Shown here: piece after piece, positions 1-64,000 of the stretch
Layout of the letters: every line of letters begins with the position of its first letter
Position numbering within the stretch: position 1 is the stretch's first letter
DNA from: Clostridia bacterium
Lineage (GTDB): Bacteria; Bacillota; Clostridia; TANB77; CAG-508
Assembly: GCA_900752335.1 (NCBI GenBank)
Contig: CAADUZ010000024.1
Coordinates: forward strand, 2,200 to 66,199
Direction of reading: 5' to 3'
Length of the DNA: 64,000 bases
The notes under the pieces: model-generated
The model's input: only the letters and a program-made list of their open reading frames with translations
The model's database searches: none
Told to the model about the DNA's origin: nothing
Program-made: the position numbers and the translations under genes

Positions 1-569
1 TTACTATTATTTATAGAAATAATATGGTCTACTACTTTGTCTAAAAAATTTCTATCATGAGATACTACTATAAATCCTTTCTTGTTTTCTAAATACTTAA
101 TTAAATTATTTCTTGTTTCTATATCTAAATGATTTGTTGGCTCGTCTATAAGTAAAAAATTATTACCTTTCAAAAATAAACTTATTAAAAGTATTTTCAC
201 TTGTTCGCCGCCACTTAATAAATTAAAATTTCTATAAAGGATTTCTGCATCTGTATTTAGTAAATTTAATTCTTTTATAATTTCCCAGTCTTGAACATTT
301 GGAGCGATATCATTTACTATCTCTATTGCCATTCTTTCTTTTTTCGTTACTTCAAAAGGGAAGTAGTCAAATTTTACATTTTTAGATATTGTTCCTTCGT
401 ATTCATATTTTCCTTGTAATAATTTTAAGAATGTAGTTTTTCCTTTTCCATTTCTCCCTATTAAACCTAATCTCCAATCAGTGTCTATATTAAATGTTAC
501 ATTTTCAAATATATTGTTATAGCTTCCTTCATAACCAAATGTTAAATTGTTTACACTTATTAGTGACAT
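1..569 (-). CDS. ABC-F family ATP-binding protein, N-terminal NBD; 3' end runs off the window
   Basis: Minus-strand translation from ATG at 569 (RBS AGGAG upstream): Walker A GRNGKGKTT, signature LSGGE, Walker B LLIDEPTNHLD and the ABC-F hallmark VSHDRNFLD. No stop before position 1. Not in the ORF track. Confidence 0.75.
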   Translation of the reverse strand, partial: MSLISVNNLTFGYEGSYNNIFENVTFNIDTDWRLGLIGRNGKGKTTFLKLLQGKYEYEGTISKNVKFDYFPFEVTKKERMAIEIVNDIAPNVQDWEIIKELNLLNTDAEILYRNFNLLSGGEQVKILLISLFLKGNNFLLIDEPTNHLDIETRNNLIKYLENKKGFIVVSHDRNFLDKVVDHIISINNS

Positions 570-590
570 TACTCCTCCTATTACTTTACT

Positions 591-1037
591 CTATTTTTCC
601 AATTTCATATACAATACTGGATATGGGTTTCCTTGATCATCTAGTTCATTTCTTTGATAAACTTTAAACCCCATATGTTCGTAGAATCCTTTTGCCATTG
701 GATTTTGTTCATTTACTGCTAGTTCATTAATATTATAATTTTCTATTCCATAAGTCAATAATTGTTTTCCGATTCCTTTTCCTCTTTCACTATTTTTAAT
801 AAATAGCATTTCAAGCTTATTATTTTCTATCCCCATAAATGCAATGGGCTTATGGTTTTCATTTTCCATGATTACTAAATGTGCTATACTTTTTAACGCT
901 TGTGGCACATATTCTTTTATATTTTCTATTTCTTTATTTGATAAAAATGTGTGTGTTGCTTTTACTGAATCTTCCCATACTTCTAATAGCTCATTAATTA
1001 AGCTTTCTGTTCTTTTATTTACTTCGCTTATTATCAT
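591..1037 (-). CDS. GNAT family N-acetyltransferase
   Basis: 148 aa; motif QNPMAKGFYEHMGFKV is typical of the GNAT acetyl-CoA binding fold. Confidence 0.7.
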   Translation of the reverse strand: MIISEVNKRTESLINELLEVWEDSVKATHTFLSNKEIENIKEYVPQALKSIAHLVIMENENHKPIAFMGIENNKLEMLFIKNSERGKGIGKQLLTYGIENYNINELAVNEQNPMAKGFYEHMGFKVYQRNELDDQGNPYPVLYMKLEK

Positions 1038-1056
1038 TTTTTCTCCTTTTATAATA

Positions 1057-1722
1057 TTACACTACTTCTCTTATGGAAGTTGACTCTACCTTACCGTTTT
1101 CGTCAAAGTCTATTGAAAAACTATAATAATGTTTCGTTGTAAAAATATTCTGCTCGCCCCAGATAATTCCTTCATATACTATTCCTGCATCATACGAATA
1201 GTGAAAAGTCTTATCCTTATATTCCGTTATATCGCTTGGCTCTCCTAATAGTGCAACCACTTTTTCACTTGATAGGCCTATTAAGTTATTATCTATATTA
1301 TACTGTTGCATTTTTAGATACAATGCGTCAGGATTTTGACGTTCTTTAAATAAAAAATTTCCTAAAAAAGCTATTAGCAAAACAATAATAATTGCTAATA
1401 CTATCATTAAAATTATAAATTTTTTGCTTTTTCTCATGCCTATATAAATTGCAATATACAAGCACATTATTATAATACTATAATAATAGATTTGATAAAG
1501 CAAGAGCCTAATGCATGTGTTAAAGAATTCATATGACGTGTCCGAAACAACTACACCCATCATTTGTAATGGAATTGTTATCAAACTACAGCCTGCAATT
1601 ATTCCTATTAACGAATATGCAATATCTTTGCCACCTTTTAAATTTTTTCTTAAATTATATATCCATATGCAAAATATTGATGGTATTGCCAAAACTATTA
1701 GCACGTATAAATTCCAACTCAT
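1057..1722 (-). CDS. hypothetical membrane protein
   Basis: 221 aa with several hydrophobic helices; no recognisable motif. Confidence 0.4.
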   Translation of the reverse strand: MSWNLYVLIVLAIPSIFCIWIYNLRKNLKGGKDIAYSLIGIIAGCSLITIPLQMMGVVVSDTSYEFFNTCIRLLLYQIYYYSIIIMCLYIAIYIGMRKSKKFIILMIVLAIIIVLLIAFLGNFLFKERQNPDALYLKMQQYNIDNNLIGLSSEKVVALLGEPSDITEYKDKTFHYSYDAGIVYEGIIWGEQNIFTTKHYYSFSIDFDENGKVESTSIREVV

Positions 1723-1827
1723 TTTATATCACCTATTATATTATATCAAAAAACATGTCATAAGTATATAAAAATTGTTGCTTTTCTCCTTTTATTAGTA
1801 TATTATGTATGTGTGAGGTGAATTTTT

Positions 1828-2809
1828 ATGATTAATTCAGATTTAAATCCTGAATACGTAAATGATTTTTTGGATTACTCTGCAGTTTCATTAAATAAAT
1901 CTGCTAATTCTGTTAAAGAATATAATTATGATTTAAGTATCTTTTTAAAATATATGAAAATTGAAATGAGATTAACCAAAGAAACTGACTTTGACAAAAT
2001 ATATATTAGAGATTTTTCTTTAGATGATTTGAGGAAAATAACTACTAGAGATATAAATGCTTTTCTTTCATATCTTGCATTAAACAAACGGTAGCAAGCC
2101 TGCCACAAGAGCTAGAAAAATATCTACTATACGAATATTTTTTGCATATTTGTATGACCAAAAAATAATAAATGAAAACCCTGCTATAGGTATAAAAACA
2201 CCTAAACTTGAAAAACGTATGCCAAAATATTTGTCATTGGACGACAGTAAAAGGCTATTAAGTGTAACTTTAGACGACAATGATGAGAATAAAGAAAGAG
2301 ATTATGCTATTATTACCCTATTTCTTAATTGTGGATTACGTTTATCGGAATTAGTTGGAATTAATATTTCAAATATCGATTTTAGTGAATATAAACTAAC
2401 AGTTATAGGAAAAGGCAATAAAGAACGTACCATTTACCTTAATGAAGCCTGTATTGAGGCGATTCAAGAATATATTAAGGTTCGTCCAAAAGAAGGCGTA
2501 AAAAAGGATTCTAAAGGTTCTGACAAGGCTTTGTTTTTAAGTAAAAGAAATGAAAGAATTAGTAATCGTACTGTACAATATATTGTAAAAAGAGAATTAC
2601 AAAAAGCAGGACTAGATACGTCTAAATATTCAACACACAAATTAAGACATACTGCTGCTACTTTAATGTATCAATACGGACATGTAGACATACGAGCATT
2701 GCAAGAACTTCTTGGCCATGAAAGTATTGCTACTACAGAAATATATACTCACGTAAGCAATGAACAAGTGAGAAATGCTGTAGAGAGTAATCCTTTAAAT
2801 CATAAATAG
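1828..2809 (+). pseudogene. tyrosine site-specific recombinase (XerC/XerD family), split by a frameshift near 2083-2092
   Basis: ORF 1828-2094 carries the N-terminal core-binding part. Reading upstream from ORF 2150-2809 in its own frame gives NGSKPATRARKISTIRIFFAYL, the conserved XerD motif. The C-terminal ORF has HKLRHTAATL...LGHESIATTEIYTHV (R-H-R-Y catalytic residues). Removing one base in aaacaaacgg would fuse the two frames. Confidence 0.7.
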
Positions 2810-2867
2810 TTATAAATTAATACCAGCACTTTGCTTTACATAACAACATATTATATATAAATATGTT

Positions 2868-3471
2868 ATGAAAGGAAGTGTTGTTTTATTGAATTTGGAA
2901 AATAAAAAAATCGGATTTGCTTTTACTGGCTCTTTTTGTACATTTAAAGCCGTAATCGAAGAATTAAAAAAACTAAAAAAAGAAAAGGCAGATATTCTCC
3001 CTATCATGTCTTTTAATTCATATAATTTAGATACTAAATTTGGAACAGCTAGTGAATATATAAATGAAATAAAAGAAATTACCGAAAAAAGTGAAATAAT
3101 TCATACAATTCAAGGTGCAGAACCAATCGGACCTAAAAAACTAACAGATATAATGGTAATAGCTCCATGTTCTCGGAAATACTCTTGCCAAACTTGCTAA
3201 TGGAATAACAGATACACCAGTACTTATGGCTGCAAAATCTCATTTGAGAAATAACAACCCTATAGTTATTGCTATATCTACAAATGATGGACTATCTGGC
3301 AGTGCAGAAAACATTGGCAAGTTATTAAATAGAAATAATTATTTTTTTGTGCCATTTAAACAGGATAACCCAATAACCAAGCCACGTTCATTAGTAGCTG
3401 ATTTTAAATATTTAATTCCTACTATAGAAAAAGCGTTAGAAAAAGAACAAATAGAACCAATACTTTTGTGA
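2868..3471 (+). pseudogene. dpaB: dipicolinate synthase subunit B (DpaB/SpoVFB flavoprotein), frameshifted near 3171-3177
   Basis: ORF1 has GFAFTGSFCTF and ends IAPCSRKYSCQTC*. The +1 frame reads NTLAKLANGITDTPVLMAAKSHLRN, which continues into ORF2 (ISTNDGLSG...). Overall architecture matches B. subtilis SpoVFB. One extra base (tctCgga) breaks the frame. Confidence 0.7.
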
Positions 3472-3515
3472 ATGTAAGTGCTGTAAGAGATAACAAGAAG
3501 TTTTAAATAAAATAT

Positions 3516-3665
3516 TAATAATAATGTATGTTTTGCATTTTTATTTGAGTGCTTAAGGTGGGGACCAACAAGTTTACAAACTGTTAAACGAAACATAAGT
3601 TTAGTTTATACAGTTTGTACGTAGTTGGGGGCCGAAAATACAAATGCAAACATACATTATTATGT
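3516..3665. repeat. nested palindromic element between convergent dpaB and pbp genes
   Basis: Outer inverted repeat taataatgtatgttttgcattt / aaatgcaaacatacattatta. Inner imperfect inverted repeat ccaacaagtttacaaactgt / acagtttgtacgtagttgg, both with G-rich shoulders. Confidence 0.5.
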
Positions 3666-3704
3666 TCTTAATACTTTATTTAAAAGCTGGTTATTGCAAC
3701 TTTC

Positions 3705-5561
3705 TTATTTCAAATAATCTTCTATTATATTCTTCGTTATTGGTAGTAAATAATGGCTTCCTCCTCTATTTTCTACATTTTCTATCATATTAATCATTAA
3801 TAGCTGCTTATCTGCTTTGTCGCTTACTACAAATGAGTTAAACCAGCCTAGCTCTTCCCCACTTTCTTCTTGCGATGCTTTTAGTTCTGCCGTTCCTGTT
3901 TTCCCTGCAAGTGTTATGCCATCTATTTCTGCTTCATGTCCTGTTCCATTTGGGTTTTCCACTACTTGTATTAAGTCGTCTTTTATTTCTTCTGCAGCTT
4001 CTTTTGTAAATGCATTTTCTATCCAATATTCTGGATTTGTTTTTTTAGTTGAAGAATATTCTATGTATGGCTTTATCATGTTTCCTTCATTTACAAATGC
4101 TGAATATATTGATGCTACATGCAATGGATTTACCAGTATTTTTCCTTGTCCATATCCAGAATCTGCAAGTCCTATTTCTGAAGTGAATTTATTATCTTCT
4201 GCAAATTGTGAAGTAGACATTCCTATTGGAAATTCTAATTCTTTATCAAATCCTATTTTTAATAATTGCTCTGCAAATTTTTCTGAACCTATTTTTATTG
4301 CTGCTTTTGCAAAATATACATTGTCTGAATATATTAATGCATTTCTTAAGTTAGCATTTCCTCCATATGTTGTTAATGTTGTAACTTTGTAATCTCCCCA
4401 GCTTTCGTCTTTTTGCCAACTTAATGTACTGCTTCCAAAACTCTCTGTGGCTGTAAAACTATCTGTTGTGAGTCCTATTGCTCCTGTAATTGGCTTAAAT
4501 GAAGAACCTGGTACCCATGTGCTTTCATACCTAGCAAACATTGGTGTATTCTTATCTGAACTTAATTTCTGCCATTCTTCATCTGTAAAACCTTGTATGA
4601 ATTTGTTTGAGTCAAAACTTGGTGTGCTTACCATAGCTAGCACTTCTCCTGTTTTTGGATTCATTGCTACTGAAAAGCCGTTATCCCCATCAAATTCTTC
4701 ATATATCTTGCTTTGCAAGTCTATGTCTATTGTTGTTTTAATATCTTCCCCATCTTCCATATCTGTTTCTGCTATTGTTGCTAATACTGCTTCATTCGCA
4801 TCAACCATATAGATTCCAGTTCCATTTTTTCCTCTTAATCTATCTTCAAATGCTAGTTCTAAACCATTTTTTCCGATTAAACTACTTGCTGTGTAGCCTT
4901 CTCCCTTATGAGCCTCTAGCTCCTCTTCGCTTATACCACGAATATATCCAACAAGGTGAGCTGCAATTTCTCCATATGGATATTCTCTTTCTCCATTTTC
5001 ATTATTTGTAGCAAGCACTTTTCCATTTCTATCTAGTATATCTCCTCTTGAACCAGAATTTGAGTATACCCTTATTTTATAGCTTTCTTCAAGTTCAGGA
5101 AATATTAAGTTAGAATACCAGTTTAAATAATATTTGTTATCGTCTTGTCTATCAAATGTTGCGGTATTTGAAAAATTTATCGTTCCTGCTAATGTGTCAA
5201 ATGTCATATCGTAATTTACACTTTTATTCTCTTCGTCATATACCAAATTAGATATTTCTATATTTGTAGCTTCTATTCCCTCATATATATTTTGATTTCT
5301 TGATAAAAATGTTTCTTTATCAACACGTTCTTTTGTTGAATCTGATAATAGCAGATACATGCCTTCATAGTCTTGATTTTTTAAACATTCTATATATGCG
5401 TTTAGAACTTCATCTGGCTTGTTTTTATCCATGTTTGATATTATATACCATGCTGTAAAACCTGCTATTAATAGTAGAACTATGACTGTAATTATGATTA
5501 CGGTCTTTTTACTAACTTTCTTTGTTCCTACTACTTCTTCTTTGCTTGTTTCTTCTTCCAT
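3705..5561 (-). CDS. class B penicillin-binding protein (transpeptidase) with NTF2-like/MecA-type N-terminal domain
   Basis: 618 aa; N-terminal TM segment; SxxK (PGSSFKP), SDN (IYSDNVYF) and KTG (GKTGTAEL) motifs. Confidence 0.85.
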   Translation of the reverse strand: MEEETSKEEVVGTKKVSKKTVIIITVIVLLLIAGFTAWYIISNMDKNKPDEVLNAYIECLKNQDYEGMYLLLSDSTKERVDKETFLSRNQNIYEGIEATNIEISNLVYDEENKSVNYDMTFDTLAGTINFSNTATFDRQDDNKYYLNWYSNLIFPELEESYKIRVYSNSGSRGDILDRNGKVLATNNENGEREYPYGEIAAHLVGYIRGISEEELEAHKGEGYTASSLIGKNGLELAFEDRLRGKNGTGIYMVDANEAVLATIAETDMEDGEDIKTTIDIDLQSKIYEEFDGDNGFSVAMNPKTGEVLAMVSTPSFDSNKFIQGFTDEEWQKLSSDKNTPMFARYESTWVPGSSFKPITGAIGLTTDSFTATESFGSSTLSWQKDESWGDYKVTTLTTYGGNANLRNALIYSDNVYFAKAAIKIGSEKFAEQLLKIGFDKELEFPIGMSTSQFAEDNKFTSEIGLADSGYGQGKILVNPLHVASIYSAFVNEGNMIKPYIEYSSTKKTNPEYWIENAFTKEAAEEIKDDLIQVVENPNGTGHEAEIDGITLAGKTGTAELKASQEESGEELGWFNSFVVSDKADKQLLMINMIENVENRGGSHYLLPITKNIIEDYLK

Positions 5562-5584
5562 AAAATCCCCCCTTGTATTATTTT

Positions 5585-6637
5585 TTAATCAAAAATGCTG
5601 TTTATTTTGTTGTTTAAGTAATTAATTTTTTCATTTAATTTCGTTATTCCTTTGTTTATTATTGGCACTTTCTTAAGTAGTGCATATCCTCCCCTTCTTA
5701 ACAAGTCTATTGCTAGGCAAATTAAGAATACTAATACTATTAATCCTAATAAATATGGTACGAAATACCATGTGTTTAAATGGTCACGTGCGCCTAATGC
5801 AACCCATATATAATCTCTTATGTGAATATTAATATGTATTATGTATATAGAGAAGACAGATGGTGATACTAAAGTAATTATTTTATTTAATGTTTTAGAG
5901 TTTATCTTTATTGTTAAGAATTTTAAAAATATAAATATAGTCATTGCTACTATTATTATACAACTAAATTCTCTAAAAGCTGATAAAAAATATATTATGC
6001 TTGTATATAATGCTGGAATAATATTTGCTAATACTGATAATGTCATAAATATTAAAGTGAATATAACCGCAAGTAAAATATATTTCACAAAGTAAAATTG
6101 TTTCTTTTTTGGTTGTATAAATTTTTTAATATATCCACCTATAAAGTATAGCATCATTACTTGAAGCATTGCTCCTGATAATATTCCTGCTTTGTTAAAT
6201 ATAACATTTACCACGCCTAACAGAACAACCATAATTACTATTAAATATTTATACTGTTTTTGAGTTAATTTATTTGCTAATATATTTAGTATTGGTGATA
6301 TCAAATATAATGCTATATATGCACTTATAAACCAATATTGCCCTGTAAATATTGGTAAAAATGATTCATAAGCAAATGCTCGCATTCCAAAAATAAATTT
6401 GCACACTACATACATTAGTATTGAATAGAATAACACTTTTCCCCATAAGCAAAATATTTTCTTTATGTTCATTTTCTTTTCAATCATGTAATACCCAGAT
6501 ATAATAAGAAATGTGCCATTTGCTACTTGTGAAAGAGTATCTATAAATCTTAACAAAACAGTATTGTACATACTTAAATTAGCATCTTTAAATAGTAATG
6601 CATTATTAATAGCATGTAGTGAAATTACCATAAGCAT
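5585..6637 (-). CDS. acyltransferase family 3 (OatA-like) membrane protein
   Basis: 350 aa, about 10 TM helices. The frame is open upstream of the annotated Met (…NRNTSIELLRIIAMLMVISLHA fits the LDxLRGIA…H N-terminus of this family) but has no ATG there. A 27-aa ATG-initiated ORF in another frame (6690-6773) lies directly upstream, so the start is uncertain or frameshifted. Confidence 0.6.
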   Translation of the reverse strand: MLMVISLHAINNALLFKDANLSMYNTVLLRFIDTLSQVANGTFLIISGYYMIEKKMNIKKIFCLWGKVLFYSILMYVVCKFIFGMRAFAYESFLPIFTGQYWFISAYIALYLISPILNILANKLTQKQYKYLIVIMVVLLGVVNVIFNKAGILSGAMLQVMMLYFIGGYIKKFIQPKKKQFYFVKYILLAVIFTLIFMTLSVLANIIPALYTSIIYFLSAFREFSCIIIVAMTIFIFLKFLTIKINSKTLNKIITLVSPSVFSIYIIHINIHIRDYIWVALGARDHLNTWYFVPYLLGLIVLVFLICLAIDLLRRGGYALLKKVPIINKGITKLNEKINYLNNKINSIFD

Positions 6638-6886
6638 GGCTATAATTCTTAATAATTCAATACTCGTATTTCGATTAGTATTTTTATTATTAACAGTTCC
6701 GATTATTTTGTTCGTGTTGTGCGCTTTGGTTAAATTGTAGCTCTCTCTTACAGTCGCAAGCGTTTTCTACCATTTTAAATCTCCTTTTGCTTTTATTTAT
6801 ACGTATTTCTTTATTTTAAAATAAGCATTAAATAGCCTACTTATTTTATCTTATCGTACTATTTAATGCTTAAAACTATTTATACT

Positions 6887-8077
6887 CTATTTTACTAATT
6901 CCATTGTTTCTCTTGCTATCATAAGTTCCTCATTTGTTGGAACTACATATACTTTTACTTTAGAATCAGGTGTAGAAATTTCTACTTCTTTTCCTCTGCA
7001 ATTATTCTTCTCTTCATCTATTTTTACACCTAAATATCCTAAATAATCACATATTTCTTTTCTTACGTCTATGCCATTTTCTCCTATTCCAGCTTCAAAT
7101 GTTATAACGTCAACGCCTTTCATTTGTGCTGCAAATCTTCCTATATATCCCACTACTTGATATACAAAGTTGTCTATAGCAAGCTGTGCTCTTTTATTTC
7201 CTTCTTTTGCTGCTGCTTCAATATCTCTATCGTCGATGCTTACACCAGAAAGTCCTAATTTTCCAGACTTTTTGTTAAGTACAGTGTTCATTTCTGAAGG
7301 TGATATTTTTTCTTTATCCATCAAATATGTTAAAACAGATGGATCTACGTCGCCAGACCTTGAACCCATAGGAACTCCTGCAAGTGGTGTTAATCCCATA
7401 GAAGTATCTATAGATTTTCCACCATCTACAGCACAAAGACTAGCACCTTGTCCTAAATGGCAAGAAATTATTTTTAAATCTTCTATTGGTTTTCCCATTA
7501 TTTCTGCTACTCTGTTTGCAACAAATTTGTGAGAAGTACCATGTGCACCATATTTACGAATTTTGTATTTTTCATAATACTCGTAAGGTATTGCATACAT
7601 ATATGCCTTTTCTGGCATTGTTTGATGGAATGCTGTATCAAATACTGCAACATTTGGCTTTCCTGGTAATTTTTCCATACAAGCTGTAATACCTTGTAAA
7701 TGTGCTGGGTTATGTAAAGGTGCAAATTCTATTGCTTCTTCTATTCCTTTTACAACCTCATCGTTTATTAACACAGATTTTGTGAACTTTTCTCCACCAT
7801 GTACAATTCTATGTCCTATTGCATCTATTTCAGATAAGTCTTTTATAACACCATAATCCTTGTGTAGTAATTGTTCAATTACAAGTTCTAAACCATCTTT
7901 ATGATTTTTAATTTCTTTTTCTATTTTGTATTTCTCTTCTCCTACTCTATGTGTTAAGAAAGAACCATCTATTCCTATTCTTTCTAAATATCCTTTTGCC
8001 ATTACTTCTTCTGTTTCCATATCAATTAATTGATATTTTAAAGATGAACTTCCACAGTTTACAACTAAAACTTTCAT
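6887..8077 (-). CDS. ackA: acetate kinase
   Basis: 396 aa; starts MKVLVVNCGSSSLKYQL, the canonical AckA N-terminus. Confidence 0.95.
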   Translation of the reverse strand: MKVLVVNCGSSSLKYQLIDMETEEVMAKGYLERIGIDGSFLTHRVGEEKYKIEKEIKNHKDGLELVIEQLLHKDYGVIKDLSEIDAIGHRIVHGGEKFTKSVLINDEVVKGIEEAIEFAPLHNPAHLQGITACMEKLPGKPNVAVFDTAFHQTMPEKAYMYAIPYEYYEKYKIRKYGAHGTSHKFVANRVAEIMGKPIEDLKIISCHLGQGASLCAVDGGKSIDTSMGLTPLAGVPMGSRSGDVDPSVLTYLMDKEKISPSEMNTVLNKKSGKLGLSGVSIDDRDIEAAAKEGNKRAQLAIDNFVYQVVGYIGRFAAQMKGVDVITFEAGIGENGIDVRKEICDYLGYLGVKIDEEKNNCRGKEVEISTPDSKVKVYVVPTNEELMIARETMELVK

Positions 8078-8152
8078 TAAAAAACCTCCTATAAGTATTA
8101 ATTATTTATTAAAAATTTATATCGTTAAATTTTTAAAGCTATTTAAATATTT

Positions 8153-9178
8153 TTACATAGTTCCAGCTTGTACAGCTGTAATCGCTACAACGCCAACTAT
8201 ATCGTCGCTATTGCAGCCTCTTGATAAATCATTTACAGGTCTTGCAATACCTTGGCAAAGTGGTCCATATGCTTCTGCTTTTGCTAGTCTTTGAACTAGT
8301 TTATATCCAATATTTCCCGCATCTAAATTTGGAAATATTAAAGTATTTGCTTCTCCTTTTAGTGGGCTTCCTGGTGCCTTACTTGCATTTATTTCTGGTA
8401 CTATTGCTGCATCTAATTGTAGCTCTCCGTCACAAATTAGATCTGGCATTTTTTCTTTTAATAATTTAGTAGCCTCTATTACTTTTTCTGTTAATTCTGA
8501 ATGTGCACTTCCATAAGTAGAATATGAAAGCATTGCTACTTTTGATTCTTTTCCTGTTAATTGTTTAAAGCTTTTGCTTGAAGATATAGCTATCTCTGAT
8601 AATTCGTCTGCTGTTGGGTTTTCTACTAAACCACTATCTCCAAATATGAATACACCATTTTCTCCATATTTGCAATCTGGAACTACCATTAAGAAAAATG
8701 CTGATACAAGTTTTGTTCCTGGCGCTGTTTTTAATATTTGAAGTGCAGGTCTTAATGTATTTGCTGTAGAATGGCAAGCACCTGATACTAAACCATCTGC
8801 ATGTCCTAATTTTACCATCATTGTACCAAAATACATGTTATCTTTTAGCATTTCTCTTGCTTTTTCTTCTGTCATACCCTTTGCTTTTCTTAACTCATAA
8901 AAAGCATTTACATATTCTTCATATCTCTCTGAAGTTTCTGGATTTATAACTGGTATTCCTGAAATATCTATATTATTTGCTTTTGCTCTCTTTTTTGCAT
9001 CTTCTTCATTTCCTATAAGAATTACGTTTGCGAAACCTTCTTGTTTAACCTTTGCTGCTGCTTCTAATACTCTTATATCTTCGCTTTCTGTTAATATTAT
9101 AGTTTTTATATCTTTTTTTGCTTTATTTTTTATATCGTCTATAAAAGCCATAAAAAATGTACCTCCCTTAAATTTCAA
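8153..9178 (-). CDS. pta: phosphate acetyltransferase
   Basis: Pta-like throughout; sits directly upstream of ackA. The true start is probably the internal Met (MAFIDDIKNKAK, about 9151). Confidence 0.9.
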   Translation of the reverse strand: MKFKGGTFFMAFIDDIKNKAKKDIKTIILTESEDIRVLEAAAKVKQEGFANVILIGNEEDAKKRAKANNIDISGIPVINPETSERYEEYVNAFYELRKAKGMTEEKAREMLKDNMYFGTMMVKLGHADGLVSGACHSTANTLRPALQILKTAPGTKLVSAFFLMVVPDCKYGENGVFIFGDSGLVENPTADELSEIAISSSKSFKQLTGKESKVAMLSYSTYGSAHSELTEKVIEATKLLKEKMPDLICDGELQLDAAIVPEINASKAPGSPLKGEANTLIFPNLDAGNIGYKLVQRLAKAEAYGPLCQGIARPVNDLSRGCNSDDIVGVVAITAVQAGTM

Positions 9179-9237
9179 TGTAACACATATATTATATATG
9201 TTATTTAAGAAAAGTACAAGTATTTTTTAGTTTTTCT

Positions 9238-10041
9238 TTACCATTTAATTTTTGTTTCTTCTACTTTGTTGCCATCTTTATCTTTATATACAGTTGTTGA
9301 TATTCCATAACCTAGGTCATAAGTAGTTGAAGTTCCTACTTTTCTTCCATATTTATCTCTTACTTCTCCTATGCTTGATATTCCTGTATAATCTTTAAGT
9401 GTTCCTCCTATTTGCATAGAAGTAGCCTTATCTCCATTTTTAAAATAGCTTGTTGAAACATCGCCTAATGAAGGTTCATCTTTCTTATTATTACTACTAG
9501 AATAACTTGAACTGCTTGAACTAGTATAGTAATTGCCACTTGTATAAGAACCAGTTCCCGAATAATAGGTATAATAAGATTTCTCTGGTGGCTTTGACAC
9601 TATTATTAATGGAATATTTAATAATAGCACCAAGAATATAGCTGTTCCCACACCAACATTTCCCCATATTGACGCTGCTGTAATAAATACAGCCAAATAG
9701 CAAATCATATAGCATAATCTTGAGTAAAATCTGTCCATGGTCATTTTATATTTTATATTATATTCTTCTCTTAATTTTATATCAGAATTATACATTGAAA
9801 AATCGTCTGATTTATATTTTAATATTTTTGTACTTACTAATAATTTCTGTATTCCAAATATTAAAAATCTAAATGCTATATAATATATAACTATATAAGC
9901 AAAAGAAATCCAATTAGAAAAACCTACCTTTTGTTCTAAAAGGAACAAAGATGGCACTTTAATTAGTCCGAATATAGTTCCTATTAAACATAATATTACT
10001 TTGTTTTTTATATTTTTATTTTCTGTTTTCTTTTTTCCCAT
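9238..10041 (-). CDS. hypothetical membrane protein with Ser-rich linker and C-terminal Y/G/K-rich repeats
   Basis: 267 aa; N-terminal TM helices, poly-Ser tract, repeated YxxGxxK-type C-terminal units. Confidence 0.4.
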   Translation of the reverse strand: MGKKKTENKNIKNKVILCLIGTIFGLIKVPSLFLLEQKVGFSNWISFAYIVIYYIAFRFLIFGIQKLLVSTKILKYKSDDFSMYNSDIKLREEYNIKYKMTMDRFYSRLCYMICYLAVFITAASIWGNVGVGTAIFLVLLLNIPLIIVSKPPEKSYYTYYSGTGSYTSGNYYTSSSSSSYSSSNNKKDEPSLGDVSTSYFKNGDKATSMQIGGTLKDYTGISSIGEVRDKYGRKVGTSTTYDLGYGISTTVYKDKDGNKVEETKIKW

Positions 10042-10110
10042 AAAACACCCCTATAATTTAAAATCTGTTTAAATTATATCAAAGAAATCAAAAATTGTTA
10101 ATATTTATTT

Positions 10111-10434
10111 CTAAAAATTATTATTATTAAAATTATATAACATATTATATGGCAAATTTGAAATAGTTATAAATTTTATCGAATATATATCTGCATATGT
10201 TACCACGTCGCTCTCTAACGCACGTAGTAGTATATAGCTTGCACCAACGTCTATTAGTATTCCTGTTCTATCTACTAAATTATTGGTTCCTATTAAAAAT
10301 TCTACTCTCATAAGTTTTCCTATGTTCTCTCTTAAAAATGCTGGTGTATAGATATTATTTGTAAGAATTTCTGGTGAGTTCTGATTAATATCAACATTTC
10401 TATTTTCTCTAGTATTAATTTTATCATTGTTCAT
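10111..10434 (-). CDS. gerQ: spore coat protein GerQ
   Basis: C-terminal ENIGKLMRVEF...DVGASYILLR...YADIYSIKFITI matches the GerQ (YwdL) domain pattern. Adjacent to cwlJ as in many spore formers. Confidence 0.65.
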   Translation of the reverse strand: MNNDKINTRENRNVDINQNSPEILTNNIYTPAFLRENIGKLMRVEFLIGTNNLVDRTGILIDVGASYILLRALESDVVTYADIYSIKFITISNLPYNMLYNFNNNNF

Positions 10435-10455
10435 AGTAAAAAACCTCCTTTTCTT

Positions 10456-10911
10456 TTAAGTATTTGAATAGGCTTCTGTAGGTCTATAGAAGCAATGATT
10501 TCCAAGCCTTGTGTGAAATGTCCCCGAACCGTTTGATGGGAATGTGCTTCCACAAGTTGGTCTAAATGGATTTAAATACCACAAGCACTCGCCTATCTCA
10601 TTTAACTTATTCCCTCCTAAAACCCAGTCTGCTATCTCATAATGTATATCTGTCGGATTCATATTATATATATTTTGTGGGTTATATGCGCCTCCCAGAG
10701 TTTCTCGTACGCAATCAAATTGTCCTTCTTGAAATACTATGTTTCGTATACTTCCCCCTTGCGAAATTCTTGAATATTCTCCTTCTGAAGCATGTACTCT
10801 ATTCATTATTACTGTTGCTATAGCCTTCATTCCATTATCCCCTTCTCCTCCTGCTTCACATTCTATAAGTCTTGCAATTAATTCTCTGTCTGAATAGCCC
10901 ATAAAAAACAC
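10456..10911 (-). CDS. cwlJ: cell wall hydrolase CwlJ/SleB family (spore cortex lytic)
   Basis: 151 aa; LIARLIECEAGGEGDNGMKAIATVIMNRV is the Hydrolase_2 (CwlJ/SleB) signature. Confidence 0.8.
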   Translation of the reverse strand: MFFMGYSDRELIARLIECEAGGEGDNGMKAIATVIMNRVHASEGEYSRISQGGSIRNIVFQEGQFDCVRETLGGAYNPQNIYNMNPTDIHYEIADWVLGGNKLNEIGECLWYLNPFRPTCGSTFPSNGSGTFHTRLGNHCFYRPTEAYSNT

Positions 10912-11165
10912 CTCATAATATTATATGAAGTGTTTTTTGCTTTGTGTGCAACTTATTTAATTAATTAGTACTACTGTTCCTAATACCAACGTGTTTAGTA
11001 GATTATCCAACGTTTTTTCTTCTCCATCTATTACTAGTTTTCTTGAGCTTAAATATAATTTCATATTTTAAATATAGCTGCGCTTAAATAAAACTTAAAA
11101 AAATCTACTAAAATTGTTTATTCTACTAGATTTTTATTTATATATATTATATAATACCTACAAAT

Positions 11166-11251
11166 GCGAGTATGCTGGAACTGGCAGACAGGCACGTTTG
11201 AGGGGCGTGTGCTTTAGGAGCGTATGGGTTCAAGTCCCATTACTCGCACCA
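11166..11251 (+). tRNA. tRNA-Leu (anticodon GAG), class II with long variable arm
   Basis: Acceptor stem GCGAGTA/TACTCGC; T-arm ATGGG-TTCAAGT-CCCAT; anticodon stem CACGT/GCGTG with loop TTGAGGG (U33, GAG, G37); long variable arm; 3' CCA encoded. Confidence 0.8.
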
Positions 11252-11262
11252 TTTTCCACATG

Positions 11263-11847
11263 TTATTTATTTTGGTTAGCTGTTTTATATGTAAGAACTT
11301 CTATGTAATCTTTTAATAAAGATTTTTTCTTGTATTTGTTTAATAAGCCTTCATATACTAATTCTTTGTTCTCTATATCTTTAAAATTTTCAGGTCTTAT
11401 CATTTTGTCTGGTAAATTCAAATCCACATTGGCTTTTTCAAGCACATATTTTACAAACTCTGCACAGTAAAAATAATTATGCATCTTTATTTCTTTTTTA
11501 AACCCTATTGCTAAAAGTCCCACAATATTAAACTTGTATTTTTTTCTATGTTCCCACATAGAATATATTGTATTTCGTATATCTACAAATTGTTGGTCTT
11601 CTACTTCTATAGAATATATGCGAGCTTTAGTTCTGAAAAATCTTTTATATGTACCTTCATTAATCTTCTCATGTACAAAGCCTCCTGAAAGTGCATTATA
11701 TGCATGCAACCTTCCAAAGCTATACATTTCTTGCAAATCCTCGTCTAAAGCTATTGATACATGTGAAAACTCGTCTTTTGTCCAATTTTTAATTATTTTT
11801 GATAATGTTGTTCCTGAATATGTTAAAACTATATATATTTTCTTCAT
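11263..11847 (-). CDS. hypothetical protein, possibly a permuted papain-like (NlpC/P60 superfamily, YiiX/DUF830-like) amidase
   Basis: 194 aa; a His in SHVSIAL precedes a Cys in YFYCAEFV, consistent with a permuted catalytic order. Weak. Confidence 0.3.
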   Translation of the reverse strand: MKKIYIVLTYSGTTLSKIIKNWTKDEFSHVSIALDEDLQEMYSFGRLHAYNALSGGFVHEKINEGTYKRFFRTKARIYSIEVEDQQFVDIRNTIYSMWEHRKKYKFNIVGLLAIGFKKEIKMHNYFYCAEFVKYVLEKANVDLNLPDKMIRPENFKDIENKELVYEGLLNKYKKKSLLKDYIEVLTYKTANQNK

Positions 11848-11957
11848 TTAAAACATCCCCTAAATTTCTATACACTTTAAATTCTACCATAATTCTATAT
11901 ATATTACAAATATTATGGTATAATATTTATAAAAATTTAAGATTTTAGGAGCTTTAT

Positions 11958-12845
11958 ATGGTTTTAAGTAAATTAATTACTAAAACAGATAATTATTTTA
12001 ATTTAAAAGAGTTATTAAAAGCATATTTTAATATATCTGATAGATTACTATTAAAATTAAAAAAGAATGGCAAAATATTAATAAATAAAATGCCATCAAA
12101 TATTAATCTTCCCGTTCATGTAGGTGATTTAGTAGAAATAGTAATAGACTTTGAAGAGGATAACTCAAATATTATTCCAGTGCAAATGGATTTAGATATA
12201 GTTTATGAAGATGAGGCTATGCTCATACTAAATAAACCTGCTGGAATACCTGTACACCCATCAATGGACCATTTTACAGATAGCTTGTCAAATGGGGTTA
12301 GATATTACTTTGACTCGATTAATTTAAAAAAGAAAATTAGACCAGTTAATAGATTAGATAAAAATACTTCTGGAATTGTAATATTTGCTAAAAATGAGTA
12401 TATCCAAGAATGTTTAGCAAGGCAAATGAAAGAAGGCAAATTTAAAAAAGAATATATTGCACTTTGTGAAGGAAATTTCGTTGACAAAAGTGGCATTATA
12501 TCAGCACCTATTGCGAGAAAACAAGATAGCATTATAGAAAGATGCGTAAGAGAAGACGGAGATATAGCAATTACTGAATATGAAGTATTATCTTACGTTA
12601 AAGCCCACAATTATTCTGTTGTAAAATGCAATTTAAAAACAGGAAGAACGCATCAAATACGTGTGCACATGAGTTACATAGGACATCCTATTCTTGGCGA
12701 TACTTTATATGGATGCTCTTCCCCATTTATAGCAAGGCAAGCACTTCACGCATATAAAGCAGAATTTATCCATCCAATAATTAAAAATTTGGTTACTTAT
12801 GCAGCGCCTATTCCAAATGATATAGATAGTTTAATTAAAACATAG
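11958..12845 (+). CDS. RluA family 23S rRNA pseudouridine synthase (RluD/RluC-like)
   Basis: 295 aa; EDEAMLILNKPAGIPVHPS, RLDKNTSGIVIFAK (catalytic Asp), HQIRVHM. Confidence 0.85.
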   Translation: MVLSKLITKTDNYFNLKELLKAYFNISDRLLLKLKKNGKILINKMPSNINLPVHVGDLVEIVIDFEEDNSNIIPVQMDLDIVYEDEAMLILNKPAGIPVHPSMDHFTDSLSNGVRYYFDSINLKKKIRPVNRLDKNTSGIVIFAKNEYIQECLARQMKEGKFKKEYIALCEGNFVDKSGIISAPIARKQDSIIERCVREDGDIAITEYEVLSYVKAHNYSVVKCNLKTGRTHQIRVHMSYIGHPILGDTLYGCSSPFIARQALHAYKAEFIHPIIKNLVTYAAPIPNDIDSLIKT

Positions 12846-12912
12846 AAAATAATAACTTGATAATTCTAGTTAAAAACACGGAAGGTATAATATATCTTCC
12901 GTGTTTTGGTAA

Positions 12913-15222
12913 TTAATATCCTAACTTTTTATATATTTTTTGTTTTATTGTAAGCACTATTGCACTAATTAATGCAAATATAACGAATATTCCAAGTTCG
13001 TTTCTTGTTATGTCCGATACGTGTAATATGCTTCTAAATAGATAAACTGCTACGAAGAAGCCTACAAATGTTGTGATAAATAAAAATGCATGTAATTTGT
13101 TAAATGGTATACAAACCTCTAACACTGCCATTATACTTACAAAACCTATTAGCAAGTACATTATTGTTACAAGTGGGCCTTCTGCTATTCCAAGTACTGG
13201 TCCCATATATGTAAGGAATATAATGTTTAGTACTATTACTATCGCAAACGGAGCTGCGTTCCTTAATACGGTATGTAAAAATACACCTTTTACCGGCTTG
13301 CTATTCGGTTCAAACGAGATAAAGAATGAAGTATATGCTTCAATTACTAAATCTATTAATGTAATTTGTATTGGTATAAATGGAAATGCTGTATTTGTTA
13401 CTATACAGAATAACGATACAAGTACCGAGTAAATCGTTTTTATAAAGAATATTCTTGCAACACTTGTAAGGTTGTTTACCACTCTTCTTCCTTCCATTAA
13501 TACGTCTTTTAATACGCTAAAATCTTGGTTAAGTAGCACTATTTGTGATACCTGTTTTGCCGCATCATTTGCTTCTGGAAGTGTAATACTTAAATCTGCT
13601 TCTCTTAATGCTATTACGTCATTTACACCATCTCCAGTCATTGCTACTTGGTGGCCTTTTGCTTGAAGTGCCTTTACAATAATACTTTTTTGTTGTGGTA
13701 ATACTCGTGCAAAAATACTATATTTATCCACTATATCAACTATTTCGGCATCAGAACTTAATGTTGATAAATCAATATATGATTCATAGTCTGCAAGACC
13801 TGCTCTTTTAGCTATTGTTGATACTGTTATAGGATTATCACCAGATATTATCTTTATATCTACGGCTTGTGTTTTAAAGTAGCCAAGCATTTCTTTTGCA
13901 TTTTTACGAAGTGGATCTGCCAAAATTATTCCTGCAACTATGGTTAAAGTTGGCAATTCTTCACCTTCTATCTCTTCTCTTGTATAACCTATAGCTAATG
14001 CTCTTTTGCCATCTTCTTGTGCTTTTAGTATACTTTCTGGAAGAGATATATTTGCTTTAGTAACTAGTCTTTCAGGAGCACCAACTATTATTGTTCCTAA
14101 ATCTTTAAATGTAACACTGCTCCACTTTCTTTCTGAAGAAAATGATATATCACTTATCTTTTCATATTTTGTTTCGCCCTTAAGATAATTTTTCAATGCT
14201 ACAAATGTTGCATTACTATCATCTGTTAAATTTACATATGAGTTCATTATATTTTCTAATGTATCTGGTAAAACTTCTTCATTATATTTTTCTATGTCTA
14301 TTACCTTCATTTTGCCTTCTGTAATAGTCCCCGTTTTGTCTAGACATAGAGTATCAATATGTGCTAGCGTTTCTACACTGTATAAATCTTGAACTAATAC
14401 TTGCTTTTTAGCAAGCTTTATTACACCAGTTTCTAGTGAAATACTAGTAAGTAGTACAAATCCTTTTGGAAGCATACCCAAAAGTGCTGCAGCTGTTGCT
14501 ATTACTGATTGTTGCAAATTCACTTCTCTAAAAATATATGCTTGTACAAATAATATTACGCCTGCTGGTATTATTACAAAGCTTGTGAAATTTGTAACTT
14601 TTTTCATTGAATTTAAAAGTTCTGAATTTACTTTTTTATGTTTTTTTGTAGCATTAATAATTTGGTTTGCAAAATTGTCGTCACCGACCTTTTCAATTTT
14701 TGCATAACATTTTCCACTTACTATATAACTTCCAGATAAAAGCTTGTCTTCCTTTTCTTTCAAAATTGTATCAGATTCGCCTGTGAGTAGTGCTTCATTT
14801 ACTTCTATCTCTCCATCTATTACATATGCATCAGATGGAATTTGATCTCCTTGAGTTAAAAGTATAATGTCATCCAATACTATTTCATTTATATTTATTT
14901 CTTGCTCTTTTCCCTCTCTTATTACTTTTGTTTTAGCTGCTGTTAAAATTGATAATTGTTTTACTAGATTCTTTCCATGTATTTCTTGTATAATGCCTAT
15001 TAAAACATTTACAATAATAATTAGAATAAATACCATATTTGTGTATGCATGCACGCACGCAAGTGCTATTGCTATTATCAAATTGAATAAGTTAAATAAA
15101 GTAAATACATTATCTCGTACAATTTGCCAATTTGATTTTAAATTATTTGTATTTGAAGTATTCACTTGCCCATTTTTTACTCTCTCTTCTACTTCTTTAT
15201 TCGTTAGTCCTTGTATATTCAT
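12913..15222 (-). CDS. cation-transporting P-type ATPase (Ca2+/Mg2+ type)
   Basis: 769 aa; TGES, phosphorylation site LCLDKTGTIT, hinge MTGDGVNDVIAL, about 10 TM helices. Confidence 0.85.
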   Translation of the reverse strand: MNIQGLTNKEVEERVKNGQVNTSNTNNLKSNWQIVRDNVFTLFNLFNLIIAIALACVHAYTNMVFILIIIVNVLIGIIQEIHGKNLVKQLSILTAAKTKVIREGKEQEININEIVLDDIILLTQGDQIPSDAYVIDGEIEVNEALLTGESDTILKEKEDKLLSGSYIVSGKCYAKIEKVGDDNFANQIINATKKHKKVNSELLNSMKKVTNFTSFVIIPAGVILFVQAYIFREVNLQQSVIATAAALLGMLPKGFVLLTSISLETGVIKLAKKQVLVQDLYSVETLAHIDTLCLDKTGTITEGKMKVIDIEKYNEEVLPDTLENIMNSYVNLTDDSNATFVALKNYLKGETKYEKISDISFSSERKWSSVTFKDLGTIIVGAPERLVTKANISLPESILKAQEDGKRALAIGYTREEIEGEELPTLTIVAGIILADPLRKNAKEMLGYFKTQAVDIKIISGDNPITVSTIAKRAGLADYESYIDLSTLSSDAEIVDIVDKYSIFARVLPQQKSIIVKALQAKGHQVAMTGDGVNDVIALREADLSITLPEANDAAKQVSQIVLLNQDFSVLKDVLMEGRRVVNNLTSVARIFFIKTIYSVLVSLFCIVTNTAFPFIPIQITLIDLVIEAYTSFFISFEPNSKPVKGVFLHTVLRNAAPFAIVIVLNIIFLTYMGPVLGIAEGPLVTIMYLLIGFVSIMAVLEVCIPFNKLHAFLFITTFVGFFVAVYLFRSILHVSDITRNELGIFVIFALISAIVLTIKQKIYKKLGY

Positions 15223-15458
15223 TTTTATATCCTTTGCGATTTATTTAGGTTTTATGTTGTACCTATAAACATGGTATATTATATAATTAAGGTGTAAATT
15301 TGACAAGTATTTTTTGAAAAATTAATGTCGTAATTATTGTTATAATTATTCTTCATAAAGATTTTTTATAATTTTTACATTTTTTACTAGACTTTTTTAT
15401 CATTTTTGTGTATGATTATATGTGTAACATAAGATTAGATTTATGGAGGGATATATAA

Positions 15459-15821
15459 ATGTCAAAAATTGTTAAAACTTTAATTTTTTTGGTTATAATA
15501 TTATTTTCTATAACAACACTTGCTTTTGCAACAGATATAGATATGAATTTAGAAAACCCAAACGAAAATCCGGTAGATGCAAATACTACAAGTAATGCCG
15601 TAGATGCCAATAGCATAGACGATACTTCTGATACTAATACAATGGAAAATCCAGAGGAATTTCAGCAAGATAGTATAAGCGGAACAGCTGCTCCATCAGG
15701 TGTTAGCAGTATTGCACAAGAAAATATGAGTTTTTCTAATATATTAAATATTTTAGTTATTACTGTAGGAGTTATTTTAATATTACTTGCTATAGCTATA
15801 CTAATTAGATTAAAATCGTAA
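15459..15821 (+). CDS. small secreted/anchored acidic protein (signal peptide plus C-terminal TM)
   Basis: 120 aa; N-terminal signal, D/N/T-rich low-complexity middle, C-terminal hydrophobic anchor. Confidence 0.4.
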   Translation: MSKIVKTLIFLVIILFSITTLAFATDIDMNLENPNENPVDANTTSNAVDANSIDDTSDTNTMENPEEFQQDSISGTAAPSGVSSIAQENMSFSNILNILVITVGVILILLAIAILIRLKS

Positions 15822-15997
15822 TTGTTAAATTTACAAATTTTTCTAAATATTGCAAATTTTAAAATCCAACTAAAAGCAGTTGGATTTTTTTATGTCTTAT
15901 TTTTTGTATAATTTATTTTAAATATGAAATAATAAAATAAGAAGCTTTTTATAAGTTTTAAAAATAAATTTTAATATAAATTATCAAGGAGGTTACT

Positions 15998-16453
15998 ATG
16001 AAAAAAAGTCTATTATTAATTTCTATTGTAGCTATATTACTTATGTGTATCTCTGTTCCAGTTTTTGCTATGGGAAATGTAGCAAATGACGTAAGAAATT
16101 TCGTTGGTGGTACAGAAAATATGATAGAAGACGCAGGAAATACAGTATCAAATGGTGTAAGAAATGGCCTTAACACTGTAGGAGAAGGAACACAAAACGT
16201 AATGAATAATATGAGAAATGGAATGAATAATGCAGAAAATTCTATGGCAGCAGGCATGACAACTGATAATGATAACGGTGGATATACAGCCACAAGAACT
16301 ACAGCTGACGAAATAACAGTGGCAGGAATGAATACAAATACTTGGTCATGGATAATCGTTGCACTTACAGCATTTGCCATCGGTATACTAATTTGGTCAT
16401 ATATGAGGCAAAGAAATAAAAACGATTTATATATAGACTCTGATGACGAATAA
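15998..16453 (+). CDS. small Asn/Gly-rich repeat protein with signal peptide and C-terminal TM anchor
   Basis: 151 aa; RBS AGGAGG; about 11-aa repeats (NTVSNGVRNG / NTVGEGTQNV / MNNMRNGMNN); C-terminal TM then acidic tail. Confidence 0.45.
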   Translation: MKKSLLLISIVAILLMCISVPVFAMGNVANDVRNFVGGTENMIEDAGNTVSNGVRNGLNTVGEGTQNVMNNMRNGMNNAENSMAAGMTTDNDNGGYTATRTTADEITVAGMNTNTWSWIIVALTAFAIGILIWSYMRQRNKNDLYIDSDDE

Positions 16454-16473
16454 TTTTATAAAGATTGTAGAAT

Positions 16474-16510
16474 AGCTGGAAAAAATAATTGCCAGCTATT
16501 TTATTATTAT
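16474..16510 (+). terminator. intrinsic terminator
   Basis: agctggaaaaaataattgccagct hairpin followed by a T-rich run. Confidence 0.5.
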
Positions 16511-16599
16511 TTTGTACATATTCTTCACTTTTAATTAATATCATGGTATAATTATTGTTGATTAATTATTAATTGTAGATATAAAATAGTGGAGGTTCT

Positions 16600-17055
16600 A
16601 TGAAAAAGATAGTAGCAACAAACCCTACAGCCCGTCATAACTATACAATAGAAGATACTTATGAAGCCGGAATCGTTTTAACAGGAACTGAAATAAAGTC
16701 GATAAAACAAGGCAAAGTAAATTTAAAAGATAGTTATGCTAATATAAAAAATGGCGAAGTATTTATATATGGTATGCATGTAAGTCCATATGAATTTGGA
16801 AATATATATAACAAAGACCCTTTAAGAACTAGAAAGCTTTTATTAAATAGAAGAGAAATAAACAAACTAACAGGATTAATAAAACAAAAAGGATTAACTT
16901 TAGTCCCTATCTCACTTTACTTTAGTGGACATTTCGTTAAAGTAGAACTTGGTGTTGGTAAAGGAAAAAAATTATATGATAAAAGGCAAGATATTGCAAA
17001 AAAAGATGCCGAACGTAGAATGCAAAAAGCAATGAGTTTAAAAAATCAAAGTTAG
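16600..17055 (+). CDS. smpB: SsrA-binding protein
   Basis: 151 aa; NRKARHNY-like start ([12 protein letters not shown]...); full SmpB length. Confidence 0.9.
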
Positions 17056-17060
17056 ATTCT

Positions 17061-17120
17061 GGAACAAGGGGACACACAATTTGTTTCAAAAATGAAACAA
17101 ATTGTGTGTCCCCTTGTTCC
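17061..17120. terminator. long perfect hairpin (28-bp stem) between convergent smpB and fba; also a member of a repeat family
   Basis: ggaacaaggggacacacaatttgtttca-aaaa-tgaaacaaattgtgtgtccccttgttcc. A related copy lies at 52784-52915. Confidence 0.6.
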
Positions 17121-17136
17121 ACCTTGTTCCAATTTT

Positions 17137-18066
17137 CTATGCTTTATTGCTTGAACCGAAGACGTCTCTTATTTTATGTTCTACTGTTTCTTTTATTAAT
17201 TCTCTTGCTGGTGTTAAGTATGCTCTTGGATCAAATTTTGAAGGTTCTTCTGTAAATACTTTTCTTATTGCTGCTGTCATTGCTAATCTTAAGTCTGTAT
17301 CTACATTTATTTTTGATACACCAGATACACTTGCTTCATGTAGCATTTCATCTGGTACACCTTTCGCTCCTGGTATATCTCCCCCATATTTATTACACAT
17401 TTCTACTAATTCTGGTATAACTGTAGATGCACCATGTAAAACTATTGGTGTGTTTGGTATTCTTTCTTTTACTTTTGCTAATATATCAAATCTTAATTTT
17501 GCTTCTCCTTTAAATTTATATGCTCCATGGCTTGTTCCAATAGCTATTGCAAGTGAGTCGCATCCTGTTCTTTCCACAAATTCCTTTGCTTGGTCTGGGT
17601 CTGTATACATTGCATCAGAAGCTGCTACGTTTACGTCATCTTCTATTCCTGCGAGTTTCCCAAGTTCTGCTTCTACTACTACGCCTTTTGAGTGTGCGTA
17701 TTCTACAACTTTCTTTGTTAAAGCTACATTTTCTTCAAAGTCGTATTTTGAACCATCTATCATAACAGATGAAAAACCGTTATCTATACACATTTTGCAT
17801 GTTTCAAAGTCTGGACCATGGTCTAGGTGTAATGCTACTGGTATATCATATTCGTCAAGTGCTGCCTCTACCATTTTTCTTAAATATCCTATTCTTGCAT
17901 ATTTTATTGCACTAGATGATGCTTGTAAAATAACTGGCGAATTTTGGCTAGCTGCTGCATCTACTATTCCTTGTATTATCTCCATGTTGTTTACGTTAAA
18001 TGCACCTATTGCAAATTTTTCTTTCATTGATTTTTCAAACATATCTTTTGTAGTTACTAATGGCAT
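17137..18066 (-). CDS. fba: class II fructose-bisphosphate aldolase
   Basis: 309 aa; MPLVTTKDMF...FAIGAFNVNNMEI matches FbaA. Confidence 0.9.
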   Translation of the reverse strand: MPLVTTKDMFEKSMKEKFAIGAFNVNNMEIIQGIVDAAASQNSPVILQASSSAIKYARIGYLRKMVEAALDEYDIPVALHLDHGPDFETCKMCIDNGFSSVMIDGSKYDFEENVALTKKVVEYAHSKGVVVEAELGKLAGIEDDVNVAASDAMYTDPDQAKEFVERTGCDSLAIAIGTSHGAYKFKGEAKLRFDILAKVKERIPNTPIVLHGASTVIPELVEMCNKYGGDIPGAKGVPDEMLHEASVSGVSKINVDTDLRLAMTAAIRKVFTEEPSKFDPRAYLTPARELIKETVEHKIRDVFGSSNKA

Positions 18067-18224
18067 AATAATTCCTCCTTTAAATATCCATTCAAATTAC
18101 AAGGTAATTATATATTAATTTGATTTTTTAATCAAGTATCTAAATTCTTAATTTTTTATTTTCAAATACATAAAGTACCCCTCACTTCCTAGTTGGAAAT
18201 GAGGGGATTTTTGAGGTTTAAGAG

Positions 18225-19640
18225 TTACCTATAAGACGTCGAAAACGATCTTACAAGACCATAGGGGCAAATCCTGAACAGATAGTCTCTTCCAAGAATT
18301 GCAACGTCCTTTGGATTAAGTTCGTCCGCAATTCTGGCGGAAAACATTTGCTTGGATTTGAGTTCTCCATGGTTTACCAGTACGAGTTTCAGGCAGTTGA
18401 ACTTTTTAAGGAAAGCCAACATTTCGTCCGCTTTTGCGTGTGCAGACATTTCGTTTGTATACTCTACGTCCGCATACTTTCTCTTTACCAGTCCTCCTGC
18501 TGTTACCACTTCTCCGTTTGGCGTGTCTTTGAGTTCACGCCCGAGAGTTCCTTCGGCTGTATACCCAGTAAACTGAATCAAGCAGCCTTCCCTTCCTATA
18601 TAGGAAGGGATATAGACCTGTGCAGGTCCATAAGTCCCCATTCCAGAGGTGGTAACAATGATTTTACAACCATTGTCTTCAAGAAGGCTTGGTCTGGATT
18701 CTTTGTCAACATACGTCAGATTTTCCGGTAAGAAATCCAACATGTCTTCTTTGATATCCAAATTCGCCCTTTTGTAGAGCTCCGTGTACCGCAACGCAAG
18801 TTTCCCATCCAGATAGATAGGAATATCTGCACTGATTTTGCCATTTTTCTGCATACACTTAAGCATATACAGAATTTCCTGGCATCTTCCAAGAGAAAAT
18901 ACCATACATACAGCAGTCTTTCCTCTCTTCATGCACGACGTAATATTGTCTTGCACTACCGGAACAATTTCCGTAGAGTCCATATATCCATAAGTGGATT
19001 CTTGAACCAACGTCAGCGGTAAATCCAGCACCCAGTCTGGAAGGTCGGGAATGTCAAAAAAGACATTCTTGTTGTTGTAGTCCCCAGTAAAAAGGATATT
19101 GATATCCTCATACCCTGGATAACTGATTTGCACCAAAATCATCGCAGCACCAATCAGATGGCCATTCTTGAAGAATGTAGCTTTAATGTTTTTGCTAACA
19201 TAAACTGGCAGCTCGTAATCGCAGCCAACTACTTTCTTCAAAGTGAGTGCAACATTGTCCTCGTTATAGAGGGGCTGCACATGGTTTCTTTTGGCGGTGT
19301 CTTTTAACACCTTGTACGAATCATATAGTGCAAGCGGCAAAAAGATTTCTGTTTGTTTTGTAGCGTATATCTTACCTCCATATCCGGTTTTGTCAAGTAA
19401 CGGTAGCCGTCCAACATGGTCTACATGATTGTGCGTAATAAGCACAAAATCAATGTTGTCGCTGTCAAACGGGAATGAACGGTTATACTCTTGGTAATCC
19501 CGCTCTTGGAATAGTCCGCAGTCAACTACGAACTTGGCGCTTTCGCCATTAGGATACTTGACAATCACAAGATTGCAAGAACCTGTCACTTCTGGTTGTA
19601 ATGCCATTATGTCAGCATAAAACCGTTCTTTTGAGCCCAT
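18225..19640 (-). CDS. MBL-fold beta-CASP family metallo-hydrolase (RNase J/CPSF-like nuclease)
   Basis: 471 aa; HNHVDHVGRLP (HxHxDH). Markedly higher GC (about 42%) and different codon usage from the flanks. Confidence 0.7.
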   Translation of the reverse strand: MGSKERFYADIMALQPEVTGSCNLVIVKYPNGESAKFVVDCGLFQERDYQEYNRSFPFDSDNIDFVLITHNHVDHVGRLPLLDKTGYGGKIYATKQTEIFLPLALYDSYKVLKDTAKRNHVQPLYNEDNVALTLKKVVGCDYELPVYVSKNIKATFFKNGHLIGAAMILVQISYPGYEDINILFTGDYNNKNVFFDIPDLPDWVLDLPLTLVQESTYGYMDSTEIVPVVQDNITSCMKRGKTAVCMVFSLGRCQEILYMLKCMQKNGKISADIPIYLDGKLALRYTELYKRANLDIKEDMLDFLPENLTYVDKESRPSLLEDNGCKIIVTTSGMGTYGPAQVYIPSYIGREGCLIQFTGYTAEGTLGRELKDTPNGEVVTAGGLVKRKYADVEYTNEMSAHAKADEMLAFLKKFNCLKLVLVNHGELKSKQMFSARIADELNPKDVAILGRDYLFRICPYGLVRSFSTSYR

Positions 19641-19768
19641 AGAATTCCTCCATCCTATAATAAAATTATTTATTTATAGCCTCAAACTATAAACATACTT
19701 ATATTATACAGCGAAATTTCTTTAGGCACAAGCTTATTTTAAGTTTTTTACCAATTTTATTAATTTTT

Positions 19769-19942
19769 TTACTGATTTTTATTATTATTCCTATAGCTGC
19801 TGCACATAGATTCGTCAGACTGCTTTGTATTGCATCCAACTATTGGAGTTACTATTATTTGCTCTAATTTACACTCTTGGCATCCTTCGTCATTATATTT
19901 ACAGCTTGTTACTGTACAATTTATTTTTTGATTTTTTTGCAT
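19769..19942 (-). CDS. small Cys-rich protein, DUF1540-like (57 aa)
   Basis: Not in the ORF track (under 60 aa). MQKNQKINCTVTSCKYNDEGCQECKLEQIIVTPIVGCNTKQSDESMCSSY… with RBS AAGGAGG; the CxVxxCxYN…C pattern matches DUF1540. Confidence 0.5.
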   Translation of the reverse strand: MQKNQKINCTVTSCKYNDEGCQECKLEQIIVTPIVGCNTKQSDESMCSSYRNNNKNQ

Positions 19943-20050
19943 AGAAAAAATAACCTCCTTTATATTAAACTTAATATTAGTATGGTTATTTTTCTTTAAA
20001 TTTATTCTTTTATGATTTTTTATTTTATATCTTTCTATAAATTTGCTGCA

Positions 20051-20794
20051 TTATTTTTCTTTCATATTACTTTTACAGTTTTCATTAGTAGTAATACATT
20101 TTTCCTCTGGCATTTTGAAACTCAAATACCAATTTATTCCATTTCTGTTTTTTTCAATTTCTTTATTTCTTTCTAGTAATTCATTAAAAGTTTTAGGTGG
20201 TGGAACAATTACGGGCTCTCTTGGTATCCAATTTGCTGCAGTCATAGCGTTTGAGCAGTCCGACATTTGAAGTGCTTGAACTATTCTTACTATTTCTGGT
20301 ATAAACCTTCCAATATTCATTGGATATATCAAAATTGTTCTTATTATGCCTTTATCGTCTACAATATATACGTTTCTTACTGTTTCCGTATTACTTATAT
20401 CACTTGAAAACATGCCATATTTTCTAGCTATTTCTCCATTTCTATCTGCTATTATTGGGAATGGTATTCGTATTCCTGTTTTGCAATATATATCATAAAC
20501 CCACGCTAAATGAGAACTATTACTATCCACACTTAAGCCCATTAAACAAGTATTAATATTTTCAAAATATGTATTTGCCCTTGCAAATGCTATCATTTCG
20601 CTTGTGCAAACAGGTGTAAAATCCGCTGGGTGAGAGAATAACACAAGCCATTTTCCTTTATAATCATTTAGTGAAATATTCCCCATAGTTGTTACAGCTT
20701 CAAAATCTGGAGCTCTTTGCCCTATGCGCACATTTCCGTTCATCATTATTTCGTAATCCATAAAAATATAACTCCTTTCAATTATCAAACTCAT
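20051..20794 (-). CDS. peroxiredoxin (Prx6-like, 1-Cys type)
   Basis: FSHPADFTPVCTSE peroxidatic Cys motif. True start probably the internal MMNGNVRIGQRAPDF. Confidence 0.8.
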   Translation of the reverse strand: MSLIIERSYIFMDYEIMMNGNVRIGQRAPDFEAVTTMGNISLNDYKGKWLVLFSHPADFTPVCTSEMIAFARANTYFENINTCLMGLSVDSNSSHLAWVYDIYCKTGIRIPFPIIADRNGEIARKYGMFSSDISNTETVRNVYIVDDKGIIRTILIYPMNIGRFIPEIVRIVQALQMSDCSNAMTAANWIPREPVIVPPPKTFNELLERNKEIEKNRNGINWYLSFKMPEEKCITTNENCKSNMKEK

Positions 20795-20979
20795 GAAATT
20801 TTCTTTTAATTTGTATATTTTATGAATTAAGCTTAATTTATGTTACATAACAGCCATGAAATCTCTATTTTTCTTTCTATATAATCTTATGATTTAGAAA
20901 AGTAGTAATTATTTTTAATTAATTGTTGATTTATGCATCTATTTAATATATAATCATCTCGAAAATATTTGGAGGAAAT

Positions 20980-22209
20980 ATGTTGTTACTATTCTATATA
21001 ATTATTTTTGTAGAAATATTTACTATACTATATAATATTTTTAAATTTTTAAAGATACTAGTAAAGAAAAATGAATTAGACCTTCAGTTATATAGTAAAG
21101 ATTTGCAAATAAATATTTTGATTCCTTGTTATGAAGAAATAAATGTTATTAAAAGAACTATAGAACATTTTAATAACATTACAAAAAACATGAAGAATAT
21201 TAATATCTATGTTATTACAACTAATAAAGAAAAATATGAAAATCGCCTAAAAGAAACTACATATGAATATTTAATGAAATTAGATATAATGAAACAAAGA
21301 AATATTCATATAATAAATTATCCTATGAAAAATGGATTTATGGCTGATCAATTAAATTATGGGATAGCTAAAATATTAGCAGGCTCTATCTTTACACATG
21401 ATAAAATTTATTTCTCAATATATAATGCAGATAGCTTGCCAGACCCAAATACTTTTTCTGAACTTATATCCAAAATAATAAAATATAATTATCCTAAAGT
21501 TCTTCAGCAATATAGCAATTATTATCTAAATTATAATAAGCAAAATTTCATTATGAAAGGTTTTGCAATGTATCAAACTGCATTTGAATTAAGAAATGGT
21601 TTAATAAATAATAAATTATGCAGATTTTTATATTCCCATGTAGTCGGTCATGGTCTTACAATAAGAGCAGATTATATTACTGAAATAAACGGTTTTACGA
21701 ATACTGTATGGTGTGAGGATATATATATTACTGGATTACTCTTTAATAATGGTATAAATATAATCCCATTAAATTCGATGGATAATGCAGAGAATCCTGA
21801 AAAATTATCAGTTCAAATAAATCAAAATGCTGTTTGGTTTAAGACAGCTTCACATCCAGCAAAAACATTAAATGACATAAAAAAAGATTATAAGATTACA
21901 AGATATGGCATTATTTGGTTGTTTCATGAAATAAGAGCAACTTTTATTTGGATTTTTATGCCGATATTTTTAATATATTCATTTATTTATCCTACTATTA
22001 TACTAAATTCTAAATTATTAATACTTGCAATATGTAGTTATTTAATATTTTGCTTTGTTAATTATACTTTAAATTTAATAATAGTATGTAAAGAAAAATT
22101 TAAAATTTATTTAAAGGATTATTTTGCTCTAATTTTTTCTATTATGCTTACAGGAATCGGTCCAGCCAAATCATTCTTTTTAAAGGAGAAAAAGAAAACT
22201 CCACGCTAA
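20980..22209 (+). CDS. family 2 glycosyltransferase with N- and C-terminal TM segments
   Basis: 409 aa; INILIPCYEE GT2 N-terminal motif, DxD-like YNADS, C-terminal multi-TM region. Confidence 0.6.
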   Translation: MLLLFYIIIFVEIFTILYNIFKFLKILVKKNELDLQLYSKDLQINILIPCYEEINVIKRTIEHFNNITKNMKNINIYVITTNKEKYENRLKETTYEYLMKLDIMKQRNIHIINYPMKNGFMADQLNYGIAKILAGSIFTHDKIYFSIYNADSLPDPNTFSELISKIIKYNYPKVLQQYSNYYLNYNKQNFIMKGFAMYQTAFELRNGLINNKLCRFLYSHVVGHGLTIRADYITEINGFTNTVWCEDIYITGLLFNNGINIIPLNSMDNAENPEKLSVQINQNAVWFKTASHPAKTLNDIKKDYKITRYGIIWLFHEIRATFIWIFMPIFLIYSFIYPTIILNSKLLILAICSYLIFCFVNYTLNLIIVCKEKFKIYLKDYFALIFSIMLTGIGPAKSFFLKEKKKTPR

Positions 22210-22310
22210 CATTCTCTGTAAAAGGTAAAATCATTTCTTGGTATTCTATTTCTAATAGAATACCAAGAAATGATTTTTATATTATATTTGCAAATACTAA
22301 ACAATAAATA

Positions 22311-23189
22311 TTAATTTAGGTTCCAATCTTCAATTATTCTTTTGTCGATATTTAAATTTCCATAGCCAATTCCTAATTTTCTATCTTTCTTCTTATCCCC
22401 ATGGCAGTCAGAACCTCCAGACATTAATATTTTTTTGTCTTTGCAGTAATTATACAGCGTATCTATTTGTAATTGTGAAAAAGAACTATGATATACCTCT
22501 ATCCCATCTATTAATTCTTTATCTATGATTTTATTTAAGAAATTAATATGGTTACTTAAATTATACTTATATAAATGTGCTAGAAAAATCTTTCCATTAT
22601 GTTTATGTATAAGCTCTTTTACAGACTCAAGTGTTGGCATTTGTTTACTAAAATCTCTATATAACGGAAAGTTTCTATCTACCGTACATGTTCTAAAAAA
22701 TATTCCGCAGTCATTCCATTGCTCATTTGTAAAAAATTTTTTGTTTCCTGGAAATTTAATAATACTATTATAAATAACGTCTACAGGATATTCTGTGTCT
22801 GGATTATACTTGAGGTTCTCTTCTATTTTTATATCCTTTTCATTACATATTCTAACAAAATCTTTAAACTCTTCAATTAATCTATTTCTATTTTTGGCCT
22901 CACTATAATAGCTTTCCAACCAGTTTTGAACTGAATGTAAATCAAAGTCATATGCTAAAACTTCAATCTTTGTTCCTTCAAATGTGCAGTTTAATTCAGC
23001 TCCAATAATTAATTTTCCTTTATAAATATTTTTAAGTTCAGGATTTTGTTCAATTTCAATATATGATTTCGCTGTATCGTGATCAGTTATAGAAAATGCG
23101 TCTAATTTTAATTTTTGCGCATTTTCAAGTAATTCTTTTGTACTCCATGTTCCATCTGAATTTGTTGTATGTGAATGCAAATCAATCAT
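22311..23189 (-). CDS. PHP-domain phosphoesterase
   Basis: MIDLHSHTTNSDGTWS...FSITDHDT is the PHP N-terminal metal-binding motif. Confidence 0.75.
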   Translation of the reverse strand: MIDLHSHTTNSDGTWSTKELLENAQKLKLDAFSITDHDTAKSYIEIEQNPELKNIYKGKLIIGAELNCTFEGTKIEVLAYDFDLHSVQNWLESYYSEAKNRNRLIEEFKDFVRICNEKDIKIEENLKYNPDTEYPVDVIYNSIIKFPGNKKFFTNEQWNDCGIFFRTCTVDRNFPLYRDFSKQMPTLESVKELIHKHNGKIFLAHLYKYNLSNHINFLNKIIDKELIDGIEVYHSSFSQLQIDTLYNYCKDKKILMSGGSDCHGDKKKDRKLGIGYGNLNIDKRIIEDWNLN

Positions 23190-23880
23190 CGTTTATTTCT
23201 ATTTCCTTTCCTTTTAATTTTAAAAATCTGCTAACTTCATTTAAAACTTCTTTTTCATTTTTATTATTTGTATCAATTAATTTAAATCTATTTTGTTTAT
23301 CTAAATCAGAAAGTTTTTTGAAAAATTCAATTTGTTTTATAATTAAACTAGAATCTATCCATTCATTTTCAGATAATTTTTGTCCTCTTTCTCTTTGCCT
23401 AATTGCATTTCTCCTTATCACTTCTTCCGGACTTGCTTGTAGCCACAAATATAGGTCTGGAAATCTTAAACCTTTTTTAGTTATCATATTACAAAATTTG
23501 TTATATAAATCTCGTGCATTTGTATAAATTCCTGGCCAGTTTTTTATACTTTCGAAAGAATATGCAACAGATATTATTTCTAATACACTTCTATCCATAA
23601 AAACAGCTTCATGATTTTGTGACAATCTGACAGCCTCTGTTAGTCTCTCTAATTCTAATTTAAAAAAGAATTTTTGATTATTTTTTTCTTCCTCTATAGT
23701 TTCAGGGATTGGTGGAATATTAGGATATTTGGCTTGATTTTGTCTTGCAAAAATGCTGGCACCAGGAATAATTGCAATGTCTTCCATTTCTCTTTGTAAA
23801 TTCTCACATAATGTTGTTTTTCCTGCATTTGAAGTTCCATCTATAACAATTATTCTTCCCATATTAATCAAACTCCACAA
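23182..23880 (-). CDS. P-loop kinase, deoxynucleoside kinase-like
   Basis: IVIDGTSNAGKTTL (Walker A) and MDRSVLE (dNK ERS-like motif); overlaps both neighbours. Confidence 0.55.
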   Translation of the reverse strand: MWSLINMGRIIVIDGTSNAGKTTLCENLQREMEDIAIIPGASIFARQNQAKYPNIPPIPETIEEEKNNQKFFFKLELERLTEAVRLSQNHEAVFMDRSVLEIISVAYSFESIKNWPGIYTNARDLYNKFCNMITKKGLRFPDLYLWLQASPEEVIRRNAIRQRERGQKLSENEWIDSSLIIKQIEFFKKLSDLDKQNRFKLIDTNNKNEKEVLNEVSRFLKLKGKEIEINDD

Positions 23881-24304
23881 TTACTTCTTTTATCATTCTT
23901 TCTAATTCTTCTAAATTTCTGGCAATTTTAAATTCCATACAACCCTCTATCATTAAATTGTCATCTCCAGTATAATCTAAAGCTCTAGTATCCGTTTTAA
24001 ATCCTATACACTTAATTCCCCAAGCGTATGCCATTCCTAATTCAACACAGCCGCCTTCATCTGGCACTCTTCCATTTAAATCAAAAATTAATAAATCAGA
24101 GTTCTTTATACATTTAATATCACTCTCAAAAATCATTTTATTAATTTTCCTCTTGTTACCAGTATCTATTTTTTCATATGCAAGTCCTGCTTCATCTTGA
24201 GGCAAATATACAAAGTATCCTTTACTTTCTAGCCATTTTTTCATTTTTTCATTTTTATTCAGTTCCCAATCATTAAATAATGGTGCAGCATAATATATCT
24301 TCAT
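23864..24304 (-). CDS. nucleoside 2-deoxyribosyltransferase / DNPH1(Rcl) superfamily protein
   Basis: 146 aa; N-terminal KIYYAAPLFN (YxAGPxF-like) and catalytic-Glu motif DEGGCVELGMA (compare DSGTAxEIGxA). Confidence 0.65.
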   Translation of the reverse strand: MKIYYAAPLFNDWELNKNEKMKKWLESKGYFVYLPQDEAGLAYEKIDTGNKRKINKMIFESDIKCIKNSDLLIFDLNGRVPDEGGCVELGMAYAWGIKCIGFKTDTRALDYTGDDNLMIEGCMEFKIARNLEELERMIKEVIVEFD

Positions 24305-24320
24305 CCCTTGATATTCCTTT

Positions 24321-24992
24321 CTACTTCAAAATTTTATATTTTTCATTTTCATCAAAAGCATCTATATCCTCTTTTCTTTTTATGAAACCAATTACTATAT
24401 ATGTTATTGGCGTTAATATAATTTCTAATGTTACTTTTAATATATAGACATTTAACATTAGGTTCAGCATTTTACTTAAATCTAGCTTTCCCAAAAATGC
24501 GATTGGTATAAATAATAATGTATCTAATCCTTCTCCAACTAGTGTAGACGTTACGGTTCTTAATCCTAAATACTTTCCTTTTGTTTTTACTTTTATTTTA
24601 GACAAAATTATTGAGTTAGTAAAATTTCCAAGTAAGTAAGAAATAAATGAAGCTAATAAAATTCTAGGTGTATTACCTAAAATATTCTGAAATTCACGCT
24701 GCATCGTAAAAGATTTATCTTCTGGAAACCAAATTACAATTCCGAAAATTATAACCATTATTAAATTACAAAAGAATGAAATCCAAATAACAAATTTTGC
24801 CTTATTAAAGCCGTAAACTTCTGTAAAAATATCGTTTAATATATATGTAAATGGAAAAAGTAAATCTCCCGCTGTAAATATTAATCCAAATATATTAATT
24901 GTTTTTACGGTAACAATGTTTGAAATTAATAGAAATGTAATATTTAAACTACATAATATAATAAATAGTCTAGTATATTGCTCTTTTTTCAT
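24321..24992 (-). CDS. YhhQ/Vut_1 (DUF165) family queuosine-precursor transporter
   Basis: 223 aa, 6 TM helices; LISNIVTVK… and FPFTYILNDIFTEVYG match the YhhQ conserved block (FPFIFLATDLTVRIFG in E. coli). Confidence 0.7.
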   Translation of the reverse strand: MKKEQYTRLFIILCSLNITFLLISNIVTVKTINIFGLIFTAGDLLFPFTYILNDIFTEVYGFNKAKFVIWISFFCNLIMVIIFGIVIWFPEDKSFTMQREFQNILGNTPRILLASFISYLLGNFTNSIILSKIKVKTKGKYLGLRTVTSTLVGEGLDTLLFIPIAFLGKLDLSKMLNLMLNVYILKVTLEIILTPITYIVIGFIKRKEDIDAFDENEKYKILK

Positions 24993-25651
24993 TTTATTTT
25001 ATCAATCACTTCCTTATCAATTATTTCTGCATATTTAATATTAAATCCTCTTCTTATAAAAAAATCTCTGTTATAATTCGCATCTAATAAATCAAATATT
25101 GCAAATTTAACTTTTAATTTTAGATACAAAGCGACAGATAGCCTATGAGCCCCATCTATAATTTCCCCATTTTTTGTTATTGGAATAATTGTTTTATCTA
25201 TTCCATGCTCTTTTATATCATTTATTAAGATGTCAAATCTTTTTATAAATTCATCAGGTCCACTTTTTTTACCATCCGGTTCCAAAAAATTATTAAAAGA
25301 TTTTATATGATTCGTATATATTTTCTTCGCTAACATATAATTATTTCTCTCTAGATAATTTTTCACATAGTAATATTTAATAAATACGTCATATCTATAT
25401 TTACTAATTAAATTAGTTGAATTAGCTTCAAAAATTCTTATTTTATTTCTTTTCTTTAATAAAGATAGAATATAATCATTATCTAGCAAATTCTTTAATT
25501 CTAAATATGAGATGGTTTCTAGATATTTAGAATTTTTGATTGGAATGTTTTTGTCTTTTTTGTTATTATCTCTTAAACTTTCAAATCTGATATATCCCAT
25601 TCCTTTTATATTTTCACAAATTTTCTTTTTCCTATTTGCATTATACCTCAT
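24989..25651 (-). CDS. ParB/Srx-fold (ParB-like nuclease domain) protein
   Basis: 220 aa; ITKNGEIIDGAHRLSVAL resembles the DGxHR motif of the ParB/sulfiredoxin/DndB superfamily. 4-bp overlap with yhhQ-like. Confidence 0.5.
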   Translation of the reverse strand: MRYNANRKKKICENIKGMGYIRFESLRDNNKKDKNIPIKNSKYLETISYLELKNLLDNDYILSLLKKRNKIRIFEANSTNLISKYRYDVFIKYYYVKNYLERNNYMLAKKIYTNHIKSFNNFLEPDGKKSGPDEFIKRFDILINDIKEHGIDKTIIPITKNGEIIDGAHRLSVALYLKLKVKFAIFDLLDANYNRDFFIRRGFNIKYAEIIDKEVIDKIK

Positions 25652-25767
25652 AAGAATCCTTTTTCATTATATTCCCAATTACATTTTTTCTTATAATAAA
25701 ACCCTATGAAAATTCACATACAGATAAATAGCATAATTATCTTATGCTATTTATTATATATCAAGAC

Positions 25768-27354
25768 TTATATCCTTGTAAATAAAGGTTCTATGCCCTC
25801 TAATTTTAGGCCTGGTTTAGGTTCTATTAATTTCCAGCTTTTTTCTTGCAAACCTAAATATTTACGTATTTTCTCGCATGCATTTGGCATAAATGGTTCA
25901 AATATATTTGCTAAATTTGCAATTATTACACTACATGTGTATATAGTGTTGTTAAATCCTTCTATATCTTCTTTTTTCTGTACCCAAGGTTTTTGCTCGT
26001 CATAGTACTTATTTGCTGTTTCTACTAATTGCATTGCTATATCACTTGCTGTTTTAAATTCTAACTTTTCTATGTTTTCTCCTACTAATTTATATGTTTC
26101 TTCTATTTTTTCCTTTATTTCTTCGTCTAACTTACCTTGTGGTACTTCTTCTAATTCTTTAAATTTTAGCGTTCTATTTACTAAATTTCCAAATTTGTTT
26201 AATAGTTCTCCATTGTTTGTTGCAATTAATGCCTCTATGGTAAAGTTTGAGTCTTTTTTCTCTGGTCCATTATTTATCAAATGGAAACGTAATGGATCTA
26301 CGCCATATTTTTCTACTAATTCTATTGCTGGTGTTCCATTTCCTTTGCTTTTTGATATTTTTTCGTCATTTATATTTAAGTATTCAGAAGAAACTACTGT
26401 GTTTACTAAATGGTAATTATCTTTCATTGCCATTAATAATGCGTTGAATATGATACTATGGAATACTATATTGTCTTTACCATGTACCATGTATATAGTT
26501 GGGCTGTATTCTTCTTTCCAAAATTCTTCCCAATTTTTTCCCAATTCTTCGCATTTTTTCATAGTTGCTGTTATATATCCAAGTACAGCTTCTATCCACA
26601 CATACATTTTTTTAGTTTCATATCCAGGTACCGGTATATCTACACCCCAGTCCAAATCTCTTGTTACTGCTCTATCGACTAATCCTTGTTTTAGATATTT
26701 AGCTGTTTCATTTTTTGCGTTTACTCTCCAAAGTGAGTTGTTTTTTTCTACATACTCTTCTATATCTTTTTGGAATTTAGATAATTCTAAATACAAGTTT
26801 TTATTATCTTTTAGAACTATTTTTTCTTTACATTCTAGGCAAATTCCTTCTTTCATATCTTCTATAGTAGGTACATATTGGCAATTATCGCATTGTTCTG
26901 CTTTTGTAGTTTGTCCACATTTTGGGCATGTTATTTCAAGCTCTCTATCTGATAGGAACTTTTGGCAATGTTCACAATATGCTTGTGGTTCTATTTTTTC
27001 ATATATATATCCATTATCATACATTCTTTTAAACATTTTCATAACTTCTTGTTTATGAAAATCTGTTTCTGTTTTAGTGTATAAGTCATAAGAAAAATCA
27101 AATTTTTCCAATGTTTCCTTATCTCTTTCATGATAATATTCTGCAATTTCTTTTGGTGATTTTTTTTCTTTTTTAGCTCTCTCTGTTATTGGTGTTCCGT
27201 GGCAGTCTGTTCCAGAAACATACATTACGTTATCTCCCTGCAGTCTAAAATATCTAGCAAGTATATCTCCTGATATTAAACCTGCTATGTGCCCTAAATG
27301 TAAGTCGCTATTTGCATATGGCCATGCGCCACCTATCAATATGTTTTTGCTCAT
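25768..27354 (-). CDS. metG: methionine--tRNA ligase (short form)
   Basis: 528 aa; HLGH (GHIAGLISGD region), CxxC zinc knuckles, KMSKS-like KISKSKGN. Confidence 0.9.
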   Translation of the reverse strand: MSKNILIGGAWPYANSDLHLGHIAGLISGDILARYFRLQGDNVMYVSGTDCHGTPITERAKKEKKSPKEIAEYYHERDKETLEKFDFSYDLYTKTETDFHKQEVMKMFKRMYDNGYIYEKIEPQAYCEHCQKFLSDRELEITCPKCGQTTKAEQCDNCQYVPTIEDMKEGICLECKEKIVLKDNKNLYLELSKFQKDIEEYVEKNNSLWRVNAKNETAKYLKQGLVDRAVTRDLDWGVDIPVPGYETKKMYVWIEAVLGYITATMKKCEELGKNWEEFWKEEYSPTIYMVHGKDNIVFHSIIFNALLMAMKDNYHLVNTVVSSEYLNINDEKISKSKGNGTPAIELVEKYGVDPLRFHLINNGPEKKDSNFTIEALIATNNGELLNKFGNLVNRTLKFKELEEVPQGKLDEEIKEKIEETYKLVGENIEKLEFKTASDIAMQLVETANKYYDEQKPWVQKKEDIEGFNNTIYTCSVIIANLANIFEPFMPNACEKIRKYLGLQEKSWKLIEPKPGLKLEGIEPLFTRI

Positions 27355-27436
27355 AAAAACCTCCTACTATTTTAATATGAATTTAGATAAATTATAGCAA
27401 AGTAAAATCTACTTTGCTATAACCTTTTATATTTTA

Positions 27437-27775
27437 TTAAACTTTATTCCAAAACCAGTCTAAACTGTTGTCTATGCTCTTTTTCTTTTTAACTTTTGCT
27501 TCTATATCATCTACCCATAAATATGCTATAAATGAAAGTAGTACAAAAATTAAGTCAAATACCATTGTAAAGGTTATATCTGAAAGTACGTCTGCTGTAA
27601 GTGTTGTTCCTGTTGTATACATTATTGTGTGTATTACTAGTAACGCTACAAACACAAAAAGCATTATAGCTGTTATGATACTCTTTTTGGTTTCCTTTGC
27701 AAGTATTATAATAAGAGCAAATAATAGTGTTACTATTAATAGTGTTAATGGATTAGTGAAATTTATCATTGGCAT
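27437..27775 (-). CDS. small hypothetical membrane protein
   Basis: 112 aa, three hydrophobic helices. Confidence 0.4.
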   Translation of the reverse strand: MPMINFTNPLTLLIVTLLFALIIILAKETKKSIITAIMLFVFVALLVIHTIMYTTGTTLTADVLSDITFTMVFDLIFVLLSFIAYLWVDDIEAKVKKKKSIDNSLDWFWNKV

Positions 27776-27799
27776 ATCTAAAACCCTCCCTTTTATATA

Positions 27800-29194
27800 T
27801 TAATTTAATTTTTTTTCAATAAGTTTTGCTAGGTCTTTAGCTTTTGTTTCTAGTACTTTTTTATCTGTGCCTTCTATCATTACTCTTACTAGAGGTTCTG
27901 TTCCAGAAGGTCTTATTAAAACTCTGCCATTTCCTGAAAATTCTTCTTCTAGTTTTTCTATTGCTGCTTTTATTTCGTCGTCTTTTTCATAATCGTATTT
28001 TTTATCTCCTGCAACTTTAGCATTAACTAAAACTTGAGGATATATTTTTATTATATCACAAACTTTTGAAGCTGGCATATTTTTTTCTAAAATTATTTTT
28101 GTTAGCATTAATGAAGTTAAAATTCCATCTCCTGTTGGATTATAGTCTAGCATAATAATATGTCCTGACTGTTCTCCACCAAGATTATACCCTTCTTTTA
28201 GCATTTTTTCAAGTACATATCTATCCCCAACTTTAGTTTCTTCAAAATTCACGTTATTAGCTTCTGCATATTTTTTTAAGCCTAAATTGCTCATTACTGT
28301 AGCAACTACAGTGTCTTTATTTAATTTTCCATGTTCTTTCATATAGTTAGAAAATACTGCTAAAAGAATATCTCCATCTATTTCGTTTCCGTTTTCATCA
28401 ACAGCTAGGCATCTGTCCCCGTCGCCATCATACGCTATTCCTAAATTACATTTGTTTTCCACAACATATTTTTTTAACACGTCTAAATGAGTTGAACCAC
28501 AGTTGTCGTTTATATTTGTTCCATTTGGTGTCTTATTCAATATGTAGTGTTTTATTCCAAGTGCTGTAAATACTTTTTCTGCTACAACCGAAGTTGCACC
28601 ATTTGCTGTATCTATTGCTACTACGAAGTTTGAAGTATCTAGGTTTTCAAAGTCTTCTTCAAAATTCTTTCTAAAGAAATATACATATTCGTCAAGTAAA
28701 TCTGTTCTTATTTCAGATACCCCTATTTTATCATTAACTGCTGAAAAATCGTCTAATTTTCCAGAGTCCATTACTTCTTCTATCTCTTCTTCAAGTTCGT
28801 CTGGAATTTTCATTCCTTTATTGCTGAAGTATTTTACACCATTGAATTCATAAGTATTATGTGATGCAGATATAACTACACTTGCATCTGCTTTTAGTTT
28901 TTTTGTAAGGTACGCTACACCTGGTGTTGGAAGCACACCTAATATCTTTACATTTGCACCATAGCTTAAAAATCCTGCTACCATTGCACTTTCTATTAAT
29001 GTTCCTGATATACGTGTATCTCTACCAATTAATATTGTTGGCATGTGGTCAGTATGTTTTGATAAAACATATGCCCCTGCTTTTGCAACTCTATATACTA
29101 AATTAGGTGATAATTCAGTATTTGCAATTCTTCTAATTCCGTCTGTTCCGAAATATTTTCTCATTTTTGCCTCCCTTTGTCCTATACAAGACAT
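27800..29194 (-). CDS. glmM: phosphoglucosamine mutase
   Basis: KYFGTDGIRRIAN; active-site SASHNTYEFNGVKYF. True start probably MRKYFGTDG (about 29164). Confidence 0.9.
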   Translation of the reverse strand: MSCIGQREAKMRKYFGTDGIRRIANTELSPNLVYRVAKAGAYVLSKHTDHMPTILIGRDTRISGTLIESAMVAGFLSYGANVKILGVLPTPGVAYLTKKLKADASVVISASHNTYEFNGVKYFSNKGMKIPDELEEEIEEVMDSGKLDDFSAVNDKIGVSEIRTDLLDEYVYFFRKNFEEDFENLDTSNFVVAIDTANGATSVVAEKVFTALGIKHYILNKTPNGTNINDNCGSTHLDVLKKYVVENKCNLGIAYDGDGDRCLAVDENGNEIDGDILLAVFSNYMKEHGKLNKDTVVATVMSNLGLKKYAEANNVNFEETKVGDRYVLEKMLKEGYNLGGEQSGHIIMLDYNPTGDGILTSLMLTKIILEKNMPASKVCDIIKIYPQVLVNAKVAGDKKYDYEKDDEIKAAIEKLEEEFSGNGRVLIRPSGTEPLVRVMIEGTDKKVLETKAKDLAKLIEKKLN

Positions 29195-29268
29195 ATTATA
29201 CTATATATTATAAAATATGCAAGCATTTGTACTATTGTAAAACAAAATGTGATATTTTACAATAGTTT

Positions 29269-30972
29269 TTACATTCTTTCTGGCATTTGTATTCCTAAAA
29301 GTCTTGCTCCATTTTTCAATAACATATTCGTACAATATGTTAAGTATATTCTGGCAGCCTGCAATTTTTCGTCTTCGCATATAATTTTATTTTCGTTATA
29401 AAAACTACTAAATAGTTGTGCTATATTTATTAAATATCTTGATATAATGTATGGTTCATTTTTTTCTGCTGCTTGTTTTACAGTGTTTCCGAAGTTGTAC
29501 ATTTCTTTTATTAAATTTACTGATGCATTGTCTTGAAGTAAATTTATGTCTACTTCGTTTATTTCTGGTAATTTATCTACCTTTTCTAAAACACTATTTG
29601 TACGCACATACATGTATTGTAAATATGGACCTGTTTCGCCATTAAAGTTAAGCATTGTATCCCAATCAAATATTTCGTCTTTTATACGGCTATTGTATAA
29701 ATCATTAAATATTACAGCACCAATTCCAACTTTTTTGGCAACTTCTTCTTTATTTTCTAAATTACTATTTTTTTCTTCTATAATTTTAGATACTCTTGAT
29801 ATTGCTTCATTTAGTAAATCTTCTAGCTTTATAATGTTTCCTTCCCTTGTAGACATTTTGCCAGTTTTTAGCTGAACCATACCAAATGGAACATGTGTTA
29901 GCCCATCTGTATATTTTTTGTCTAGTCCTAACAATTTGGCTGTTTCAAATACTTGCTTGAAGTGAAGTATTTGCTCGTAAGAAGTAACATATATTGCTTT
30001 ATCGAAGTTATATGTCCTTGCTCTGTACATTATCGCCGCTAAATCACGTGTGGCATAAGTTGTAGAGCCATTTGTTTTTTCTATAATGCATGGTGGCATA
30101 TTGTATTCGTCTAAATTGATAACTCTTGCCCCCTCTGATTCTACAAGCTTACCTGTTTTTTCTAGTATATCAACTATCTCTGGCATTTTATCAGAGTAAA
30201 ATGCTTCGCCATTTAAAGAGTCAAAGTGTACGTCAAGTAAATCATATACTTTTTGAAATTCTTTTAAGCTTAAATCTCTAAACTTTTGCCATAATTCTGT
30301 ACAATATTTATCTCCATCTTCTAACTTTTTGAAATTATTTCTGCATTCTTCTAATACACTTTCATCTTCTTTGCATAAGTTATTAATTCTTACATAAATT
30401 TTAGTAAGTTCGTCTATTGGGTTATTTTCAATGTCATATTCGTTTCCCCATCTTTTATATCCTTCAATAAGCTTTCCAAACTGTGTACCATAATCTCCCA
30501 AATGGTTTATTCCAACTACGTTGTATCCTAAAAATTTATATATGTTGTACAAAGCATTACCTATAACCGTAGAGCGAAGATGTCCTATATGGAAAGGTTT
30601 TGCAATATTCGGAGAAGAATAATCTATAACTATAGTTTTATTATTTCCGATTTTGCTATCTCCAAAGCTTTCTTTTTTAGCATCAAACTCTTGTAACACA
30701 GTACCTGCAATAGCAAGCGGATTTATATAAAAGTTCAAATATCCATTTACCACTTCTACTTTTGATACTATTTCTTCATTGATTTTTAATTTTTCCTTTA
30801 TATCGTTTGCTATCATTTGTGGGGCTTTTTTTAGTTCTTTTGCAAGCTTAAAGCATGGAAGAGAATAATCTCCCATGTCTTTGTTTGCTGGAATTTCTAT
30901 ATATTCATAAATATTTTCTATATTAGTAACTTTTTTTATTTCATCTGCTACTATATTTTTAAAGTCTAACAT
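29269..30972 (-). CDS. argS: arginine--tRNA ligase
   Basis: 567 aa; class I HIGH-like PNIAKPFHIGHLRS; ArgRS C-terminal anticodon-binding domain. Confidence 0.9.
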   Translation of the reverse strand: MLDFKNIVADEIKKVTNIENIYEYIEIPANKDMGDYSLPCFKLAKELKKAPQMIANDIKEKLKINEEIVSKVEVVNGYLNFYINPLAIAGTVLQEFDAKKESFGDSKIGNNKTIVIDYSSPNIAKPFHIGHLRSTVIGNALYNIYKFLGYNVVGINHLGDYGTQFGKLIEGYKRWGNEYDIENNPIDELTKIYVRINNLCKEDESVLEECRNNFKKLEDGDKYCTELWQKFRDLSLKEFQKVYDLLDVHFDSLNGEAFYSDKMPEIVDILEKTGKLVESEGARVINLDEYNMPPCIIEKTNGSTTYATRDLAAIMYRARTYNFDKAIYVTSYEQILHFKQVFETAKLLGLDKKYTDGLTHVPFGMVQLKTGKMSTREGNIIKLEDLLNEAISRVSKIIEEKNSNLENKEEVAKKVGIGAVIFNDLYNSRIKDEIFDWDTMLNFNGETGPYLQYMYVRTNSVLEKVDKLPEINEVDINLLQDNASVNLIKEMYNFGNTVKQAAEKNEPYIISRYLINIAQLFSSFYNENKIICEDEKLQAARIYLTYCTNMLLKNGARLLGIQMPERM

Positions 30973-31047
30973 TTCTGCCCTCCTGTTTCATATTTACATT
31001 AGCAATATTTTCGCTTTATAAATCTTGTCATTTTATAATTTTACGAA

Positions 31048-32190
31048 CTAATCTCCTAAATTAATTCCGATCGCTCTAGCTGTTTTTACTAGTTCGTCAT
31101 CCATTGTTACTTTTCTTAAGTTGCTTTCTGGTGTGTTACCTGATACTGCACCAATTTTTGTGTTATTTCCAACAACCTCTTCTAATGGTACACTATTTAA
31201 TTTTCCATCTTTTATAACTGTTAAAACATTAAACTTTCCTTCTAGTGCAAGCTCCATTGCTTTCGTTCCGTACTTTGTAGAAAGTACCCTGTCGTATGCA
31301 GTAGGCGTTCCACCTCTTTGCATATATCCAAGCACTGTGCATCTAGCTTCTAGCCCAGTTAATTCTTCTAATTGTTTAGCAACTTGTTCTCCTATTCCTC
31401 CAAGTTTAGTATTATCAACACCACTACCATTGTTTCTCATGTTTTTAACATGAATTTCTCCACCTATTGGTTTTGCACCTTCTGCAACAACAACCACGCT
31501 AAATGATTTTCCTCTGTTTTTTCTATTAATTACCTTTCTTGCTGCACTTTCTATATCATAAGGAATTTCTGGTATTAATGCTACGTCAGCACCACCTGCT
31601 ATAGCTGACTCTAATGCTATCCAACCTGCATATCTTCCCATTACTTCTAAAACCATTATTCTATGGTGAGTTTCACCAGTCGAGTGTAATCTATCAATAG
31701 CCTCTGTTGCAACAGATACAGCTGTATTGTATCCAAAAGTAATCTCTGTACAAGCAACGTCATTATCTATAGTTTTTGGAACACCTATAACATTAATTCC
31801 TTTTAGTGATAAATCTCTTGCAGATTTTTGTGTACCATCTCCTCCAAGAGTAAATAGGCAATCAATTTCGTCTTTCTTAATATTTTCCACACAAATGTCT
31901 GATAAATCTTTGTATACTGTTTCTCCATTTTCTTCTACAGGATAATTAAAAACATTTGCATTTGTAGAAGAACCTATTATTGAACCACCTTTTGGAAGTA
32001 TTCCTACAGCATTACCTGTAGAACTTGTACCTAATTTTATAATATCGTTTTTAAGTAAACCTCTAAACCCATCTATAAAGCCATAACATTCTATATTCTT
32101 GTTCTCCGCAGTTTTTATTATTGCTCTTATTACTGCATTAAAACCTGATACGTCTCCACCATTTGCAAGTATAGCTACTTTTTTTAACAT
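31048..32190 (-). CDS. pfkA: ATP-dependent 6-phosphofructokinase (long form)
   Basis: VAILANGGDVSGFNAVIRA, GGDGT, MGRYAGW motifs. Confidence 0.85.
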   Translation of the reverse strand: MLKKVAILANGGDVSGFNAVIRAIIKTAENKNIECYGFIDGFRGLLKNDIIKLGTSSTGNAVGILPKGGSIIGSSTNANVFNYPVEENGETVYKDLSDICVENIKKDEIDCLFTLGGDGTQKSARDLSLKGINVIGVPKTIDNDVACTEITFGYNTAVSVATEAIDRLHSTGETHHRIMVLEVMGRYAGWIALESAIAGGADVALIPEIPYDIESAARKVINRKNRGKSFSVVVVAEGAKPIGGEIHVKNMRNNGSGVDNTKLGGIGEQVAKQLEELTGLEARCTVLGYMQRGGTPTAYDRVLSTKYGTKAMELALEGKFNVLTVIKDGKLNSVPLEEVVGNNTKIGAVSGNTPESNLRKVTMDDELVKTARAIGINLGD

Positions 32191-32370
32191 AAATCTTCTC
32201 TCCTTTGTAAATCGTTATTCATATTATCAATTTATATAGTAGTATAAATAGTGGTATTGTATTTCCTACTACTATTTTGCATATTACTATTATACCAATA
32301 AATAGAAAAAAAACAACTTTTTTTGAGAGATTTTTTGAATTTGTGTAGCAAAATATAGGTAGTGGCGTTT

Positions 32371-32440
32371 GGGACTGAATGAAAAAAGTTGGGGAGGGAA
32401 ACTATTCAAGTTTCCCTCCCCAACTTTTTTCATTCAGTCT
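32371..32440. terminator. long hairpin terminator downstream of the pilin-like FGE gene
   Basis: gactgaatgaaaaaagttggggagggaaac / gtttccctccccaacttttttcattcagtc, near-perfect 30-bp stem. Confidence 0.6.
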
Positions 32441-32516
32441 TTTATATTTTATTATAATATATTTTATTTTGTCTATTTTTTCATTTCGAATAAAAATTCT
32501 TATACACTCACATAAT

Positions 32517-33746
32517 CTATTCCAAATAAAGTACTATGCGAAAGCCAAGATTTTCATAAGAATCGCCAGCCGCATCAAATTCAGGAAGACGAATAGCGCT
32601 GTAATTACTATCTGAATAACTTCCCCCTCTTGTCACACCACTTGCCATTATTTCTCCAAGCATATTATTACTAAAGAGTTCTTCTGTCCATTCTTTACAA
32701 TTTCCTAACATATCATAAATGTTTGAATATTTATCTGATTCTTTTCCAGTTACTTTATATTCTCCAGTTTGTTCCACTGACTGTGTATTTATATTGCCAT
32801 AATCACTATCTGTTGTTACAGCTAGTAAATACCCTTTCTCGTTTGTTTGACATACGAAATTTAGTGCTGTATCCCATGCATAACTGCTAGCTAATACGCT
32901 CGTAACATAATAATTATCGTACATTGCACTTGCTCGTATTCTTGCTGTATATAGTGTTACATGTGTAAATGGATACTTGCTTGCTTGTACCACTAGCGGT
33001 ATCTTCTCTGTATCTACTGGCGAAGTTATTTCTGTTTCACTTCCTGTTTCATATCTTCCTATATAAAATCCTTTATTCGTTATGCTACTTGTTTTGAAAT
33101 ATTCAAGCGGGTCTTGTACTAGTGAATTTCCTTCACCATAATAATATTCATTATATTCCTCGGCCAATGGCCCTGCTATTGCATCATCCCCATTTACTAG
33201 TGTTGAGCTATTTTCTGTAAATGTTCTTCTACTTAATTCATTTGTTAATTTTCCTGCAGAATTTATACTAGTAGATACATTATATTCTCCTACTGGTATC
33301 CACACAAATTGGTTTCCGGCATCGTCCTCTATTACTATTCCTTCTTCTACTTTTGTTCCACTATCTTCTGCTATATGAAATTCTCCTGGTATTGTTACTT
33401 CATTATCTAAATCGTCTGTTATTGTTGTTGTATCTTCAAATCTTTTTCCACTTTCTTTTGCTTCTTCCACTTCACTTTTTTCTACTGGCGGATTCTGGTC
33501 TTCCGCCATTATATTTGCATATTCGCTCATCAAACTATTCAACCCTTGTTGTTCTTCTAATGCTGCTTGCTCTGTTAATTCCTTGGCTTGCTGTGCTCTT
33601 TGAATGAGCCCTCCTTCTCCTAATACTACATTTAATGTTACTGTTGCAAGTATTATTAATATAACTATTGTTATTACTAATGCAATTAACGTAATACCTT
33701 TTTCTTGTGTTGCTTTAATTTTGTTCTTCTTCTTTACTTCTTTCAC
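32517..33746 (-). CDS. pilin-like N-terminal (prepilin-type) TM segment fused to an FGE-sulfatase (SUMF1-like) domain protein, paralog 1
   Basis: 409 aa; N-terminus KGITLIALVITIVILIILA (type IV pilin-like, Glu+5 replaced by Ala); C-terminus GNCKEWTEE...TRGGSYSDS...GFRIV (FGE-sulfatase hallmarks). Confidence 0.65.
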   Translation of the reverse strand: MKEVKKKNKIKATQEKGITLIALVITIVILIILATVTLNVVLGEGGLIQRAQQAKELTEQAALEEQQGLNSLMSEYANIMAEDQNPPVEKSEVEEAKESGKRFEDTTTITDDLDNEVTIPGEFHIAEDSGTKVEEGIVIEDDAGNQFVWIPVGEYNVSTSINSAGKLTNELSRRTFTENSSTLVNGDDAIAGPLAEEYNEYYYGEGNSLVQDPLEYFKTSSITNKGFYIGRYETGSETEITSPVDTEKIPLVVQASKYPFTHVTLYTARIRASAMYDNYYVTSVLASSYAWDTALNFVCQTNEKGYLLAVTTDSDYGNINTQSVEQTGEYKVTGKESDKYSNIYDMLGNCKEWTEELFSNNMLGEIMASGVTRGGSYSDSNYSAIRLPEFDAAGDSYENLGFRIVLYLE

Positions 33747-33812
33747 TTTTCTTTATCCTCCTTGTTTTTTTATTTATATATTTTTAAAATTAAAATCTAA
33801 ATTTATATATAT

Positions 33813-33850
33813 TTTTTGCACACAAAAAGGACAGACTATATGCCTATCTT
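33813..33850 (-). terminator. intrinsic terminator of the spoIIIA operon
   Basis: ggcggactatatgcc-aagata-ggcatatagtctgtcc followed by TTTTTGTGTGC on the minus strand. Confidence 0.5.
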
Positions 33851-33956
33851 GGCATATAGTCCGCCCTTTGTACTGATTTATTTGTCCTAATTTTGTATTA
33901 TTTATTTTACTTGTATTTTTTGCATAATTAATAAAGCCCAATTCTTTAAAATATAG

Positions 33957-33978
33957 CTCTCTCTCTCTCTCTCTCTCT
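33957..33978. repeat. (CT)11 dinucleotide microsatellite
   Basis: ctctctctctctctctctctct in the 420-bp intergenic region upstream of FGE paralog 1. Lies inside a 26-aa ATG ORF (34026 to 33946, minus strand) that has an RBS. Confidence 0.9.
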
Positions 33979-34166
33979 TACAGCTTCAAGCGTTTCGCTT
34001 CTTTCTATTTTTCTACTGTTCTTCATTTATTTTTCCTTTCTTTTTAATTATGCTCTTTTCTTTAGTGTATTTTTATTATATGCTATTTGTATTTTCTTTT
34101 CAATTACTTTTAGCAAATGTAATGTAATTTTAATATGTCTGTAACATTTTTGTAATATTTTACTTC

Positions 34167-34904
34167 TTATTCCTTATTCATTATATGTATATTCCCTATA
34201 TCCGCTTCTAGCTCCCTTGTAATAATATTTTGCATTTGTGCTATTTCTTCTTTTTCTAAATCATCTCCTTTAACAATAACATTTATGCTATCTCCATTAA
34301 CAAAAATTATTAAATCCTCTATTCCTTTTGTTTTAATTAAATTCTCTGCTATCATTATCGCATTTTGTTCATTATTTAGTTTTGTTATCTCCGCTTGTGC
34401 AGTTTTCTTTTGCGCTTCACTTACATTAGTATTATTTAATATGTCATGGTAGTTTTCTATTCTCTGTGAATACATAGATTCTCTTTCTAGCCTTGAACTT
34501 GTAAAATAGCTATCTATGTCTTGTGTATCATTAGAACTTGTTGCTACTGTGCTTTCACTCACATTGTTTATTTCGCTTTTTTCTTCGCTACTAGAATCTA
34601 ATTCATTTTTTGTACTATCATTTATTGTATTCGTATCCACATTATTCATTATGCTATTATCGCCTGCTTCTTCTGTAATTGTATTACTATTTATGCTGTT
34701 AGCACTTTCTGCTACATTGGCACTTACAAGCTTTGCATCTCCTATACTTGCCATCTCTTCAGAATCGGCTATACTACTTGCTGTTATTCCTTCGGTTTCT
34801 TTGTTGTTATTTACATAGCTTAAATAGCCTGCAGTTATTATCATAAGTCCTATAGTAAAAACAATAATTTGATTTCTTTTAAAAATACTCTTAAAAAAAT
34901 TCAT
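34167..34904 (-). CDS. spoIIIAH: stage III sporulation protein AH
   Basis: N-terminal TM, Ser/Thr/Asn-rich linker, C-terminal YscJ/FliF-like domain; last gene of the spoIIIA operon. Confidence 0.75.
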   Translation of the reverse strand: MNFFKSIFKRNQIIVFTIGLMIITAGYLSYVNNNKETEGITASSIADSEEMASIGDAKLVSANVAESANSINSNTITEEAGDNSIMNNVDTNTINDSTKNELDSSSEEKSEINNVSESTVATSSNDTQDIDSYFTSSRLERESMYSQRIENYHDILNNTNVSEAQKKTAQAEITKLNNEQNAIMIAENLIKTKGIEDLIIFVNGDSINVIVKGDDLEKEEIAQMQNIITRELEADIGNIHIMNKE

Positions 34905-34924
34905 GTTTCCTCCTTATTTTTTCT

Positions 34925-35627
34925 CTAATTTGACATTTCAAACACTTGTATTTTATGTGTGGGAAGTCCCGTTACTGCTGATACCGCTTGTATTATATTG
35001 GTCTTTACTGTAACGTCATTCGCCCCCTTTGCCGTTATTATCGCACCTTCTATGCTTGGACTTATTATACTCTGCGTTATTAGTGTTTTGCCATTATCTG
35101 TTTCTTCATATATCACTTCTTTTTTCGTGTCTGTTTGTGATACTTTCCTTGTTCCGTCCTTCGCTATCTGTTTCTTCTGTATTTTCCTCACTGCTTTCTT
35201 CATTATATACTGGCATTATTTTATTTGTTTCCGAATATGTAATCATGACTTTTACTTCTCCCACACCATTTATTTTTGCAAGTATTTCTTCTAATTCTGT
35301 TTCTACACTATTCTTGTCTACAGTTTGTTCTATCTTTTCTTTCCCCTCATTATTCGCTATTTGACCTGTAGACATGCCACTTGCTAATTTTTTATTTGCA
35401 TCGCTTGTTTGTGTATCATTTCCATCTGTTTTTTCTTCTCCGTTCCATATATAGTTTATTACTAGTATCGTTATTATGAGTATGGTTAAAAATACTGCCA
35501 AATTTTCTAGTTTCTTTTTATCACTTTTTATTCCTTTTTCAGCTATTTCGCCTTTTTCTACTTCATTTGCATTTTTATTTGAGAAAAATTTTTTAATTTT
35601 ATCCACCAACATTTTCTTTTCCTCCAA
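34925..35627 (-). pseudogene. spoIIIAG: stage III sporulation protein AG, split by a frameshift near 35150-35165
   Basis: ORF 35106-35627 has the N-terminal TM and VGEVKVMITYSE region. ORF 34925-35203 has the C-terminal ring-forming domain (AIITAKGANDVTVKTNIIQAVSAVTGLPTHKIQVF). The two overlap in different frames; removing one base from gaaggaCgg gives DSEGGTRKV, like the B. subtilis GDGGTRKV. Confidence 0.65.
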
Positions 35628-35657
35628 ACTTTTACTCGTGTTTATACTAAACTAATT

Positions 35658-36245
35658 TTAATTTATGCTTATGTTATTCATACTAATTCCATATGTGCTA
35701 CTTAAATATTCCTTTATTTCTTGTTTCTGCGTTATGTTTAATTTATTTTCTTGATTTCTACTACTTTCTTGCTCTTCTTGTTTTTCTTCCTCTATCTCGT
35801 TATTTAAAATATCTACTTTTACTTTTTCAACCTGCTGCACTTGTTCCACTTCATTTGTTTTATTGCTATCATTTTCTTGATATGAATTTTTGTTCGTAAC
35901 TATATCTATCTTTACTTCTGCTATTTCATAAGTATCATAATTGCCTATTTGTAATTCTATATTATTTATCACATATCCCTTTGCTTCTATTTTTGCCTTC
36001 ATATCCTCTTTTATCCCATTTATATATATATTTGTTATATTCCCTGCATTTTCGCTTTCTACACTTTCCTGCATTTTGCTTGACGCTTCCACTTCTTGTA
36101 TGTATTCGTTTAAGTCCAATATTTCAGATACTTTAATTTCTTTTCCGGAAAATTTTGTAATAACCGGAGAAACTATTGTAAATAGCACATATATTCCTAT
36201 TACTACCTTTATGTATTTTTTGCAGTTTCCTTCTGGAAGTATCAT
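35658..36245 (-). CDS. spoIIIAF: stage III sporulation protein AF
   Basis: 195 aa; N-terminal two TM helices; operon position. Confidence 0.7.
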   Translation of the reverse strand: MILPEGNCKKYIKVVIGIYVLFTIVSPVITKFSGKEIKVSEILDLNEYIQEVEASSKMQESVESENAGNITNIYINGIKEDMKAKIEAKGYVINNIELQIGNYDTYEIAEVKIDIVTNKNSYQENDSNKTNEVEQVQQVEKVKVDILNNEIEEEKQEEQESSRNQENKLNITQKQEIKEYLSSTYGISMNNISIN

Positions 36246-36349
36246 TTCTATAACTGTTCCTATTATTATCGCGGCTATGATAGCACTTGCCCAATTACTT
36301 AACCATTCAGTAATAACTTACCACCTCCACACTATATCCATCTAGCTAC

Positions 36350-37519
36350 TTAAAGTGACATTTTTATTACTATTGTTATTCCTATAATTAGCATGACGGA
36401 TATGCTGCACAGTATTGCCAAGAATGTTTTGAATGTGTCGCCCATTTGGTCTAGTAAGGATACTATTTTGCCATCTGCTATTGGTTGGCAAAGTGCTGCT
36501 CCTAAATAGTAGATTCCCATGAGTATTGCCAGTTTTATTATTGGTAGTATTACTATTCCTATAATGATTATTATCCCTACTATTCCTGTTGCATTTTTTA
36601 GTATTGTGCTGCAGCCTATTACTGTGTCTACGGCATCTCCTAATATTTTTCCCACTACTGGTATAAAGCTTGATACTGCTGCTTTTGCTGTTTTGGCTGT
36701 TACTGCATCTACATTACCACTTAAACTTCCTTCTACTGAAGTGAGTCCTACAAATATTGTTAGTACTACGCCTAATACCCATACTACGCTGCTTTTGAAG
36801 AATTTTGATAGTTTGTCTATTTGTACTTTGTCAGATATTTTTGATACTATACCAAGTGAGGTTGATATTAGTACGATTGGTATTATTACATTTGTTACTA
36901 AATTTCCTATGAATGTTATTACGAATAACAGAATGCCTTGCATTAAATTTGCTGATACTACATGTCCTGTGGTTATCATTAATGTTATTAATATTGGAAC
37001 TAATAAGTTTATGAAATTTACTAAATTCTGTATTGATTCTTTTATAATGTCTAATATTTGTACAAAGTTTGTCATTATTAACGTCACTATAAGTACGTAT
37101 TGCACATAGTACGTAATTTGTGCTATTCCTTTGTTTTCCAAGCCTTCGCTTATGTTTTTTAGTATACTATGTATTACTATTATAACTAATATGCTTGCTA
37201 GTATTTTTATTGCATCTAATATTTCTCCCCCTATTAAGTTTAATATGCTTTTTATTATCCCACTATTTTCTATGTTTCCTGATAATGCAGAAGAGAAAAT
37301 TTCGTTCATATCTAAATCTTCGTATATGTCTTCTGTATATTTGTCCGCTTCTTCTATAAATGAATCTATATCTAGCATTTCTTGCTGCGATTCTATAATT
37401 TCGTCTGTGCTAATGCTATTTTCTACTAGACTGTTTGAATTCATGGCTTCTTCTGTGGCTTGTACATTATTGGGAAATATCATTAGTATTAAGAGTAACA
37501 AGAAAAAGATTTTTTTCAT
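36350..37519 (-). CDS. spoIIIAE: stage III sporulation protein AE
   Basis: 389 aa; signal peptide plus polytopic membrane protein; operon position. Confidence 0.8.
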   Translation of the reverse strand: MKKIFFLLLLILMIFPNNVQATEEAMNSNSLVENSISTDEIIESQQEMLDIDSFIEEADKYTEDIYEDLDMNEIFSSALSGNIENSGIIKSILNLIGGEILDAIKILASILVIIVIHSILKNISEGLENKGIAQITYYVQYVLIVTLIMTNFVQILDIIKESIQNLVNFINLLVPILITLMITTGHVVSANLMQGILLFVITFIGNLVTNVIIPIVLISTSLGIVSKISDKVQIDKLSKFFKSSVVWVLGVVLTIFVGLTSVEGSLSGNVDAVTAKTAKAAVSSFIPVVGKILGDAVDTVIGCSTILKNATGIVGIIIIIGIVILPIIKLAILMGIYYLGAALCQPIADGKIVSLLDQMGDTFKTFLAILCSISVMLIIGITIVIKMSL

Positions 37520-37532
37520 TTGCTTTCACACC

Positions 37533-37952
37533 TTACGGTAATATTTTTACGATTGTTTCTAATAGGCTTGAAATTATTGGAATGGACATTGATACGATTA
37601 TTACTTTTCCTCCCATGTCTACTTTGTTTGCTATTGCACTTTCGCCAGTATCTTTACATATGCTTACTGCAAATTCTGTTAGGAATGCTATTCCGGTTAT
37701 TTTAATAAGTAATTTTAAAAATTCATTGTTTATAGACGCTTTGTTTGAAAGTGAAGTTAAAAGGTCAACTATTCCACTTATTTTGTCCATTAGGAATAAT
37801 AGGATTATTGCTCCTGCAAGTAGTGATACATATAGCGTAAATTCCGGCTTATATTGTCTTATTATTATGATTATTATAAGGGAGATAAGTCCCACACCAA
37901 TGATTTTTATAATATCCATAAGTAGCCCTCCCTCTAAATTCCTACAAGCCAA
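37533..37952 (-). CDS. spoIIIAD: stage III sporulation protein AD
   Basis: 139 aa, 4 TM helices; operon position. Confidence 0.75.
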   Translation of the reverse strand: MACRNLEGGLLMDIIKIIGVGLISLIIIIIIRQYKPEFTLYVSLLAGAIILLFLMDKISGIVDLLTSLSNKASINNEFLKLLIKITGIAFLTEFAVSICKDTGESAIANKVDMGGKVIIVSMSIPIISSLLETIVKILP

Positions 37953-38151
37953 ACATGGTCCTTACTGAATCGAATAATGTACTTATTTCTTTTATAACTA
38001 ATGTAAGCACTATAACAAGACCTGCAAGAGTTGTCATCATTGCTTGATCTTCTCTTCCTGCTCTTACCAATACCTGATGGAGCACCGCTACTAAAATTCC
38101 TATTGCAGCTATTTTGAATAATAAATCTATTTCCATATAATTCCTCTCCAT
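37942..38151 (-). CDS. spoIIIAC: stage III sporulation protein AC
   Basis: 69 aa, 2 TM helices; operon position. Confidence 0.75.
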   Translation of the reverse strand: MERNYMEIDLLFKIAAIGILVAVLHQVLVRAGREDQAMMTTLAGLVIVLTLVIKEISTLFDSVRTMFGL

Positions 38152-38173
38152 AAATAATTTTGTATTGTATAAT

Positions 38174-38683
38174 CTAAACTAATATAATAACTATTGCCAG
38201 CCCTACAACGCCTCCTAATGTTTTATATAGTTTTTCGTTTTTTTGCTTTTCTTTTTCTGCCAAATCTATCTGTGTGTTTAAAAAGTTTTGTACTAGTTTT
38301 ATCTCACTTATTTGTCCGTCTATATCTGTCTTTCCAAGTAATTTTCCTAATGATTTTATAATATCTTTATCTTCTTTTGTAAAGCTAGTGTCAGTTTGTT
38401 CTATAGATTCTTCCCAGGCTTCTCCTGCCGATTTTTCTTGCATATTTTCCGAAGCGGTTTTAAATATTTTTCCTACGTTTCCAGAAACGTTTGCACCTAT
38501 CTCGCTAAAACTTACTGGTACTGCTTCATATGTAAATTTTATTTTGGTTAAGAACATATTTAATGCATTTTTCATATTTCGCAGTTCTTCTACTCTATTT
38601 GAGTATTTCTTTGCTATTATTTTTCCCATCCTTATACTTGCTAAAAATATTGATAATAATATAAAAGTTTTAATAAATATCAT
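38174..38683 (-). CDS. spoIIIAB: stage III sporulation protein AB
   Basis: 169 aa; operon position. Confidence 0.75.
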   Translation of the reverse strand: MIFIKTFILLSIFLASIRMGKIIAKKYSNRVEELRNMKNALNMFLTKIKFTYEAVPVSFSEIGANVSGNVGKIFKTASENMQEKSAGEAWEESIEQTDTSFTKEDKDIIKSLGKLLGKTDIDGQISEIKLVQNFLNTQIDLAEKEKQKNEKLYKTLGGVVGLAIVIILV

Positions 38684-39639
38684 TTGCTTTCCTCCTTCAA
38701 ATGTTTAATACCTATTAAACTTATGCTTCGGTCTTTTTCTATTAGCAATGTTCTTTCAATTATGTTCATTCTGTATAAGCTTTGCAAAATAGGGTTTTGC
38801 ATTATGTCTTCCATGCTTCCGCCATGTGCTGTAAATATTCCTTTTACCCCTGACGTTGTAGCATATTTTATAGCTTCTATGTCCTCTTTTGTGCCTATTT
38901 CGTCTGCTGCAATAACTTCTGGTGCCATTGCTCTTACAAGCATTTTCATTCCTTTTTCTTTGCTAATATTATTTAAAATATCTGTTCTTTCCCCTAAATC
39001 GTTCTGTGGCACACCTTTATACATTGCAGCAATTTCTCCTCTTTCGTCCACCACCCCTACATGAAGTCCTTTAAAATTTATTTTTTCAAGTCCATTGCTT
39101 ATGCTTCTTACAATATCTCGTAGTAAAGTGGTTTTTCCTCTCCCTGGTGGCGAAAGTATAATTGTGCTATGTATTGTATTTTCATGTGCATTTACTATAT
39201 ATGGCAAAGCCATGCTGCTGCAGCCTAGTATTTGCCTTGCAATTCTAAAATTTAAACTATATATGTATGATATATTTATCACTTGTCCATCTTTTACTAC
39301 TACTTCTCCTGTTATTCCTACTCTATGCCCACCTTTTATTGTTATATAGCCATTGCAAATTTGACTTTGATATGTATAAATTGAATTATCACAAATTCGT
39401 TGCAAAATCTCCAATACTTCATTTGTATTTACAATATAGTCTACTTTTATTTCCTTTAAACTTGTCCTTAATAATATATGTCTGTTTATGTATACATGTA
39501 TTTCTTGCGTTTGATTTAAAAAATTTGCATATTCTATTAACTTTTCTTTAATTCTTCTTGGAAAGTAATCCAAAATTTCTATTATACTCTTATCCATGTT
39601 TTTCCTTTGCTTATGTATATTAATAAAAAAATACAACAT
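38680..39639 (-). CDS. spoIIIAA: stage III sporulation protein AA (ATPase)
   Basis: GYITIKGGHRVGITG, Walker A PPGRGKTTLLRD, VVDERGEIA; strong match to SpoIIIAA. Real start probably MDKSIIE. Confidence 0.9.
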   Translation of the reverse strand: MLYFFINIHKQRKNMDKSIIEILDYFPRRIKEKLIEYANFLNQTQEIHVYINRHILLRTSLKEIKVDYIVNTNEVLEILQRICDNSIYTYQSQICNGYITIKGGHRVGITGEVVVKDGQVINISYIYSLNFRIARQILGCSSMALPYIVNAHENTIHSTIILSPPGRGKTTLLRDIVRSISNGLEKINFKGLHVGVVDERGEIAAMYKGVPQNDLGERTDILNNISKEKGMKMLVRAMAPEVIAADEIGTKEDIEAIKYATTSGVKGIFTAHGGSMEDIMQNPILQSLYRMNIIERTLLIEKDRSISLIGIKHLKEESK

Positions 39640-39704
39640 ATATTAATATATATGCTGTACTTTTTTATTTTAGAACTATTTTTTAGTTTAAATTATACTT
39701 CTCC

Positions 39705-41273
39705 CTATAAACCTATTGAAGTTTCTGGAATATTTGACGGCCTATAATCATTTGGATCTACTGTAGTTTCTGTATTCTGGTCTGCAATCATATTATTCAC
39801 ATATGACTCTATTTCATCTACTTGTTCTTGCTCTTCTTGTAACGCGTCTTCATATTCTTGTTGTGTTTGTTCTACTGAATCTAATAAGCTAATTGTTGAT
39901 ATATGTGAAGGTGTCACAATCCATGTTAATAAAGGATTTCCATATTGCATATTGTAACCTATTGCTGTCATTTGCTCTGTATTTATTTGAGCTATTCTAG
40001 CTCCAACCTGTGTTATAAGAGGTATTATTTGCTGTGCTGAATAATTGTTTAATATTGCTGCATTTGCTGTAGTTATTGGCTCTATATCAACATTTCCAAA
40101 ACTTACAGTATTTTCATATGCATATGTTATATCATATTCATTTTCGTATTTTACATTCATTTCGTAACTTTCTGCTACTGCATTAGTATTTAATCCTGAC
40201 AGATTTATTATTAATCCTATTTCTTCACCGTTTGCAGCGTTTGATACAGAGAGTTTATATGCTACTGCATTTTCTGTTTCCTCTTTTTCTATGTTAAATA
40301 CAATATCTTCACTTTCTATATTGATTTTATTTGTTTTTCTATCATTTTGGGTAATATTTACTTTTAAAGTACCGTCTTCCCAATCTTGTTCAGTCACGTA
40401 GTCTATCTCGTCTTGTATATCTTCAGAATTTATTACATAACTTTCGTCATATTCCTCGGCATATAATTCTTCCATTATTTCATTTATTTTGTTTATCATA
40501 GTTTGATCTCTTCTTAATGTTTCTAGAAGATTTATATATATTTGCTTTATTTCTGCACTTGTTAATGTTAAAGTATATGTTACAGAGCCATCTGCATTTT
40601 CTGTTTTAGAAAATTTTTCTTCTGCTAAATTATTGTATATTGGTAAAATGTATTCTGTCTGGATATGTGTTTTTTCTTTCTCTGTTAAATTTAAACTTTC
40701 TAACTTACTTGAAGTTTCTATTTTGTTTGGTATGCTTTCTACATTTTCCATTCCAAATTTTTGTGCAAATTCTTTTAAATTGTTATTTTCTATGGCTAAA
40801 TATGTTTCTGAAACGCTATCTGCTTGCACACCATATATATCTCCATATTTTTTAAAGTTAAATGGTAATTTTACTGTGTCTGAATAATTTATTGATATAT
40901 TTTGCTCTATTTTATTATTTACATTATCCACTTTTCCTGAAAATGTTATATTTGTGTTATTTCCTGCCTCTACCGCCCTGTTATATGCTTGCAATTCATA
41001 ATTAGTAGATATGTCTTTTAGTATGTTTACATTAGCAGTTATTTTCCCATTTGTTGTATATGTTGTTGCTTCTTTTTTTGAAAAATATGTATTTACAGAG
41101 TTTGTAATAAAGCCTTCTTCTTTATCTCCAAGTTGCATAACATATTTTCCAAATCCCTGTTTTTCTGAAAGTAATAAATCTGTACAAAAGAATATATATG
41201 CAAATATTCCTCCTGCTATAATTAAAACTAGAAGTATAACAATTATTGTGATTATAATACCTTTTTTCTTCAT
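39705..41273 (-). CDS. hypothetical N-terminally anchored extracytoplasmic protein
   Basis: 522 aa; single N-terminal TM; acidic Gln/Glu-rich C-terminus; no recognisable domain. Confidence 0.4.
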   Translation of the reverse strand: MKKKGIIITIIVILLVLIIAGGIFAYIFFCTDLLLSEKQGFGKYVMQLGDKEEGFITNSVNTYFSKKEATTYTTNGKITANVNILKDISTNYELQAYNRAVEAGNNTNITFSGKVDNVNNKIEQNISINYSDTVKLPFNFKKYGDIYGVQADSVSETYLAIENNNLKEFAQKFGMENVESIPNKIETSSKLESLNLTEKEKTHIQTEYILPIYNNLAEEKFSKTENADGSVTYTLTLTSAEIKQIYINLLETLRRDQTMINKINEIMEELYAEEYDESYVINSEDIQDEIDYVTEQDWEDGTLKVNITQNDRKTNKINIESEDIVFNIEKEETENAVAYKLSVSNAANGEEIGLIINLSGLNTNAVAESYEMNVKYENEYDITYAYENTVSFGNVDIEPITTANAAILNNYSAQQIIPLITQVGARIAQINTEQMTAIGYNMQYGNPLLTWIVTPSHISTISLLDSVEQTQQEYEDALQEEQEQVDEIESYVNNMIADQNTETTVDPNDYRPSNIPETSIGL

Positions 41274-41346
41274 ATGATTTTCCCCTCTCTTATTTTAAAA
41301 GCAGAAGTTAAAATTTCCTTTATGAATTAAAACTTCTGCTTATATC

Positions 41347-42072
41347 TTATTCTTCCCAATTATGATATACGTTCATAACGTCGTCTAAATCTTCTAGATT
41401 GTCTATTAATCTTTGCATTTTTTCTCCATCTTTTTCATCTAACTTAATGTATGTAGATGGAACCATTTGAACTTCTGCTTGTAAAAATTCTAATCCTTGT
41501 GCTTCTAGTGCTTCTCTTACTTTTGCAAAATCTTCTGGAATCGTTGTTATTTCATAACATTCATCTGTTGCTTCAAAATCTTCTGCTCCATTATCTAGCG
41601 CAAGCATCATCATATCGTCTTCTGATAAATCTGTAGTAGTTCTATCTATTACTATTACACCTTTTTTAGAGAATAAATATGATACACAACCTGAAGTTCC
41701 TAGGTTTCCTCCTGACCTATCAAATGCATGTCTTACGTCTGCTGCCGTTCTATTTTTATTATCTGTACTTGCTTCTACTATAACGGCTACACCATTTACA
41801 CCATAACCTTCATATGTAATTTCTTCGTAGTTTTCGTTATTTCCTGCACCTGATGCCTTCTTTATCGCATTGTTTATTGTATCATTTGGCATGTTATTTG
41901 CCTTACATTTTGCTATTACGTCCTTAAGTTTAGAATTACCAGCCGGGTCAGGTCCTCCTTGCTTTACTGCGATTAATAATTCTCTTCCTAGTTTTGTAAA
42001 TATTTTTCCTCTTGCTGCGTCTGCTTTGCCTTTTTTTGCTTGAATATTATGCCATTTGCTGTGTCCTGACAT
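41347..42072 (-). CDS. yebC: YebC/PmpR family DNA-binding transcriptional regulator
   Basis: [31 protein letters not shown] is the canonical YebC N-terminus. Confidence 0.9.
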
Positions 42073-42281
42073 GGTTAATTCCTCCTTTTTTATTTTAATT
42101 CTTATACAGTAAATATTTTACCATATTTACTGTATTTTGTGTAGTATTTTTTATAAATATTTTTTTGCCTTAAATTTAAAAGTAAATTCCAGAAAAAAGA
42201 AAAAAGGAATTTACTTTTGGTCAAAAGCTTGATTAAAATGTGTATCTGCTATAAAATATATCATATGTTCTCCTTTTCTGC

Positions 42282-43136
42282 TTAAACAGTTAAAATTTCT
42301 ATGTCTAAACTTGAAATAAATTCTTTTATTTCTTTTATGATTTCTTCAAACTTAATATCATTTGCATATTTATTCTTTTTAGCATACCCATTCCATAAAC
42401 TTACAATTCTATCATATGAAGATATACTATCTAAAATCTGTTCATAATCTTTTAAGTAGTCAAGCGATTCTCTTTTATCAAATGTATTTTTTATTGATAG
42501 TTTTAAATTCTTAATATCAATATTATCCTTAAATTTTTTTAAAAACATATGTACATCGTAGTAATCTTTCATTCTGCTATTGTATTGTCCTCTTCTTAAA
42601 ATAGTTTCAATTTTTTCTGATATTATTGTTTCAACATTATATGTATAAATTAATATCTTTTTATCTTCAAATAATGATGGATAACTATAATCCAACTCTT
42701 TTGGTACAACTTTATCTCCTGTAGAAATATCAATATCTAAATTAATTTTAAGATTTTCTAATTTTCCAATTAAATGATATTTATTCCCACCATATTCATC
42801 TTCTTCTCTTATATCAGTTATATCAACCAACTCAAATTTTACTCCGTCTTTTAAATCAATATTTAATATTTCGTTTAAAACTTTTACCATCTGCTCTTTG
42901 GAAATATCTAGTCCTTTGATTGTTGTATCCATATCTCTTGTAGTTCTATTATTGATTCCAAATAGTGCTGATAACAATAGACCACCTTTTAATATAAAAT
43001 TTTCTTGATATTTTGAAACTGAAATTCTTTCTAAAATTCTCTCAAACATAAATCTTTGTAACAATTCATAATGATTTAGTTGATATTTTCTCTCTAGTTC
43101 TTTTGATTTTTGTTTAAGTGCTTTATATCTTATCAC
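42282..43136 (-). CDS. AbiEii/AbiGii-family nucleotidyltransferase toxin (type IV TA / abortive infection)
   Basis: 284 aa; DUF1814-like NTase with FILKGGLLLSALFG…RTTRDMD. 4-bp overlap with the upstream antitoxin gene. Confidence 0.65.
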   Translation of the reverse strand: MIRYKALKQKSKELERKYQLNHYELLQRFMFERILERISVSKYQENFILKGGLLLSALFGINNRTTRDMDTTIKGLDISKEQMVKVLNEILNIDLKDGVKFELVDITDIREEDEYGGNKYHLIGKLENLKINLDIDISTGDKVVPKELDYSYPSLFEDKKILIYTYNVETIISEKIETILRRGQYNSRMKDYYDVHMFLKKFKDNIDIKNLKLSIKNTFDKRESLDYLKDYEQILDSISSYDRIVSLWNGYAKKNKYANDIKFEEIIKEIKEFISSLDIEILTV

Positions 43137-43726
43137 TTCATTAAAACCTCCATTATAGTAGTTAGTTTTTCATATACATTAAATATTCTAGCATATTCAT
43201 CTAATAGTTTTAAATTTTTATTTTTTAAATTAAAATAACTTTTCAAAATTTTATTGTATAACTCTATATCATACTCATCTTGTTTTTTTAGCATATCACA
43301 TATACATCTTTCTAAATTATATACAATTATAGGATTACCATATGGACTTGTTATAGTAATTTTACCTATATTTAACTTTTCTTTAGATACATAGTGAATT
43401 TTTACATTTTCTCTAATTTTTTTATGAGAATATGTAGTAACATCAAGTTCATATGGTGCTCTTTCACTAATTCCCAACAAGTGGAACGCAGTATTATATG
43501 AATAAATAATATTGTTGTAACGTTTTTGTAAAATATAGTATTCATCTTCAATTAATTTATTGTCAATGTATAAACCTCTTGATACTCTTCTAATTATTCC
43601 ATTTTTTATTAATTCTGGAATATATATTCTTTGAATTCCATTTTGTTCTATTTCTCTAGATGTTATATAACCATTATTTCCTTTTAAAAATTTTTCTATT
43701 TTTTTTATATTCATATTAACCCCCAT
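43133..43726 (-). CDS. AbiEi-family antitoxin / transcriptional regulator
   Basis: 197 aa; N-terminal wHTH (GYITSREIEQNGIQRIYIPELIKNGIIRRVSRGLY) typical of AbiEi_4; overlaps the toxin gene. Confidence 0.6.
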   Translation of the reverse strand: MGVNMNIKKIEKFLKGNNGYITSREIEQNGIQRIYIPELIKNGIIRRVSRGLYIDNKLIEDEYYILQKRYNNIIYSYNTAFHLLGISERAPYELDVTTYSHKKIRENVKIHYVSKEKLNIGKITITSPYGNPIIVYNLERCICDMLKKQDEYDIELYNKILKSYFNLKNKNLKLLDEYARIFNVYEKLTTIMEVLMK

Positions 43727-43807
43727 TACAAACGTACTACAATTTTATCATATTGTTGTACGTTTGTAAATATTATGTTTAAAATTTAATATATATTAAT
43801 ATCTTTG

Positions 43808-44005
43808 TTAATCTTCGCTATAATCAGTAACAATTTTATATATTCTCATTCCATATATATTATAGTAGGCTTTATAACTAGTTGTAACTGTTTTATCATT
43901 TTTATAATCCACGTGCATAACCCCTTCATTTCTTATTGGAACTAATATACTTATTAGAATAAATATTAAAATAACTATCACAATAACATAATTTTTCTTT
44001 TTCAT
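43808..44005 (-). CDS. small membrane protein
   Basis: 65 aa, one TM helix. Confidence 0.35.
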   Translation of the reverse strand: MKKKNYVIVIVILIFILISILVPIRNEGVMHVDYKNDKTVTTSYKAYYNIYGMRIYKIVTDYSED

Positions 44006-44045
44006 TATTTACCTCCTCTTCAACTTACTATTTGTTTTTTTCCAA

Positions 44046-44303
44046 TTAGATTCTACCATTTTGTCTTTCTAAAACTATTTTTGCATATGAACACTCGGCT
44101 ACTAGCTTTTTGTTCTTTTCCTTTGCATTTTCTATAATACATTCTACTAATTTTTTTGCTATTCCTTGTCCTTGATATGCATCATTCACTTCTGTATGAA
44201 TAATGTTCCAAGTATCTTCGTTTTCTATGAAATCACATTCACCAATTTGCTTATCAGCGTCATATGCAACTGATTTATTTTCTTTAAAACTTATTTTTAT
44301 CAT
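44046..44303 (-). CDS. small GNAT-like N-acetyltransferase (YjdJ-type)
   Basis: 85 aa; QGQGIAKKLVE acetyl-CoA binding motif. Confidence 0.6.
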   Translation of the reverse strand: MIKISFKENKSVAYDADKQIGECDFIENEDTWNIIHTEVNDAYQGQGIAKKLVECIIENAKEKNKKLVAECSYAKIVLERQNGRI

Positions 44304-44481
44304 ACTTCACCTCGTTTTAAATAAACTTTTATCTGTCTTGCTATATGTATAAATGCTATTTTCATTATAATATCATAAAAATAAAAATTACTCTATACTT
44401 TGGTATAAAGTAATTTTGAAATTGTAATTTATTATCTTTCCATTCGTGATATAATATATCTTTTAAAACCATATATATGTT

Positions 44482-45156
44482 CTATTCTTCTTTATTTTTA
44501 TATAGTCTATATGCAATTTTATAAGATACAAAATACATAACTATTGTACTTATAATTAGTATCCATACTCCAAATTTATTTATAAAACTATTTACTATTT
44601 CCATATCCACATTGATATTTGTTTTATTTATCAGAAAGTATATTCCCCCAAGTATAGCAACTATAATAAGCACTAATATAAACATTTGGATTCTTCCTTT
44701 TTCTGCTCCCCATTTGTACATACTAGGAATTTGAACAGCTTGCAAGAAAGATATTGCAAAGATACCTCCCATTGTTGATATAATTAAACTTTGATAATCA
44801 AGATTTATTATATTTTCTGGTCTTATATAATTCATAATATTTACAACAATTATAGTTAGTACCATTCCTAATATTCCACCTAGTATTGCTGCACCTATCG
44901 CTAAAATGTATTTTTCTCTTACTAATTCTTTTCTGTTAGCTGGTAATGTTAAAATATATCTATTAGATTTAGATATTTCATCATAACTAAAAGTAGATAA
45001 TGAAATCATTCCTACTATTCCACAAATTATAGCTGGTGCAATAGTAATAGCCTCTGTTCCTATTATTGCAATTCCACAAAATAAAATTATTATAATTAGT
45101 GAAACCTTATATGTAGCTAAATTATATAAATCTTTTTTCAATAATCCTTTTATCAT
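44482..45156 (-). CDS. ABC-2 family transporter permease
   Basis: 224 aa, 6 TM helices; directly downstream of the ABC ATPase. Confidence 0.6.
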   Translation of the reverse strand: MIKGLLKKDLYNLATYKVSLIIIILFCGIAIIGTEAITIAPAIICGIVGMISLSTFSYDEISKSNRYILTLPANRKELVREKYILAIGAAILGGILGMVLTIIVVNIMNYIRPENIINLDYQSLIISTMGGIFAISFLQAVQIPSMYKWGAEKGRIQMFILVLIIVAILGGIYFLINKTNINVDMEIVNSFINKFGVWILIISTIVMYFVSYKIAYRLYKNKEE

Positions 45157-45158
45157 AA

Positions 45159-46016
45159 TTATTTTTCCCCCTTAATGTAGAATAACATTATATCTTCAAT
45201 AGATGGCTTATCAATAGTTGTAATATTATATTTACTTCTTATTTTGTTCTTATCATCTGTTAATACTTCATATTGATACTTTTCTTTTTTATAAGCAATA
45301 TAATCTTTTTCGTCTAACTTTTCAAAGTCATCTTTACTACATTTTACTATTCCATAGTTTTCAAGCAATTCATTTGTTGGCAAATCAAAAACAATTTTTC
45401 CTTTTTCGATAAAAACAATATAATCTGATATATGCTCCAAATCTGTTGTAATATGCGTTGATAATAATATTGACCTTGTTTCATCTTCTTCTATATATTT
45501 TCTAAATATGTCTAATATCTCATTCCTTACAACTGGATCAAGGCCACTTGTTGGCTCATCTAATATTAAAAGTTTTGGATTATGAGATATTGCTGTTGCA
45601 ATTTTTAGTTTCATTTTCATACCACTTGAAAAATCTTTTATTAGTTTATTTGTTGGTAAATTAAATTGTTTTAAAAGATTTATATATTTATTTTCATTCC
45701 AAGTTTTGAAAAAATCCTTCATAATAGAATTAACTTGCTTTGCAGTTAGATATTCTGATAAAAAGCTATCATCTAACACAACACCTATTTCTTCTTTAAT
45801 CTCTTTTTCGTCGTTTTTGCTATCTTTTCCAAATATCTTAACTGTTCCTTCAGATTTAGTAATATTTAGTATTGATTTGATTGTAGTAGTTTTACCTGCT
45901 CCATTTTCTCCTATTAGCCCTACAATGCAACCTTGTGGAACATTGAAAGAAATATTTTTAAGTTCAAAATCTTTATATTTCTTTGAAACATTTTGTAATT
46001 CAATATTATTATCCAT
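45159..46016 (-). CDS. ABC transporter ATP-binding protein
   Basis: GENGAGKTT, SSGMKMKL signature, LILDEPTSGLD. Confidence 0.85.
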   Translation of the reverse strand: MDNNIELQNVSKKYKDFELKNISFNVPQGCIVGLIGENGAGKTTTIKSILNITKSEGTVKIFGKDSKNDEKEIKEEIGVVLDDSFLSEYLTAKQVNSIMKDFFKTWNENKYINLLKQFNLPTNKLIKDFSSGMKMKLKIATAISHNPKLLILDEPTSGLDPVVRNEILDIFRKYIEEDETRSILLSTHITTDLEHISDYIVFIEKGKIVFDLPTNELLENYGIVKCSKDDFEKLDEKDYIAYKKEKYQYEVLTDDKNKIRSKYNITTIDKPSIEDIMLFYIKGEK

Positions 46017-46017
46017 C

Positions 46018-46395
46018 CTAAACTTCCTCCTTAAAAATCATCTTAAACAATTCTTTTATTTCGTCTTCCGAAATGTTGGCTATTTTTGAAATATTATAAA
46101 TCTTTTCTATATAGTCCTGAATTTCTTTTAATTTTTCTTCTTTTATTATTTCTAAATTTTTTGGTGCAACAAAACTTCCCTTTCCTTGCACTGTTTTTAT
46201 AAAGCCTTCTGCTTCCAACTCGTCATAAGCTTTTTTTACTGTAAGGAAACTTATTTTTAAATCATTTGCTAAATTTCTAACTGAAGGCAACATTTCTTCT
46301 TCTTTTAATTCGTTTGAAATTATAGCATTTTTAATAGCATTTTTTATTTGTTCATAAATTGGTACACTACTATTATTACTTATTATTATATTCAT
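46018..46395 (-). CDS. GntR family transcriptional regulator (YtrA subfamily)
   Basis: 125 aa; LPSVRNLANDLKISFLTVKKAYDELE wHTH; heads the GntR-ABC operon. Confidence 0.85.
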   Translation of the reverse strand: MNIIISNNSSVPIYEQIKNAIKNAIISNELKEEEMLPSVRNLANDLKISFLTVKKAYDELEAEGFIKTVQGKGSFVAPKNLEIIKEEKLKEIQDYIEKIYNISKIANISEDEIKELFKMIFKEEV

Positions 46396-46574
46396 AGCTT
46401 TCCCCCTTACTGTTATTTGCTGTTATGTTTAAAGTATAACACTTTATAACATTTTGTCAATAGATTTCTCTAAAAATTTTTATACACAAAAAAAGAATCA
46501 CTATTTGAAGCTACCCAAATCTCACCATTTTTGGTAGCTTCAATTTCTAATGATTCTCTTGAGAATAGATAATT

Positions 46575-47645
46575 TTAATCCATATTTTCATACAACGGTA
46601 TTACAAAATTTAAGTTAGAATCTACGGTATTCGAAGCTTCATATATTTCTTTCATATTTGTTGCTTCAGATTCTGGTGCAAACAAATTTTGCATATACTG
46701 GTTAGTATATAATTCTCCATCTTTGTTTACAACGTCAAATTTTTGCAAGTATAAAGTGTTTTGCCCCTCATCTATATATCCATTTTTCACAAAGTCTACT
46801 CCACCTATTAATGCTTTCTCAATACTGTCCCATCCTTGATTATATGCATATTCGGCTGCATTTTGCAAAATTTCTTCCGTAGAATTTCCTGTCGCTGATA
46901 TATTAAATGGGTTATATACTGTAGTTCCATTATATTCATATCCTCGTGACATTACCGTTCCTTCTCTGCCTTGTTCTTGTATTAGTCTTGAGGTTATGAA
47001 ATATGGATCTACATTAGCATTTTTTCCTGCTTGTAGTAATGCTTCTGCAGTGCTATCTCCTTCTAAAAACGAGCCTTCTGTAAGTGTTTTTATTCCTTCT
47101 ACCGTATGTGCTCCATCTGTATATTTTAATTCCATAAATTGAAATATATTATCTTCATTTAAGATATTGCGTGGGTCCATTTTGCTTTTTATTGCTATGT
47201 CTGATGCACAAAGCCATGAACCATTATCATATCTTCTATTTCCACATATATTGCATATCCATCCTTCTGGGTATTCGTAATAATCCGGTATTAGATTTAA
47301 TGGATTCGTTCTAAATGCTGAATGTCCTTCGTTTTTTATTACTTCATTCCAGTCAAGCTTTGTATAAAATAATGTAAATGTCCAGTTTGGGTGTTTTTCT
47401 TGTAATTCGTCAATTAATTCTTTATAACCTGGATATTTTTCTTCGTCTAAATTTTCTCCTGTATATATTTCATATTTTTGCCTAATTTTTTCAGCTTTTA
47501 TTAATTTTATTATAGAATTTACTATCAATGAAATTATAATTACTAATAATATTATTACAGCTAAAATTACGCATATAAGTCTGGTTTTGTTTTTTGTTGG
47601 CATTGTTTTTATAGTACTTATCACTTTTTTTATTTTTTCTAACAT
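46575..47645 (-). CDS. putative membrane-anchored peptidoglycan hydrolase (glucosaminidase-like)
   Basis: Preferred start is the ATG at 47645 (RBS AAAGGAG). The 47681 ATG lies inside an inverted repeat. Signal anchor, then a domain with weak GH73-like features. Confidence 0.4.
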   Translation of the reverse strand: MLEKIKKVISTIKTMPTKNKTRLICVILAVIILLVIIISLIVNSIIKLIKAEKIRQKYEIYTGENLDEEKYPGYKELIDELQEKHPNWTFTLFYTKLDWNEVIKNEGHSAFRTNPLNLIPDYYEYPEGWICNICGNRRYDNGSWLCASDIAIKSKMDPRNILNEDNIFQFMELKYTDGAHTVEGIKTLTEGSFLEGDSTAEALLQAGKNANVDPYFITSRLIQEQGREGTVMSRGYEYNGTTVYNPFNISATGNSTEEILQNAAEYAYNQGWDSIEKALIGGVDFVKNGYIDEGQNTLYLQKFDVVNKDGELYTNQYMQNLFAPESEATNMKEIYEASNTVDSNLNFVIPLYENMD

Positions 47646-47658
47646 TTTTTGCTCCTTT

Positions 47659-47738
47659 GAGAAATTAGGGACAGGTCCCATTTTCCCATTTTTGAGTTTA
47701 ACTGGAAATGAGAATTTGAGACCTGTCCCTAATTTCTC
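47659..47738. repeat. 19-bp perfect inverted repeat with 42-bp spacer, overlapping the pbp1A stop codon
   Basis: gagaaattagggacaggtc … gacctgtccctaatttctc. The loop contains aaatgggaaaatgggacctgtccc (minus-strand reading), which recurs at 63541. Confidence 0.7.
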
Positions 47739-50306
47739 ACTTCGTTTTCTTGTCTTTCGGTATCTTCAGTATCTTCAGTGTTTTCGGTATTTTCGGTGTT
47801 TTCACTTTCTGTGTTGTTGTCCCCTGTACTTGGTTCATATATGTCATTTTCTTCTACAGTGTTTTCTGGTATATCGTTTTCTATTATAGTGTTTTCCTCT
47901 ACCACGTTTTCTACGATTTCATTTTCTATTGTATTTTCTTCTATTGTATTGTTGTTTACTGTTTCTTCGTCATCTGGATTTAATTCCAAATCTTCTTTGC
48001 TATCAACATATACATTTGTTTCGTCTTCTTCTTCGTCGTCTATATGTGCATTTACTTTACTTCCGCTATGCTTTGTACACTCTTCTGGCTCTGTTCCTTC
48101 TAAAAAGTATTCAATATATGTATTGTTGCATCCGCTTCTTGCAATTTCTCCAGTATCCTCACATATTTCTTCTACCGATATTTTTTTAGGTTGATAAAAT
48201 CTAGCTCCTGTAAATCCGTCATGTATGCTGCTCATTACATTTGCCCACATGATTCCTGCTGGGTTTTGGTTGTTGTAATATATTGTTTCGTTTTGGTCAA
48301 AGCCAAACCATGTAACTGCTGTATAATATGGTGTAAAGCCACATAGCCATTTGTCATAATTGTCATCCGTAGTTCCTGTTTTAGCAGCTACGTCTATGCT
48401 GTGTATTGAGCAATATGTTGCTGTTCCATAGCTTCCATCTACTGGCTCTTGTAATAGCTTTTTTAGTACATATGCTACTTGTTCTGAAAATACATTCCTT
48501 TTTTCTTGTTTTGTTTTTAATACAGTTTTTCCTGTAACGTCTACTACTTTTGTGTAAAATGTTGGCTCTATATACCTTCCGTCATTTGCTATTGTGGCAT
48601 AGGCTGCTGCCATTTCAAGTGGTGTTATTCCATTGTCTAACCCTCCTAATGCAAGTGGCAAGCCTTCGTCATTTTCTGTAAGTGAAGTTATACCCATTTT
48701 TTCTAAATATGAAATTGATTTTTTAGGTGTAATCTCTTCCATCATTTCTACAAATGGAACATTTTGGGAAGATTCTAGCGCTCTTCTTACTGTTATTTTT
48801 CCTAAATATCCAGAGTTATTTCCTGGTGCATATCCGTCTTCAAATGTTTTCTTTTCGTCGTCATAAATCGTTGCACCAGTAAATATTTTTTCATTAATTC
48901 CTGGCACTAGCACTGCTAGTGGTTTTATTGCAGAGCCTGTTTGTCTTTGACTTTGCGTTGCTCTATTTAGTCCTCTAAATGTTTCCTTTTCTCCGTAATC
49001 CTCCTGTACAAGCAAGTACTTCTCCTGTTTGGTGGTTTAGTATAACCATTGCTGCTTGCGAGGTATCTTCTCCATTTTCGGAATACAAGATATATTGGCT
49101 TTTTAAAGATTCTTCTTCTACTTTTTCTTGTATGCTTGAATCTTGTGTGCTATATATAGTTGAACCTGATAGGTATAAATAATTCTTTGCAAAATCTTCC
49201 GAAATGTTTTTCTCTTCTGCTAAATCCTCTATTACTTCATTTATTAGTGCATCTGTATGATATGAATAAATGCAATCTCCTGTTTCTATTTCTCCTTCTT
49301 CAAAATCAAGTCCATTATTTACTTCATTTACCGCTTCTTCGTATTCACTATTAGATATTTTGCCTAATTCAAGCATTTTTTGTAGCACTGTTAATGTTCT
49401 ATCCGAAATATCTTCTTCGTTATCATATCCCTCAAATGGGTTATAGTAGTTTGGTGAGTTATTTATTCCTGCCAAATATGCACACTCTGCTAAAGACAAA
49501 TCTTTTACGTCTTTGTCAAAATAGTAATGAGCTCCAGTTTGCACGCCATACACATTTGGTCCAACATAAATTACGTTTAAATACATTTCCAAAATTTCTT
49601 CTTTAGTAAAGTAACTTTCTAGTAGAAATGCCTTCCACCATTCCTTTACTTTACGAGTTACAGAGTCTGTATTATCGCCAGTTAAGTTTTTAACTAATTG
49701 CTGCGTAATCGTGCTTCCTCCATATGAAGAATTACCAAAATGAGTTATATAGTTTAATATTGCTCCGCCAGTTCTTTTTATATCAATTCCATGGTGAGAG
49801 TAAAATCGTTCGTCTTCTATTGATACATACGCATCCAGTAAATTCTGTGGCATTTCTTCTATATCCACTGTCATCTTTTTCTGTTCATTTCCAAGCTCTG
49901 CAATTACTTCTCCGTTTTTATCTAAAACAACAGAGTTTTTATTTGTAAACATTGCTGTACTTATTTTTTTCCAATTATGGGCTGAAATTCCAAGAAAAAT
50001 CCCAAGTGCTACTAATAAAATTAGTATAATTATTAAGATAACTTTTCTTTTAAAAGCCTTTTTCCTTTTTTTGGCTGCTTTAGAGTTCTTGGTTTCTCTT
50101 GCATTTCTGCTTAGCTCACTTTTATTTATTTTATTATACTGCGCATTATTTCTCTTTGCTGCTTCTCTTCTTTCTTTGTCTTGCTTCATTTTTAGCACAG
50201 ATTTAGGAATTTCCTCTTCTTCGTTTCTTACTCTTCTCAAAACTATTCTCCTATCATAATATTTTATTTCTTTACATATTTTATACCGAATTTTAGTTTT
50301 TAGCAA
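47729..50306 (-). pseudogene. class A penicillin-binding protein 1A (GT51 glycosyltransferase plus transpeptidase), split by a frameshift near 48995-49007
   Basis: ORF 48975-50306 has GT51 (IEDERFYSHHGID) and ends HQTGEVLACTGGLRRKGNI*. ORF 47729-49015 continues in another frame (DYGEKETFRGLNRATQSQRQTGSAIKP, SQN, KTGT). One missing base in a G run (acaggagg|attac) restores …GG.DYGEKETF…. Confidence 0.7.
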
Positions 50307-50310
50307 TAGC

Positions 50311-50841
50311 TTAATATATTTCCTCTATATCTATACGTGCATTTGTATATTCTACTTCTTCTAATGATAGCCCATTAAGCTGTAATATATCTCCTGCAGT
50401 TAACTCAAGTATAACTGTAGCAGTTAGAGTATATCTATTATTTGCAATGCTTCCTTGTAGTACTGGTCCTTCGTTTAGTGTTTCTAGTATTGGCACAGTG
50501 TTTACAGCTAGAATTGCATTAAAATTAAATGTTCCTGTTTGAGTTGCCACTCCTGTTAATTGATATGAAATTTGATATATTCCATCTTTATTTATCATAA
50601 TCTCGCTAGAACCTGGCGTGTGCGATAAAGCATCTCCTACTGCAATTTGATTTTGACTAAAATTAATTATTGCATTACCTGTTTGTGTATTATCTCCACT
50701 TTGTGCAGTAGCTACAAGTATACTTTTATCTTGACTCATATTATTTCCCATGCATATACATATTATAGATATGAATATTATGAAGAATATACTAAAAATT
50801 AGTGTTAATTTTAAAGCTTTGCATTTATTTTCATAACACAT
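50311..50841 (-). CDS. membrane-anchored protein with C1q/TNF-like (BclA C-terminal-like) domain
   Basis: 176 aa; N-terminal TM; C-terminal GIYQISYQLTGVATQTGTFNFNAILAVNTVP…GDILQLNG pattern resembles Bacillus C1q-like jelly-roll domains. Confidence 0.45.
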   Translation of the reverse strand: MCYENKCKALKLTLIFSIFFIIFISIICICMGNNMSQDKSILVATAQSGDNTQTGNAIINFSQNQIAVGDALSHTPGSSEIMINKDGIYQISYQLTGVATQTGTFNFNAILAVNTVPILETLNEGPVLQGSIANNRYTLTATVILELTAGDILQLNGLSLEEVEYTNARIDIEEIY

Positions 50842-50915
50842 AAATTATTCCTCCTTTCATAATATATAATATGAAAAAAGCAAAGCTATGGATATTCCCC
50901 ATAACTCTGCTTTTA

Positions 50916-50942
50916 TAGAACTTCTACTAGAAGTTCTATACG
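50916..50942. terminator. perfect 13-bp palindrome downstream of the ClpX-like gene
   Basis: tatagaacttcta-c-tagaagttctata. Confidence 0.4.
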
Positions 50943-50946
50943 CCTA

Positions 50947-51993
50947 CTACGATAATTGATACTTGGTGTTATCATGCACGAGTTCAAGTGTCAGCCTACA
51001 TTTGGAATACTTCCCAGGATGAGCCATAACATTGTAAATTATGTCTTCAAACATATAATTTACTGTATTGCTCAATTCTCTTGCACCAGTGTCCAGTTTC
51101 AAGGAACTTGCTGCAATTTCCTCGAAGATTTTTCCATCATACTGTAAGCTTATTCCGGCATCTCTTAACTCTCTTTGGTATCTTCTGAAGATAGAGAGTT
51201 TAGATTTCTTTAAGATTTGAACTAAATCCTCCTTTTCGAGTGGATTCATCTCCACAATAGTGTCAATTCTTCCTACAAACTCTTCCGGCAGTCCGTACTG
51301 AACCAAGTCTTCTTTGGTGTATCTAGTGCTTTCTGCAGTTTGTGCTTGCGAGCTGCTAAAGCCGATTTGGTTCTGTCCCAGCCTTTTCTTTCTGATTTTG
51401 TCTATTCCAGAAAAAGCTCCGCAGAATACAATAATCAAGCCGCTCGTGTCAAACACTTCTTCAGAAACCAAGTTGTATTTAGCACCTTCTACGATTTTTA
51501 AAAGGCTCTTCAAAACTTCAACACCCGATACGTCACTTGAGTCAGTGCCAGCTTTTTTGTCAATTTCATCTATTATTAGCATGCCGTGCTGTGCCTTTTC
51601 CAAGTCATAGTCAGCTGCTTCTAATAGATTTTCGAGCATATCCTCCACGTCGCCACCATAGTAACCTTCTTTTGTGTACTTTGTGGCATCTTCAATAGTG
51701 TAGGGTATACGTAGCCTCTTGGCAATTTGTTTGAACGTTTCTGTTTTACCAGTCCCGCTCTTTCCCATTACCAAGATATTGGTTTTAATTGACTTCAGGT
51801 AAATAGCTCTATAGATAGCAGTTATAATTTTTCTAACTGCAGTATCTTGACCTATGATATACTGCCGTACATTGTTTTCCATATTTTGAATTGGTGGAAT
51901 GCTTCTTCTTTTTTTGCCTTTGTTAGCTCCTTTCTTAAATTGTTTCATGCCTCCCGAATCTTGTAATTCTCTCTTTTTTCCCCGTGTTTCCAT
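50947..51993 (-). CDS. ClpX-like AAA+ ATPase lacking the zinc-finger domain
   Basis: 348 aa; IIGQDTAVRKI, NILVMGKSGTGKT, YTIEDATKYTKEGYYGGDVEDML, GMLIIDEIDK, EEFVGRIDTIVE all parallel ClpX motifs. N-terminus is a basic Lys/Arg-rich tail. GC about 40% versus about 25% in the flanks. Confidence 0.7.
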   Translation of the reverse strand: METRGKKRELQDSGGMKQFKKGANKGKKRRSIPPIQNMENNVRQYIIGQDTAVRKIITAIYRAIYLKSIKTNILVMGKSGTGKTETFKQIAKRLRIPYTIEDATKYTKEGYYGGDVEDMLENLLEAADYDLEKAQHGMLIIDEIDKKAGTDSSDVSGVEVLKSLLKIVEGAKYNLVSEEVFDTSGLIIVFCGAFSGIDKIRKKRLGQNQIGFSSSQAQTAESTRYTKEDLVQYGLPEEFVGRIDTIVEMNPLEKEDLVQILKKSKLSIFRRYQRELRDAGISLQYDGKIFEEIAASSLKLDTGARELSNTVNYMFEDIIYNVMAHPGKYSKCRLTLELVHDNTKYQLS

Positions 51994-52095
51994 AGGCGTC
52001 TACTCCTTTCTATTTAGAGAAGAATTTGTATACAAGAATATGCGACTATTATATCACGTTTTTACCCGGTTTGTAAATATATTATGACAACAACT

Positions 52096-52758
52096 TCATA
52101 TAATCATTCCGCTTCCATAATCATATATGTCTAACCCTTTGAAACTAACTAATTCTAAATTATATCTATTTAAATGTTCCATTATTTTTTCTTTATTTTT
52201 CAAATTATCTATATCTCCAAATAATACAAATTTATTGTCAAATACTAATGTTGCGCCTCCTATAAATCCGTGCATTTGTGATAATGTTCCATCTCTTTTT
52301 AGTAATTTTATATTCTCTTCTTCTATGTATAATGCATCCACATTGGCTTTTTTTAATTCTTCATATATGCTTTTATCTGTAGTAATACACGAATTATCGC
52401 TTGTTACTGCTACAGAACATTTTACATACCCCTGCTTTACAAGCACATTTGGTTTGATGCTTGCATCTACATATTTACTTCCTATTATTTTATCTCCTAT
52501 TTGGCATGCATTATATAATACGTCATTTGGGTATTTGCCTCGTACCTCTTTTTTGCCTGTCACTGCATTTGGTATATGAAGCGGTGCATTTGGCGCTTCA
52601 ATTATGCTTCCATTTATTCTTGTATAAAATATATCGCTATGCCCCGATATTTCTTCATACACGTCATTTGATAGCGGTAATTTTATAACGTCGAAATATT
52701 TTTTAAAAAATTCTAATTCCGTATCTCTTATTCTCTCATCTATTATTAATTTTTTCAT
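52096..52758 (-). CDS. hypothetical protein
   Basis: 220 aa; no confident family (SGHSDIF…HGFIGGATL faintly pentein-like). Confidence 0.3.
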   Translation of the reverse strand: MKKLIIDERIRDTELEFFKKYFDVIKLPLSNDVYEEISGHSDIFYTRINGSIIEAPNAPLHIPNAVTGKKEVRGKYPNDVLYNACQIGDKIIGSKYVDASIKPNVLVKQGYVKCSVAVTSDNSCITTDKSIYEELKKANVDALYIEEENIKLLKRDGTLSQMHGFIGGATLVFDNKFVLFGDIDNLKNKEKIMEHLNRYNLELVSFKGLDIYDYGSGMII

Positions 52759-52783
52759 TTACTTTTTCACTTTCTTTCTTTTT

Positions 52784-52915
52784 GGAACAAGGGGACACAC
52801 ATTTTGTTCCAATTTTGAAACAAAGGGACAGACATTAATAAATTCTGATAATTTTAATTTACCATATCCGTCCCCAATTTTCTTTTTTGGAACAAAATGT
52901 GTGTCCCCTTGTTCC
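52784..52915. repeat. MITE-like element with 27-bp terminal inverted repeats, related to the 17061 hairpin
   Basis: ggaacaaggggacacacattttgttcc … ggaacaaaatgtgtgtccccttgttcc flanking a 78-bp AT-rich core. Confidence 0.65.
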
Positions 52916-52923
52916 AGTTTTTG

Positions 52924-53652
52924 CTAAATCCCAGCTTTTTCTGCTATCATAAATCCAGCATAAACAGTAGAGTATTCTGCCGTTATTTCTTTTAGTAATT
53001 CCTTTTCCTCTTCCATTAGTGCTTTTCCTAAATTAGACATTTTCTTGTCTAGCTTTTGTGTCATTTTTGCACAGTCTTTTAGTTCTTTTTGTATGTTTTT
53101 TGGTACTTGCTTATCATATTTATAGTTTATTTTATGTTCCAAGCTTGCCCAAAAGTCCATTGCCATTGTTCGTATCTGTATTTCTACTTTTACGTCTATT
53201 GTTCCTATCGATAGGCTAACTGGAACAGATACTATTAAATGGTAGCTTGAATATCCACTTTCTTTTGGAGATTGCACATAGTCTTTTTTCTTTATAATAG
53301 TGATGCCCGGCATATTTTCAATCATTTCTACTATTTTATATATGTCTGGTATAAATGAGCATATTATTCTCATTCCCGCTATATCGTTAATTGTTTTTAT
53401 TAAGTTTTCATAGTTTAGTTCCAAGCCTTTTTTCTTTAATTTCTTTACTATGCTTTCTTTACTTTTTATTCTGCTACTTGTATGTTCTATCGGATTATAC
53501 TTATGTAATACTTTAAATTCTTCACTTATTGTATTTATTTTTCCCTCTATTTGTTGTAGTGCTGCTGTATACATGAATGTGAGTCTTTTATATTCCATAT
53601 CCTCTTGCAGGCTATTTTCTTTTTTTACTACTTGATTTTCTATAGTAATCAA
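52924..53652 (-). CDS. small alarmone synthetase (RelQ/RelP-like GTP pyrophosphokinase)
   Basis: 242 aa; HKYNPIEHTSSRIKS…DIAGMRIICSFIPDIY matches the RelA_SpoT synthetase domain of YwaC/YjbM. Confidence 0.85.
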   Translation of the reverse strand: MITIENQVVKKENSLQEDMEYKRLTFMYTAALQQIEGKINTISEEFKVLHKYNPIEHTSSRIKSKESIVKKLKKKGLELNYENLIKTINDIAGMRIICSFIPDIYKIVEMIENMPGITIIKKKDYVQSPKESGYSSYHLIVSVPVSLSIGTIDVKVEIQIRTMAMDFWASLEHKINYKYDKQVPKNIQKELKDCAKMTQKLDKKMSNLGKALMEEEKELLKEITAEYSTVYAGFMIAEKAGI

Positions 53653-53736
53653 CTCCTTTGTATGTTCTTTGTATATTTATACACTACATTTGTGTCCAAT
53701 ATGTGTAATTTTACTGTTAATTTAAAGTTTTATTTT

Positions 53737-54963
53737 TTAAAATTCATCTTCCAAATGTTTTTCTTTTAGCTTTTTATTTGTACTTTCTTGCGTGATTGCA
53801 TATATTATTGAAACTACTGGTAGACCAATTATCATTCCCATTATTCCAAATAAACTTCCACCTATTGTAATTGCAACTAATACCCAAATGCTTGGAAGTC
53901 CCATATTTTTTCCTACTACATGAGGATAGATTAGGTTTCCTTCTACTTGCTGTAGTACTATTATGAATATTATAAAGATTAATGCTTTAATTGGATCTAC
54001 TGCAACTATTAATATTGCTCCTATAAATCCACCTATGAATGCTCCAACTATTGGTATAAATGCCGTTATTGCAGTTAGTGCTCCGATTGGCCCTGCATAA
54101 GGGATTCCTAGTATTAGCATTCCTATTGCACATAGTGAGCCTAGTATTACTGCTTCTTTTGCTTGACCTGTTAAGAAATTTCTAAATGAATCTCTTGCAA
54201 GTCTTGCTACTTTCAGTACATAATCTGCTTTTTCTTTGTCTATTCTAGCATACACAAATTTCTTTGCCTCTTTTTTTAGGTCTTCTTTATTTAATAATAT
54301 GTATACAGAGAAAATTATTGCTATAAAGAAGTTTATTACATTAGAAATAAGGCTAGAAATTTGATTTATCGTTATATTTAATACGTCCTTTGATAAATTC
54401 ATTATTCCGTTTTTCAATGCTTCTGTATCTATTTCTATGTTTTGTATAAAAATATTAGCTTCTGGAAATTTTTCAGTAATTTCAATAGCTAAATTTTGTA
54501 AGCTTTGTAAATAGTTTGGAATATTGCTAATTAAATTTCTAATAACGTCTATAAATTGTGGGATTATTAATAATAGTATAATGGTTATTATTGCCACAAT
54601 AGTTATTATTGATAGAATTATGGCAAAAGCTCTATCAAATTTGCTTTTCTTTTCTACTTTTTTTGTGCTGTCTTTTCTTTTATTTTTAGTATTTTTTCTT
54701 TGTCCTATCTTAAATAATTTATTTTCATACAGTGTCATAAAAATGTTTAGTATAAATGCTATTGCAAGCCCCCATATAAATGGCGAGATAATATTAAAAA
54801 ATGATAATCCTGCATCCCATACAAATTTTATATTAAATAGGGCTACTAATAAGATTATAGCAATTATCACTATTTTTAATATTTGCTTTGTATTTTCTTT
54901 GTCCAACTTCATATTTTCCTCCAAAAATAAATTTTCTTGCAGATTTTGCATTAAAATCCACAA
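53737..54963 (-). CDS. AI-2E family transporter (UPF0118/PerM)
   Basis: 408 aa, about 8 TM helices; typical AI-2E topology and the GLPYAGPIGALTAITAFIP region. Confidence 0.8.
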   Translation of the reverse strand: MWILMQNLQENLFLEENMKLDKENTKQILKIVIIAIILLVALFNIKFVWDAGLSFFNIISPFIWGLAIAFILNIFMTLYENKLFKIGQRKNTKNKRKDSTKKVEKKSKFDRAFAIILSIITIVAIITIILLLIIPQFIDVIRNLISNIPNYLQSLQNLAIEITEKFPEANIFIQNIEIDTEALKNGIMNLSKDVLNITINQISSLISNVINFFIAIIFSVYILLNKEDLKKEAKKFVYARIDKEKADYVLKVARLARDSFRNFLTGQAKEAVILGSLCAIGMLILGIPYAGPIGALTAITAFIPIVGAFIGGFIGAILIVAVDPIKALIFIIFIIVLQQVEGNLIYPHVVGKNMGLPSIWVLVAITIGGSLFGIMGMIIGLPVVSIIYAITQESTNKKLKEKHLEDEF

Positions 54964-54996
54964 GAAAATTATACCATATTAGTTATATAATAGCAA

Positions 54997-57204
54997 TTAA
55001 ATCTTTTTTAATCTCAAGCTGTTTAGTGTAACTGTCAAACTGCTTAATGTCATTGCGATTGATGCAAACATTGGGTTCATTGTAATTCCAAATGGACTAA
55101 ATATACCTACTGCTATTGGTATCATACAAACATTATAGAAAAATGCCCAAAATAAATTCTGTTTAATATTTCTAATCGTTTTTTTGCTTATATACATAAG
55201 TTCATTTATTTTTCTTAAATCGTCATTCATAAGCACTATGTCGCTGCTATCCATTGCTATGTCTGTTCCTCCACCTACTGCCACACCTATATCTGCAGTA
55301 ACTAAACTAACACTGTCGTTTATTCCATCTCCACACATCATTACTAAACCATTTTGTTTTAGTTCTTTTATTTTTTCTGCTTTTTCTTTTGGAAGCACGT
55401 TTGATATAACATGTGCTATTCCTATTTTATCTGCTATTGTTTTGGCTGTTTTTTCGTTATCCCCTGTAAGCATTACAACTTCTATCTCTTGTTTTTTTAG
55501 TGTTTCTACTACTTCTATAGCATGTTCTTTTATTGTGTCCTTTACACCTATTAGGGCTATTAGCACATTTTCTTCTGATGCAAATAATATGCTGTTACCA
55601 TCTTTTTCTAGTTCTTCTTCATTTCTTAATGCCCTTGATATATCCACATTGTTTTCCTTCATAAGTTTACTATTTCCAATTAGATAGCTTTTTCCTTGGT
55701 ACTGTGCTTTTACACCATAGCCAGGTATATTTGTAAATTCTTCTACTTCTTCTAGTTGCAAGTTATTATCTGCAGCATAATTTACTATTCCTTTTGCTAT
55801 AGGGTGCTCTGATTTGTTTTCTATGCTTGCAATTATTTTTAATAAATTATTATTATCTATTTTCTCGTCAGTATAGTTGTATATTTTGCTTACGCCCAAT
55901 TTGCCATTTGTAAGTGTACCTGTTTTGTCAAACACTACCGTTTTTACTTTGTGCGAATTTTCTAGTCCTTCACTATTTTTTATTAAAATTCCTCTTTTAC
56001 TTGCTTCTCCTGACGATATAACTATTGCAAGTGGTGTTGCTAATCCCAAACTGCAAGGGCAAGCAACTACAAGTACGGTTACAAATGTGTTTATTACAAA
56101 TGAAATATCTTTCCCAAGAGCTAGCCAAATTACAGCTGAAACTATAGCTATAGCTATTATAGTTGGCACAAAGTATCCGCTTATTTTATCTGCAATTTTA
56201 GCTATTGGTGCTTTTGTATTAGTTGCTTCTACAACCATTCGCACAATTTCGGATACAGTTGATTCTTTGCCTATTTTTTCTGCTTTATACTTTATTGTGC
56301 CTTCATAGTTTATACTGCCCGCAACTACTTTATTTCCTATTTCTTTTTTAGCTGGTACACTTTCCCCAGTAATAAATGATTCGTCTATATGGGTTGAACC
56401 TTCTACAATTTCTCCATCTACCGCAATTTTTTCTCCAGGCCTACAAAGCGCTATATCTTCCTTATTTATTTCGTCAAGCGTTACTTCTATTTCTTTCCCA
56501 TCTTTTATAACAGTAGCTTTGTTTGGGGTAATCATCATTAAACTTTGTATTGCTTCTTTTGTTTTATCTTTATTTCTCTCTTCTATAAATCTACCTATGT
56601 TTATGAAAAATAGAATTATAACGACAGATTCATAGTACAAATGCCCTACATATTCTGTTTTTCCTTTTATTATCATATATGTATTATACATACTATAAAG
56701 CAAACTGCTAAACACGCCTAGCATTACAAGTGTGTCCATATTTGCAGTTCTATGTATTAAATTTTTGAATCCGTTTTTTATAATATTTCTACCTAAAAAT
56801 ATAGATATAATGCTTAATATTAAAAGCGAAATAGTATAGTTTACTGGATATGTATGCATGCTTAAAAATGGGATTTCTGGTAATCCTATCATATGTGCCA
56901 TAGCTATGTATAAAGTTATAACTGCAATAATTCCAAAACCTATTAATTTGTACTTTTCCCTTGATTTTTTCTTTTCTTCTTTTTGCAAATTATCAATACC
57001 TAAACTTTCGAATCCAGCTTTTTGTACAAATTTCTCTATTTGCGGAATGTCTAGCTTTTTCTCGTCATATTCCACACTTGCATTATTCATTACCAAGTTT
57101 ACTGTAGCATTTATTATTCCATCTTGTTTATTTAGGTATTTTTCTAGTCCACTAGAACATGCACTACAAGTCATTCCATCTATTTTTAGTAAAACTTTTT
57201 TCAT
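54997..57204 (-). CDS. copA: copper-translocating P1B-type ATPase
   Basis: N-terminal HMA domain GMTCSACSSGLEK, CPC motif ACPCSLGLATP, DKTGTLT, GDGINDS. Confidence 0.9.
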   Translation of the reverse strand: MKKVLLKIDGMTCSACSSGLEKYLNKQDGIINATVNLVMNNASVEYDEKKLDIPQIEKFVQKAGFESLGIDNLQKEEKKKSREKYKLIGFGIIAVITLYIAMAHMIGLPEIPFLSMHTYPVNYTISLLILSIISIFLGRNIIKNGFKNLIHRTANMDTLVMLGVFSSLLYSMYNTYMIIKGKTEYVGHLYYESVVIILFFINIGRFIEERNKDKTKEAIQSLMMITPNKATVIKDGKEIEVTLDEINKEDIALCRPGEKIAVDGEIVEGSTHIDESFITGESVPAKKEIGNKVVAGSINYEGTIKYKAEKIGKESTVSEIVRMVVEATNTKAPIAKIADKISGYFVPTIIAIAIVSAVIWLALGKDISFVINTFVTVLVVACPCSLGLATPLAIVISSGEASKRGILIKNSEGLENSHKVKTVVFDKTGTLTNGKLGVSKIYNYTDEKIDNNNLLKIIASIENKSEHPIAKGIVNYAADNNLQLEEVEEFTNIPGYGVKAQYQGKSYLIGNSKLMKENNVDISRALRNEEELEKDGNSILFASEENVLIALIGVKDTIKEHAIEVVETLKKQEIEVVMLTGDNEKTAKTIADKIGIAHVISNVLPKEKAEKIKELKQNGLVMMCGDGINDSVSLVTADIGVAVGGGTDIAMDSSDIVLMNDDLRKINELMYISKKTIRNIKQNLFWAFFYNVCMIPIAVGIFSPFGITMNPMFASIAMTLSSLTVTLNSLRLKKI

Positions 57205-57214
57205 ACATTACCTC

Positions 57215-57439
57215 TTATTCTTCTGCTTCAAAGCCTGTATCTTCTATTGCTTCTTTTATTTCTGCTATGTTTGTTTTTCCATCTTCATATTCTATATTAG
57301 CTTTTGCATTTTCAAAACTAACCTCTGCTTTTGTAACTCCATCTTGATTATTTAAAACCTTTTCTAGTCTTGTACTACAACCTGTGCAGTGCATTCCTTT
57401 TATTTTCAACTCTACTTTTTCCATAATATATCCCTCCAT
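57215..57439 (-). CDS. copZ: copper chaperone CopZ (HMA domain)
   Basis: 74 aa; GMHCTGCSTRLEK. Confidence 0.85.
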   Translation of the reverse strand: MEGYIMEKVELKIKGMHCTGCSTRLEKVLNNQDGVTKAEVSFENAKANIEYEDGKTNIAEIKEAIEDTGFEAEE

Positions 57440-57441
57440 TT

Positions 57442-57987
57442 TTAATTTTCAAAATTAATTTCTTTTACATTATCCTCTATCAAAAAAATCATATTTTCGT
57501 GTAAAGCACTAGCATCCACTATTTTTTCTGTATCTAGCTTAATATATGTGCCTTCAGCATTGGCTAGTGTATTTCCATGTATGTCTAATATTTTAGCCTC
57601 TGCTTTTATAAACTTCGGTGTTGATTTTATAATTTTTCCAACGCCAATTAATTCCTCATTATATGGCACTGGTTTTCTGTATTCTGTATCAAGCTTCATT
57701 GTAACGGCAAAGTCTTCCTCATTTTCTACCCAATAGGCTCTTAAACCTAACTCGTCAAGCATTGCTGTAATAAGTCCTCCATGTACTCTTCCCGGATAAC
57801 TTTGGTGGAATTCTTCATATTTAAATTTAGTCATAACGCTACTATCTTCCATGTTATAAAATGGTGCTTTTAATCCATATTTATTGTTCATTCCGCATAT
57901 AACGCACATTTCACTATTTTTTTGCTTACTAATTACTTTCATTTTCTCTACGCTCCTAATTAATACTTCACTTTTAACATGTATCAT
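57442..57987 (-). CDS. hotdog-fold (PaaI-family) thioesterase-like protein with N-terminal CxxC
   Basis: RVHGGLITAMLDE (HGG motif); N-terminal CVICG. Confidence 0.55.
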   Translation of the reverse strand: MIHVKSEVLIRSVEKMKVISKQKNSEMCVICGMNNKYGLKAPFYNMEDSSVMTKFKYEEFHQSYPGRVHGGLITAMLDELGLRAYWVENEEDFAVTMKLDTEYRKPVPYNEELIGVGKIIKSTPKFIKAEAKILDIHGNTLANAEGTYIKLDTEKIVDASALHENMIFLIEDNVKEINFEN

Positions 57988-58022
57988 TATATCACAATAT
58001 TAAATTATTTTCCTATTAATTT

Positions 58023-59651
58023 TTAAAAATTTGCTTGCTTCATTACATTGCTAATAAACTCTTCTTTTTGCAAAGGTTTTGAGTAATAATACCCTTGCAG
58101 AATATCACAACCTTTTTCCGTTAAATATTCTTTCTGTGTTTTTGTTTCCACCCCTTCTGCTATGGTTTTTAATTTAAACTTTTTGGCTATATTTAATATA
58201 TCTTCTACAATATTTTGGTCTACAAAAGACTTGTCTATTTTAAGTATATCTATTGGCATATCATATAGAATGTTTAAAGAAGAATATCCTGTTCCAAAAT
58301 CGTCTATTGATATTAGAAATCCTGCTTTTTTTATTTCTTTCATAATTTTTATCATATCTATTTTGCTATCTATCGTTGCACTTTCAGTTATTTCTAAATC
58401 TAATTTTTCAGTGCTTATGCCATACTTATTAGCTATTTTTGCGTAGTCATTTATGAAGTCCTTTTCTACCAAATGTTTTCTTGAAACATTAATCGATATA
58501 GGTATATCCACACCATAGTTTTCTTTCCATTCTTTCATGTCCTTGCAGACTCTTTCAAAAATATATAGGTCTAATTTTAATATGAATTTGTTTCTTTCAA
58601 AAATCGGTATAAACACACTTGGCATAATCATTTTATCATTTTTCTTCCATCTAACAAGTGCTTCTGCTCCATATATTTTTCCTGTTTTTGCATACACTTT
58701 TGGTTGGTAATAAACCACAAATTCGTTATCCTTCAGGGCCTTTTTCATGTCCTTTTCTATTTGCTTTTCTAATGCTGAATAATTTTTTCTCCTTTTGAAA
58801 TTTATTATAACTATATATGAAAGAATTGTTAGTATTACAATTATAACCACAATAACCATAATAAATGTAGTAAGAAGTGCTTTATTTATTTCGCCTGCTA
58901 TTGTTTTTGATGGAATAAACGAAACAATGGACCATTTGTTCACCTCTATATTTTCCTGTGCCATATAATATTTATTGCCGTCTATATCAATTATTTTAGT
59001 TTTTTTGTCTTTGTTGTTTTGTAAAATATCTGCTATTTTTTTACTGTCAATTTCTTTATTACTACTAACAACTATATTTCCTTCTCTATTTGTAATATAG
59101 CTAAAACCTTCTCCCTCAAATATTTTATTAGAAAATATATCTTTATATGAATTTGTATTTACAATTAAAAGGATTGCTATTTTTTCTTTTTTTATTTTTA
59201 TCATTTTTGAGTATATATTTATTTCTTCTCCATTTATTTTACTTTTTCTGTTTTCTGATATTAAGATTTCTGCATCAGAAAAGAAGTTTTCTTTTTCACT
59301 TGAATAGTCTAATTCATACCCATCATTTGTTATAGTATAGCCATCTTCATACATTATTCCCATTCGTATAAAATTGCTCGTAATCTCACTTTTTTCATAT
59401 AAATCAAATATTTTTTCTTCATTTATCTCATTATCTTGAGTTATTTGACTTGCAACAGTTTGCAATATTTCTTTTTGCTTTGATATTTTAGTATTTAAGT
59501 TTTCTGCATCAGTTTTTGTTATAGTGTCTATGCTATTACTTGCATTTGTTTCTATCTTATTTATCATGTATGTCATATAGCTTATTCCTATTGTTACTAG
59601 GACTATTAATATGAAGAGGATGGTGAGAAGCGGTTTAATATTTTTTCTCAT
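58023..59651 (-). CDS. sensor c-di-GMP phosphodiesterase (EAL domain) with periplasmic sensing domain
   Basis: 542 aa; TM, extracytoplasmic domain, second TM, EAL (YYQPKV…EALVRW, DDFGTGYSSL). No GGDEF seen. Confidence 0.8.
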   Translation of the reverse strand: MRKNIKPLLTILFILIVLVTIGISYMTYMINKIETNASNSIDTITKTDAENLNTKISKQKEILQTVASQITQDNEINEEKIFDLYEKSEITSNFIRMGIMYEDGYTITNDGYELDYSSEKENFFSDAEILISENRKSKINGEEINIYSKMIKIKKEKIAILLIVNTNSYKDIFSNKIFEGEGFSYITNREGNIVVSSNKEIDSKKIADILQNNKDKKTKIIDIDGNKYYMAQENIEVNKWSIVSFIPSKTIAGEINKALLTTFIMVIVVIIVILTILSYIVIINFKRRKNYSALEKQIEKDMKKALKDNEFVVYYQPKVYAKTGKIYGAEALVRWKKNDKMIMPSVFIPIFERNKFILKLDLYIFERVCKDMKEWKENYGVDIPISINVSRKHLVEKDFINDYAKIANKYGISTEKLDLEITESATIDSKIDMIKIMKEIKKAGFLISIDDFGTGYSSLNILYDMPIDILKIDKSFVDQNIVEDILNIAKKFKLKTIAEGVETKTQKEYLTEKGCDILQGYYYSKPLQKEEFISNVMKQANF

Positions 59652-59756
59652 AGTTTCACCTTTGCTTATTTTTTTACTATATTTATTTTGAGTTGTATTT
59701 TGATTATTTATACAAAAAACTACCTACATACTTTATTGTACATTGGTAGTTTTATT

Positions 59757-60614
59757 TCATCTATTTATAAATTCTTTTAGAATATCTATTTTCTCTTCCA
59801 TATCTTTTTTGCCATCTTCATATAATTTTTGCAGTTTTTCTTTATCTTTTTCTAGTCTTGATACTGTAACAGGCACTTTTGGTGCAATTACCATAATTTC
59901 TCCTCTTTTTTCTAATTCGTTAATATGCACTTTTAAGTCATTATATCTTTCTGGCATAGTACAAAGTTTTTCCACAAGTTTAGGATATTTATGATAAACT
60001 TTTTTATACACACGCTTCATTGTATTAGAAACTTCTGGTTTTCTATAATCTCTATCACGAGTTAAAACCACTACAATGTTTTTGTGGCCTTCTTTTAATG
60101 CCCAGTCTACTGGTATTGGCATTGTTACTGCTCCATCTAAATAGTGGTTGTTTCCTATCTTTACCATTCTTGAACAAAGTGGCATACTAGAAGATGCTTG
60201 TACCACTTTATATATGTCGTCTTTGCAGTCACTTTTTTCCACATATTCTGCTATGCCTTTTTCGCAATTAGTAATAACTGCAATGAATTTTTGCGTTGAA
60301 TTTTTAAATGTTTCTTCGTCAAAAGGATATTCTTTTTTAGAAATTTCGTTAAACAAATAGTCGTATCCAATGAGTCCTTTTTCTTTTCTTAATGCTTTTA
60401 TACCTATGTATCTTGGATTATCGCAATATTCTATATTAAGTTTTGCCGCCCTGCCTTCTTGTTTTGCCACATAATTCATACCAGTAAGTGCTCCTGCAGA
60501 AACACCTAAAATATAATTTGCTTCTATGTTATTCTTTAATAATACATCTAAAACGCCTGAAGTATACTGGCTTCTTAAAGCTCCTCCTTCTAGTATTAAT
60601 GTTAGTTCTTGCAT
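59757..60614 (-). CDS. patatin-like phospholipase
   Basis: GGALRSQYTSGVLD (GGxR), GVSAGA (GxSxG), DGA. Confidence 0.8.
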   Translation of the reverse strand: MQELTLILEGGALRSQYTSGVLDVLLKNNIEANYILGVSAGALTGMNYVAKQEGRAAKLNIEYCDNPRYIGIKALRKEKGLIGYDYLFNEISKKEYPFDEETFKNSTQKFIAVITNCEKGIAEYVEKSDCKDDIYKVVQASSSMPLCSRMVKIGNNHYLDGAVTMPIPVDWALKEGHKNIVVVLTRDRDYRKPEVSNTMKRVYKKVYHKYPKLVEKLCTMPERYNDLKVHINELEKRGEIMVIAPKVPVTVSRLEKDKEKLQKLYEDGKKDMEEKIDILKEFINR

Positions 60615-60645
60615 TTTATCACCTTTCTAATTCATACATGTTGTT

Positions 60646-61200
60646 TTATATATTCTTTTTTACTCTACATGGATTTCCATACGCTACTACATTTGCAGGA
60701 ATGTCCTTCGTTACAACACTTCCTGCCCCTATTGTAGAATTATCGCCTATTGTAACCCCTGGAAGAATTGTAACATTTCCTCCTATCCATACATTGTTTC
60801 CAATTTTTACACTTTTTGCATATTCTAGTCCTTCATTTCGCTCTTCTGTATTTATAGGGTGGTAAGCAGTATAAATGTTACAGTTTGGAGCAATAAATAC
60901 ATTATCTCCTATTTCAACTTTAGCAGCATCCAATATTATTAATCCGTGATTTGCATAAAAATTATCTCCAACACTTATATTATATCCATAATCACATAAA
61001 AAAGGCTGTTCTATGCGAATATTTTTTCCTGCTTTTCCTAATATTTTATTAATTATTTCTTCTCTTTTCTCTATTGCTGATGGTTTTAGATTATTGTATT
61101 CATAACATAAGTCTTTTGCCTTAAGCATTTCATTTATTAATTCTTTGTCATAATTAGGATTATATATCTCTCCTAAATCTCTTTTTTCTTTTTCAGTCAC
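60646..61200 (-). CDS. maa: maltose/galactoside O-acetyltransferase (hexapeptide repeat, Mac family)
   Basis: 184 aa; Mac N-terminal domain plus left-handed beta-helix hexapeptide repeats. Confidence 0.8.
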   Translation of the reverse strand: MTEKEKRDLGEIYNPNYDKELINEMLKAKDLCYEYNNLKPSAIEKREEIINKILGKAGKNIRIEQPFLCDYGYNISVGDNFYANHGLIILDAAKVEIGDNVFIAPNCNIYTAYHPINTEERNEGLEYAKSVKIGNNVWIGGNVTILPGVTIGDNSTIGAGSVVTKDIPANVVAYGNPCRVKKNI

Positions 61201-61202
61201 TT

Positions 61203-61823
61203 TTATTCTCCTTTGTTGTTATTTTCGTTTTTATCATCGCTTATTCCCATTGTTTCTTTTATAACTTGATTTAAAAACTCAATATTTGCATCATCTAATA
61301 CAGTTTCTTTATCATTTTTTGATAAGCTTTTTATCTCTGGTTTAAAGCAGTATATTATTCCATTAGTGTCTTCTATTATATATGTTACTGTAGCATTATC
61401 AGTTATTTTGCTATTATATTCCAAATGTCCTATTATATCTCTAATATCGCTTTTATTTATATCATTTACTTCTTTTTTGTTCTCTGGGTCTTTAGTAGAA
61501 TATATATACATTGGTGCCCTATCATACTCTTCTACTTCGTTGTCAAAATCATTTATATCCATAAGCCAAGAGCCAATTTTGGTTTCGTTATATCCATTTA
61601 TTTTATTAAATTTTATAACCTTATATCCAAGTCCATAATATTCTCTCGAGCCACCATCCAAGTATGCTCCTTCTGATGCGACACAATATAGTGGGTCCAT
61701 GCCATTATCAATTCTTGCTTTATCTATGCTGTATAAAATTATTCCAAGAGTCGTTAGAACTATAACAGAAATTAAAATTATAACTAATATAGATATTAAG
61801 GCTACTTTAATCGTTTCTTTCAT
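61203..61823 (-). CDS. hypothetical N-terminally anchored protein
   Basis: 206 aa; single N-terminal TM. Confidence 0.4.
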   Translation of the reverse strand: MKETIKVALISILVIILISVIVLTTLGIILYSIDKARIDNGMDPLYCVASEGAYLDGGSREYYGLGYKVIKFNKINGYNETKIGSWLMDINDFDNEVEEYDRAPMYIYSTKDPENKKEVNDINKSDIRDIIGHLEYNSKITDNATVTYIIEDTNGIIYCFKPEIKSLSKNDKETVLDDANIEFLNQVIKETMGISDDKNENNNKGE

Positions 61824-61950
61824 ACGTTTTCCTCCTTATTTTTCCGAGTAATGCTATTCTTTTGTTGTGTTTCAATTTGTATTTATTATGTCATTAAAAT
61901 TTATATCTTATATTATAATAGATTATATTTATTTTTCCAATAGAATTACT

Positions 61951-62024
61951 AATATTTTTTCAATTTTATTTTACACACAAAAAAACCGCTATAAGTTTTA
62001 TACTTATAACGGTTATTGGTTTTA
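61951..62024. repeat. 72-bp direct repeat (copy 1) containing an intrinsic terminator
   Basis: aatattttttcaattttattttacacacaaaaaaaccgctataagttttatacttataacggttattggtttt; about 93% identical to 63424-63496. Confidence 0.8.
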
Positions 62025-62042
62025 AATATTCTACTCTTTCTA

Positions 62043-63260
62043 TCAGCTTTCAGGATTTACATAAAGCTGGAGGCGGAATGAAATGTTGGTAGAGCTATTG
62101 CTCGTAGCAACGTTGCCACGAAAAGCTGCATAGAGGCTATTGTAGTAACCACCACCTCTACTGACACAAGGACCGTGGCCGCTTGAGTACTCTGTTGTCC
62201 ATTCAAAACAATTACCTAATAAATCATGAATATTAGAATAATTATCTGCTTCATATTCTCCTGTTTGTGTTCTATTGTCTGTTCCTATATTTCCATAAGT
62301 AGCATCGGTTGTTGTTGCTAATAAATATCCTTCTGTATTAGTCTGACATATAAAGTTTAATGCTGTATCCCATGCATAACTACTTATTAGTTCACTTGTT
62401 ACATAACTATTTCCATTATACATTGCTTCCGCTTGTGTTTTTGCATTATCTCTTGTTATATCTACATATGGATTTACTCCTGCTTTACATACATTTCCTT
62501 CTCCTTGCTCATATCTGCCTATATAAAACCCTTTGTTATTAGTTGCGCTTGTTTTAAAAGCATCTATCTGGTCCTTTGCTACTGAATTTTCATTTCCTTC
62601 TCCATAATAATATTCATTATCTTCAATATTTTCTCCGGCTATTGCATCATCTCCATTTACTGGCGTTGAATCACTATCTGTAAATGTTCTTCTACTTAAT
62701 TCATTTGTTAATTTACCGGATGAATTTATTGTATCGGATACGTTATATTCTCCTACTGGTATCCACACAAATTGATTTCCGGCGTCGTCCTCTATTACTA
62801 TCCCTTCTTCTACTTTTGTTCCACTATCTTTATCCAAATGAAATCCACCTGGTATTTTTACAGAATTATCTAAATCGTCTGTTATTGTTGTTGTATCTTC
62901 AAATTTTGGTCCATCTTCACTTGGATTTGGTTTTGCTTCTTCTATTGGCGTAGTTTCTTCTGGTGGATTTGTTGTACCTGTTCCCGCAAGTATGCCGTTT
63001 ATAAATTTCTCTGCTCCTTTTAATTCGTCTTGCTCGTCTTTTTGTGCTTGCTCTGTTAATGTTTTTCCTTCTTGGGCTCTTTGTATTAATCCACCTTCTC
63101 CGAACACTAATGTTATTGTTACTGTTGCAAGTATTATTAGAATAATAATTGTTATAACTAATGCAATTAATGTAATACCTCTTTCTTTACTATACATTTT
63201 TGAAGTTCTTTGAAGACTTGTTTTGCCTACTTTTTTGTTTGGCTCATTTGCTTCTTTCAT
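62043..63260 (-). CDS. pilin-like N-terminal TM segment fused to an FGE-sulfatase domain protein, paralog 2
   Basis: 405 aa; RGITLIALVITIIILIILA; C-terminus GNCFEWTTE…SRGGGYY…SFRLQ. Long blocks about 90% nt-identical to paralog 1. Confidence 0.65.
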   Translation of the reverse strand: MKEANEPNKKVGKTSLQRTSKMYSKERGITLIALVITIIILIILATVTITLVFGEGGLIQRAQEGKTLTEQAQKDEQDELKGAEKFINGILAGTGTTNPPEETTPIEEAKPNPSEDGPKFEDTTTITDDLDNSVKIPGGFHLDKDSGTKVEEGIVIEDDAGNQFVWIPVGEYNVSDTINSSGKLTNELSRRTFTDSDSTPVNGDDAIAGENIEDNEYYYGEGNENSVAKDQIDAFKTSATNNKGFYIGRYEQGEGNVCKAGVNPYVDITRDNAKTQAEAMYNGNSYVTSELISSYAWDTALNFICQTNTEGYLLATTTDATYGNIGTDNRTQTGEYEADNYSNIHDLLGNCFEWTTEYSSGHGPCVSRGGGYYNSLYAAFRGNVATSNSSTNISFRLQLYVNPES

Positions 63261-63423
63261 TTTTTCTTTTCTCCTTTCTTATGTACCTTTTTCTTTTTAG
63301 TCTTATCCTTTTTGTTTCTTTTTATACATTTATTTAATCAATAGTCTTTTCGTACTTTGTCGTTTTATACTTCCAGTACGTTTTTATTTTATACTAATAG
63401 TTCTGTTTTTACAATACTTTTTT

Positions 63424-63496
63424 AAAATTTTTTCAATTTTATTTTAGGCACAAAAAAACCGCTATAAGCTTTATACTTATAACGGTTATTTGTTTT
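63424..63496. repeat. 72-bp direct repeat (copy 2) containing the rny terminator
   Basis: Near-identical to 61951-62024; hairpin ccgctataag…cttataacgg then a T-tract on the minus strand. Confidence 0.8.
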
Positions 63497-63540
63497 ATTC
63501 TCAAAATTTGCCATTTTTATCTCTGTCCTCAATGGTTATA

Positions 63541-63578
63541 AAATGGGAAAATGAGACCTGTCCCCAAATTCTCATTTT
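63541..63578. repeat. degenerate copy of the 47659 palindromic element
   Basis: aaatgggaaaatgagacctgtccccaaattctcatttt matches the loop/arm junction of the 47659-47738 element on the opposite strand. Confidence 0.6.
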
Positions 63579-64000
63579 GCGTAGTCTATTACTCTTGTTT
63601 CTCTAACTAGGTTTACTTTTATCTGTCCTGGGTATTCCATTTCGTCTTCTACTTTTTTAGCTACGTCCCTTGCCATTATTACCATTTGGTCGTCTGATAT
63701 TTTTTCTGGTTTTACTATTATTCTTATTTCTCTACCAGCTTGTATAGCGAAAGATTTTTCTACTCCTTCAAATGAGTCTGCTATGTTTTCAAGTGATTCT
63801 AGCCTTTTTATGTAGTTTTCTAATGTTTCGCGTCTTGCTCCTGGTCTTGATGCTGATATTGCGTCTGCTGCTTGTACTAAAACTGCTTCTATTGTTTGTG
63901 GTTCTACGTCGCCATGGTGTGCTTGTACGGCATTTATTACTTTGTCGTTTTCTTTGTATTTCTTTAATACTTCCACACCTATTTCTACGTGTGTTCCTTC
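63572..64000 (-). CDS. rny: ribonuclease Y, C-terminal HD domain (5' part of gene beyond window)
   Basis: [44 protein letters not shown] is the RNase Y C-terminus. The frame is open to the window edge. Confidence 0.85.

Follow-up and report, generated by a model that had tools for sequence, protein, structure and literature searches.

TTHA0252 of Thermus thermophilus (PDB 2DKF, 3IEK-3IEM) is a single polypeptide of 431 residues in which a metallo-beta-lactamase (MBL) domain, with its inserted beta-CASP domain, is followed only by a C-terminal RMMBL segment, further domains being absent. The archaeal aCPSF1/FttA as well as the eukaryotic CPSF73/IntS11 display the same catalytic core and motif set, with aCPSF1/FttA carrying two N-terminal KH domains in addition. 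RNase J, which is the usual beta-CASP RNase of Firmicutes, possesses a C-terminal dimerization domain and belongs to the other branch in a two-branch classification of beta-CASP nucleases (PMC8501993). A beta-CASP nuclease core is found as well in Cas14 of type VII CRISPR-Cas systems.

Considered here is a stand-alone beta-CASP gene of a Clostridia bacterium, found in a stretch of 64,000 nucleotides of contig CAADUZ010000024.1, hereafter ‘the window’. Its 471-residue product has the domain arrangement of TTHA0252, which also is its best structural match (TM 0.79 as query-normalized, 0.86 as target-normalized, over 458 columns; sequence E 2.7e-32). The two are only 27% identical, however, and the window protein exceeds TTHA0252 by 40 residues. 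With aCPSF1/FttA and CPSF73/IntS11 the protein shares catalytic core and motifs (TM 0.76-0.82), and aCPSF1 structure 2XR1 is its best PDB sequence match (E 1.5e-37, residues 34-430). Unlike aCPSF1/FttA, it lacks the KH domains, starting instead at the MBL domain, and the aCPSF1 profile TIGR03675 is matched at 191 bits, short of its cut-off of 580, and at profile positions 196-616 only. RNase J is of the same superfamily and presumably employs the same two-zinc chemistry, and a dual exo/endo activity is plausible for the window protein, but the latter is without the dimerization domain, and no RNase J chain is found among its 26 PDB sequence matches at E<=1e-3 or its top 50 fold matches. The Cas14 profile NF045584 is the top NCBIfam match (234 bits, residues 17-438), with PDB 8YHD/9J9E matched at about 1e-31; the cut-off of 800 bits is not reached, however, and of the 612 profile positions only 11-425, the nuclease core, are covered. 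In the contexts listed, the neighbors of the gene are housekeeping genes and include no cas genes. A role as an anti-phage defense system was considered and rejected, the protein matching no family among the PADLOC defense-protein models at E<=0.01.

Pfam assigns to the protein a Lactamase_B domain (43 bits, above cut-off), a Beta-Casp domain (PF10996, 80 bits vs. a cut-off of 27.7, residues 254-370), and, toward its end, an RMMBL segment (PF07521, 31.9 bits vs. a cut-off of 21.6, residues 390-445). In an alignment of 20 sequences, 61-100% identical, the residues D40, H70/H72/D74/H75, H161, D187, E214, H401, and H424 are invariant. The HNHVDHVG motif of the protein contains H70-N-H72-V-D74-H75, that is, HxHxDH, and aligns with THAHLDH of aCPSF1. 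D40, HxHxDH, H161, and D187 we take, from that alignment and the motifs general to the family, to be MBL motifs 1-4. The beta-CASP insert, in turn, has motifs A (Asp/Glu), B (His), and C (the PF10996 match along with invariant E214, H401, and H424), and a histidine at motif C is said, as by Callebaut et al. in 2002, to be a mark of RNA-acting members. All of the catalytic motifs are intact, as read from the alignment. The AlphaFold model (pLDDT 87.7, pTM 0.89) finds its best Foldseek matches, at a probability of 1.00, in TTHA0252 and archaeal CPSF1, the latter at a TM of 0.79-0.82. Motifs and fold together suggest that the gene most likely encodes a functional zinc nuclease, i.e., a putative 5'-3' exo/endoribonuclease of the CPSF73/TTHA0252 type. 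Its comparison with one relative, L004, reveals differences at 12% of amino acids vs. 51% of four-fold sites, synonymous change thus far exceeding amino-acid change, and throughout the family the gene is conserved, with purifying selection acting on it.

Table 1. Features of the beta-CASP locus, in window coordinates.
Feature	Position	Strand	Basis
Stand-alone beta-CASP metallo-beta-lactamase nuclease gene, 471 aa (CPSF73/TTHA0252 branch)	18225..19640	-	ORF list, Pfam, AlphaFold model, fold matches
Probable own promoter of the MBL gene, -35-like TTGTGC plus extended -10 TGTATAAT, AT-rich, within exchanged unit	19703..19733	-	Read from sequence, inferred
5' leader; its two hairpins overlap and are mutually exclusive	19655..19695	-	Folding
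Shine-Dalgarno GGAGG, 6 nt 5' of ATG	19647..19651	-	Sequence
Intrinsic-terminator-like hairpin, 18 nt past the MBL stop; 3' end of unit	18178..18206	-	Terminator scan
DUF1540 gene, 57 aa, conserved upstream border of slot	19769..19942	-	Pfam DUF1540, 34.7 bits
Class II fructose-bisphosphate aldolase (fba), conserved downstream border of slot	17137..18066	-	Pfam F_bP_aldolase, 359 bits
1-Cys peroxiredoxin, outer upstream flank	20051..20794	-	Pfam AhpC-TSA and 1-cysPrx_C, synteny

What sets the gene apart is its composition. Its GC is 0.427 (GC1 0.496, GC2 0.333, GC3 0.451) vs. 0.296 for the window as a whole, and its GC3 lies about 4.8 standard deviations from the mean of the 62 long ORFs of the window, 0.198 with a standard deviation of 0.053, the latter as computed with the MBL gene included. 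Third-position A is reduced from a background of 0.49 to 0.25, while C, at 0.085 in the background, is raised to 0.22, and G, at 0.09, to 0.23, with T at 0.30, and the rise in GC3 is distributed over the full length of the gene. In 300-nt windows GC is 0.40-0.46 from 18150 to 19649, vs. 0.24-0.33 in adjoining windows, with fba reaching up to 0.39. In 60-nt windows a GC of 0.38-0.50 within the gene gives way to 0.23 on one side (19640-19699) and 0.15-0.17 on the other (18080-18179). The switch, that is, is sharp and matches the start and stop codons of the ORF, with promoter and leader (19641-19768) at a GC of 0.22. Only one other ORF of the window is a GC3 outlier, a ClpX-like gene 31 kb away (50947-51993, GC3 0.387). 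The identical junctions are present in more than 20 independent assemblies, and an assembly artefact is therefore ruled out.

The gene thus deviates in composition from its host, as do horizontally inserted islets, and the original prediction was indeed of a single-gene insertion. Several of its components are borne out. The abrupt change in GC and codon usage is confined to one gene, as GC windows, ORF GC3, and codon counts agree; the identities claimed for this gene as well as for its neighbors (class II fba downstream, DUF1540 and 1-Cys peroxiredoxin upstream) are correct by Pfam; and inspection of repeats, tRNAs, and ORFs found, as claimed, no marks of mobility at the borders. That is, repeats flanking the gene are limited to AT-rich chance matches, the sole tRNA of the window (11166-11251) is 7 kb off, and no integrase is present in the 10-kb ORF list around the gene. 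Searches of phages and plasmids (megablast, tblastn) yielded nothing closer than about 32% amino-acid identity, and a scan of IMG/VR for relatives found nothing, and an origin from a mobile element was rejected on the lack of close relatives in all three.

The insertion itself does not hold up. A genome scan matched 355 stretches in species-representative genomes, and the best 80 of these 355, which were kept for comparison, all are from low-GC uncultured Clostridia, rather than from the higher-GC organisms that had been anticipated as closest relatives. The slot between DUF1540 and fba is occupied by orthologs of 57-90% amino-acid identity in 13 species representatives, and 9 further ones possess the gene in a DUF1540/fba neighborhood; additional metagenomic species have the DUF1540-MBL-fba arrangement likewise. 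Look-ups by exact DUF1540 and exact fba protein, which are independent of the MBL gene, recovered the 471-aa gene in 10/10 conspecific contig contexts each; the exact DUF1540 protein itself is listed in 342 collection blocks. An ‘empty’ site, i.e., DUF1540 adjoining fba, as would be expected were the gene absent from relatives, was found neither in these 20 contexts nor in the 13 species representatives or the further metagenomic species: the MBL gene always is in between. Overall, DUF1540 is found immediately upstream of the gene in 29 loci and fba immediately downstream in 21-24. In the closest relative in context, L084, the gene diverges in step with its flanks (amino-acid identity 85-88% for the peroxiredoxin, 90% for the MBL protein, 96% for FBA, and 98-100% for DUF1540). 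Conspecific contigs are 95.6-100% identical in nucleotides over the gene and 96.5-100% over the flanks, and their alleles, where measured, all are high in GC (GC3 0.44-0.47).

The compositional bias, too, is not peculiar to the window. Orthologs at the same locus in many low-GC genomes share it, which the original prediction had named as the sign of an ancient resident gene: at each of 84 loci the MBL gene has a GC3 higher than the local median, by 0.115 on average (range 0.00 to +0.33). The size of this excess is structured by clade, being about zero in several, and within its own clade the window allele ranks first in GC3 (0.45 vs. 0.28-0.39). Between alleles, GC3 rises together with GC at positions 1+2 (r 0.77), with a correlation to amino-acid make-up as well, and the pressure therefore acts on all codon positions, the main codon-level change being fewer A-ending codons. 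Among minor alleles within the species of the window (12 haplotypes), 56 changes from GC to AT vs. 24 from AT to GC are seen in the MBL gene, implying a mutational equilibrium of about 0.24 GC vs. an actual 0.43, while for the flanks 51 vs. 45 are counted, for an implied equilibrium of 0.30 vs. an actual 0.32. Outgroup-polarized counts (29 vs. 16) are opposite in sign to these frequency-polarized ones. We distrust them, as the outgroups are saturated and also AT-richer, the latter probably accounting for the opposite sign.

Certain other causes of the GC excess were rejected. Amino-acid composition is one, as GC at positions 1+2 is on average only 0.03 over background vs. 0.115 for GC3 (0.25 in the window). 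High-expression codon bias is another, as the highly expressed fba has a GC3 of 0.177 (by an antisense-shadow frame call) and its orthologs are below the local median. Nor would a local RNA structure or overlapping element suffice: the rise in GC3 spans the whole gene, no fixed G/C-ending codon is kept in any conserved-residue column, and no Rfam family was matched, the leader included.

The alleles themselves have moved among lineages. Between L026 and L037 the flanks are 94% identical and the MBL gene 66%; along the locus, nucleotide identity falls from 85-100% in the flanks to 57-77% from about 100 nt before the start codon to about 70 nt after the stop. Similar discrepancies are seen across a pairwise survey, with flank identities of 0.94, 0.89, and 0.81 accompanied in some pairs by MBL identities of 0.66, 0.63, and 0.56, whereas in vertically inherited pairs the MBL gene is more conserved than its flanks. 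By fba, L008/L009 and L004/L007 are about equally related to the window (nucleotide identity about 0.87 and 0.86), but their MBL genes are at about 0.67 and at 0.80, respectively. Conversely, L088 has an MBL gene that is 87% identical to that of the window although its flanking Pta and RluD are at 72% and 57%. Its similarity to the window clade begins about 96 nt 5' of the start codon, and with L004 it shares 86% of nucleotides over 1565 nt (the ORF, 96 nt before, and 51 nt after) and nothing beyond. Closely related genomes, that is, can have alleles which are about 35-40% diverged while distant genomes have near-identical ones. The exchanged unit is about 1.6 kb and consists of promoter, leader, ORF, and terminator. 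As read from these alignments, and with host phylogeny represented by a few flanking genes, the history of the gene is incongruent with that of its flanks, and the events are replacements of a resident homolog rather than gains. Of the idea of a foreign origin, there thus survives a gene history that differs from that of the flanks, but not insertion into an empty site. Single-gene islets and acquired ORFans likewise combine a one-gene compositional jump with a gene tree at odds with the flanks; here, however, the slot is never found empty, marks of mobility are lacking, conservation is family-wide, and homologs are replaced.

Parts of the unit other than the ORF can be described as well. A TTGACA / TGnTAnAnT arrangement is found upstream of the gene in most of the 84 loci, regardless of which gene is further upstream, and the corresponding window sequence probably is the gene’s own promoter. 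Of the two predicted leader hairpins, H1 is at 19671-19695 and H2 at 19655-19679, the latter ending just 5' of the ribosome-binding site (MFE -12.6 kcal/mol, z -2.9). Hairpins proximal to the Shine-Dalgarno sequence and scoring at least 8 are seen in 59% of 78 MBL leaders vs. 14% of 693 control genes. Stem sequences vary from clade to clade, and MAFFT with RNAalifold returned no consensus for 73 MBL leaders, because registers differ among clades. A covariance model built from the leader of one clade matched its own clade strongly and others weakly, along with leaders of other genes, including that of fba. A leader motif specific to the MBL gene, or a new riboswitch, was for this last reason rejected, and the hairpin is treated here as a putative common leader type that is enriched at MBL genes. 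The ClpX-like gene has no leader resembling it. At the other end, the terminator-like hairpin (12 pairs, 7 of them G-C, then a T-rich tail) parts the gene from fba, itself served by a separate promoter, and the counterpart of this hairpin falls within the segment that is common to L088 and L004.

The reading favored here, as a probable though far from secure one, is of a resident, family-wide, GC-rich nuclease gene whose alleles are replaced between lineages and whose GC excess would derive from a GC-favoring process tied to recombination. The gene is long resident in a family of small-genome, low-GC gut Clostridia, occupying, in the window clade, a fixed DUF1540/fba slot, in which the structured leader, the terminator, and a probable promoter make it a self-contained unit. 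Raised G+C is a property of the gene family, varying in degree over all lineages examined, rather than a sign of recent arrival. The unit is also a hotspot of homologous allele replacement, and the GC excess would be upheld, in opposition to the AT-biased mutation of the genome, by a GC-favoring process that is coupled to recurrent recombination, i.e., GC-biased gene conversion or instead repeated arrival of less AT-decayed alleles. Recombination-associated GC enrichment, or GC-biased gene conversion, has reportedly been described in bacteria (Lassalle et al., in 2015), and the locus would resemble it in the raised GC3 of a recombining segment, in the involvement of all codon positions, and in the opposition to AT-biased mutation. 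The effect at this locus, however, exceeds those known several-fold, is limited to one gene, and persists over many species, and the link is one that we infer; to our knowledge, only effects much smaller than +0.25-0.33 GC3 have been reported for bacterial GC-biased conversion. Also at odds with this reading, the leader is inside the exchanged unit and yet AT-rich, and the ClpX-like GC3 outlier lies outside the hotspot, which a functional or regulatory cause would fit better. The AT-biased polymorphism, furthermore, is equally expected of a slowly decaying imported allele.

That last point leads to an alternative which is unlikely but to be taken seriously, namely that the allele of an unsampled, GC-richer donor replaced the resident gene and has been decaying since, in other high-GC3 lineages as well as in the window clade, with GC3 then reflecting time since import. 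Such import accords with the demonstrated replacement of cassettes, with an excess that is variable, clade-structured, and always zero or positive, with AT-biased new polymorphisms in a gene far from mutational equilibrium, and with effects on all codon positions as foreign composition would have, the third positions of the window allele resembling those of a genome of about 45% GC. But no donor is seen among the best 80 of 355 genome matches, all of them low-GC hosts, all traceable transfers are within the low-GC family, and no allele is below its host in GC. Nor does one shared decay clock fit alleles of the same clade and similar depth which range in GC3 from 0.28 to 0.45, or syntenic orthologs which retain +0.15 to +0.25 despite saturated synonymous sites. 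By contrast, that a higher-GC donor recently supplied the gene to a previously empty fba/DUF1540 junction of the window lineage is highly improbable: the one-gene switch in composition and codons, and a GC3 that tops its clade, would be as expected, but against it are a slot filled in 20/20 MBL-independent contexts as well as in 13 species representatives (identity 57-88%), co-divergence of gene and flanks relative to L084, L004, and L007, phage and plasmid relatives at no more than 32% amino-acid identity with none in IMG/VR, and borders without repeats, nearby tRNA, or integrase.

Selection may instead act on the message, which we consider to be rather unlikely. An A-poor, G+C-rich coding sequence could evade AU-directed cleavage by RNases of the cell or by the enzyme itself, or rare G/C-ending codons could throttle translation of a potentially toxic nuclease. 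A bias in 84/84 lineages over varied chromosomal contexts would be so explained, as would its limitation to the ORF, the leader staying AT-rich although co-transferred, the loss particularly of A-ending codons, and the sharing of the anomaly by the ClpX-like gene and the small c30 genes. Yet G/C-ending codons lack site-specific conservation, an excess of about zero in several clades is odd for a functional requirement, and the correlation with GC at positions 1+2 and with amino-acid make-up disfavors pure codon choice. An improbable further variant has the beta-CASP unit as a self-contained module, exchanged laterally and subject to diversifying or conflict-driven selection, its A-poor, GC-rich coding sequence selected at the RNA level and a ZBD-less ClpX-like ATPase as its partner. 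The enzyme could be, e.g., an RNase that is targeted by phages or competing elements, with deeply diverged alleles shuffled across the bacterial family and the GC-rich coding sequence escaping, e.g., AU-directed cleavage by the enzyme itself.

For the scanning of genomes, the locus serves as a counter-example to the rule that compositional outliers are recent foreign insertions, the outlier here being a core gene, one that keeps its deviant composition throughout an entire family of bacteria. With regard to genome evolution, a single gene unit of about 1.6 kb, in hundreds of species and with a GC3 excess from 0 to +0.33, is a compact natural system which should help to separate three causes, namely selection on mRNA composition, recurrent import of alleles, and biased gene conversion. 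For RNA biology, it is an uncharacterized, family-wide, putative ribonuclease of the CPSF73 type in low-GC gut Clostridia, possibly with a ClpX-like partner. The ClpX-like gene is a direct neighbor of the MBL gene elsewhere, in six other genomes, and, though the two are unlinked in the window, has the compositional anomaly in common with it, as do the small c30 genes beside it.

The composition of the window changes abruptly and over a single gene. GC in 300-nt windows is 0.40-0.46 across 18150-19649 versus 0.24-0.33 to both sides (up to 0.39 in fba, the class II aldolase gene), with the whole window at 0.296. The nuclease gene, as the sole long ORF to cross this stretch (table), stands well above the GC3 of the window's 62 long ORFs (0.198 +/- 0.053). 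That elevation is uniform over its length, with A at third positions going from 0.49 to 0.25 and C and G each from about 0.09 to about 0.22-0.23. At the ORF's ends, 60-nt GC drops from 0.38-0.50 to 0.23 immediately 5' of the start codon, and is 0.15-0.17 past the terminator; the 128-nt promoter/leader has a GC of 0.22. Over 20 independent assemblies have these same junctions, which excludes a chimera, and the gene-shaped jump that had been claimed is real. A longer ORF antisense to fba is that gene's shadow, i.e., no gene, though one which misleads length-based ORF picking.

Coordinates of features in the window and in comparison loci (L handles)
Feature	Position	Strand	Remarks
Nuclease gene	window 18225-19640	-	471 aa; GC 0.427, GC1 0.496, GC2 0.333, GC3 0.451
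Leader hairpins	window 19655-19695	-	one hairpin ending at the Shine-Dalgarno sequence, plus a competing hairpin 5' of it
fba leader, covariance-model match	window 18064-18099	-	
Antisense shadow of fba	window 17102-18118	+	338 aa, longer than fba
ClpX-like AAA+ ATPase gene	window 50947-51993	-	GC3 0.387, sole other GC3 outlier of the window
Cluster c30	L061 11536-12476; L066 ~7218-8176; also L071, L082		123-141 aa
Serine recombinase	L093, L095, L099 ~1674-3893 (window's species); L110/L111 3350-5608		523-542 aa

This GC bias is a property of the gene family. The gene's GC3 lies above the median of its neighbours at 84 of 84 loci (mean +0.115, range 0.00 to +0.33), with 7.5% of 1,165 ORFs showing an excess beyond +0.1. 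The excess follows clade: the window's DUF1540/fba clade shows +0.10 to +0.28 and a LysS/PhoH-like clade +0.14 to +0.33, while some others are close to zero. Orthologs at the same locus in low-GC genomes therefore carry the same bias, and the original reading of the gene as an insertion does not stand.

The gene is a widespread resident. More than 1,500 homologs exist, the best 120 of which are nearly all 470-483 aa and 60-100% identical (two are shorter fragments). A scan with one genome per species gave 355 matching stretches, of which the best 80, as analysed, are all from uncultured low-GC gut Clostridia (e.g., CAG:567, CAG:245). The window's DUF1540-gene-fba order is seen in 13 of these 80 species, while nine more keep the gene near DUF1540/fba, four of them with it inverted. 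The remainder have it in other housekeeping contexts (formate-THF ligase/UvrA, LysS/PhoH-like, others), with every chromosomal context corresponding to a clade of the gene tree. As these loci were found via the nuclease gene itself, the exact DUF1540 and fba proteins were therefore looked up too: the 471-aa gene is present in 10/10 contexts of the one and 10/10 of the other, and the same arrangement recurs in further metagenomic species. An empty DUF1540/fba site was seen neither in these 20 independent contexts, nor in the 13 species representatives, nor in those metagenomic species. Relative to the nearest species, L084, gene and flanks have co-diverged (peroxiredoxin 85-88%, nuclease 90%, aldolase 96%), and nt identity among conspecific contigs is 95.6-100% for the gene and 96.5-100% for the flanks, with those contigs that were measured carrying the high-GC allele (GC3 0.44-0.47). 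Repeat, tRNA and ORF checks found no integrase, nearby tRNA or border repeats at the locus, just as had been noted; phages, plasmids and IMG/VR held no close relative of the protein, and PADLOC no match. With the slot thus occupied in all these contexts, and marks of mobility and close phage or plasmid relatives lacking, recent insertion is not supported. At L050, L074, L077 and L083, within the fba/DUF1540 neighbourhood, the gene lies on the strand opposite to its neighbours; it alone has been inverted, or else re-inserted, in the slot, and L050 showed no inverted repeats flanking it.

Lateral exchange of the gene as a single unit, i.e., as allele replacement, is supported by a comparison of 280 locus pairs for identity in the gene and in its flanks, from which two regimes emerge. 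With vertical inheritance, conservation is higher in the gene than in its flanks (0.88 vs 0.81 for window/L004; 0.99 vs 0.93 for L031/L034). Other pairs combine near hosts with very unlike alleles (flanks 0.94, gene 0.66 for L026/L037; 0.89 and 0.63 for L056/L071; 0.81 and 0.56 for L066/L068). The DNA profile of L026 against L037 gives 85-100% for flanks and 57-77% for a stretch that begins about 100 nt before the start codon and ends some 70 nt beyond the stop, which is the promoter-leader-ORF-terminator unit. L088 encodes a product 87% identical to the window's and matches L004 at 86% over 1565 nt (ORF, -96, +51). Beyond this segment L088 and L004 share no similarity, and the Pta and RluD of L088 reach only 72% and 57% identity with those of the window. 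The flanks of L004, L007, L008 and L009 are equidistant from the window (fba about 0.86-0.87 nt; ATPase 86-87% and SmpB 87-90% aa), whereas the gene is at 0.80 nt and 87-88% aa versus L004 and L007 but 0.67 nt and 72-74% aa versus L008 and L009. Together L026/L037, L088 and the window against L008/L009 show the unit to be exchanged laterally, through replacement of a resident homolog. Six conspecific contigs (L103, L105-L109) are identical to the window in prx and DUF1540 (100%), 99.7% so in fba, and only 98.1% in the nuclease gene (nt), which resembles a tract of recombination within the species, with that gene at its centre.

As GC3 among alleles tracks GC at positions 1+2 (r 0.77) as well as GARP/FYMINK amino-acid content, the pressure is on all positions, beyond codon choice; G/C-ending codons are not fixed in any codon column. 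Minor alleles of the gene in the window's species are 56 GC->AT versus 24 AT->GC, implying a mutational equilibrium of about 0.24 GC versus the actual 0.43, while flanks (51 vs 45) are near equilibrium. Most syntenic orthologs are saturated with respect to one another at synonymous sites, and the GC excess nonetheless persists. I conclude that the gene is continually pushed towards G+C, in opposition to the mutation bias of the genome. A recombination-linked cause is preferred because the unit is a recombination hotspot; this could be GC-biased conversion or instead alleles that are less decayed and arrive repeatedly. A possible alternative is import from a GC-richer donor that is not sampled, with subsequent amelioration, but lineage GC3 spans 0.28-0.45 inside one allele clade, a range that no single decay clock fits. 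Possible as well is selection on the gene's mRNA, which the AT-rich leader inside the exchanged unit supports, as does the same anomaly in the ClpX-like gene. A core gene with so persistent a compositional anomaly is of moderate interest.

The gene has its own predicted extended -10 promoter, structured leader and intrinsic terminator. A leader hairpin is in equivalent position in most of loci L002-L088, its stems varying by clade (CATTGAAT/ATTTAATG, CCTTGA/TCAAGG, CTATAAAT/..TTATAG, TTAAGTT/AACTTAA), and is enriched (59% of nuclease-gene leaders versus 14% for other genes). The covariance model derived from it also matches other leaders, including that of fba, so the hairpin is not specific to this gene; Rfam has no family matching the leader.

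The protein, going by sequence and modelled fold, is a stand-alone beta-CASP nuclease of the CPSF73 branch, as classified in PMC8501993, and most likely a zinc-dependent ribonuclease in predicted activity. Lactamase_B, Beta-Casp (80 bits) and RMMBL all exceed their Pfam cut-offs. The top NCBIfam profiles, Cas14 (234 bits, cut-off 800) and aCPSF1 (191 bits, cut-off 580), fall far under threshold and cover the nuclease core alone; the protein thus shares that core with Cas14 but fails the family cut-off, and matches only the catalytic part of aCPSF1 in profile and fold. Archaeal CPSF1 (E 1.5e-37) and Thermus TTHA0252 (2.7e-32) come nearest in sequence among solved proteins, followed by Cas14, CPSF73 and IntS11, with RNase J absent among these matches. 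The AlphaFold model (pLDDT 87.7) superposes best on TTHA0252 (TM 0.79/0.86) and aCPSF1's catalytic part. D40, H70/H72/D74/H75, H161, D187, E214, H401 and H424 are invariant in 20 relatives, down to 61% identity. The protein is uncharacterised, yet ordinary-looking within a known nuclease family.

The window's ClpX-like protein lacks the zinc-binding domain at the N-terminus and scores 228 bits with the ClpX profile, whose cut-off is 359. In L029, L042, L043, L045, L047 and L069, homologs at 55-63% identity directly follow the beta-CASP gene on its 3' side, with GC3 raised there too, and the ATPase may be a functional partner of the nuclease with a common compositional signature. Cluster c30, a protein of unknown function, is found in one or two copies directly 3' of the nuclease gene; its GC3, +0.17 over local background, is the top excess of all gene clusters, and PADLOC gave no match for one copy tested. 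In some loci a large serine recombinase (Resolvase + Recombinase + Zn_ribbon_recom) abuts a truncated peroxiredoxin gene, just 5' of DUF1540 and the nuclease gene. Conspecific strains have three distinct contexts 5' of prx, a gene which seems to serve an integrative element as attachment site. The window's species is also found on a 1,475,409-bp contig (L098; ENA ERZ28761995 contig_25), pointing to a genome that is small, about 1.5 Mb.

Follow-up and report, generated by a model that had tools for sequence, protein, structure and literature searches.

A logic in which kinase, glycosyltransferase and phosphatase act in succession is known from the synthesis of glucosylglycerate, mannosylglycerate, trehalose and sucrose. 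In these phospho-acceptor glycoside pathways (GpgS/GpgP, MpgS/MpgP, TPS/TPP and SPS/SPP), the glycosyltransferase has a dedicated partner of the HAD or histidine-phosphatase type. The tetrameric type II enzyme DpNDT (PDB 7O62), a nucleoside 2'-deoxyribosyltransferase from Desulfotalea psychrophila, works poorly on canonical substrates (dUrd or dThd with Thy, Ura or Hyp) and is inactive on ribonucleosides. The preQ0/preQ1 transporters of the YhhQ/COG1738 type include those of E. coli (YhhQ) and phage MS1; the COG1738 family is heterogeneous and other purines may be carried (PMC5372724).

Here we compare with these systems a locus in a 64,000-nucleotide stretch of DNA from a Clostridia bacterium (contig CAADUZ010000024.1), the whole of which we call the window. 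The locus had been described in a first-pass annotation as a five-gene operon. Small-genome gut Firmicutes have a module of six genes on two transcripts, of which this operon represents one arrangement. At the centre of the wider module, which is gut-bacterial and previously undescribed, are a membrane enzyme resembling sugar polymerases, a nucleotide-type kinase and a phosphatase.

Layout and distribution of the module

All five of the claimed minus-strand ORFs were found. They lie close together: neighbours overlap by 4 and 8 bp or are separated by no more than 16 bp. They encode a ParB-like protein, first in the operon (24989..25651, 220 aa), a transporter of the Vut_1/YhhQ family (24321..24992, 223 aa), a DpNDT-type nucleoside 2'-deoxyribosyltransferase (NDT; 23864..24304, 146 aa), a dNK/dTMP-kinase-like P-loop kinase (23182..23880, 232 aa if it starts at TTG) and a TrpH/YciV-like phosphoesterase of the PHP family (22311..23189, 292 aa). 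The kinase start is probably the ATG at 23862 (226 aa), which lies 1 nt past the NDT stop, as in orthologs. Because each ORF has many conserved homologs, we regard the five as real genes, and the motifs quoted for them (DGAHR, FPFTYILNDIFTEVYG, YYAAPLFN and DEGGCVELGMA) are all present in the sequence. However, the unit was drawn too small, since it left out a convergent plus-strand gene (20980..22209) that encodes a membrane-embedded GT2 glycosyltransferase of 409 aa ("GT410", here GT2).

GT2 and the five-gene operon form two distinct transcripts in the window. Between the PHP and GT2 stop codons is a bidirectional intrinsic terminator hairpin with a perfect 20-bp stem (22229..22275), which a terminator scan calls on either strand; there were six terminator-like calls versus 1.0 expected, and this single hairpin accounts for all six. 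Candidate promoters are found upstream of the ParB-like ORF (TTTACA-18-TATAAT, minus strand, 25753..25782, 11 of 12 consensus positions) and upstream of the GT2 gene (TTGATT-17-TATAAT, plus strand, 20926..20954, 10 of 12). The former is the best promoter match of the region; both are consensus matches, and the number of such sites is no greater than expected in shuffled sequence.

We searched 80 NDT-centred genome loci with the six window proteins by tblastn and analyzed a further set of 80 GT2-centred metagenome loci, with module loci de-replicated to 35 lineages. The NDT-centred loci show three arrangements that hold NDT, GT2, kinase and PHP together, convergent or co-directional, and the GT2-centred loci add forms that lack NDT (ParB-like-GT2-kinase-His_Phos_1 and kinase-GT2-GT2-YdjC-HAD-MFS). 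In the commonest arrangement, GT2 is inside the operon, flanked by NDT and the kinase. The kinase is beside GT2 in all 35 lineages, including 12 without NDT. A phosphatase is beside GT2 in 31 of the 35 (PHP in 24, His_Phos_1 in 7), and a HAD protein is found in one further lineage; three unrelated phosphatase folds thus occupy a single slot, which PHP fills in the window and His_Phos_1 or HAD fills in other lineages. NDT is present in 23 of the lineages. Among 57 NDT loci that lack GT2, none has the kinase and one has PHP, as a decayed copy. This linkage is not mere inherited gene order, because flanking genes vary among lineages.

The ParB-like gene is present in 15 of the 35 lineages and the transporter, the least conserved member, in 8. 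In the sister lineage L017, the closest closed genome, Vut_1 has been lost by in-frame deletion and the ParB-like gene is frameshifted at the DGAHR motif, with NDT, kinase, PHP and GT2 intact. We conclude that the invariant core of the module is GT2 (PgaC/IcaA/NodC-sized), the dNK/dTMP-kinase-like kinase and a phosphomonoesterase; NDT is the commonest fourth member, and Vut_1 and the ParB-like domain are optional accessories. Module hosts have small genomes, about 1.5-1.6 Mb. Variant operons carry tailoring-type neighbours (YdjC deacetylase, SAM methyltransferases, a second GT2).

Proteins encoded by the module

GT2 is predicted to have a minimal cellulose/hyaluronan-synthase-like fold. In a Foldseek search of the PDB, its AF2 model (pLDDT 92, pTM 0.90) matched BcsA, Chlorella-virus HAS, Xenopus HAS and PcManGT with E of about 1e-10 and TM up to 0.67. 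At the sequence level GT2 gives no match to any solved synthase; its Pfam matches, to GT2 models, are weak, and its relatives match PgaC/IcaA weakly. The invariant motifs are IPC..E, TT(80-81), GxMADQLN, YNAD(151), QxYS, VVGHG, WCED(247), Q282xxxW286 and a C-terminal KxKTxR. GT2 is like BcsA, hyaluronan synthase, PgaC/IcaA, NodC and PcManGT in fold, size (~410 aa) and motif order, and it shares with such enzymes the catalytic ED and the Q...W acceptor motif with its acceptor-stacking Trp. Unlike them, it is invariantly altered where UDP is normally contacted, with TT for DD after strand 2, NAD for DxD, and QxxVW, without the Arg, for QxxRW, the donor-site motifs having been located through secondary structure rather than an inspected structural superposition. 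It also differs in having only about four hydrophobic helices and in its constant partnership with a phosphatase and a kinase of nucleotide type.

NDT matches PF05014 (1.5e-21) and DpNDT (profile E 4e-32, pairwise identity 38%). The catalytic residues Y4, D62, D82, E88, N116 and M118 are kept, giving the same Tyr, two Asp, Glu nucleophile and Asn-Leu-Met (NLM) motif as in DpNDT, and the tetramer-interface residues F10, E14 and R107 are conserved as well. Judged by its sequence, NDT is an ordinary DpNDT-type enzyme with all catalytic residues present. Its subfamily differs from DpNDT in an invariant GRVPDEGxCVE (GACIDDGVAFE in DpNDT), and part of this subfamily, unlike DpNDT, shares an operon with genes for a membrane GT2, a kinase and a phosphatase.

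The kinase matches dNK (PF01712) at 34 bits (cutoff 27) and falls below NCBIfam cutoffs. Among solved structures, the best full-length or substantial matches to the family profile are thymidylate kinases (1tmk, 1e-5; 5uiv, full length), followed by YorR and then dNKs. A RecA chain outscores the thymidylate kinases in this search solely through repeated P-loop matches. The P-loop GxSxxGKT, E65, Q69, E76, D96 and the LID residues R157, N158 and R161 are invariant, and the substrate pocket is conserved. PHP matches PF02811 (1e-9); its top NCBIfam models, RNase RNM and 3',5'-nucleoside bisphosphate phosphatase, are each below cutoff, and its relatives in the PDB include 3e0f, 9etk and 7ug9.

The transporter matches PF02592 (2e-50) and TIGR00697, "queuosine precursor transporter" (141 bits, cutoff 51), which confirms its assignment to the YhhQ/Vut_1 family, but its score with PRK11212, the E. 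coli-type equivalog, is just 63 bits (cutoff 252). In genuine YhhQ contexts que or tgt genes do accompany the transporter: phage MS1 has a QueC-QueD-QueE-FolE-Vut_1-TGT cluster, MT836020 has a Vut_1-QueC-QueF neighbourhood, and homologs in phage databases that are 32-35% identical to the window's Vut_1 adjoin que or TGT-like genes. Although it belongs to the same Pfam and TIGRFAM family as these proteins, the window's Vut_1 has no que, tgt or dpdA neighbours, is partnered by NDT and is dispensable in the module. Vut_1 is directly upstream of NDT at every window-type locus, and an overlapping NDT-Vut_1 two-gene operon recurs in CPR bacteria, whose Vut_1 is 26% identical to that of the window. 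The link between the two looks functional. Because of this adjacency and the independent CPR operon, the earlier proposal that an imported base is placed on deoxyribose is a fair one for the Vut_1-NDT pair.

Profile searches upheld the first-pass family calls for Vut_1, NDT, the dNK-like kinase and PHP, but not the ParB/Srx call. The ParB-like protein had no match in Pfam or NCBIfam, and its matches to the ParB-N/Srx fold are marginal, although ParB-N-type domains come top in two programs. At E<=1e-3 it matches 1172 representative clusters, of which many are multidomain proteins that also contain GT2, GT10, FkbM or TPR, and its family has D88, K92, Y112, H115, E124, K129, P157, G167, H169, R170 and F198 invariant. 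Like the ParB/Srx superfamily (ParB-N, KorB, sulfiredoxin, DndB/DpdB), it has a DGxHR-type motif on a strand-helix element. Unlike that superfamily, it fails the ParBc and DGQHR profiles and lacks ParB box II (GxxRxxA), and its genomic context is glycan biosynthesis where the comparison would imply DNA. A DpdB/DndB-like role is not supported: family members are fused to glycosyltransferases and sit in exopolysaccharide (EPS) clusters, not DNA-modification loci. By homology, the protein belongs to a large, unmodelled family of domains linked to the making of glycans.

Possible functions of the module

In the route proposed by the first-pass annotation, Vut_1 would import preQ0, preQ1 or queuine, NDT would place it on 2'-deoxyribose and the kinase would phosphorylate the product. 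This would then go into DNA or a salvage pool of deoxy-7-deazaguanine, and the ParB-like protein would act on DNA. Vut_1 does clear the TIGR00697 cutoff, has phage homologs beside que or TGT-like genes and pairs with NDT independently elsewhere, and NDTs are known from biocatalysis to accept base analogues. However, none of the roughly 36 ORFs annotated in the window is a tgt, dpdA or que gene, and a search of the window for a preQ1 riboswitch found none. The transporter is absent from most lineages and deleted in the sister genome, and its family may carry other purines; kinase and PHP track GT2 rather than NDT or the transporter; the solved relative of NDT uses canonical substrates; the ParB-like domain is one of glycan clusters, and the sister lineage has a frameshift in it; and GT2, the constant partner of kinase and PHP, is given no role. 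The 7-deazaguanine deoxynucleoside route is thus unsupported and very improbable, and the module is most probably no 7-deazaguanine system, whether for tRNA or for DNA. We give still less credence to queuine salvage, in which queuosine or a precursor would be imported and phosphorylated to the 5'-monophosphate by the kinase, an NDT-fold hydrolase would free queuine, and PHP would trim 3'-phosphates. NDT-fold NMP hydrolases such as DNPH1 and MilB exist and NDT weakly matches a CMP N-glycosidase (4jen, E 0.007), but NDT, whose transferase signature is complete down to the NLM motif, is nearest to an enzyme inactive on ribonucleosides; Q-pathway genes and riboswitch were not found nearby in the window, and Vut_1 is dispensable. 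The analogy here is with eukaryotic Qng1, which acts on queuosine 5'-monophosphate (PMC9881137). Least probable of all is that the module manipulates nucleotide pools as an anti-phage defence or as the cargo of a mobile element. In 10 of the 35 lineages it is bordered by large serine recombinases, and the kinase weakly matches VakA (6e-6). Some defence systems contain NDT-like and kinase domains, but PADLOC gave no match for five of the six module proteins, GT2 and ParB-like genes were not found in 50,697 phage records or IMG/VR, and in the window the module is surrounded by housekeeping genes with no recombinase adjoining it.

More serious, though still rather unlikely, is a plain operon for deoxynucleoside/dNMP salvage and interconversion, by which a reduced genome would keep its dNTP precursors in balance. 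The phosphatase would convert dNMPs or oligonucleotides to deoxynucleosides, NDT would swap in bases imported by Vut_1, the kinase would re-phosphorylate the products, and GT2 would be an unrelated neighbour. All four family calls are compatible with this, as are the small host genomes, the wide occurrence of the DpNDT subfamily among reduced genomes, those of CPR bacteria included, and the NDT-Vut_1 pair of CPR bacteria; NDT and dNK are, moreover, the classic salvage pair of lactobacilli. Yet NDT outside the GT2 module keeps company with neither kinase nor, but for the one decayed copy, PHP, the kinase adjoins GT2 in every lineage whether or not NDT is there, and the commonest arrangement places GT2 between NDT and kinase. 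Somewhat more doubtful is the possibility that kinase and phosphatase serve GT2 itself, with no nucleoside pathway and with NDT and Vut_1 as loosely attached extras. They could form a phosphorylation switch on the synthase, as do the BY-kinase/CpsB(PHP) pairs of capsule loci, whose CpsB-type phosphatases are PHP enzymes; or the kinase could phosphorylate a nucleotide-activated donor and the phosphatase recycle the nucleoside bisphosphate by-product, as with PAPS/pAp. The strict GT2-kinase adjacency, the interchangeable phosphatase and the closeness of PHP to 3',5'-nucleoside bisphosphate phosphatases all fit, and the invariant Thr-Thr-x-Lys of GT2, which replaces the ribose-binding DD, could bind a ribose phosphate. 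But the kinase lacks BY-kinase features (both the Walker A'/B pattern and the C-terminal Tyr cluster), matches dNK/TMPK and not APS-kinase or DPCK families, and the retention of NDT in two-thirds of lineages is left unexplained.

The reading we favour, tentatively and at somewhat less than even likelihood, is a nucleoside-fed cassette of kinase, glycosyltransferase and phosphatase that makes a glycoconjugate. A nucleoside theme runs through NDT, the dNK/TMPK-like kinase, PHP (nearest to nucleotide 3'-phosphatases), Vut_1 and a NupG-like MFS transporter in one module (lineage L090). Alongside the observed gene content, synteny statistics, folds, catalytic residues and accessory-gene decay, we infer all substrates and the order of steps. 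By family membership, Vut_1 would admit a free purine-type base. NDT would then move 2'-deoxyribose from an available deoxynucleoside onto this base through a covalent intermediate at Glu88, as suggested by DpNDT biochemistry and by the complete conservation of the catalytic residues in NDT. The kinase might phosphorylate the nucleoside or nucleotide. Because kinase-GT2 adjacency is obligatory, we suspect that GT2 acts on the phosphorylated nucleotide, most likely glycosylating it as acceptor; alternatively, the nucleotide could carry the sugar donor of GT2. The interchangeable slot suggests that the phosphatase then takes off the phosphate, and the membrane domain of GT2 suggests that the product is exported or envelope-anchored.

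Several observations pull against this cassette. NDT is missing from about one-third of lineages and Vut_1 from three-quarters, so that a nucleoside feed is not universal. The similarity of the kinase to dNK/TMPK is weak, and another substrate or a regulatory role is possible; PHP and His_Phos_1 are both broad families. The known products of synthase-fold GT2 enzymes are polysaccharides or lipid-linked glycans, and we know of no such enzyme that makes glycosylated nucleotides. In the window, GT2 and the operon are transcribed separately; the common bidirectional terminator ties the two transcripts together, which we count for the cassette.

The resemblance of the cassette to the phospho-acceptor glycoside pathways would be one of logic only. 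Their dedicated phosphatases fit the interchangeable slot of the module, but their glycosyltransferases are soluble and use sugar or glycerate phosphates, whereas the module GT2 is membrane-embedded, the kinase is always there and the phospho-intermediate is likely a nucleotide.

Gene content and conservation of the module

The window is low in GC (about 25-35%) and nearly all of its coding sequence is on the minus strand, including the five-gene operon. From 5' to 3' these genes encode a ParB-like protein (ORF1, 24989-25651, 220 aa), a Vut_1-type transporter (ORF2, 24321-24992, 223 aa), a putative nucleoside 2'-deoxyribosyltransferase (NDT; ORF3, 23864-24304, 146 aa), a kinase (ORF4, 23182-23880, 232 aa from a TTG, with an ATG at 23862 that is the start in orthologs) and a PHP phosphoesterase (ORF5, 22311-23189, 292 aa). 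Between neighbouring ORFs there are overlaps of 4 and 8 bp and otherwise gaps of at most 16 bp. The best promoter-like site of the region (25753-25782, 11/12 matches) is just upstream of the operon, and a terminator with a 20-bp perfect hairpin (22229-22275) is just downstream. This terminator is common to a convergent plus-strand gene for a membrane glycosyltransferase (GT2, 20980-22209, 409 aa), which the first-pass annotation had overlooked as a sixth gene. The first-pass annotation placed the five ORFs correctly, and all of the peptide motifs that it quoted were found. Each of the five has many conserved homologs, and we therefore regard them as real genes.

To describe the module (the operon genes plus GT2) in other genomes, we retrieved two sets of 80 loci, one from genomes by alignment to NDT and the other from metagenomes by alignment to GT2, and labelled their ORFs by tblastn and family HMMs. 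The architecture of the window (type A) is ParB-like-Vut_1-NDT-kinase-PHP, convergent with GT2, and in a variant of it (type A') the ParB-like gene is upstream of GT2 instead. The commonest architecture (type B) lacks both Vut_1 and the ParB-like gene and has NDT-GT2-kinase-PHP on a single strand. Type C is ParB-like-GT2-kinase-His_Phos_1 (His_Phos_1 match, 9e-22) and has no NDT. Type D is either kinase-GT2-GT2-YdjC-HAD-MFS, the last being NupG-like, or kinase-methyltransferase-GT2.

The kinase and phosphatase belong with the glycosyltransferase. After de-replication at 90% GT2 identity, and with at least 3 kb of flank on each side, there were 35 lineages; the kinase is present in all 35, PHP in 24 and His_Phos_1 in 7. 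Among 57 NDT loci without GT2 (from CPR bacteria, archaea, Acidimicrobiia and others), none has the kinase and one has a PHP gene, which is a visibly decayed copy. Three unrelated phosphatase folds (PHP, His_Phos_1 and HAD) can occupy the one slot. Close relatives keep all six genes in different flanks. Across the 35 lineages, NDT is found in 23, the ParB-like gene in 15 and Vut_1 in 8; optionality thus rises from NDT to the ParB-like gene to Vut_1.

Accessory genes are decaying in a sister lineage with about 88% nucleotide identity to the window. The same 1-bp frameshift, precisely at ...GEIID|GAHR..., disrupts the ParB-like gene in three independent assemblies (decayed loci at L007 260-1000, L017 8265-9010 and L030 1699-3000). 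Among these, L017 is the closed 1.57-Mb HiFi genome OZ007016.1, in which an in-frame deletion of ~600 bp has removed nearly all of Vut_1 and in which NDT, the kinase, PHP and GT2 are intact. In an independent deletion, another assembly (L030) has lost the C-terminal half of Vut_1 and the N-terminus of NDT.

Predicted activities of the module proteins

Pfam matches to GT2 were sub-threshold only, and its relatives gave weak matches to PgaC/IcaA. An AF2 model (pLDDT 92, pTM 0.90) matched over its whole length, by Foldseek, BcsA, the Chlorella-virus and Xenopus hyaluronan synthases, and PcManGT, a "minimal cellulose-synthase-like" enzyme (E 1.5e-10 to 1e-8, TM up to 0.67). The model thus predicts a GT-A domain joined to interface and transmembrane helices that are arranged as in the synthases. 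A presumed catalytic ED pair (E246, D247) and Q282 and W286 of the Q...W acceptor motif are invariant in the family, which also keeps equivalents of the KAGNLN, QxPQ and VGTG motifs; these assignments are putative, as the motifs were placed by predicted secondary structure. Canonical synthases have DD, DxD and QxxRW at the UDP contacts, whereas by the same placement the GT2 family invariantly has TT (after strand 2), NAD and no Arg. Neither the GT2 profile nor the ParB-like profile had a sequence-level match among solved structures.

The kinase is a P-loop protein that probably belongs to the dNK/dTMP-kinase branch, as had been proposed, and its PF01712 score (34.1 bits) is just over the cutoff of 27. 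Scores of ORF4 and its relatives against the dTMP kinase model TIGR00041 are 23-43 bits, under the cutoff of 83. With RecA chains set aside, since they score only by repeated matching of the P-loop, the best solved relatives of the family profile are thymidylate kinases, YorR and dNKs (E 1e-5 to 1e-2). The P-loop GxSxxGKT, D96 followed by R or K (after strand 3), and R157, N158 and R161 of the Arg-rich LID are invariant, as are several probable substrate-pocket residues. ORF5 is, also as first proposed, a PHP phosphoesterase (PF02811, 39 bits, above cutoff). Its nearest models, which represent the TrpH/YciV branch, are RNase RNM (RNase AM; 80 bits) and 3',5'-nucleoside bisphosphate phosphatase (62-77 bits), both far under their cutoffs of 375-400.

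By sequence, ORF3 is predicted to be a nucleoside 2'-deoxyribosyltransferase, again as first proposed (PF05014 1.5e-21, 77 bits, cutoff 28.8). A profile of 19 relatives matched the solved structures 7O62 (E 4e-32) and 7m5h (E 1.5e-17). The former is DpNDT, a tetrameric type II NDT of Desulfotalea psychrophila that is inactive on ribonucleosides, prefers dUrd or dThd with Thy, Ura or Hyp, and is called "a poor catalyst" by its authors (PMC12372993). Pairwise identity between ORF3 and DpNDT is 38%. The catalytic residues Y4, D62, D82, E88, N116 and M118 show little or no variation among the 19 sequences and correspond to Tyr16, Asp74, Asp94, Glu100, Asn127 and Met129 (the NLM motif) of DpNDT; F10, E14 and R107, equally well kept in the subfamily, correspond to its tetramer residues Phe22, Glu26 and Arg119. 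We also considered a nucleotide N-glycosidase of the DNPH1/MilB type and rejected it, since the CMP N-glycosidase 4jen matched at E 0.007, compared with 4e-32 for DpNDT, and the NLM transferase motif is kept.

The assignment of ORF2 to the Vut_1/YhhQ family was borne out by PF02592 (2e-50, 171 bits, cutoff 27) and TIGR00697 (141 bits, cutoff 51). The protein is not an equivalog match to E. coli YhhQ (PRK11212, 62.7 bits, cutoff 252). COG1738 is heterogeneous, and other purines may be transported by its members (PMC5372724). NDT and Vut_1 also form an overlapping two-gene operon, without other module genes, in two related CPR genomes (Patescibacteria, WWE3; L039 2882-4052 and L046 8989-10075), where the Vut_1 protein is only 26% identical to that of the window. 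Transporter and NDT are therefore paired in widely separated lineages, whether by new origin or by retention, and the probable reason is import of an acceptor base for deoxyribosyl transfer. The CPR operon is followed by two GT4 glycosyltransferases on the opposite strand and preceded by a 5'-3' exonuclease and a fragment of a group II intron-type reverse transcriptase.

The ParB-like domain of ORF1 is a glycan-pathway domain and not a DNA-modification protein of the DndB/DpdB type. It had first been read as a ParB/Srx fold, for which fold comparison gives marginal matches. By sequence, ORF1 matches no Pfam or NCBIfam family at E<=0.01, including ParBc and DGQHR; a profile of 23 diverse family members found no ParB or Srx among solved structures by sequence, and the gene context lacks dnd and dpd genes. 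An exhaustive search at E<=1e-3 gave 1172 representative clusters (for example, P0241-P0390, L172 8944-10425 and L173 3491-4942) that share the motifs RFDxxxKYxY, H, ExDGxxK, DG[AS]HR and FFxxRG. In most clusters the domain is an N-terminal or internal module of a larger protein, and the recognisable partner domains are GT2, GT10, FkbM methyltransferase and TPR. Annotated examples sit in textbook exopolysaccharide clusters. On the Ilyobacter plasmid pILYOP01 the domain is surrounded by genes for GDP-fucose synthesis and for a priming glycosylphosphotransferase, an FkbM methyltransferase and several glycosyltransferases; a Jannaschia plasmid has GT4 enzymes and sulfotransferases in their place. 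Within module loci, the ParB-like gene adjoins the GT2 gene. The search thus exposes a large family, with more than 1,000 representative clusters and no Pfam or NCBIfam model, that is built into glycan-biosynthesis proteins. The domain is typically the first ~170 residues of "hypothetical proteins" of ~350, ~480 or ~750 aa in polysaccharide clusters. A candidate fusion of the ParB-like module to the extra GT2 of one related locus (L090) was dropped, as the broad profile did not detect it.

Possible functions of the module

Several features have to be explained together: the obligatory adjacency of GT2 and the kinase, the interchangeable phosphatase, a nucleoside theme (NDT, a dNK/TMPK-like kinase, a nucleotide-phosphatase-like PHP, Vut_1 and a NupG-like MFS transporter) and the tailoring-type neighbours of the variants (a second GT2, a YdjC deacetylase, methyltransferases and the ParB-like glycan domain). 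We tentatively prefer, as the one reading that covers all of these, a cassette of kinase, glycosyltransferase and phosphatase that works on a nucleoside or nucleotide. The nucleoside would come from NDT and Vut_1; the kinase, GT2 and the phosphatase would act on it or its nucleotide in turn, and the membrane domain of GT2 would export or anchor the product. In a close alternative, which we include in this preference, the nucleotide would be the carrier of an unusual sugar donor, and the altered UDP-contact residues of GT2 would fit such a role. The same logic is found in the pairs GpgS/GpgP, MpgS/MpgP, TPS/TPP and SPS/SPP, whose phosphatases come from the HAD and histidine-phosphatase families.

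A more specific proposal, that NDT and a transporter for bases or nucleosides supply the GT2-kinase-phosphatase core and that this core builds a nucleoside-derived glycoconjugate, is in our estimate unlikely, in either of two versions. The product could be a glycosylated (deoxy)nucleoside, with the synthase-like membrane domain as its exporter or anchor, and in lineages with Vut_1 it could be a 7-deazapurine deoxynucleoside. Alternatively, an unusual nucleotide sugar, either deoxy or phosphorylated on the ribose, could be the precursor of a surface polymer. We know of no description of such biosynthetic logic for synthase-fold GT2 enzymes, and if the proposal is true, NDT gains a role outside salvage.

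NDT has so far been treated as a pure salvage enzyme, and the module might serve nucleoside salvage with GT2 as a bystander. We give this explanation about one chance in five; counting against it are the absence of the kinase from all of the NDT loci that lack GT2 and the existence of operons without NDT. A regulatory or donor-recycling role for the kinase and phosphatase is slightly less probable than that. A function in defence or as mobile cargo is the least probable of all: PADLOC had no match for five of the six proteins and only weak matches for the kinase (VakA, 6e-6), and the GT2 and ParB-like genes were not found in phage records or IMG/VR. NDT had only distant matches, in large lytic phages, and GT2 had one partial plasmid match.

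The first-pass annotation had proposed a route in which an imported 7-deazaguanine base is placed on deoxyribose, for salvage or DNA modification. The CPR operon supports the link between transporter and NDT, but no tgt, dpdA, que or dpd gene is among the ~36 annotated ORFs of the window, and none of these is recurrent across the 160 related loci. Even at E<=5, Rfam matched no preQ1 riboswitch or other regulatory RNA, either over the whole window or ahead of the operon. Among phage-database homologs, those nearest to the Vut_1 of the window are placed differently: that of Streptococcus phage MS1 is inside QueC-QueD-QueE-FolE-Vut_1-TGT, and that of MT836020 adjoins genes recognised by motif as QueC and QueF. 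We judge the 7-deazapurine route improbable, and salvage of queuosine to queuine a little more so. Modification of DNA is unsupported, with the ParB-like domain in a glycan context and no dnd, dpd, tgt or que genes. A Dpd-type system in particular was rejected, since the TGT-like DpdA and genes for synthesis or supply of preQ0 are missing from the window and not recurrent in the 160 loci. A YhhQ/Vut_1 match together with a DGxHR motif is insufficient for inferring 7-deazaguanine chemistry or DNA modification.

Each of the proteins belongs to or resembles a known superfamily. We found no description of the module in the literature on YhhQ with deoxyribosyltransferase, on queuosine salvage kinases or hydrolases, or on clusters of NDT and glycosyltransferase, where a paper on the EPS of L. 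johnsonii matched through a proteomics table alone. The combination resembles a nucleoside-salvage-type gene set joined to a glycosyltransferase cassette of the synthase type. Should the linkage prove functional, a membrane glycosyltransferase would be connected to an NDT and a thymidylate/deoxynucleoside-type kinase, which would point to an unrecognised surface or secreted glycoconjugate or to unusual sugar-donor chemistry. The hosts are common, abundant, uncultured human-gut Firmicutes with small genomes. The conserved linkage of NDT, GT2, kinase and phosphatase and the unmodelled family of glycan-associated domains are worth further study.

Neighbouring genes and other features of the window

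Two further candidates for involvement with the module were rejected. Homologs of an ABC exporter pair, considered as a seventh member, occur in only 8 of the 35 lineages and at scattered positions. PRPP-dependent ribofuranosylation had been suggested by a gene of the PRPP-synthetase family beside GT2 in one type-C locus (L087), and this neighbour is not recurrent; the ~316-aa neighbour in other type-C loci is a fragment of a penicillin-binding protein (PBP).

Large serine recombinases are nearby in 10 of the 35 lineages. One or two of them (Resolvase/Recombinase/Zn_ribbon_recom) are beside the module in L001-L005, L087, L093-L104, L109-L114 and other loci, but none is beside it in the window. 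An AhpC-type peroxiredoxin gene is on the far side of the recombinases in L087 and directly adjoins GT2 in the window (20051-20794), a pattern that suggests an integration hot spot at the position of the module. In several type-C operons (L152-L154, L168, L138 and L144), the gene after His_Phos_1, about four genes past GT2, encodes a protein of 349 aa that weakly matches an HD domain (E 0.003) and may be a further nucleotide-phosphohydrolase member of the module. In L155 (8143-11016) a 957-aa protein is encoded after the kinase and GT2; inspection of its sequence by eye suggests an enzyme of the adenylation/carrier (NRPS-like) type.

The ~36 annotated ORFs of the window are housekeeping and sporulation genes (metG, glmM, argS, pfk, pta, ackA, clpX, spoIIIA genes, a PBP, a small alarmone synthetase and others). 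At gathering thresholds, Rfam had no match in the whole window (1-64000), including tRNA and rRNA families. Neither metG (ends 27354) nor argS (ends 30972) is preceded by a T-box leader match, which is unusual in a Firmicute. GC content rises to 0.376 at 18001-20000, from about 0.25-0.33 elsewhere in the window, and this bump coincides with a beta-CASP/metallo-beta-lactamase RNase J-like gene (18225-19640). A plus-strand ORF of the XerC/XerD tyrosine recombinase type (2150-2809) matched model positions ~80-290 alone; probably the true start is further upstream than the one listed, or the gene has been cut short. Lastly, a class A PBP is divided over two overlapping minus-strand ORFs (47729-49015 and 48975-50306), with the glycosyltransferase half in the upstream ORF and the transpeptidase half in the downstream ORF (TIGR02074 positions 2-280 and 283-533, respectively), a split that points to a frameshifted gene, a pseudogene or a misassembly.

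Follow-up and report, generated by a model that had tools for sequence, protein, structure and literature searches.

A pilin-like leader joined to an FGE/C-type-lectin-type domain in a DGR variable protein family of uncultured gut Clostridia

The variable proteins of diversity-generating retroelements (DGRs) are the nearest thing to an antibody repertoire that bacteria have in nature, and those of the gut have so far been linked chiefly to the tail fibres of phages and to Bacteroides type V pili. In most cellular DGR targets, binding domains are combined with an N-terminal transmembrane segment or signal peptide (PMC8144416). DGRs are known to act in trans, to serve more than one target, and to carry MutS-like accessory genes (PMC8632793), and the rare types of VR-bearing protein listed in a 2024 survey include a GspG-type pilin domain (PMC11661182). 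The closest described systems to the one considered here are TvpA of Treponema denticola (PDB 2Y3C), TaqVP (5VF4), and Mtd (1YU0–1YU2). The family described below is like all three in its FGE-subtype/C-type-lectin fold and non-enzymatic character, as well as in having AAY-rich templates and, at the very C-terminal end, the variable residues that bind the ligand. Literature searches returned nothing joining DGR with pseudopilin, nothing relevant for DGR with prepilin, and no match for the leader string ITLIALVIT.

The arrangement seen here is a different one, in which abundant, uncultured, small-genome Clostridia carry a very large lectin-like family behind a nearly invariant, Glu-less pilin-type leader. 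The sequence analysed, hereafter the window, is a 64-kb stretch of DNA from a Clostridia bacterium and contains two family members, paralogs 1 and 2 (Table 1). A first-pass annotation of the window had proposed that paralog 1 fuses a pilin-like N-terminus to an FGE-type domain and had implied a second paralog. The fusion is real, with the hallmarks of both parts found in one open reading frame, and so is the second copy. Both the pilin resemblance and the FGE resemblance exceed chance, because each is backed by family-profile matches and the latter by a confident fold model. Absent from that annotation was the family's defining biology, its membership of the DGR variable proteins. Taken together, the data make it probable that paralog 1 sits on the cell surface and binds a ligand without acting as an enzyme, as a member of a large, multi-copy DGR variable protein family of uncultured, small-genome gut Clostridia.

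Paralog 1 has a ribosome-binding site and a terminator of its own. The position of its GTG start is supported by homologues, which begin at the same first position with M or V. Its terminator is a very strong hairpin with a perfect 24-bp stem that may act bidirectionally, and a terminator-like hairpin on the 5' side insulates it from spoIIIA transcription units. An Rfam scan of the window, which would have included elements such as the c-di-GMP riboswitch 5' of pilin genes, gave zero matches, and a suspected tmRNA 3' of smpB turned out to be a mere terminator hairpin.

Table 1. Features of paralog 1, paralog 2, and the rny-terminator repeat, in window coordinates
Feature	Coordinates	Strand	Details	Basis
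Paralog 1 CDS	32517..33746	minus	409 aa, GTG start	ORF listing
RBS of paralog 1 (AAGGAGG)	33757-33763	minus	10 nt 5' of GTG	sequence reading
Intrinsic terminator of paralog 1	32380-32432	minus	dG -40.8 kcal/mol, z = -10.4	
Terminator-like hairpin 5' of paralog 1	33830..33848	minus		
Basic leader, residues 1-17 (MKEVKKKNKIKATQEKG)	33696..33746	minus	last residue is the invariant Gly (-1)	
Hydrophobic helix, residues 18-42 (ITLIALVITIVILIILATVTLNVVL)	33621..33695	minus	Ala at +5; followed by conserved G-E-G-G break	
Stalk, residues 43-100	33447..33620	minus	amphipathic helix (47-81) and Pro/Glu-rich linker	modelled secondary structure
FGE-subtype C-type-lectin-fold domain, ~residues 101-409	32520..33446	minus	predicted extracellular	model, Foldseek, Pfam
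Paralog 1 segment matching family variable region, ~residues 356-407	32526..32681	minus	fixed, without template origin	
Paralog 2 CDS	62043..63260	minus	405 aa, 59% identity to paralog 1	
Paralog 2 variable region	62062..62193	minus	template-derived	
Second copy of rny-terminator segment	61932..62024	minus	repeat D5	junction comparison
First copy of 75-nt terminator repeat	63423..63497	minus	3' of rny, 5' of paralog 2	

The N-terminus of paralog 1 comprises a basic leader with a terminal Gly, followed by ITLIALVITIVILIILA, with Ala at position +5. In the segment quoted in the earlier annotation (KGITLIALVITIVILIILA, residues 16–34), Gly17 would be -1 and Ala22 is +5, confirming the replacement of Glu by Ala that had been noted there. 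Among 87 diverse family members, position +5 is Ala in 94%, otherwise Ser or Val, and Glu in none. Gly occupies -1 in 100% of these members, in a leader whose median length is 13 aa and whose net charge is +4, and the positions beyond it are conserved as well (I+1, 96%; T+2, 98%; L+3, 98%; L+6, 100%; T+9, 100%). Twenty-five hydrophobic residues come after the Gly-1 leader, and the full-length model of paralog 1 shows a helix spanning residues 8–42. The Pfam N_methyl model (PF07963) scored 12.3 bits for paralog 1, 15.0 bits for paralog 2, and at best 19.5 bits among relatives, all below its cutoff of 21.2. The family profile matched the N-termini of type IV pilins in register (Geopilin, E = 0.003; MshA, E = 0.009; PilA also). 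The same leader is common to FGE-like, FN3-stalk, and DUF6273 proteins. In longer members, inserted FN3 repeats separate the leader from the FGE-like domain, an arrangement that fits a surface stalk, and several members have been annotated as pseudopilin PulG by JGI.

Paralog 1 might possibly, though we lean against it, be a plain type II signal-anchored protein, with an anchor that stays uncleaved, a likeness to pilins that derives from descent or composition, and an A24 peptidase that serves other substrates. The subthreshold N_methyl scores and the lack of Glu+5 are consistent with this, as are the resemblance of the FN3-stalk variants to ordinary anchored adhesins and the N-terminal transmembrane anchor that cellular DGR targets usually have (Roux et al., PMC8144416). 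In addition, regex scans of ~1 Mb of fetched flanks of family genes (~8% of the 1.475-Mb genome) found no pilus machinery, that is, no PilB/PilT/GspE-type Walker-A motif (GxTGSGK[ST]) or PilB/PilC-type gene, and neither canonical Glu+5 pilins nor any real further A24 GxGD box. Against a plain anchor, however, G-1, T+2, L+3, A+5, L+6, and T+9 are invariant in proteins whose remainder is only 30–60% identical, and this invariance spans proteins with different C-terminal domains. Such residue-level conservation goes beyond a need for hydrophobicity and points to a specific partner that recognizes the leader. The species also encodes an A24 peptidase: a Peptidase_A24 match (PF01478, 65.9 bits) with both Asp motifs (IVDYKLQIIPN and GFGDVKL) lies in a conspecific genome (L067, 8056–8796), two genes 3' of a family paralog, whereas the window itself shows none. 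The search for a prepilin peptidase and type IV pilus genes that had been proposed as a check therefore succeeded for the peptidase but not, in the scanned flanks, for the assembly genes. Cleavage at G17|I18 by this putative A24 prepilin peptidase is probable, although the missing Glu+5 and the low N_methyl score count against it.

Minor pilins without Glu5, such as GspK, exist and provide precedent for a further reading, in which paralog 1 would be a true type IV pilin of the minor or tip kind. Its leader would be cleaved and its helix built into a type IV pilus, a Com-like filament, or a pseudopilus filament, with the lectin at the tip as a Gram-positive counterpart of the Bacteroides type V tips. 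We consider this unlikely. The leader matches the prepilin pattern everywhere but +5, and the complete conservation of G-1, L+6, and T+9 exceeds what a plain anchor would need. The in-register profile matches, the N_methyl scores of relatives, the PulG annotations, the A24 gene near a family paralog, and the occurrence of a GspG-type pilin domain on rare VR-bearing proteins (PMC11661182) point in the same direction. Weighing against it are the absence of Glu+5 from all 87 members together with N_methyl scores under the cutoff, and the lack of any ATPase motif, other A24 motif, or Glu+5 pilin in the regex-scanned flanks. Family genes also stand singly among housekeeping genes and not in pilus operons, and a conserved G-E-G-G interrupts the helix just past the hydrophobic segment, whereas the alpha-1 helix of pilins runs on without a break. 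Finally, only short proteins came back when the databases were queried with nothing but the N-terminal 82 residues, and these "small pilin" candidates are split pseudogenes; the best of them, P0412 (72 aa), which looked like a small pilin in its own right, proved to be the first half of a family gene that has been split. The earlier idea of a pilin-anchored surface or tip module is thus supported as regards a surface module on a Glu+5-less pilin-like leader, whereas a pilin or pilus-tip identity is unlikely.

The C-terminal part of paralog 1 was examined for its fold and for possible catalysis. The FGE hallmarks TRGGSY and GFRIV, reported previously, both lie within the last 40 residues. HMM support is weaker than that report implied: in the scan suggested with it, the FGE-sulfatase model (PF03781) scored just above its cutoff (27.3 versus 23.3 bits) and matched only residues 339–405, while the N_methyl half of the expectation failed as described above. 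At the C-terminus, the family profile matched SUMF2, PorK, and FGE, with weak matches to EgtB and PvdO. Foldseek with the full-length model (pLDDT 69.5) gave nothing significant, because the long N-terminal helices dominate, and the domain was remodelled as residues 88–409 with a more diverse alignment before Foldseek was run. The resulting AF2 model (pLDDT 95.5, pTM 0.94) has a confident FGE/C-type-lectin-type fold. Its top neighbours were TaqVP (5vf4; prob 1.00, E 6.6e-4), Mtd (1yu1; E 1.4e-3), and ToxD (7spq), and the protein did not cluster with ordinary secreted FGE-like proteins. The analogy previously drawn with GldJ, GldK, and PorK holds as a distant fold relation but not at the level of sequence models, the GldK model (NCBIfam TIGR03525) scoring 14.9 bits against a cutoff of 350.

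Only two Cys residues, C299 and C350, are present in paralog 1, with none in RGGSYSDSNYSAIRLPEF, the segment after RGGSY. The protein lacks the catalytic (Cu-binding) Cys pair of FGEs and is therefore predicted from its sequence not to be an enzyme, which bears out the non-enzymatic role that the first-pass annotation had suggested for the domain. It is very improbable that paralog 1 is an active, membrane-tethered SUMF1-type formylglycine-generating enzyme or a related oxidase or sulfoxide synthase: the above-cutoff Pfam score and the weak FGE, EgtB, and PvdO matches would allow it, but the Cys content argues strongly against it, the Pfam match spans only 70 residues, the closest structures are DGR variable proteins and not FGEs, and no sulfatase gene lies in the neighbourhood.

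The family as a whole is large. More than 5,700 matches were found, with 2,131 family clusters in the representative library (E <= 1e-10) and at least 5 copies on one 1.475-Mb contig, and all matches in reference genomes were gut Clostridia MAGs. The genes are scattered singletons among housekeeping genes (spoIIIA, pfkA, rny, nusA, valS, and gap), and the hypervariable stretch of their products is the last ~50 residues. That paralog 1 binds receptors for a phage or prophage in the manner of Mtd and is served by a phage-borne DGR is scarcely credible, for although it has an Mtd-like fold and many gut DGR clades are viral in origin (PMC8144416), 2.9 million IMG/VR contigs held zero family members (and RT relatives of only 56% and 36%), every context consists of chromosomal housekeeping genes, and tail fibres have no N-terminal membrane leader.

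Evidence from relatives establishes that the family consists of DGR variable proteins. At one locus (L033), a complete DGR adjoins a family member, and 25/26 VR/TR substitutions fall on template adenines. In conspecific loci (L054–L059), the flanks of which are 96–99% identical to the window, the gene order is rny, family gene, MutS_I, bAvd, RVT_1, and template repeat, with AAY making up 19/47 codons of the template repeat. Cis variable regions differ from their own template at 26/55 A sites and at 1/83 non-A sites, and the variable region of the cis target is the hot spot of variation between samples, with 47 of the 76 columns that vary among six samples across 3.9 kb. Template origin extends to remote paralogs of that genome (P0093, p = 7e-5; a split paralog, p = 7.5e-6). 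Indels of 3–6 nt relative to the template, seen in a conspecific cis variable region and in paralog 2, count against the DGR account because simple retrohoming does not yield them.

Synteny with the conspecific loci identifies paralog 2 as the positional orthologue of the cis-target that the DGR has 3' of rny. Compared with conspecific templates, 22/51 A sites are changed in its variable region versus 3–4/81 non-A sites (p = 1e-7 to 2e-8), and it keeps the 3' TTCCGCCTCCAGCT in common with the template. The second copy of the rny-terminator segment stands where conspecifics hold a 2.85-kb cassette encoding a MutS-like protein, bAvd, RT, the template repeat, and an 87-aa ORF. Neither an RT nor a template repeat was found in the 64-kb window, the only long repeats of which are the two paralogs and the terminator repeat. 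The absence of the cassette from its syntenic site leaves paralog 2 with a variable region that is an orphan within the window.

Paralog 1 is differently placed, and the possibility that it is itself a DGR target was rejected. Only 72 nt align with a conspecific template, with 9/27 A sites and 15/40 non-A sites changed (p = 0.73), so that adenine bias is lacking. At the 3' IMH-like element, the sequence is TCTTTCCGCCTCCAGCT in the template and in true variable regions but GGCTTTCGCATAGTACT in paralog 1, from which the 3' element TTCCGCCTCCAGCT is absent. The C-terminal 40 residues are identical in four alleles (P0001, P0121, P0122, and P0123), and two residues differ in P0002; the portion that differs among alleles is the stalk. 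The lack of a template match and of a homing sequence, together with invariance among strains, indicates that paralog 1 encodes one fixed specificity, and as far as its sequence can tell it is a frozen, non-diversified paralog. In its positional allele P0004, the template signature is no more than partly decayed (A sites, 28/54; non-A sites, 20/83). Instead of being a retired DGR target, paralog 1 may at no time have been one.

A model consistent with these results is proposed. The basic, Gly-ended leader and the nearly invariant 25-residue hydrophobic helix would direct membrane insertion in an N-in/C-out topology, and the A24 prepilin peptidase would probably then remove the leader at G17|I18. 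The helical stalk and Pro-rich linker may push the FGE-subtype C-type-lectin domain outward, so exposing the C-terminal ~50 residues as a putative binding surface. In sister genes, this surface would be rewritten by the DGR through adenine-specific mutagenic retrohoming, a circuit from which paralog 1 appears to have exited. Within one species, copies of the family are thus found actively rewritten, as remote targets, decayed or split, or frozen as in paralog 1, and strains vary in the presence or absence of the retroelement at the rny site. With this natural series one can ask how a binding protein that was diversified comes to be fixed, and what the loss of a DGR does to the surface repertoire. 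The leader is also a candidate for a new sorting signal. For annotation, proteins of this family should not be named FGE or sulfatase-modifying enzymes, or PulG.

Comparison with known systems places the family near, but apart from, several of them. Sequence identity between paralog 1 and TvpA, TaqVP, or Mtd is ~10%, and TvpA is only a weak family-profile match (E = 0.34). TvpA is a lipoprotein and Mtd forms the tip of a phage tail fibre, whereas this family has a prepilin-like leader and a helical stalk; unlike all three, paralog 1 is without a cognate template and is not variable. The membrane-bound cellular DGR targets surveyed by Roux et al. in 2021 (PMC8144416) are alike in their N-terminal transmembrane segment or signal peptide, binding domains, and C-terminal C-type-lectin variable region, but that survey contains no prepilin-type leader and no large family of mostly remote or decayed targets. 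PorK, GldK, and GldJ, FGE-like structural lipoproteins of the T9SS, share the non-enzymatic FGE fold and give weak sequence matches, yet the family is without a lipobox and its partners differ. To our knowledge, Clostridia have no T9SS.

With type IV pilins and pseudopilins, the family has in common a basic, Gly-ended leader, the motif [I/F]-T-L-[I/V]-x, and a hydrophobic helix of ~20 residues. It differs from them in having Ala for Glu+5, the G-E-G-G break, and an FGE/C-type-lectin domain instead of the pilin beta-sheet, and in that its scanned flanks (~1 Mb, regex) contain no assembly genes. In archaea, proteins with class III signal peptides, such as those of the sugar-binding "bindosome" of Sulfolobus, show that a pilin-type leader can serve as a general export and anchoring device. 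There, too, one leader is found on diverse extracellular proteins, in another domain of life and as an analogy only. The Bacteroides type V tip adhesins BfrT, BthT, and BunT (bioRxiv 10.1101/2024.11.15.621889) likewise come from the gut and join a DGR-diversified, C-terminal lectin-like domain to a pilin-type N-terminal module. These are type V pilins with a Sec signal, a lipobox, and an Arg-protease site, encoded in operons on ICEs; the leader of the present family, in contrast, is type-IV-like with Ala+5, its genes are scattered chromosomal singletons, and its assembly into a pilus is hypothetical. We raise, as a speculative and rather doubtful extension, the idea that the Ala+5 leader ([KR]-G|I-T-L-[IV]-A-L-V-[IV]-T-I, then G-[ED]-[NG]-G) is a distinct, lineage-specific sorting signal, processed by a methyltransferase-less A24 peptidase and loading a repertoire of surface proteins, including DGR-diversified lectin adhesins, onto a type-IV-pilus-like or pseudopilus structure, with one retroelement serving several remote paralogs beside frozen copies like paralog 1. 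If true, the Ala+5 sorting system would be a Gram-positive, type IV equivalent of the type V pilus tips that DGRs diversify in Bacteroides.

Paralog 1 probably encodes a membrane-anchored, non-enzymatic binding protein with a C-type-lectin/FGE fold. Its leader would insert the protein into the membrane, with cleavage at G17|I18 probable, and a helical and Pro-rich stalk would present the binding domain outward; the C-terminal surface of that domain would be rewritten by a diversity-generating retroelement (DGR) in sister genes and frozen in this copy. The GTG-started ORF is genuine: its start position is common to homologues and is preceded, at a distance of 10 nt, by an AAGGAGG ribosome-binding site. 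Human-gut metagenome contigs encode an identical protein. A terminator-like hairpin stands 5' of the gene, between it and the spoIIIA operon, in a window (GC ~30%) carrying spoIIIAA-AH, pfkA, argS, glmM, metG, and rny. Elsewhere in the window, an abortive infection pair is flanked by yebC and an acetyltransferase-like gene, and two loci, one directly 3' of smpB, carry long near-perfect hairpins (TGGAACAAGGGGACACACA…TGTGTGTCCCCTTGTTCCA). Both are probably shared bidirectional terminators; ARAGORN and Rfam found no tmRNA in the window, only spurious miRNA-model matches.

Coordinates of features in the window and in loci from other genomes
Sequence	Position	Feature
Window	32517-33746 (-)	Paralog 1, 409 aa
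Window	32380-32432	Strong intrinsic terminator of paralog 1 (dG -40.8 kcal/mol, z = -10.4)
Window	32517-34166	spoIIIAH-pfkA slot
Window	33955-34030 (-)	Small ORF with (AG)n, 5' of paralog 1
Window	62043-63260 (-)	Paralog 2, 405 aa
Window	62062-62193	Paralog 2 variable region (two 3-nt gaps)
Window	63423-63497	Direct repeat, first copy
Window	61932-62024	Direct repeat, second (downstream) copy
Window	42282-43726 (-)	AbiEi/AbiEii toxin-antitoxin pair
Window	17047-17137	Long hairpin
Window	52780-52927	Long hairpin
L050	86-7963	Tandem leader-gene array
L059	8690-8900 vs 11069-11206	cis target versus template (+6 nt)
L061	10001-11245	Split family paralog
L067	7521-8796 (~1.0 Mb)	Segment with the Peptidase_A24 gene
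L070	1479-5266	spoIIIAH-pfkA slot, other strain
L071	1-5266	spoIIIAH-pfkA slot, other strain

The family to which paralog 1 belongs consists of DGR variable proteins. A screen of family C-terminal DNA segments against all sequence outside family genes singled out one region, in locus L033, where genes for a 154-aa MutS-domain-I protein, an Avd-like protein, and a 335-aa reverse transcriptase (RT) come after a family gene, ahead of a 136-nt template repeat (TR), and where 25 of 26 substitutions between variable region (VR) and TR fall on template adenines. Homologues of this RT are abundant, and one, P0175, shares its 1.475 Mb contig with several paralogs, in a genome of the same species as the window. 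At the P0175 locus, six samples share the order rny, family gene (408-410 aa), MutS_I, bAvd, RVT_1, and TR, with an 87-aa ORF, a 206-aa ORF, and acetyltransferase, patatin, and EAL genes on the 3' side. The TR translates as EYSSNNNNPCVNRGGNYNNSNNYAANRNNNNTSNSNTNNSFRLQL, 19 of its 47 codons being AAY. In the six samples, whose RT proteins are identical, 47 of the 76 variable columns across 3.9 kb fall in the ~150-nt VR, the footprint of DGR activity in natural populations. Judged by adenine bias, some remote paralogs of the conspecific genome are template-derived, and others are intermediate or decayed. Some template-derived VRs, including those of the L059 cis target and paralog 2, show in-frame indels of 3-6 nt against the template, for which simple retrohoming does not account. 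MutS-like accessory genes, multiple targets, and action in trans are known DGR features (PMC8632793).

Template adenine (A) and non-adenine sites changed in variable regions (Fisher p)
Variable region	A changed	Non-A changed	p
L054, cis, vs own TR	26/55	1/83	8e-12
L055, cis, vs own TR	17/55	1/83	3.6e-7
Paralog 2	22/51	3-4/81	1e-7 to 2e-8
Split paralog (P0412 + 335 aa, L061)	22/53	7/82	7.5e-6
P0093 (~230 kb from cassette)	20/55	7/83	7e-5
P0083	19/40	11/70	4e-4
P0086 (many non-A changes)	22/40	18/67	3.5e-3
P0117	18/55	24/83	0.39
Paralog 1	9/27	15/40	0.73

Paralog 1 is the least dynamic member of this otherwise diversified family. Only 72 nt of its C-terminus can be aligned to the template, and they show no adenine bias; the 3' homing-type element is lost. 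Four alleles from other samples share the same C-terminal 40 residues, and a fifth has two substitutions there; the stalk varies among these alleles. The positional allele P0004, whose template signature is partly decayed, matches paralog 1 at 80-100% identity across its flanks and the first two-thirds of the gene, but at only 43-56% across the final ~250 nt. Together, these features identify paralog 1 as a mosaic, fixed member. Its spoIIIAH-pfkA slot is a hot spot, holding paralog 1 alone in the window strain and two to three family genes plus a ToxN-type toxin gene in other strains (L070 and L071); a ToxN gene also lies 3' of paralog P0117 in L069. The small ORF 5' of paralog 1 (MKNSRKIERSETLEAVRERERERELYF) contains an (AG)n microsatellite of ~11 units, and its region recurs with 86-98% conservation in L070, where ToxN lies on one side and the positional allele on the other. 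The tract could be slippage-prone or else non-coding.

Paralog 2, 59% identical to paralog 1, keeps the 3' TTCCGCCTCCAGCT common to the template, and its VR is template-derived. The window is conspecific with the P0175 genome (rny flank 99% identical, HMA-ATPase flank 96%), but its syntenic site reads rny, paralog 2, 206-aa ORF, and the cassette is absent, with a second copy of the rny-terminator segment standing in for ~2.85 kb. A direct repeat of 75-93 nt with the rny terminator hairpin thus flanks paralog 2, its downstream copy sitting exactly at the cassette position of conspecific genomes, and short A/T-rich microhomologies mark both cassette junctions. This looks like strain-level loss or replacement. 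Within the 64 kb covered, paralog 2 is therefore an orphan target, unless a DGR lies beyond them; the retroelement itself is outside the window.

The family is very large, with >5,700 matches in a 90%-clustered database, 2,131 clusters at E <= 1e-10 in a 50%-clustered library, and at least five members on one 1,475,409-bp contig. In species-representative genomes, all 51 of 51 family loci fall in uncultured Clostridia/Bacillota MAGs (human, chicken, and rabbit guts), and single MAGs often hold several copies. Homologues align with a nearly invariant N-terminal module and a hypervariable, Y/S/N/T/G-rich stretch of ~50 final residues. Giant proteins in the 50%-clustered library (P0244, 6477 aa; P0263, 5309 aa; P0268, 3424 aa) contain 14-20 tandem FGE-like domains of the family. 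The conspecific genome has a paralog, situated between spoVT and gap, that is broken into ORFs of 72 aa (P0412) and 335 aa. Many short database proteins with the family leader are likely fragments of split genes, a sign that the family may often undergo pseudogenisation or phase-variable interruption.

The first-pass annotation described a prepilin-like N-terminus, with Ala in place of Glu at +5, fused to an FGE-sulfatase domain. Its N-terminal string corresponds to residues 16-34 of paralog 1, Ala at +5 was borne out (Gly17, then ITLIA), and TRGGSY and GFRIV lie within the last 40 residues. Pfam support is thinner than was implied: FGE-sulfatase passed its cutoff (27.3 versus 23.3 bits) over residues 339-405 only, N_methyl fell short (12.3 versus 21.2 bits), and NCBIfam gave noise-level matches only, to GldK and a prepilin-peptidase-dependent protein. 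Across 87 diverse members (30-86% identical outside the leader), conservation was 100% for Gly at -1, 96% for Ile at +1, 98% each for Thr at +2 and Leu at +3, 94% for Ala at +5 (Glu in none of 87), and 100% each for Leu at +6 and Thr at +9. The segment before Gly is short (median 13 aa) and basic (net charge +4), and a conserved G-[ED]-[NG]-G break comes directly after the 25-residue hydrophobic stretch. This module also stands at the front of proteins that differ widely in their C-terminal parts, namely FN3-repeat stalks of 870-1106 aa and DUF6273 proteins. In L050 (rabbit-gut MAG CANRHX01), at least six tandem genes adjoining mreB, radA, and disA all encode the ~75-residue leader plus stalk (…KGITLIALVITIIVLLILAGVTIAMLSGDNSAPQKATEAAQ…), followed by unrelated C-terminal domains: one FGE-like (split), one DUF6273, and others lacking a Pfam match.

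The family profile aligns in register with the pilin N-termini of Geopilin (E = 0.003), MshA (E = 0.009), and PilA; N_methyl reaches 19.5 bits in relatives, and JGI annotates some members as PulG. A Peptidase_A24 of 246 aa (65.9 bits) is encoded in a conspecific genome. It has both Asp motifs but lacks a recognisable N-terminal methyltransferase domain (DiS_P_DiS); its gene is flanked by a HAD phosphatase gene and pepP-efp and lies two genes 3' of a template-derived family paralog. Regex scans of ~1 Mb flanks (~8% of the genome), however, found no PilB/PilT/GspE-type Walker A, further A24 motif, or canonical Glu+5 prepilin. "Prepilin-like" is accordingly the best description of the leader. As to its fate, a plain uncleaved anchor is possible but doubtful. 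A true type IV tip or minor pilin, which the in-register matches recall, is unlikely given those scans and the dispersal of family genes one by one among housekeeping genes; candidate stand-alone small pilins were rejected as split pseudogenes. Either fate sits within the picture of an anchored binding protein, the genuine alternatives to which are an active FGE and a phage protein.

The full-length model of paralog 1 was mediocre (pLDDT 69.5); residues 88-409, remodelled with a more diverse alignment, gave a C-type-lectin/FGE-type fold (pLDDT 95.5, pTM 0.94), in keeping with the domain first proposed. Its best solved-structure neighbours were TaqVP (probability 1.00, E 6.6e-4) and Mtd (E 1.4e-3), both DGR variable proteins, then the FGE-like ToxD; profile-to-PDB sequence matches were to SUMF2, PorK, and FGE, and weakly to TvpA. 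Despite these FGE matches, an active FGE is highly improbable: the only cysteines are C299 and C350, with none after RGGSY, where FGEs carry the catalytic pair, and paralog 1 is thus not an FGE enzyme. A phage receptor-binding protein is just as implausible, since IMG/VR yielded no member of the family and only distant relatives of the RT.

The anchored, non-enzymatic binding protein that we favour combines known and apparently new elements. DGR variable proteins are already known to have an FGE-type fold and N-terminal anchors, to be accompanied by MutS-like accessory genes, and to include multiple or trans targets, and a GspG-type pilin domain has been mentioned in passing among rare VR-bearing proteins (PMC11661182). 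Our literature search found no description of a Glu-less, Ala+5 prepilin-type leader common to a very large Clostridial family, of a gradient within one species between active targets and frozen paralogs, or of strain-level loss of a DGR cassette. The layout of paralog 1 fits the class of membrane-bound cellular DGR targets (PMC8144416) and has a parallel in the type V pilus tips that DGRs diversify in Bacteroides (bioRxiv 10.1101/2024.11.15.621889).

Follow-up and report, generated by a model that had tools for sequence, protein, structure and literature searches.

We believe that the gene studied here encodes an alternative ClpP-docking unfoldase with an altered choice of substrates, a reading to which we give a probability of about 0.6. 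The gene lies on the reverse strand of a 64-kb stretch of DNA (64,000 nucleotides, the whole of which is referred to below as the window). Judged by its motifs and by a predicted structure, the 348-aa product is a complete ClpX-type AAA+ ATPase with all catalytic motifs and the ClpX fold; on sequence comparison, it is a ClpX-derived paralog and not ClpX itself. The docking and the substrate shift are the inferred parts of the reading: the former is drawn only from motif conservation, and the latter, a change in the substrates and adaptors that the protein takes, would follow from the loss of the zinc-binding domain and the RKH loop.

The features are collected in Table 1. The initial annotation had placed the gene at 50880-52010; this span does hold the open reading frame, which proved real, but it also covers a part of the terminator. 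The promoter-like site (putative, by consensus match only) is the top-scoring one across 50200..53900 and falls within the 102-nt gap after the upstream DUF6873 gene; the hairpin is the sole terminator-like site in the region. Taken together with the Shine-Dalgarno sequence, these signals suggest that the gene is most likely a single transcription unit with a sigma-A-like promoter and a terminator of its own.

Table 1. Positions of the features of the ClpX-like gene and of the possible partner gene in the window
Feature	Position	Strand	Remarks
ClpX-like AAA+ unfoldase, CDS	50947..51993	(-)	348 aa; single ORF in the span
Promoter-like site, sigma-70-type	52048..52077	(-)	TTTACA, 18-nt spacer, TG, TATAAT; 11/12 consensus matches, extended -10
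Shine-Dalgarno sequence, GAAAGGAG	52003..52010	(-)	9 nt 5' of the ATG; read from the sequence
Intrinsic-terminator-like hairpin	50876..50914	(-)	17-bp stem, then a T run; 33 nt past the stop codon
N-terminal basic tail, residues 1-30, KKRELQDSGGMKQFKKGANKGKKRR	51904..51993	(-)	replaces the C4 zinc-binding domain
Walker A, GKSGTGKT, residues 77-84	51742..51765	(-)	motif alignment
Pore-1 loop, GYYG, residues 110-113	51655..51666	(-)	GYVG in ClpX
Walker B, MLIIDE, residues 138-143	51565..51582	(-)	motif alignment
IGF tripeptide, I210-G211-F212	51358..51366	(-)	equivalent of the ClpP-docking loop of ClpX; flexible loop
Arginine finger R242, within EFVGRID	51268..51270	(-)	motif alignment
Sensor-2 arginine R305, within TGAREL	51079..51081	(-)	motif alignment
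CPSF73/TTHA0252-type beta-CASP metallo-beta-lactamase ribonuclease (possible partner)	18225..19640	(-)	471 aa; GC3 0.452

The gene stands between the DUF6873 and BclA_C genes. Its neighbours had been described as a “C1q-like membrane protein” and an “unknown” 220-aa protein. The first description can be kept with a reservation: the 176-aa protein has a hydrophobic helix at its N-terminus and a C1q/TNF-like domain, BclA_C, which scores 30 bits, below the Pfam cut-off of 38. The second protein is no longer unnamed, as it matches DUF6873 in Pfam with 149 bits. The adjacent gene for a penicillin-binding protein (PBP) carries a conserved frameshift. The gene is indeed not located beside clpP, tig or lon: neither clpP nor a second clpX was found by tblastn anywhere in the 64-kb window, and tig and lon are both absent from the annotated genes around the locus.

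The assignment to the ClpX-like AAA+ ATPases stands. The protein matches AAA_2, AAA and ClpB_D2-small in Pfam; its best NCBIfam matches are the two ClpX equivalog models, although neither cut-off is reached (NF003745, 227.6 bits against 359; TIGR00382, 209.1 bits against 370.75); and solved ClpX structures match it at E = 1.5e-47 (phmmer against the PDB). The AlphaFold model has a mean pLDDT of 81.5, and its top Foldseek matches are all ClpX subunits from ClpXP complexes (TM 0.72-0.83, save one chain at 0.60). In most members of the family the pore-1 loop reads GY(Y/V/W/I)G. The parts that select substrates are different. The initial annotation had proposed a basic tail in place of the C4 zinc finger, and we agree: the query has no zf-C4_ClpX (PF06689) match and no Cys pairs at its N-terminus, and the tail is rich in Lys and Arg and is predicted to be disordered (pLDDT <50 for residues 1-28). 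The tails of relatives have in common with it a small GG/GSG motif and, after this, a basic patch. The RKH/pore-2 segment is about ten residues shorter and has no RKH.

The initial annotation saw no clear IGF/LGF tripeptide; one is nevertheless present at residues 210-212. In HMMER alignments the NQIGFSS of the query falls on RGLGFGA of M. tuberculosis ClpX and on KVIGFGT of Listeria ClpX, with IGF placed exactly on LGF/IGF. Residues 212-221 of this loop have pLDDT <50, as expected of a flexible docking loop. A hydrophobic-Gly-Phe tripeptide occupies this position in 49/49 full-length members from the genome loci described below, and it is retained in about 135 of the 142 sequences of a more divergent alignment; G211 and F212 are invariant among the 49, while the surrounding loop varies and is poorly ordered. 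A tripeptide conserved inside an otherwise variable and poorly ordered loop is what one expects of a docking motif kept by selection. The idea that the protein does not dock on ClpP is thus countered by a loop that is intact and conserved in the family. Several observations count against docking: the absence of clpP from the 64-kb window, the segment after IGF, where the alignment lacks about 5 residues of E. coli ClpX, and the pore-2 loop, which is short and variable here (in E. coli ClpX, this loop also contacts ClpP).

The family is large. Public data contain thousands of homologs with 55-85% identity, nearly all of them unnamed, and neither NCBIfam nor Pfam has a model dedicated to it. We considered 50 genome loci, which come from MAGs of uncultured gut Clostridia and Bacilli with 25-35% GC, and a divergent set of 139 representatives at 50% identity; adding the query and, as controls, two canonical ClpX sequences to the latter gives the 142 aligned sequences. 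Across the family the RKH region is missing or variable: RKH occurs in 0/49 loci and in three of the 142 sequences, two of which are the canonical controls. The N-termini differ across the family. Some distant members still have the CxxC...CxxC ribbon, which is why we presume descent from ClpX; many others, mostly from Bacilli, carry an unrelated 150-250-aa N-terminal domain without a Pfam match, and in the clade of the query the N-terminus is the basic tail only. Some of the longer members are tandem AAA+ fusions. The domain fusions of longer members were considered as a clue to function and proved uninformative, the N-terminal domains having no Pfam match.

The relation to canonical ClpX was judged by identity comparisons. 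For the AAA+ module, the identity of the query is 34% to E. coli ClpX and again 34% to a clostridial ClpX; the two canonical proteins, which come from different phyla, have 65% identity between them. Of the 139 representatives, 121 are nearer to the query than to canonical ClpX. At one locus (L008), the family member, which shares 62% identity with the query, is found 4.3 kb downstream of a canonical tig-clpP-clpX operon, whose clpX product has both zf-C4_ClpX (67.5 bits) and RKH. Another locus, L010, has the same gene order downstream of the operon, but the sequence ends before the operon is reached. In none of the 50 family loci is clpP adjacent to the ClpX-like gene. The scores below the equivalog cut-offs and the coexistence with tig-clpP-clpX in L008 point to a paralog family rather than to ClpX itself.

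These data also bear on a simpler proposal, namely, that the protein is the only ClpX of its organism, a degenerate ortholog that lost the zinc finger in the course of genome reduction and performs the ordinary ClpXP housekeeping. It would agree with the lack of another clpX or of clpP in the 64-kb window, with the small AT-rich genomes of the host lineages (there is a 1.55-Mb chromosome among the matches) and with the preservation of every motor motif and of the IGF loop. We nonetheless consider it quite unlikely. It is at odds with L008, where the family member accompanies the full operon (and with the matching order in L010, as far as that sequence extends), with scores far under the equivalog cut-offs, with the loss of RKH, which clostridial canonical ClpX has, and with an identity of 34% to any canonical ClpX in place of the 65% seen between phyla.

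The initial annotation further proposed a foreign origin of the gene and a possible role in defence. Neither is sustained. The gene order SAS (RelQ-like) - DUF6873 - ClpX-like - BclA_C - class A PBP is found again at the same locus in L001, L002, L019 and L055, and in L004 the block is present but rearranged. The identity of the ClpX-like protein to the query is 85% in L001, 84% in L002, 69% in L019 and 60% in L004, the same rank order as for the divergence of the neighbours, and the orthologs have the same GC3 excess (see below). Syntenic orthologs of similar composition, together with the intact IGF loop, speak against an orphaned unfoldase of foreign descent. The divergence of the ClpX-like protein follows that of SecA (rho 0.79), and dN/dS between close pairs is 0.08-0.17, which is ordinary purifying selection; positive selection was sought and is not seen in these values. 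At other loci the gene occurs among housekeeping genes (SecA, HrcA-GrpE-DnaK, IleRS, DapB).

Searches for mobile or defence relatives agree with this. PADLOC gave no full-length match: the best one, DolB, has 46.5 bits and covers residues 31-95 only, and the matches are short P-loop stretches; with the housekeeping neighbourhood, this led us to reject a defence system. A phage origin was rejected in view of PHROGs and phage tblastn matches of about 35% identity, the level of ClpX in general; a plasmid origin was rejected likewise, since the best plasmid matches are ordinary clpX genes with identity <40%. A scan of IMG/VR with family-specific motifs gave no match. A functional link to the DUF6873 or BclA_C protein was also rejected: the adjacency does not extend beyond the genus, L004 has a rearranged order, and the DUF6873 gene is fragmented in L055 and L056. 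Considering the syntenic orthologs in sister genomes and the lack of a close relative among phages, plasmids, IMG/VR and defence models, foreign origin is not supported; as far as the sequences tell, the gene is native and vertically inherited in low-GC gut Clostridia and Bacilli.

Some observations favour a horizontally acquired gene with a defence or other conflict role. The rise in GC is real: the ORF has 0.388 against 0.296 for the window, the rise is confined to the ORF, and the sequence outside the listed ORFs has 0.26. The excess is at the third codon positions, with GC3 equal to 0.385 compared with a mean of 0.197 (sd 0.056, z = +3.3, 54 window ORFs) and with z <0.8 for GC1 and GC2. 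The codon shift covers all G/C-ending codons, including CTG, CGG and TCG. Divergence is also faster in the gene than in its flanks, with identities of 57-65% and 78-99%, respectively, and at one locus (L035) the neighbouring beta-CASP gene looks like a replacement by a divergent allele. Acquisition for conflict is still highly improbable in our opinion. The GC3 excess persists in syntenic orthologs (L019, L004) relative to which the fourfold-degenerate sites are near saturation, so residual donor composition is unlikely; the dN/dS values, the divergence in step with SecA, the housekeeping neighbours, the lack of a full-length PADLOC match, the phage and plasmid matches, all at the general ClpX level below 40% identity, and the empty IMG/VR scan oppose it as well.

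Among the clostridial members the GC3 excess has z >2 in 18 of 48 loci, with a median of +1.5; most members from Bacilli are without it. We considered codon bias due to high expression and rejected it: GC3 is not raised in aldolase and peroxiredoxin in the window or in SecA, HrcA, GrpE, DnaK, ClpP and canonical ClpX in the loci, and the enriched codons include CTG, CGG and TCG. Amino-acid composition was rejected as well, GC1 and GC2 being normal. Candidate causes would be GC-biased gene conversion associated with recombination, or rare codons favoured by selection.

The window has only one other GC3 outlier, the beta-CASP ribonuclease gene (Table 1). In 11 of the 50 loci, a homolog of it lies directly next to the ClpX-like gene on the same strand, and in a twelfth it is one gene away. 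The gaps between the two genes range from -7 to 186 nt, the flanks vary by lineage, and the order is swapped in L026. The protein from the window is 48-57% identical over its full length to the copies at those loci. No genes of the syntenic blocks are less conserved than these two (57-65% identity, against 78-99% for the flanks), and GC3 is raised in both. PADLOC gave no match for the beta-CASP protein. At the 11 loci with direct adjacency the two genes seem to be transcribed together, and clpP is never co-transcribed with the ClpX-like gene; this hints at a role not centred on ClpP.

It is tempting to propose a ClpP-independent remodeller that works with the ribonuclease, the module having been split apart in the present genome. 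Equipped with a basic tail that may bind RNA, the unfoldase would unfold the proteins of RNA-protein complexes or strip them off, or else it would regulate the RNase. The repeated adjacency within varied flanks (with the swap in L026), the full-length similarity of the ribonucleases and the common GC3 excess and rapid divergence all suit such a scheme. However, a job independent of ClpP would need no conservation of IGF; the genes are unlinked in most loci and are 31 kb apart in the window; when metagenomes were scanned reciprocally, starting from the beta-CASP protein, a ClpX-like gene was present in 0 of 10 loci, most of which are short; and the adjacency, which goes back to only about 3-4 independent lineages, could be decaying ancestral synteny. 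We thus regard the scheme as unlikely, and a functional link of the two genes as a minority hypothesis. An equally doubtful proposal is an undescribed two-gene module of low-GC gut Firmicutes, in which unfoldase and nuclease would act as a pair on RNA-protein complexes or would form a cassette related to conflict. Its marks would be the tight same-strand adjacency in several lineages and the common excess of G/C-ending codons and rapid divergence; in the present genome the pair would be split, with the unfoldase left under its own promoter.

We return to the ClpP-docking unfoldase, the reading that we prefer. The protein would be an active hexameric AAA+ unfoldase of the ClpX type, from a distinct paralog family of low-GC gut Clostridia and Bacilli that descends from ClpX. 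In its sequence, the ATPase site is preserved along with the pore-1 and IGF loops, RKH is missing, and the pore-2 region is short. The hexamer is presumed to dock by its six IGF loops on a ClpP ring encoded elsewhere in the genome (the ClpP partner is assumed) and to feed it substrates other than the canonical ClpX set. Lacking RKH, it is unlikely to recognise ssrA-type tags; lacking the zinc-binding domain, it could not use the adaptors that depend on this domain. The basic tail may recruit substrates instead.

ClpX is usually seen as the single, highly conserved adaptor-and-motor for ClpP. The observation adds a large uncurated sister family, with more than 100 clusters at 50% identity nearer to the query than to ClpX, that retains the motor and the ClpP-docking loop but has exchanged the parts that select substrates, namely, the zinc-binding domain, RKH loop and N-terminal domain. 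If the docking is true, ClpP has a second specificity factor in many uncultured Clostridia and Bacilli of the gut; this would matter for proteostasis in abundant organisms of that habitat, and perhaps for their sporulation or RNA metabolism. That the family and the beta-CASP RNase gene both have raised GC3 and both diverge fast is a small evolutionary puzzle. The known picture of Clp proteases is not overturned.

Canonical ClpX (TIGR00382/NF003745; ClpXP structures from E. coli, Listeria and M. tuberculosis) resembles the query in the fold of the large and small AAA+ domains, the Walker A and B motifs, the aromatic-hydrophobic pore-1 loop, the Arg finger, sensor-2 and the position of IGF/LGF. 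The query differs in that it has no C4 zinc-binding domain and no RKH loop, its pore-2 loop is short, the identity of the AAA+ module is 34%, and the gene is outside any tig-clpP-clpX operon. HslU (ClpY) is, with the query, a member of the ClpX/HslU clade within the AAA+ proteins, and both are without a zinc finger. HslU contains an I-domain insertion, has no IGF loop and docks on HslV via its C-terminus; in contrast, the query has the IGF loop and no I-domain (there is no insertion in the AlphaFold model). The HslU model TIGR00390 is not reached (99.8 bits in three short stretches against a cut-off of 362.45). Mitochondrial CLPX is a ClpX relative without the RKH motif that does not use ssrA tags. 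It matches the query in Foldseek at TM 0.75-0.77, and its sequence similarity is lower (126 bits); unlike the query, the eukaryotic protein has an N-terminal zinc-binding domain and a mitochondrial insertion.

The closest published analogue is ClpX3 of Myxococcus xanthus (MXAN_2743), an isolated extra ClpX that exists beside a canonical clpP-clpX operon, is weakly transcribed and gives a heat-sensitive phenotype on deletion (PMC11423568). ClpX3 is 43.5% identical to E. coli ClpX (PMC11423568), compared with about 33% for the query (BLAST), and the phyla differ. The GC3 excess and the recurrent beta-CASP neighbour are features of the family of the query that are not reported for ClpX3. The likeness is one of description: both proteins have neither an N-domain nor RKH, and both are encoded away from clpP (PMC11423568 for ClpX3). 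The query thus has the features of a ClpX paralog without the zinc domain, coexistence with canonical ClpX being seen in its relative at L008 rather than in its own genome.

The class A PBP gene lies in two overlapping ORFs. Compared with the related locus L004, in which the PBP is a fused gene of 786 aa, the window and six other loci (L001, L002, L003, L019, L055 and L056) share one additional base. The junction site reads (C/T)T(T/A)-CGG-A, with an SD-like AGGAGG/AGGTGG 3 nt upstream; its CGG is an Arg codon nearly never used in the window's genome. The transglycosylase half, which is the half that was measured, has a dN/dS of 0.10, i.e., it is under purifying selection. The arrangement has the appearance of either a conserved programmed +1 frameshift (prfB/Ty1 type) or a truly split PBP.

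Coordinates of the features discussed (window positions unless a related locus, L, is named)
Feature	Position	Strand	Comment
Class A PBP gene	47729..50306	-	two overlapping ORFs; junction about 48975..49015
PBP transglycosylase half	48975..50306	-	first ORF
PBP transpeptidase half	47729..49015	-	second ORF
Thymidylate-kinase-like P-loop gene	L024:1040-1684; L008:9075-9821; L033:1964-2605
CPSF73/TTHA0252-type beta-CASP ribonuclease gene	18225..19640	-
SmpB (tmRNA partner) gene	16600..17055	+	<3 kb from beta-CASP RNase gene
PHP-domain protein gene	22311..23189	-	weak similarity to RNase RNM; <3 kb from beta-CASP RNase gene
YebC - DUF6583 - spoIIIAA/AB... arrangement	38174..42072	-	putative; assigned from synteny with L055:14618-21047
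AbiEi antitoxin / AbiEii nucleotidyltransferase toxin pair	42282..43726	-	type IV toxin-antitoxin / abortive-infection module

In an 84%-identical relative (L055:9181-9844, L056:381-560), the DUF6873 gene, which lies upstream of the ClpX-like gene, is split into fragments of 73 and 59 aa; therefore, it is dispensable there and is no obligate partner. The putative YebC - DUF6583 - spoIIIAA/AB... arrangement, assigned by synteny with L055, indicates that the window's organism is an endospore former; in L055 itself, spoIIIAA and spoIIIAC each appear split into two ORFs. The AbiEi/AbiEii pair has a very low GC content (0.22).

In the neighbourhood of the ClpX-like gene, a thymidylate-kinase-like P-loop gene adjoining a PHP-domain gene is found repeatedly. 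Of all the neighbour families, this P-loop gene deviates most in composition: its GC3 is very high, at 0.31-0.64, where the surrounding sequence has about 0.15.

Within the window, the highest GC3 belongs to the beta-CASP gene (0.452; mean 0.197). Together with SmpB and the PHP-domain protein weakly resembling RNase RNM it forms a small cluster of RNA-quality-control genes.

In 11 other loci, a homolog of this beta-CASP gene adjoins the ClpX-like gene. The copy in L035 (L035:832-2301) is just 32-37% identical to those of the sister loci L031-L034 and L038; the identity is 64-70% in the adjoining ClpX-like proteins and 95-97% in SecA. This suggests that in L035 the beta-CASP gene was replaced by a divergent allele, its position remaining fixed. 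The best NCBIfam match of the window's beta-CASP protein is the type VII CRISPR Cas14 model; since the score of 234 bits is under the cut-off of 800, we consider the protein to be just a beta-CASP relative.
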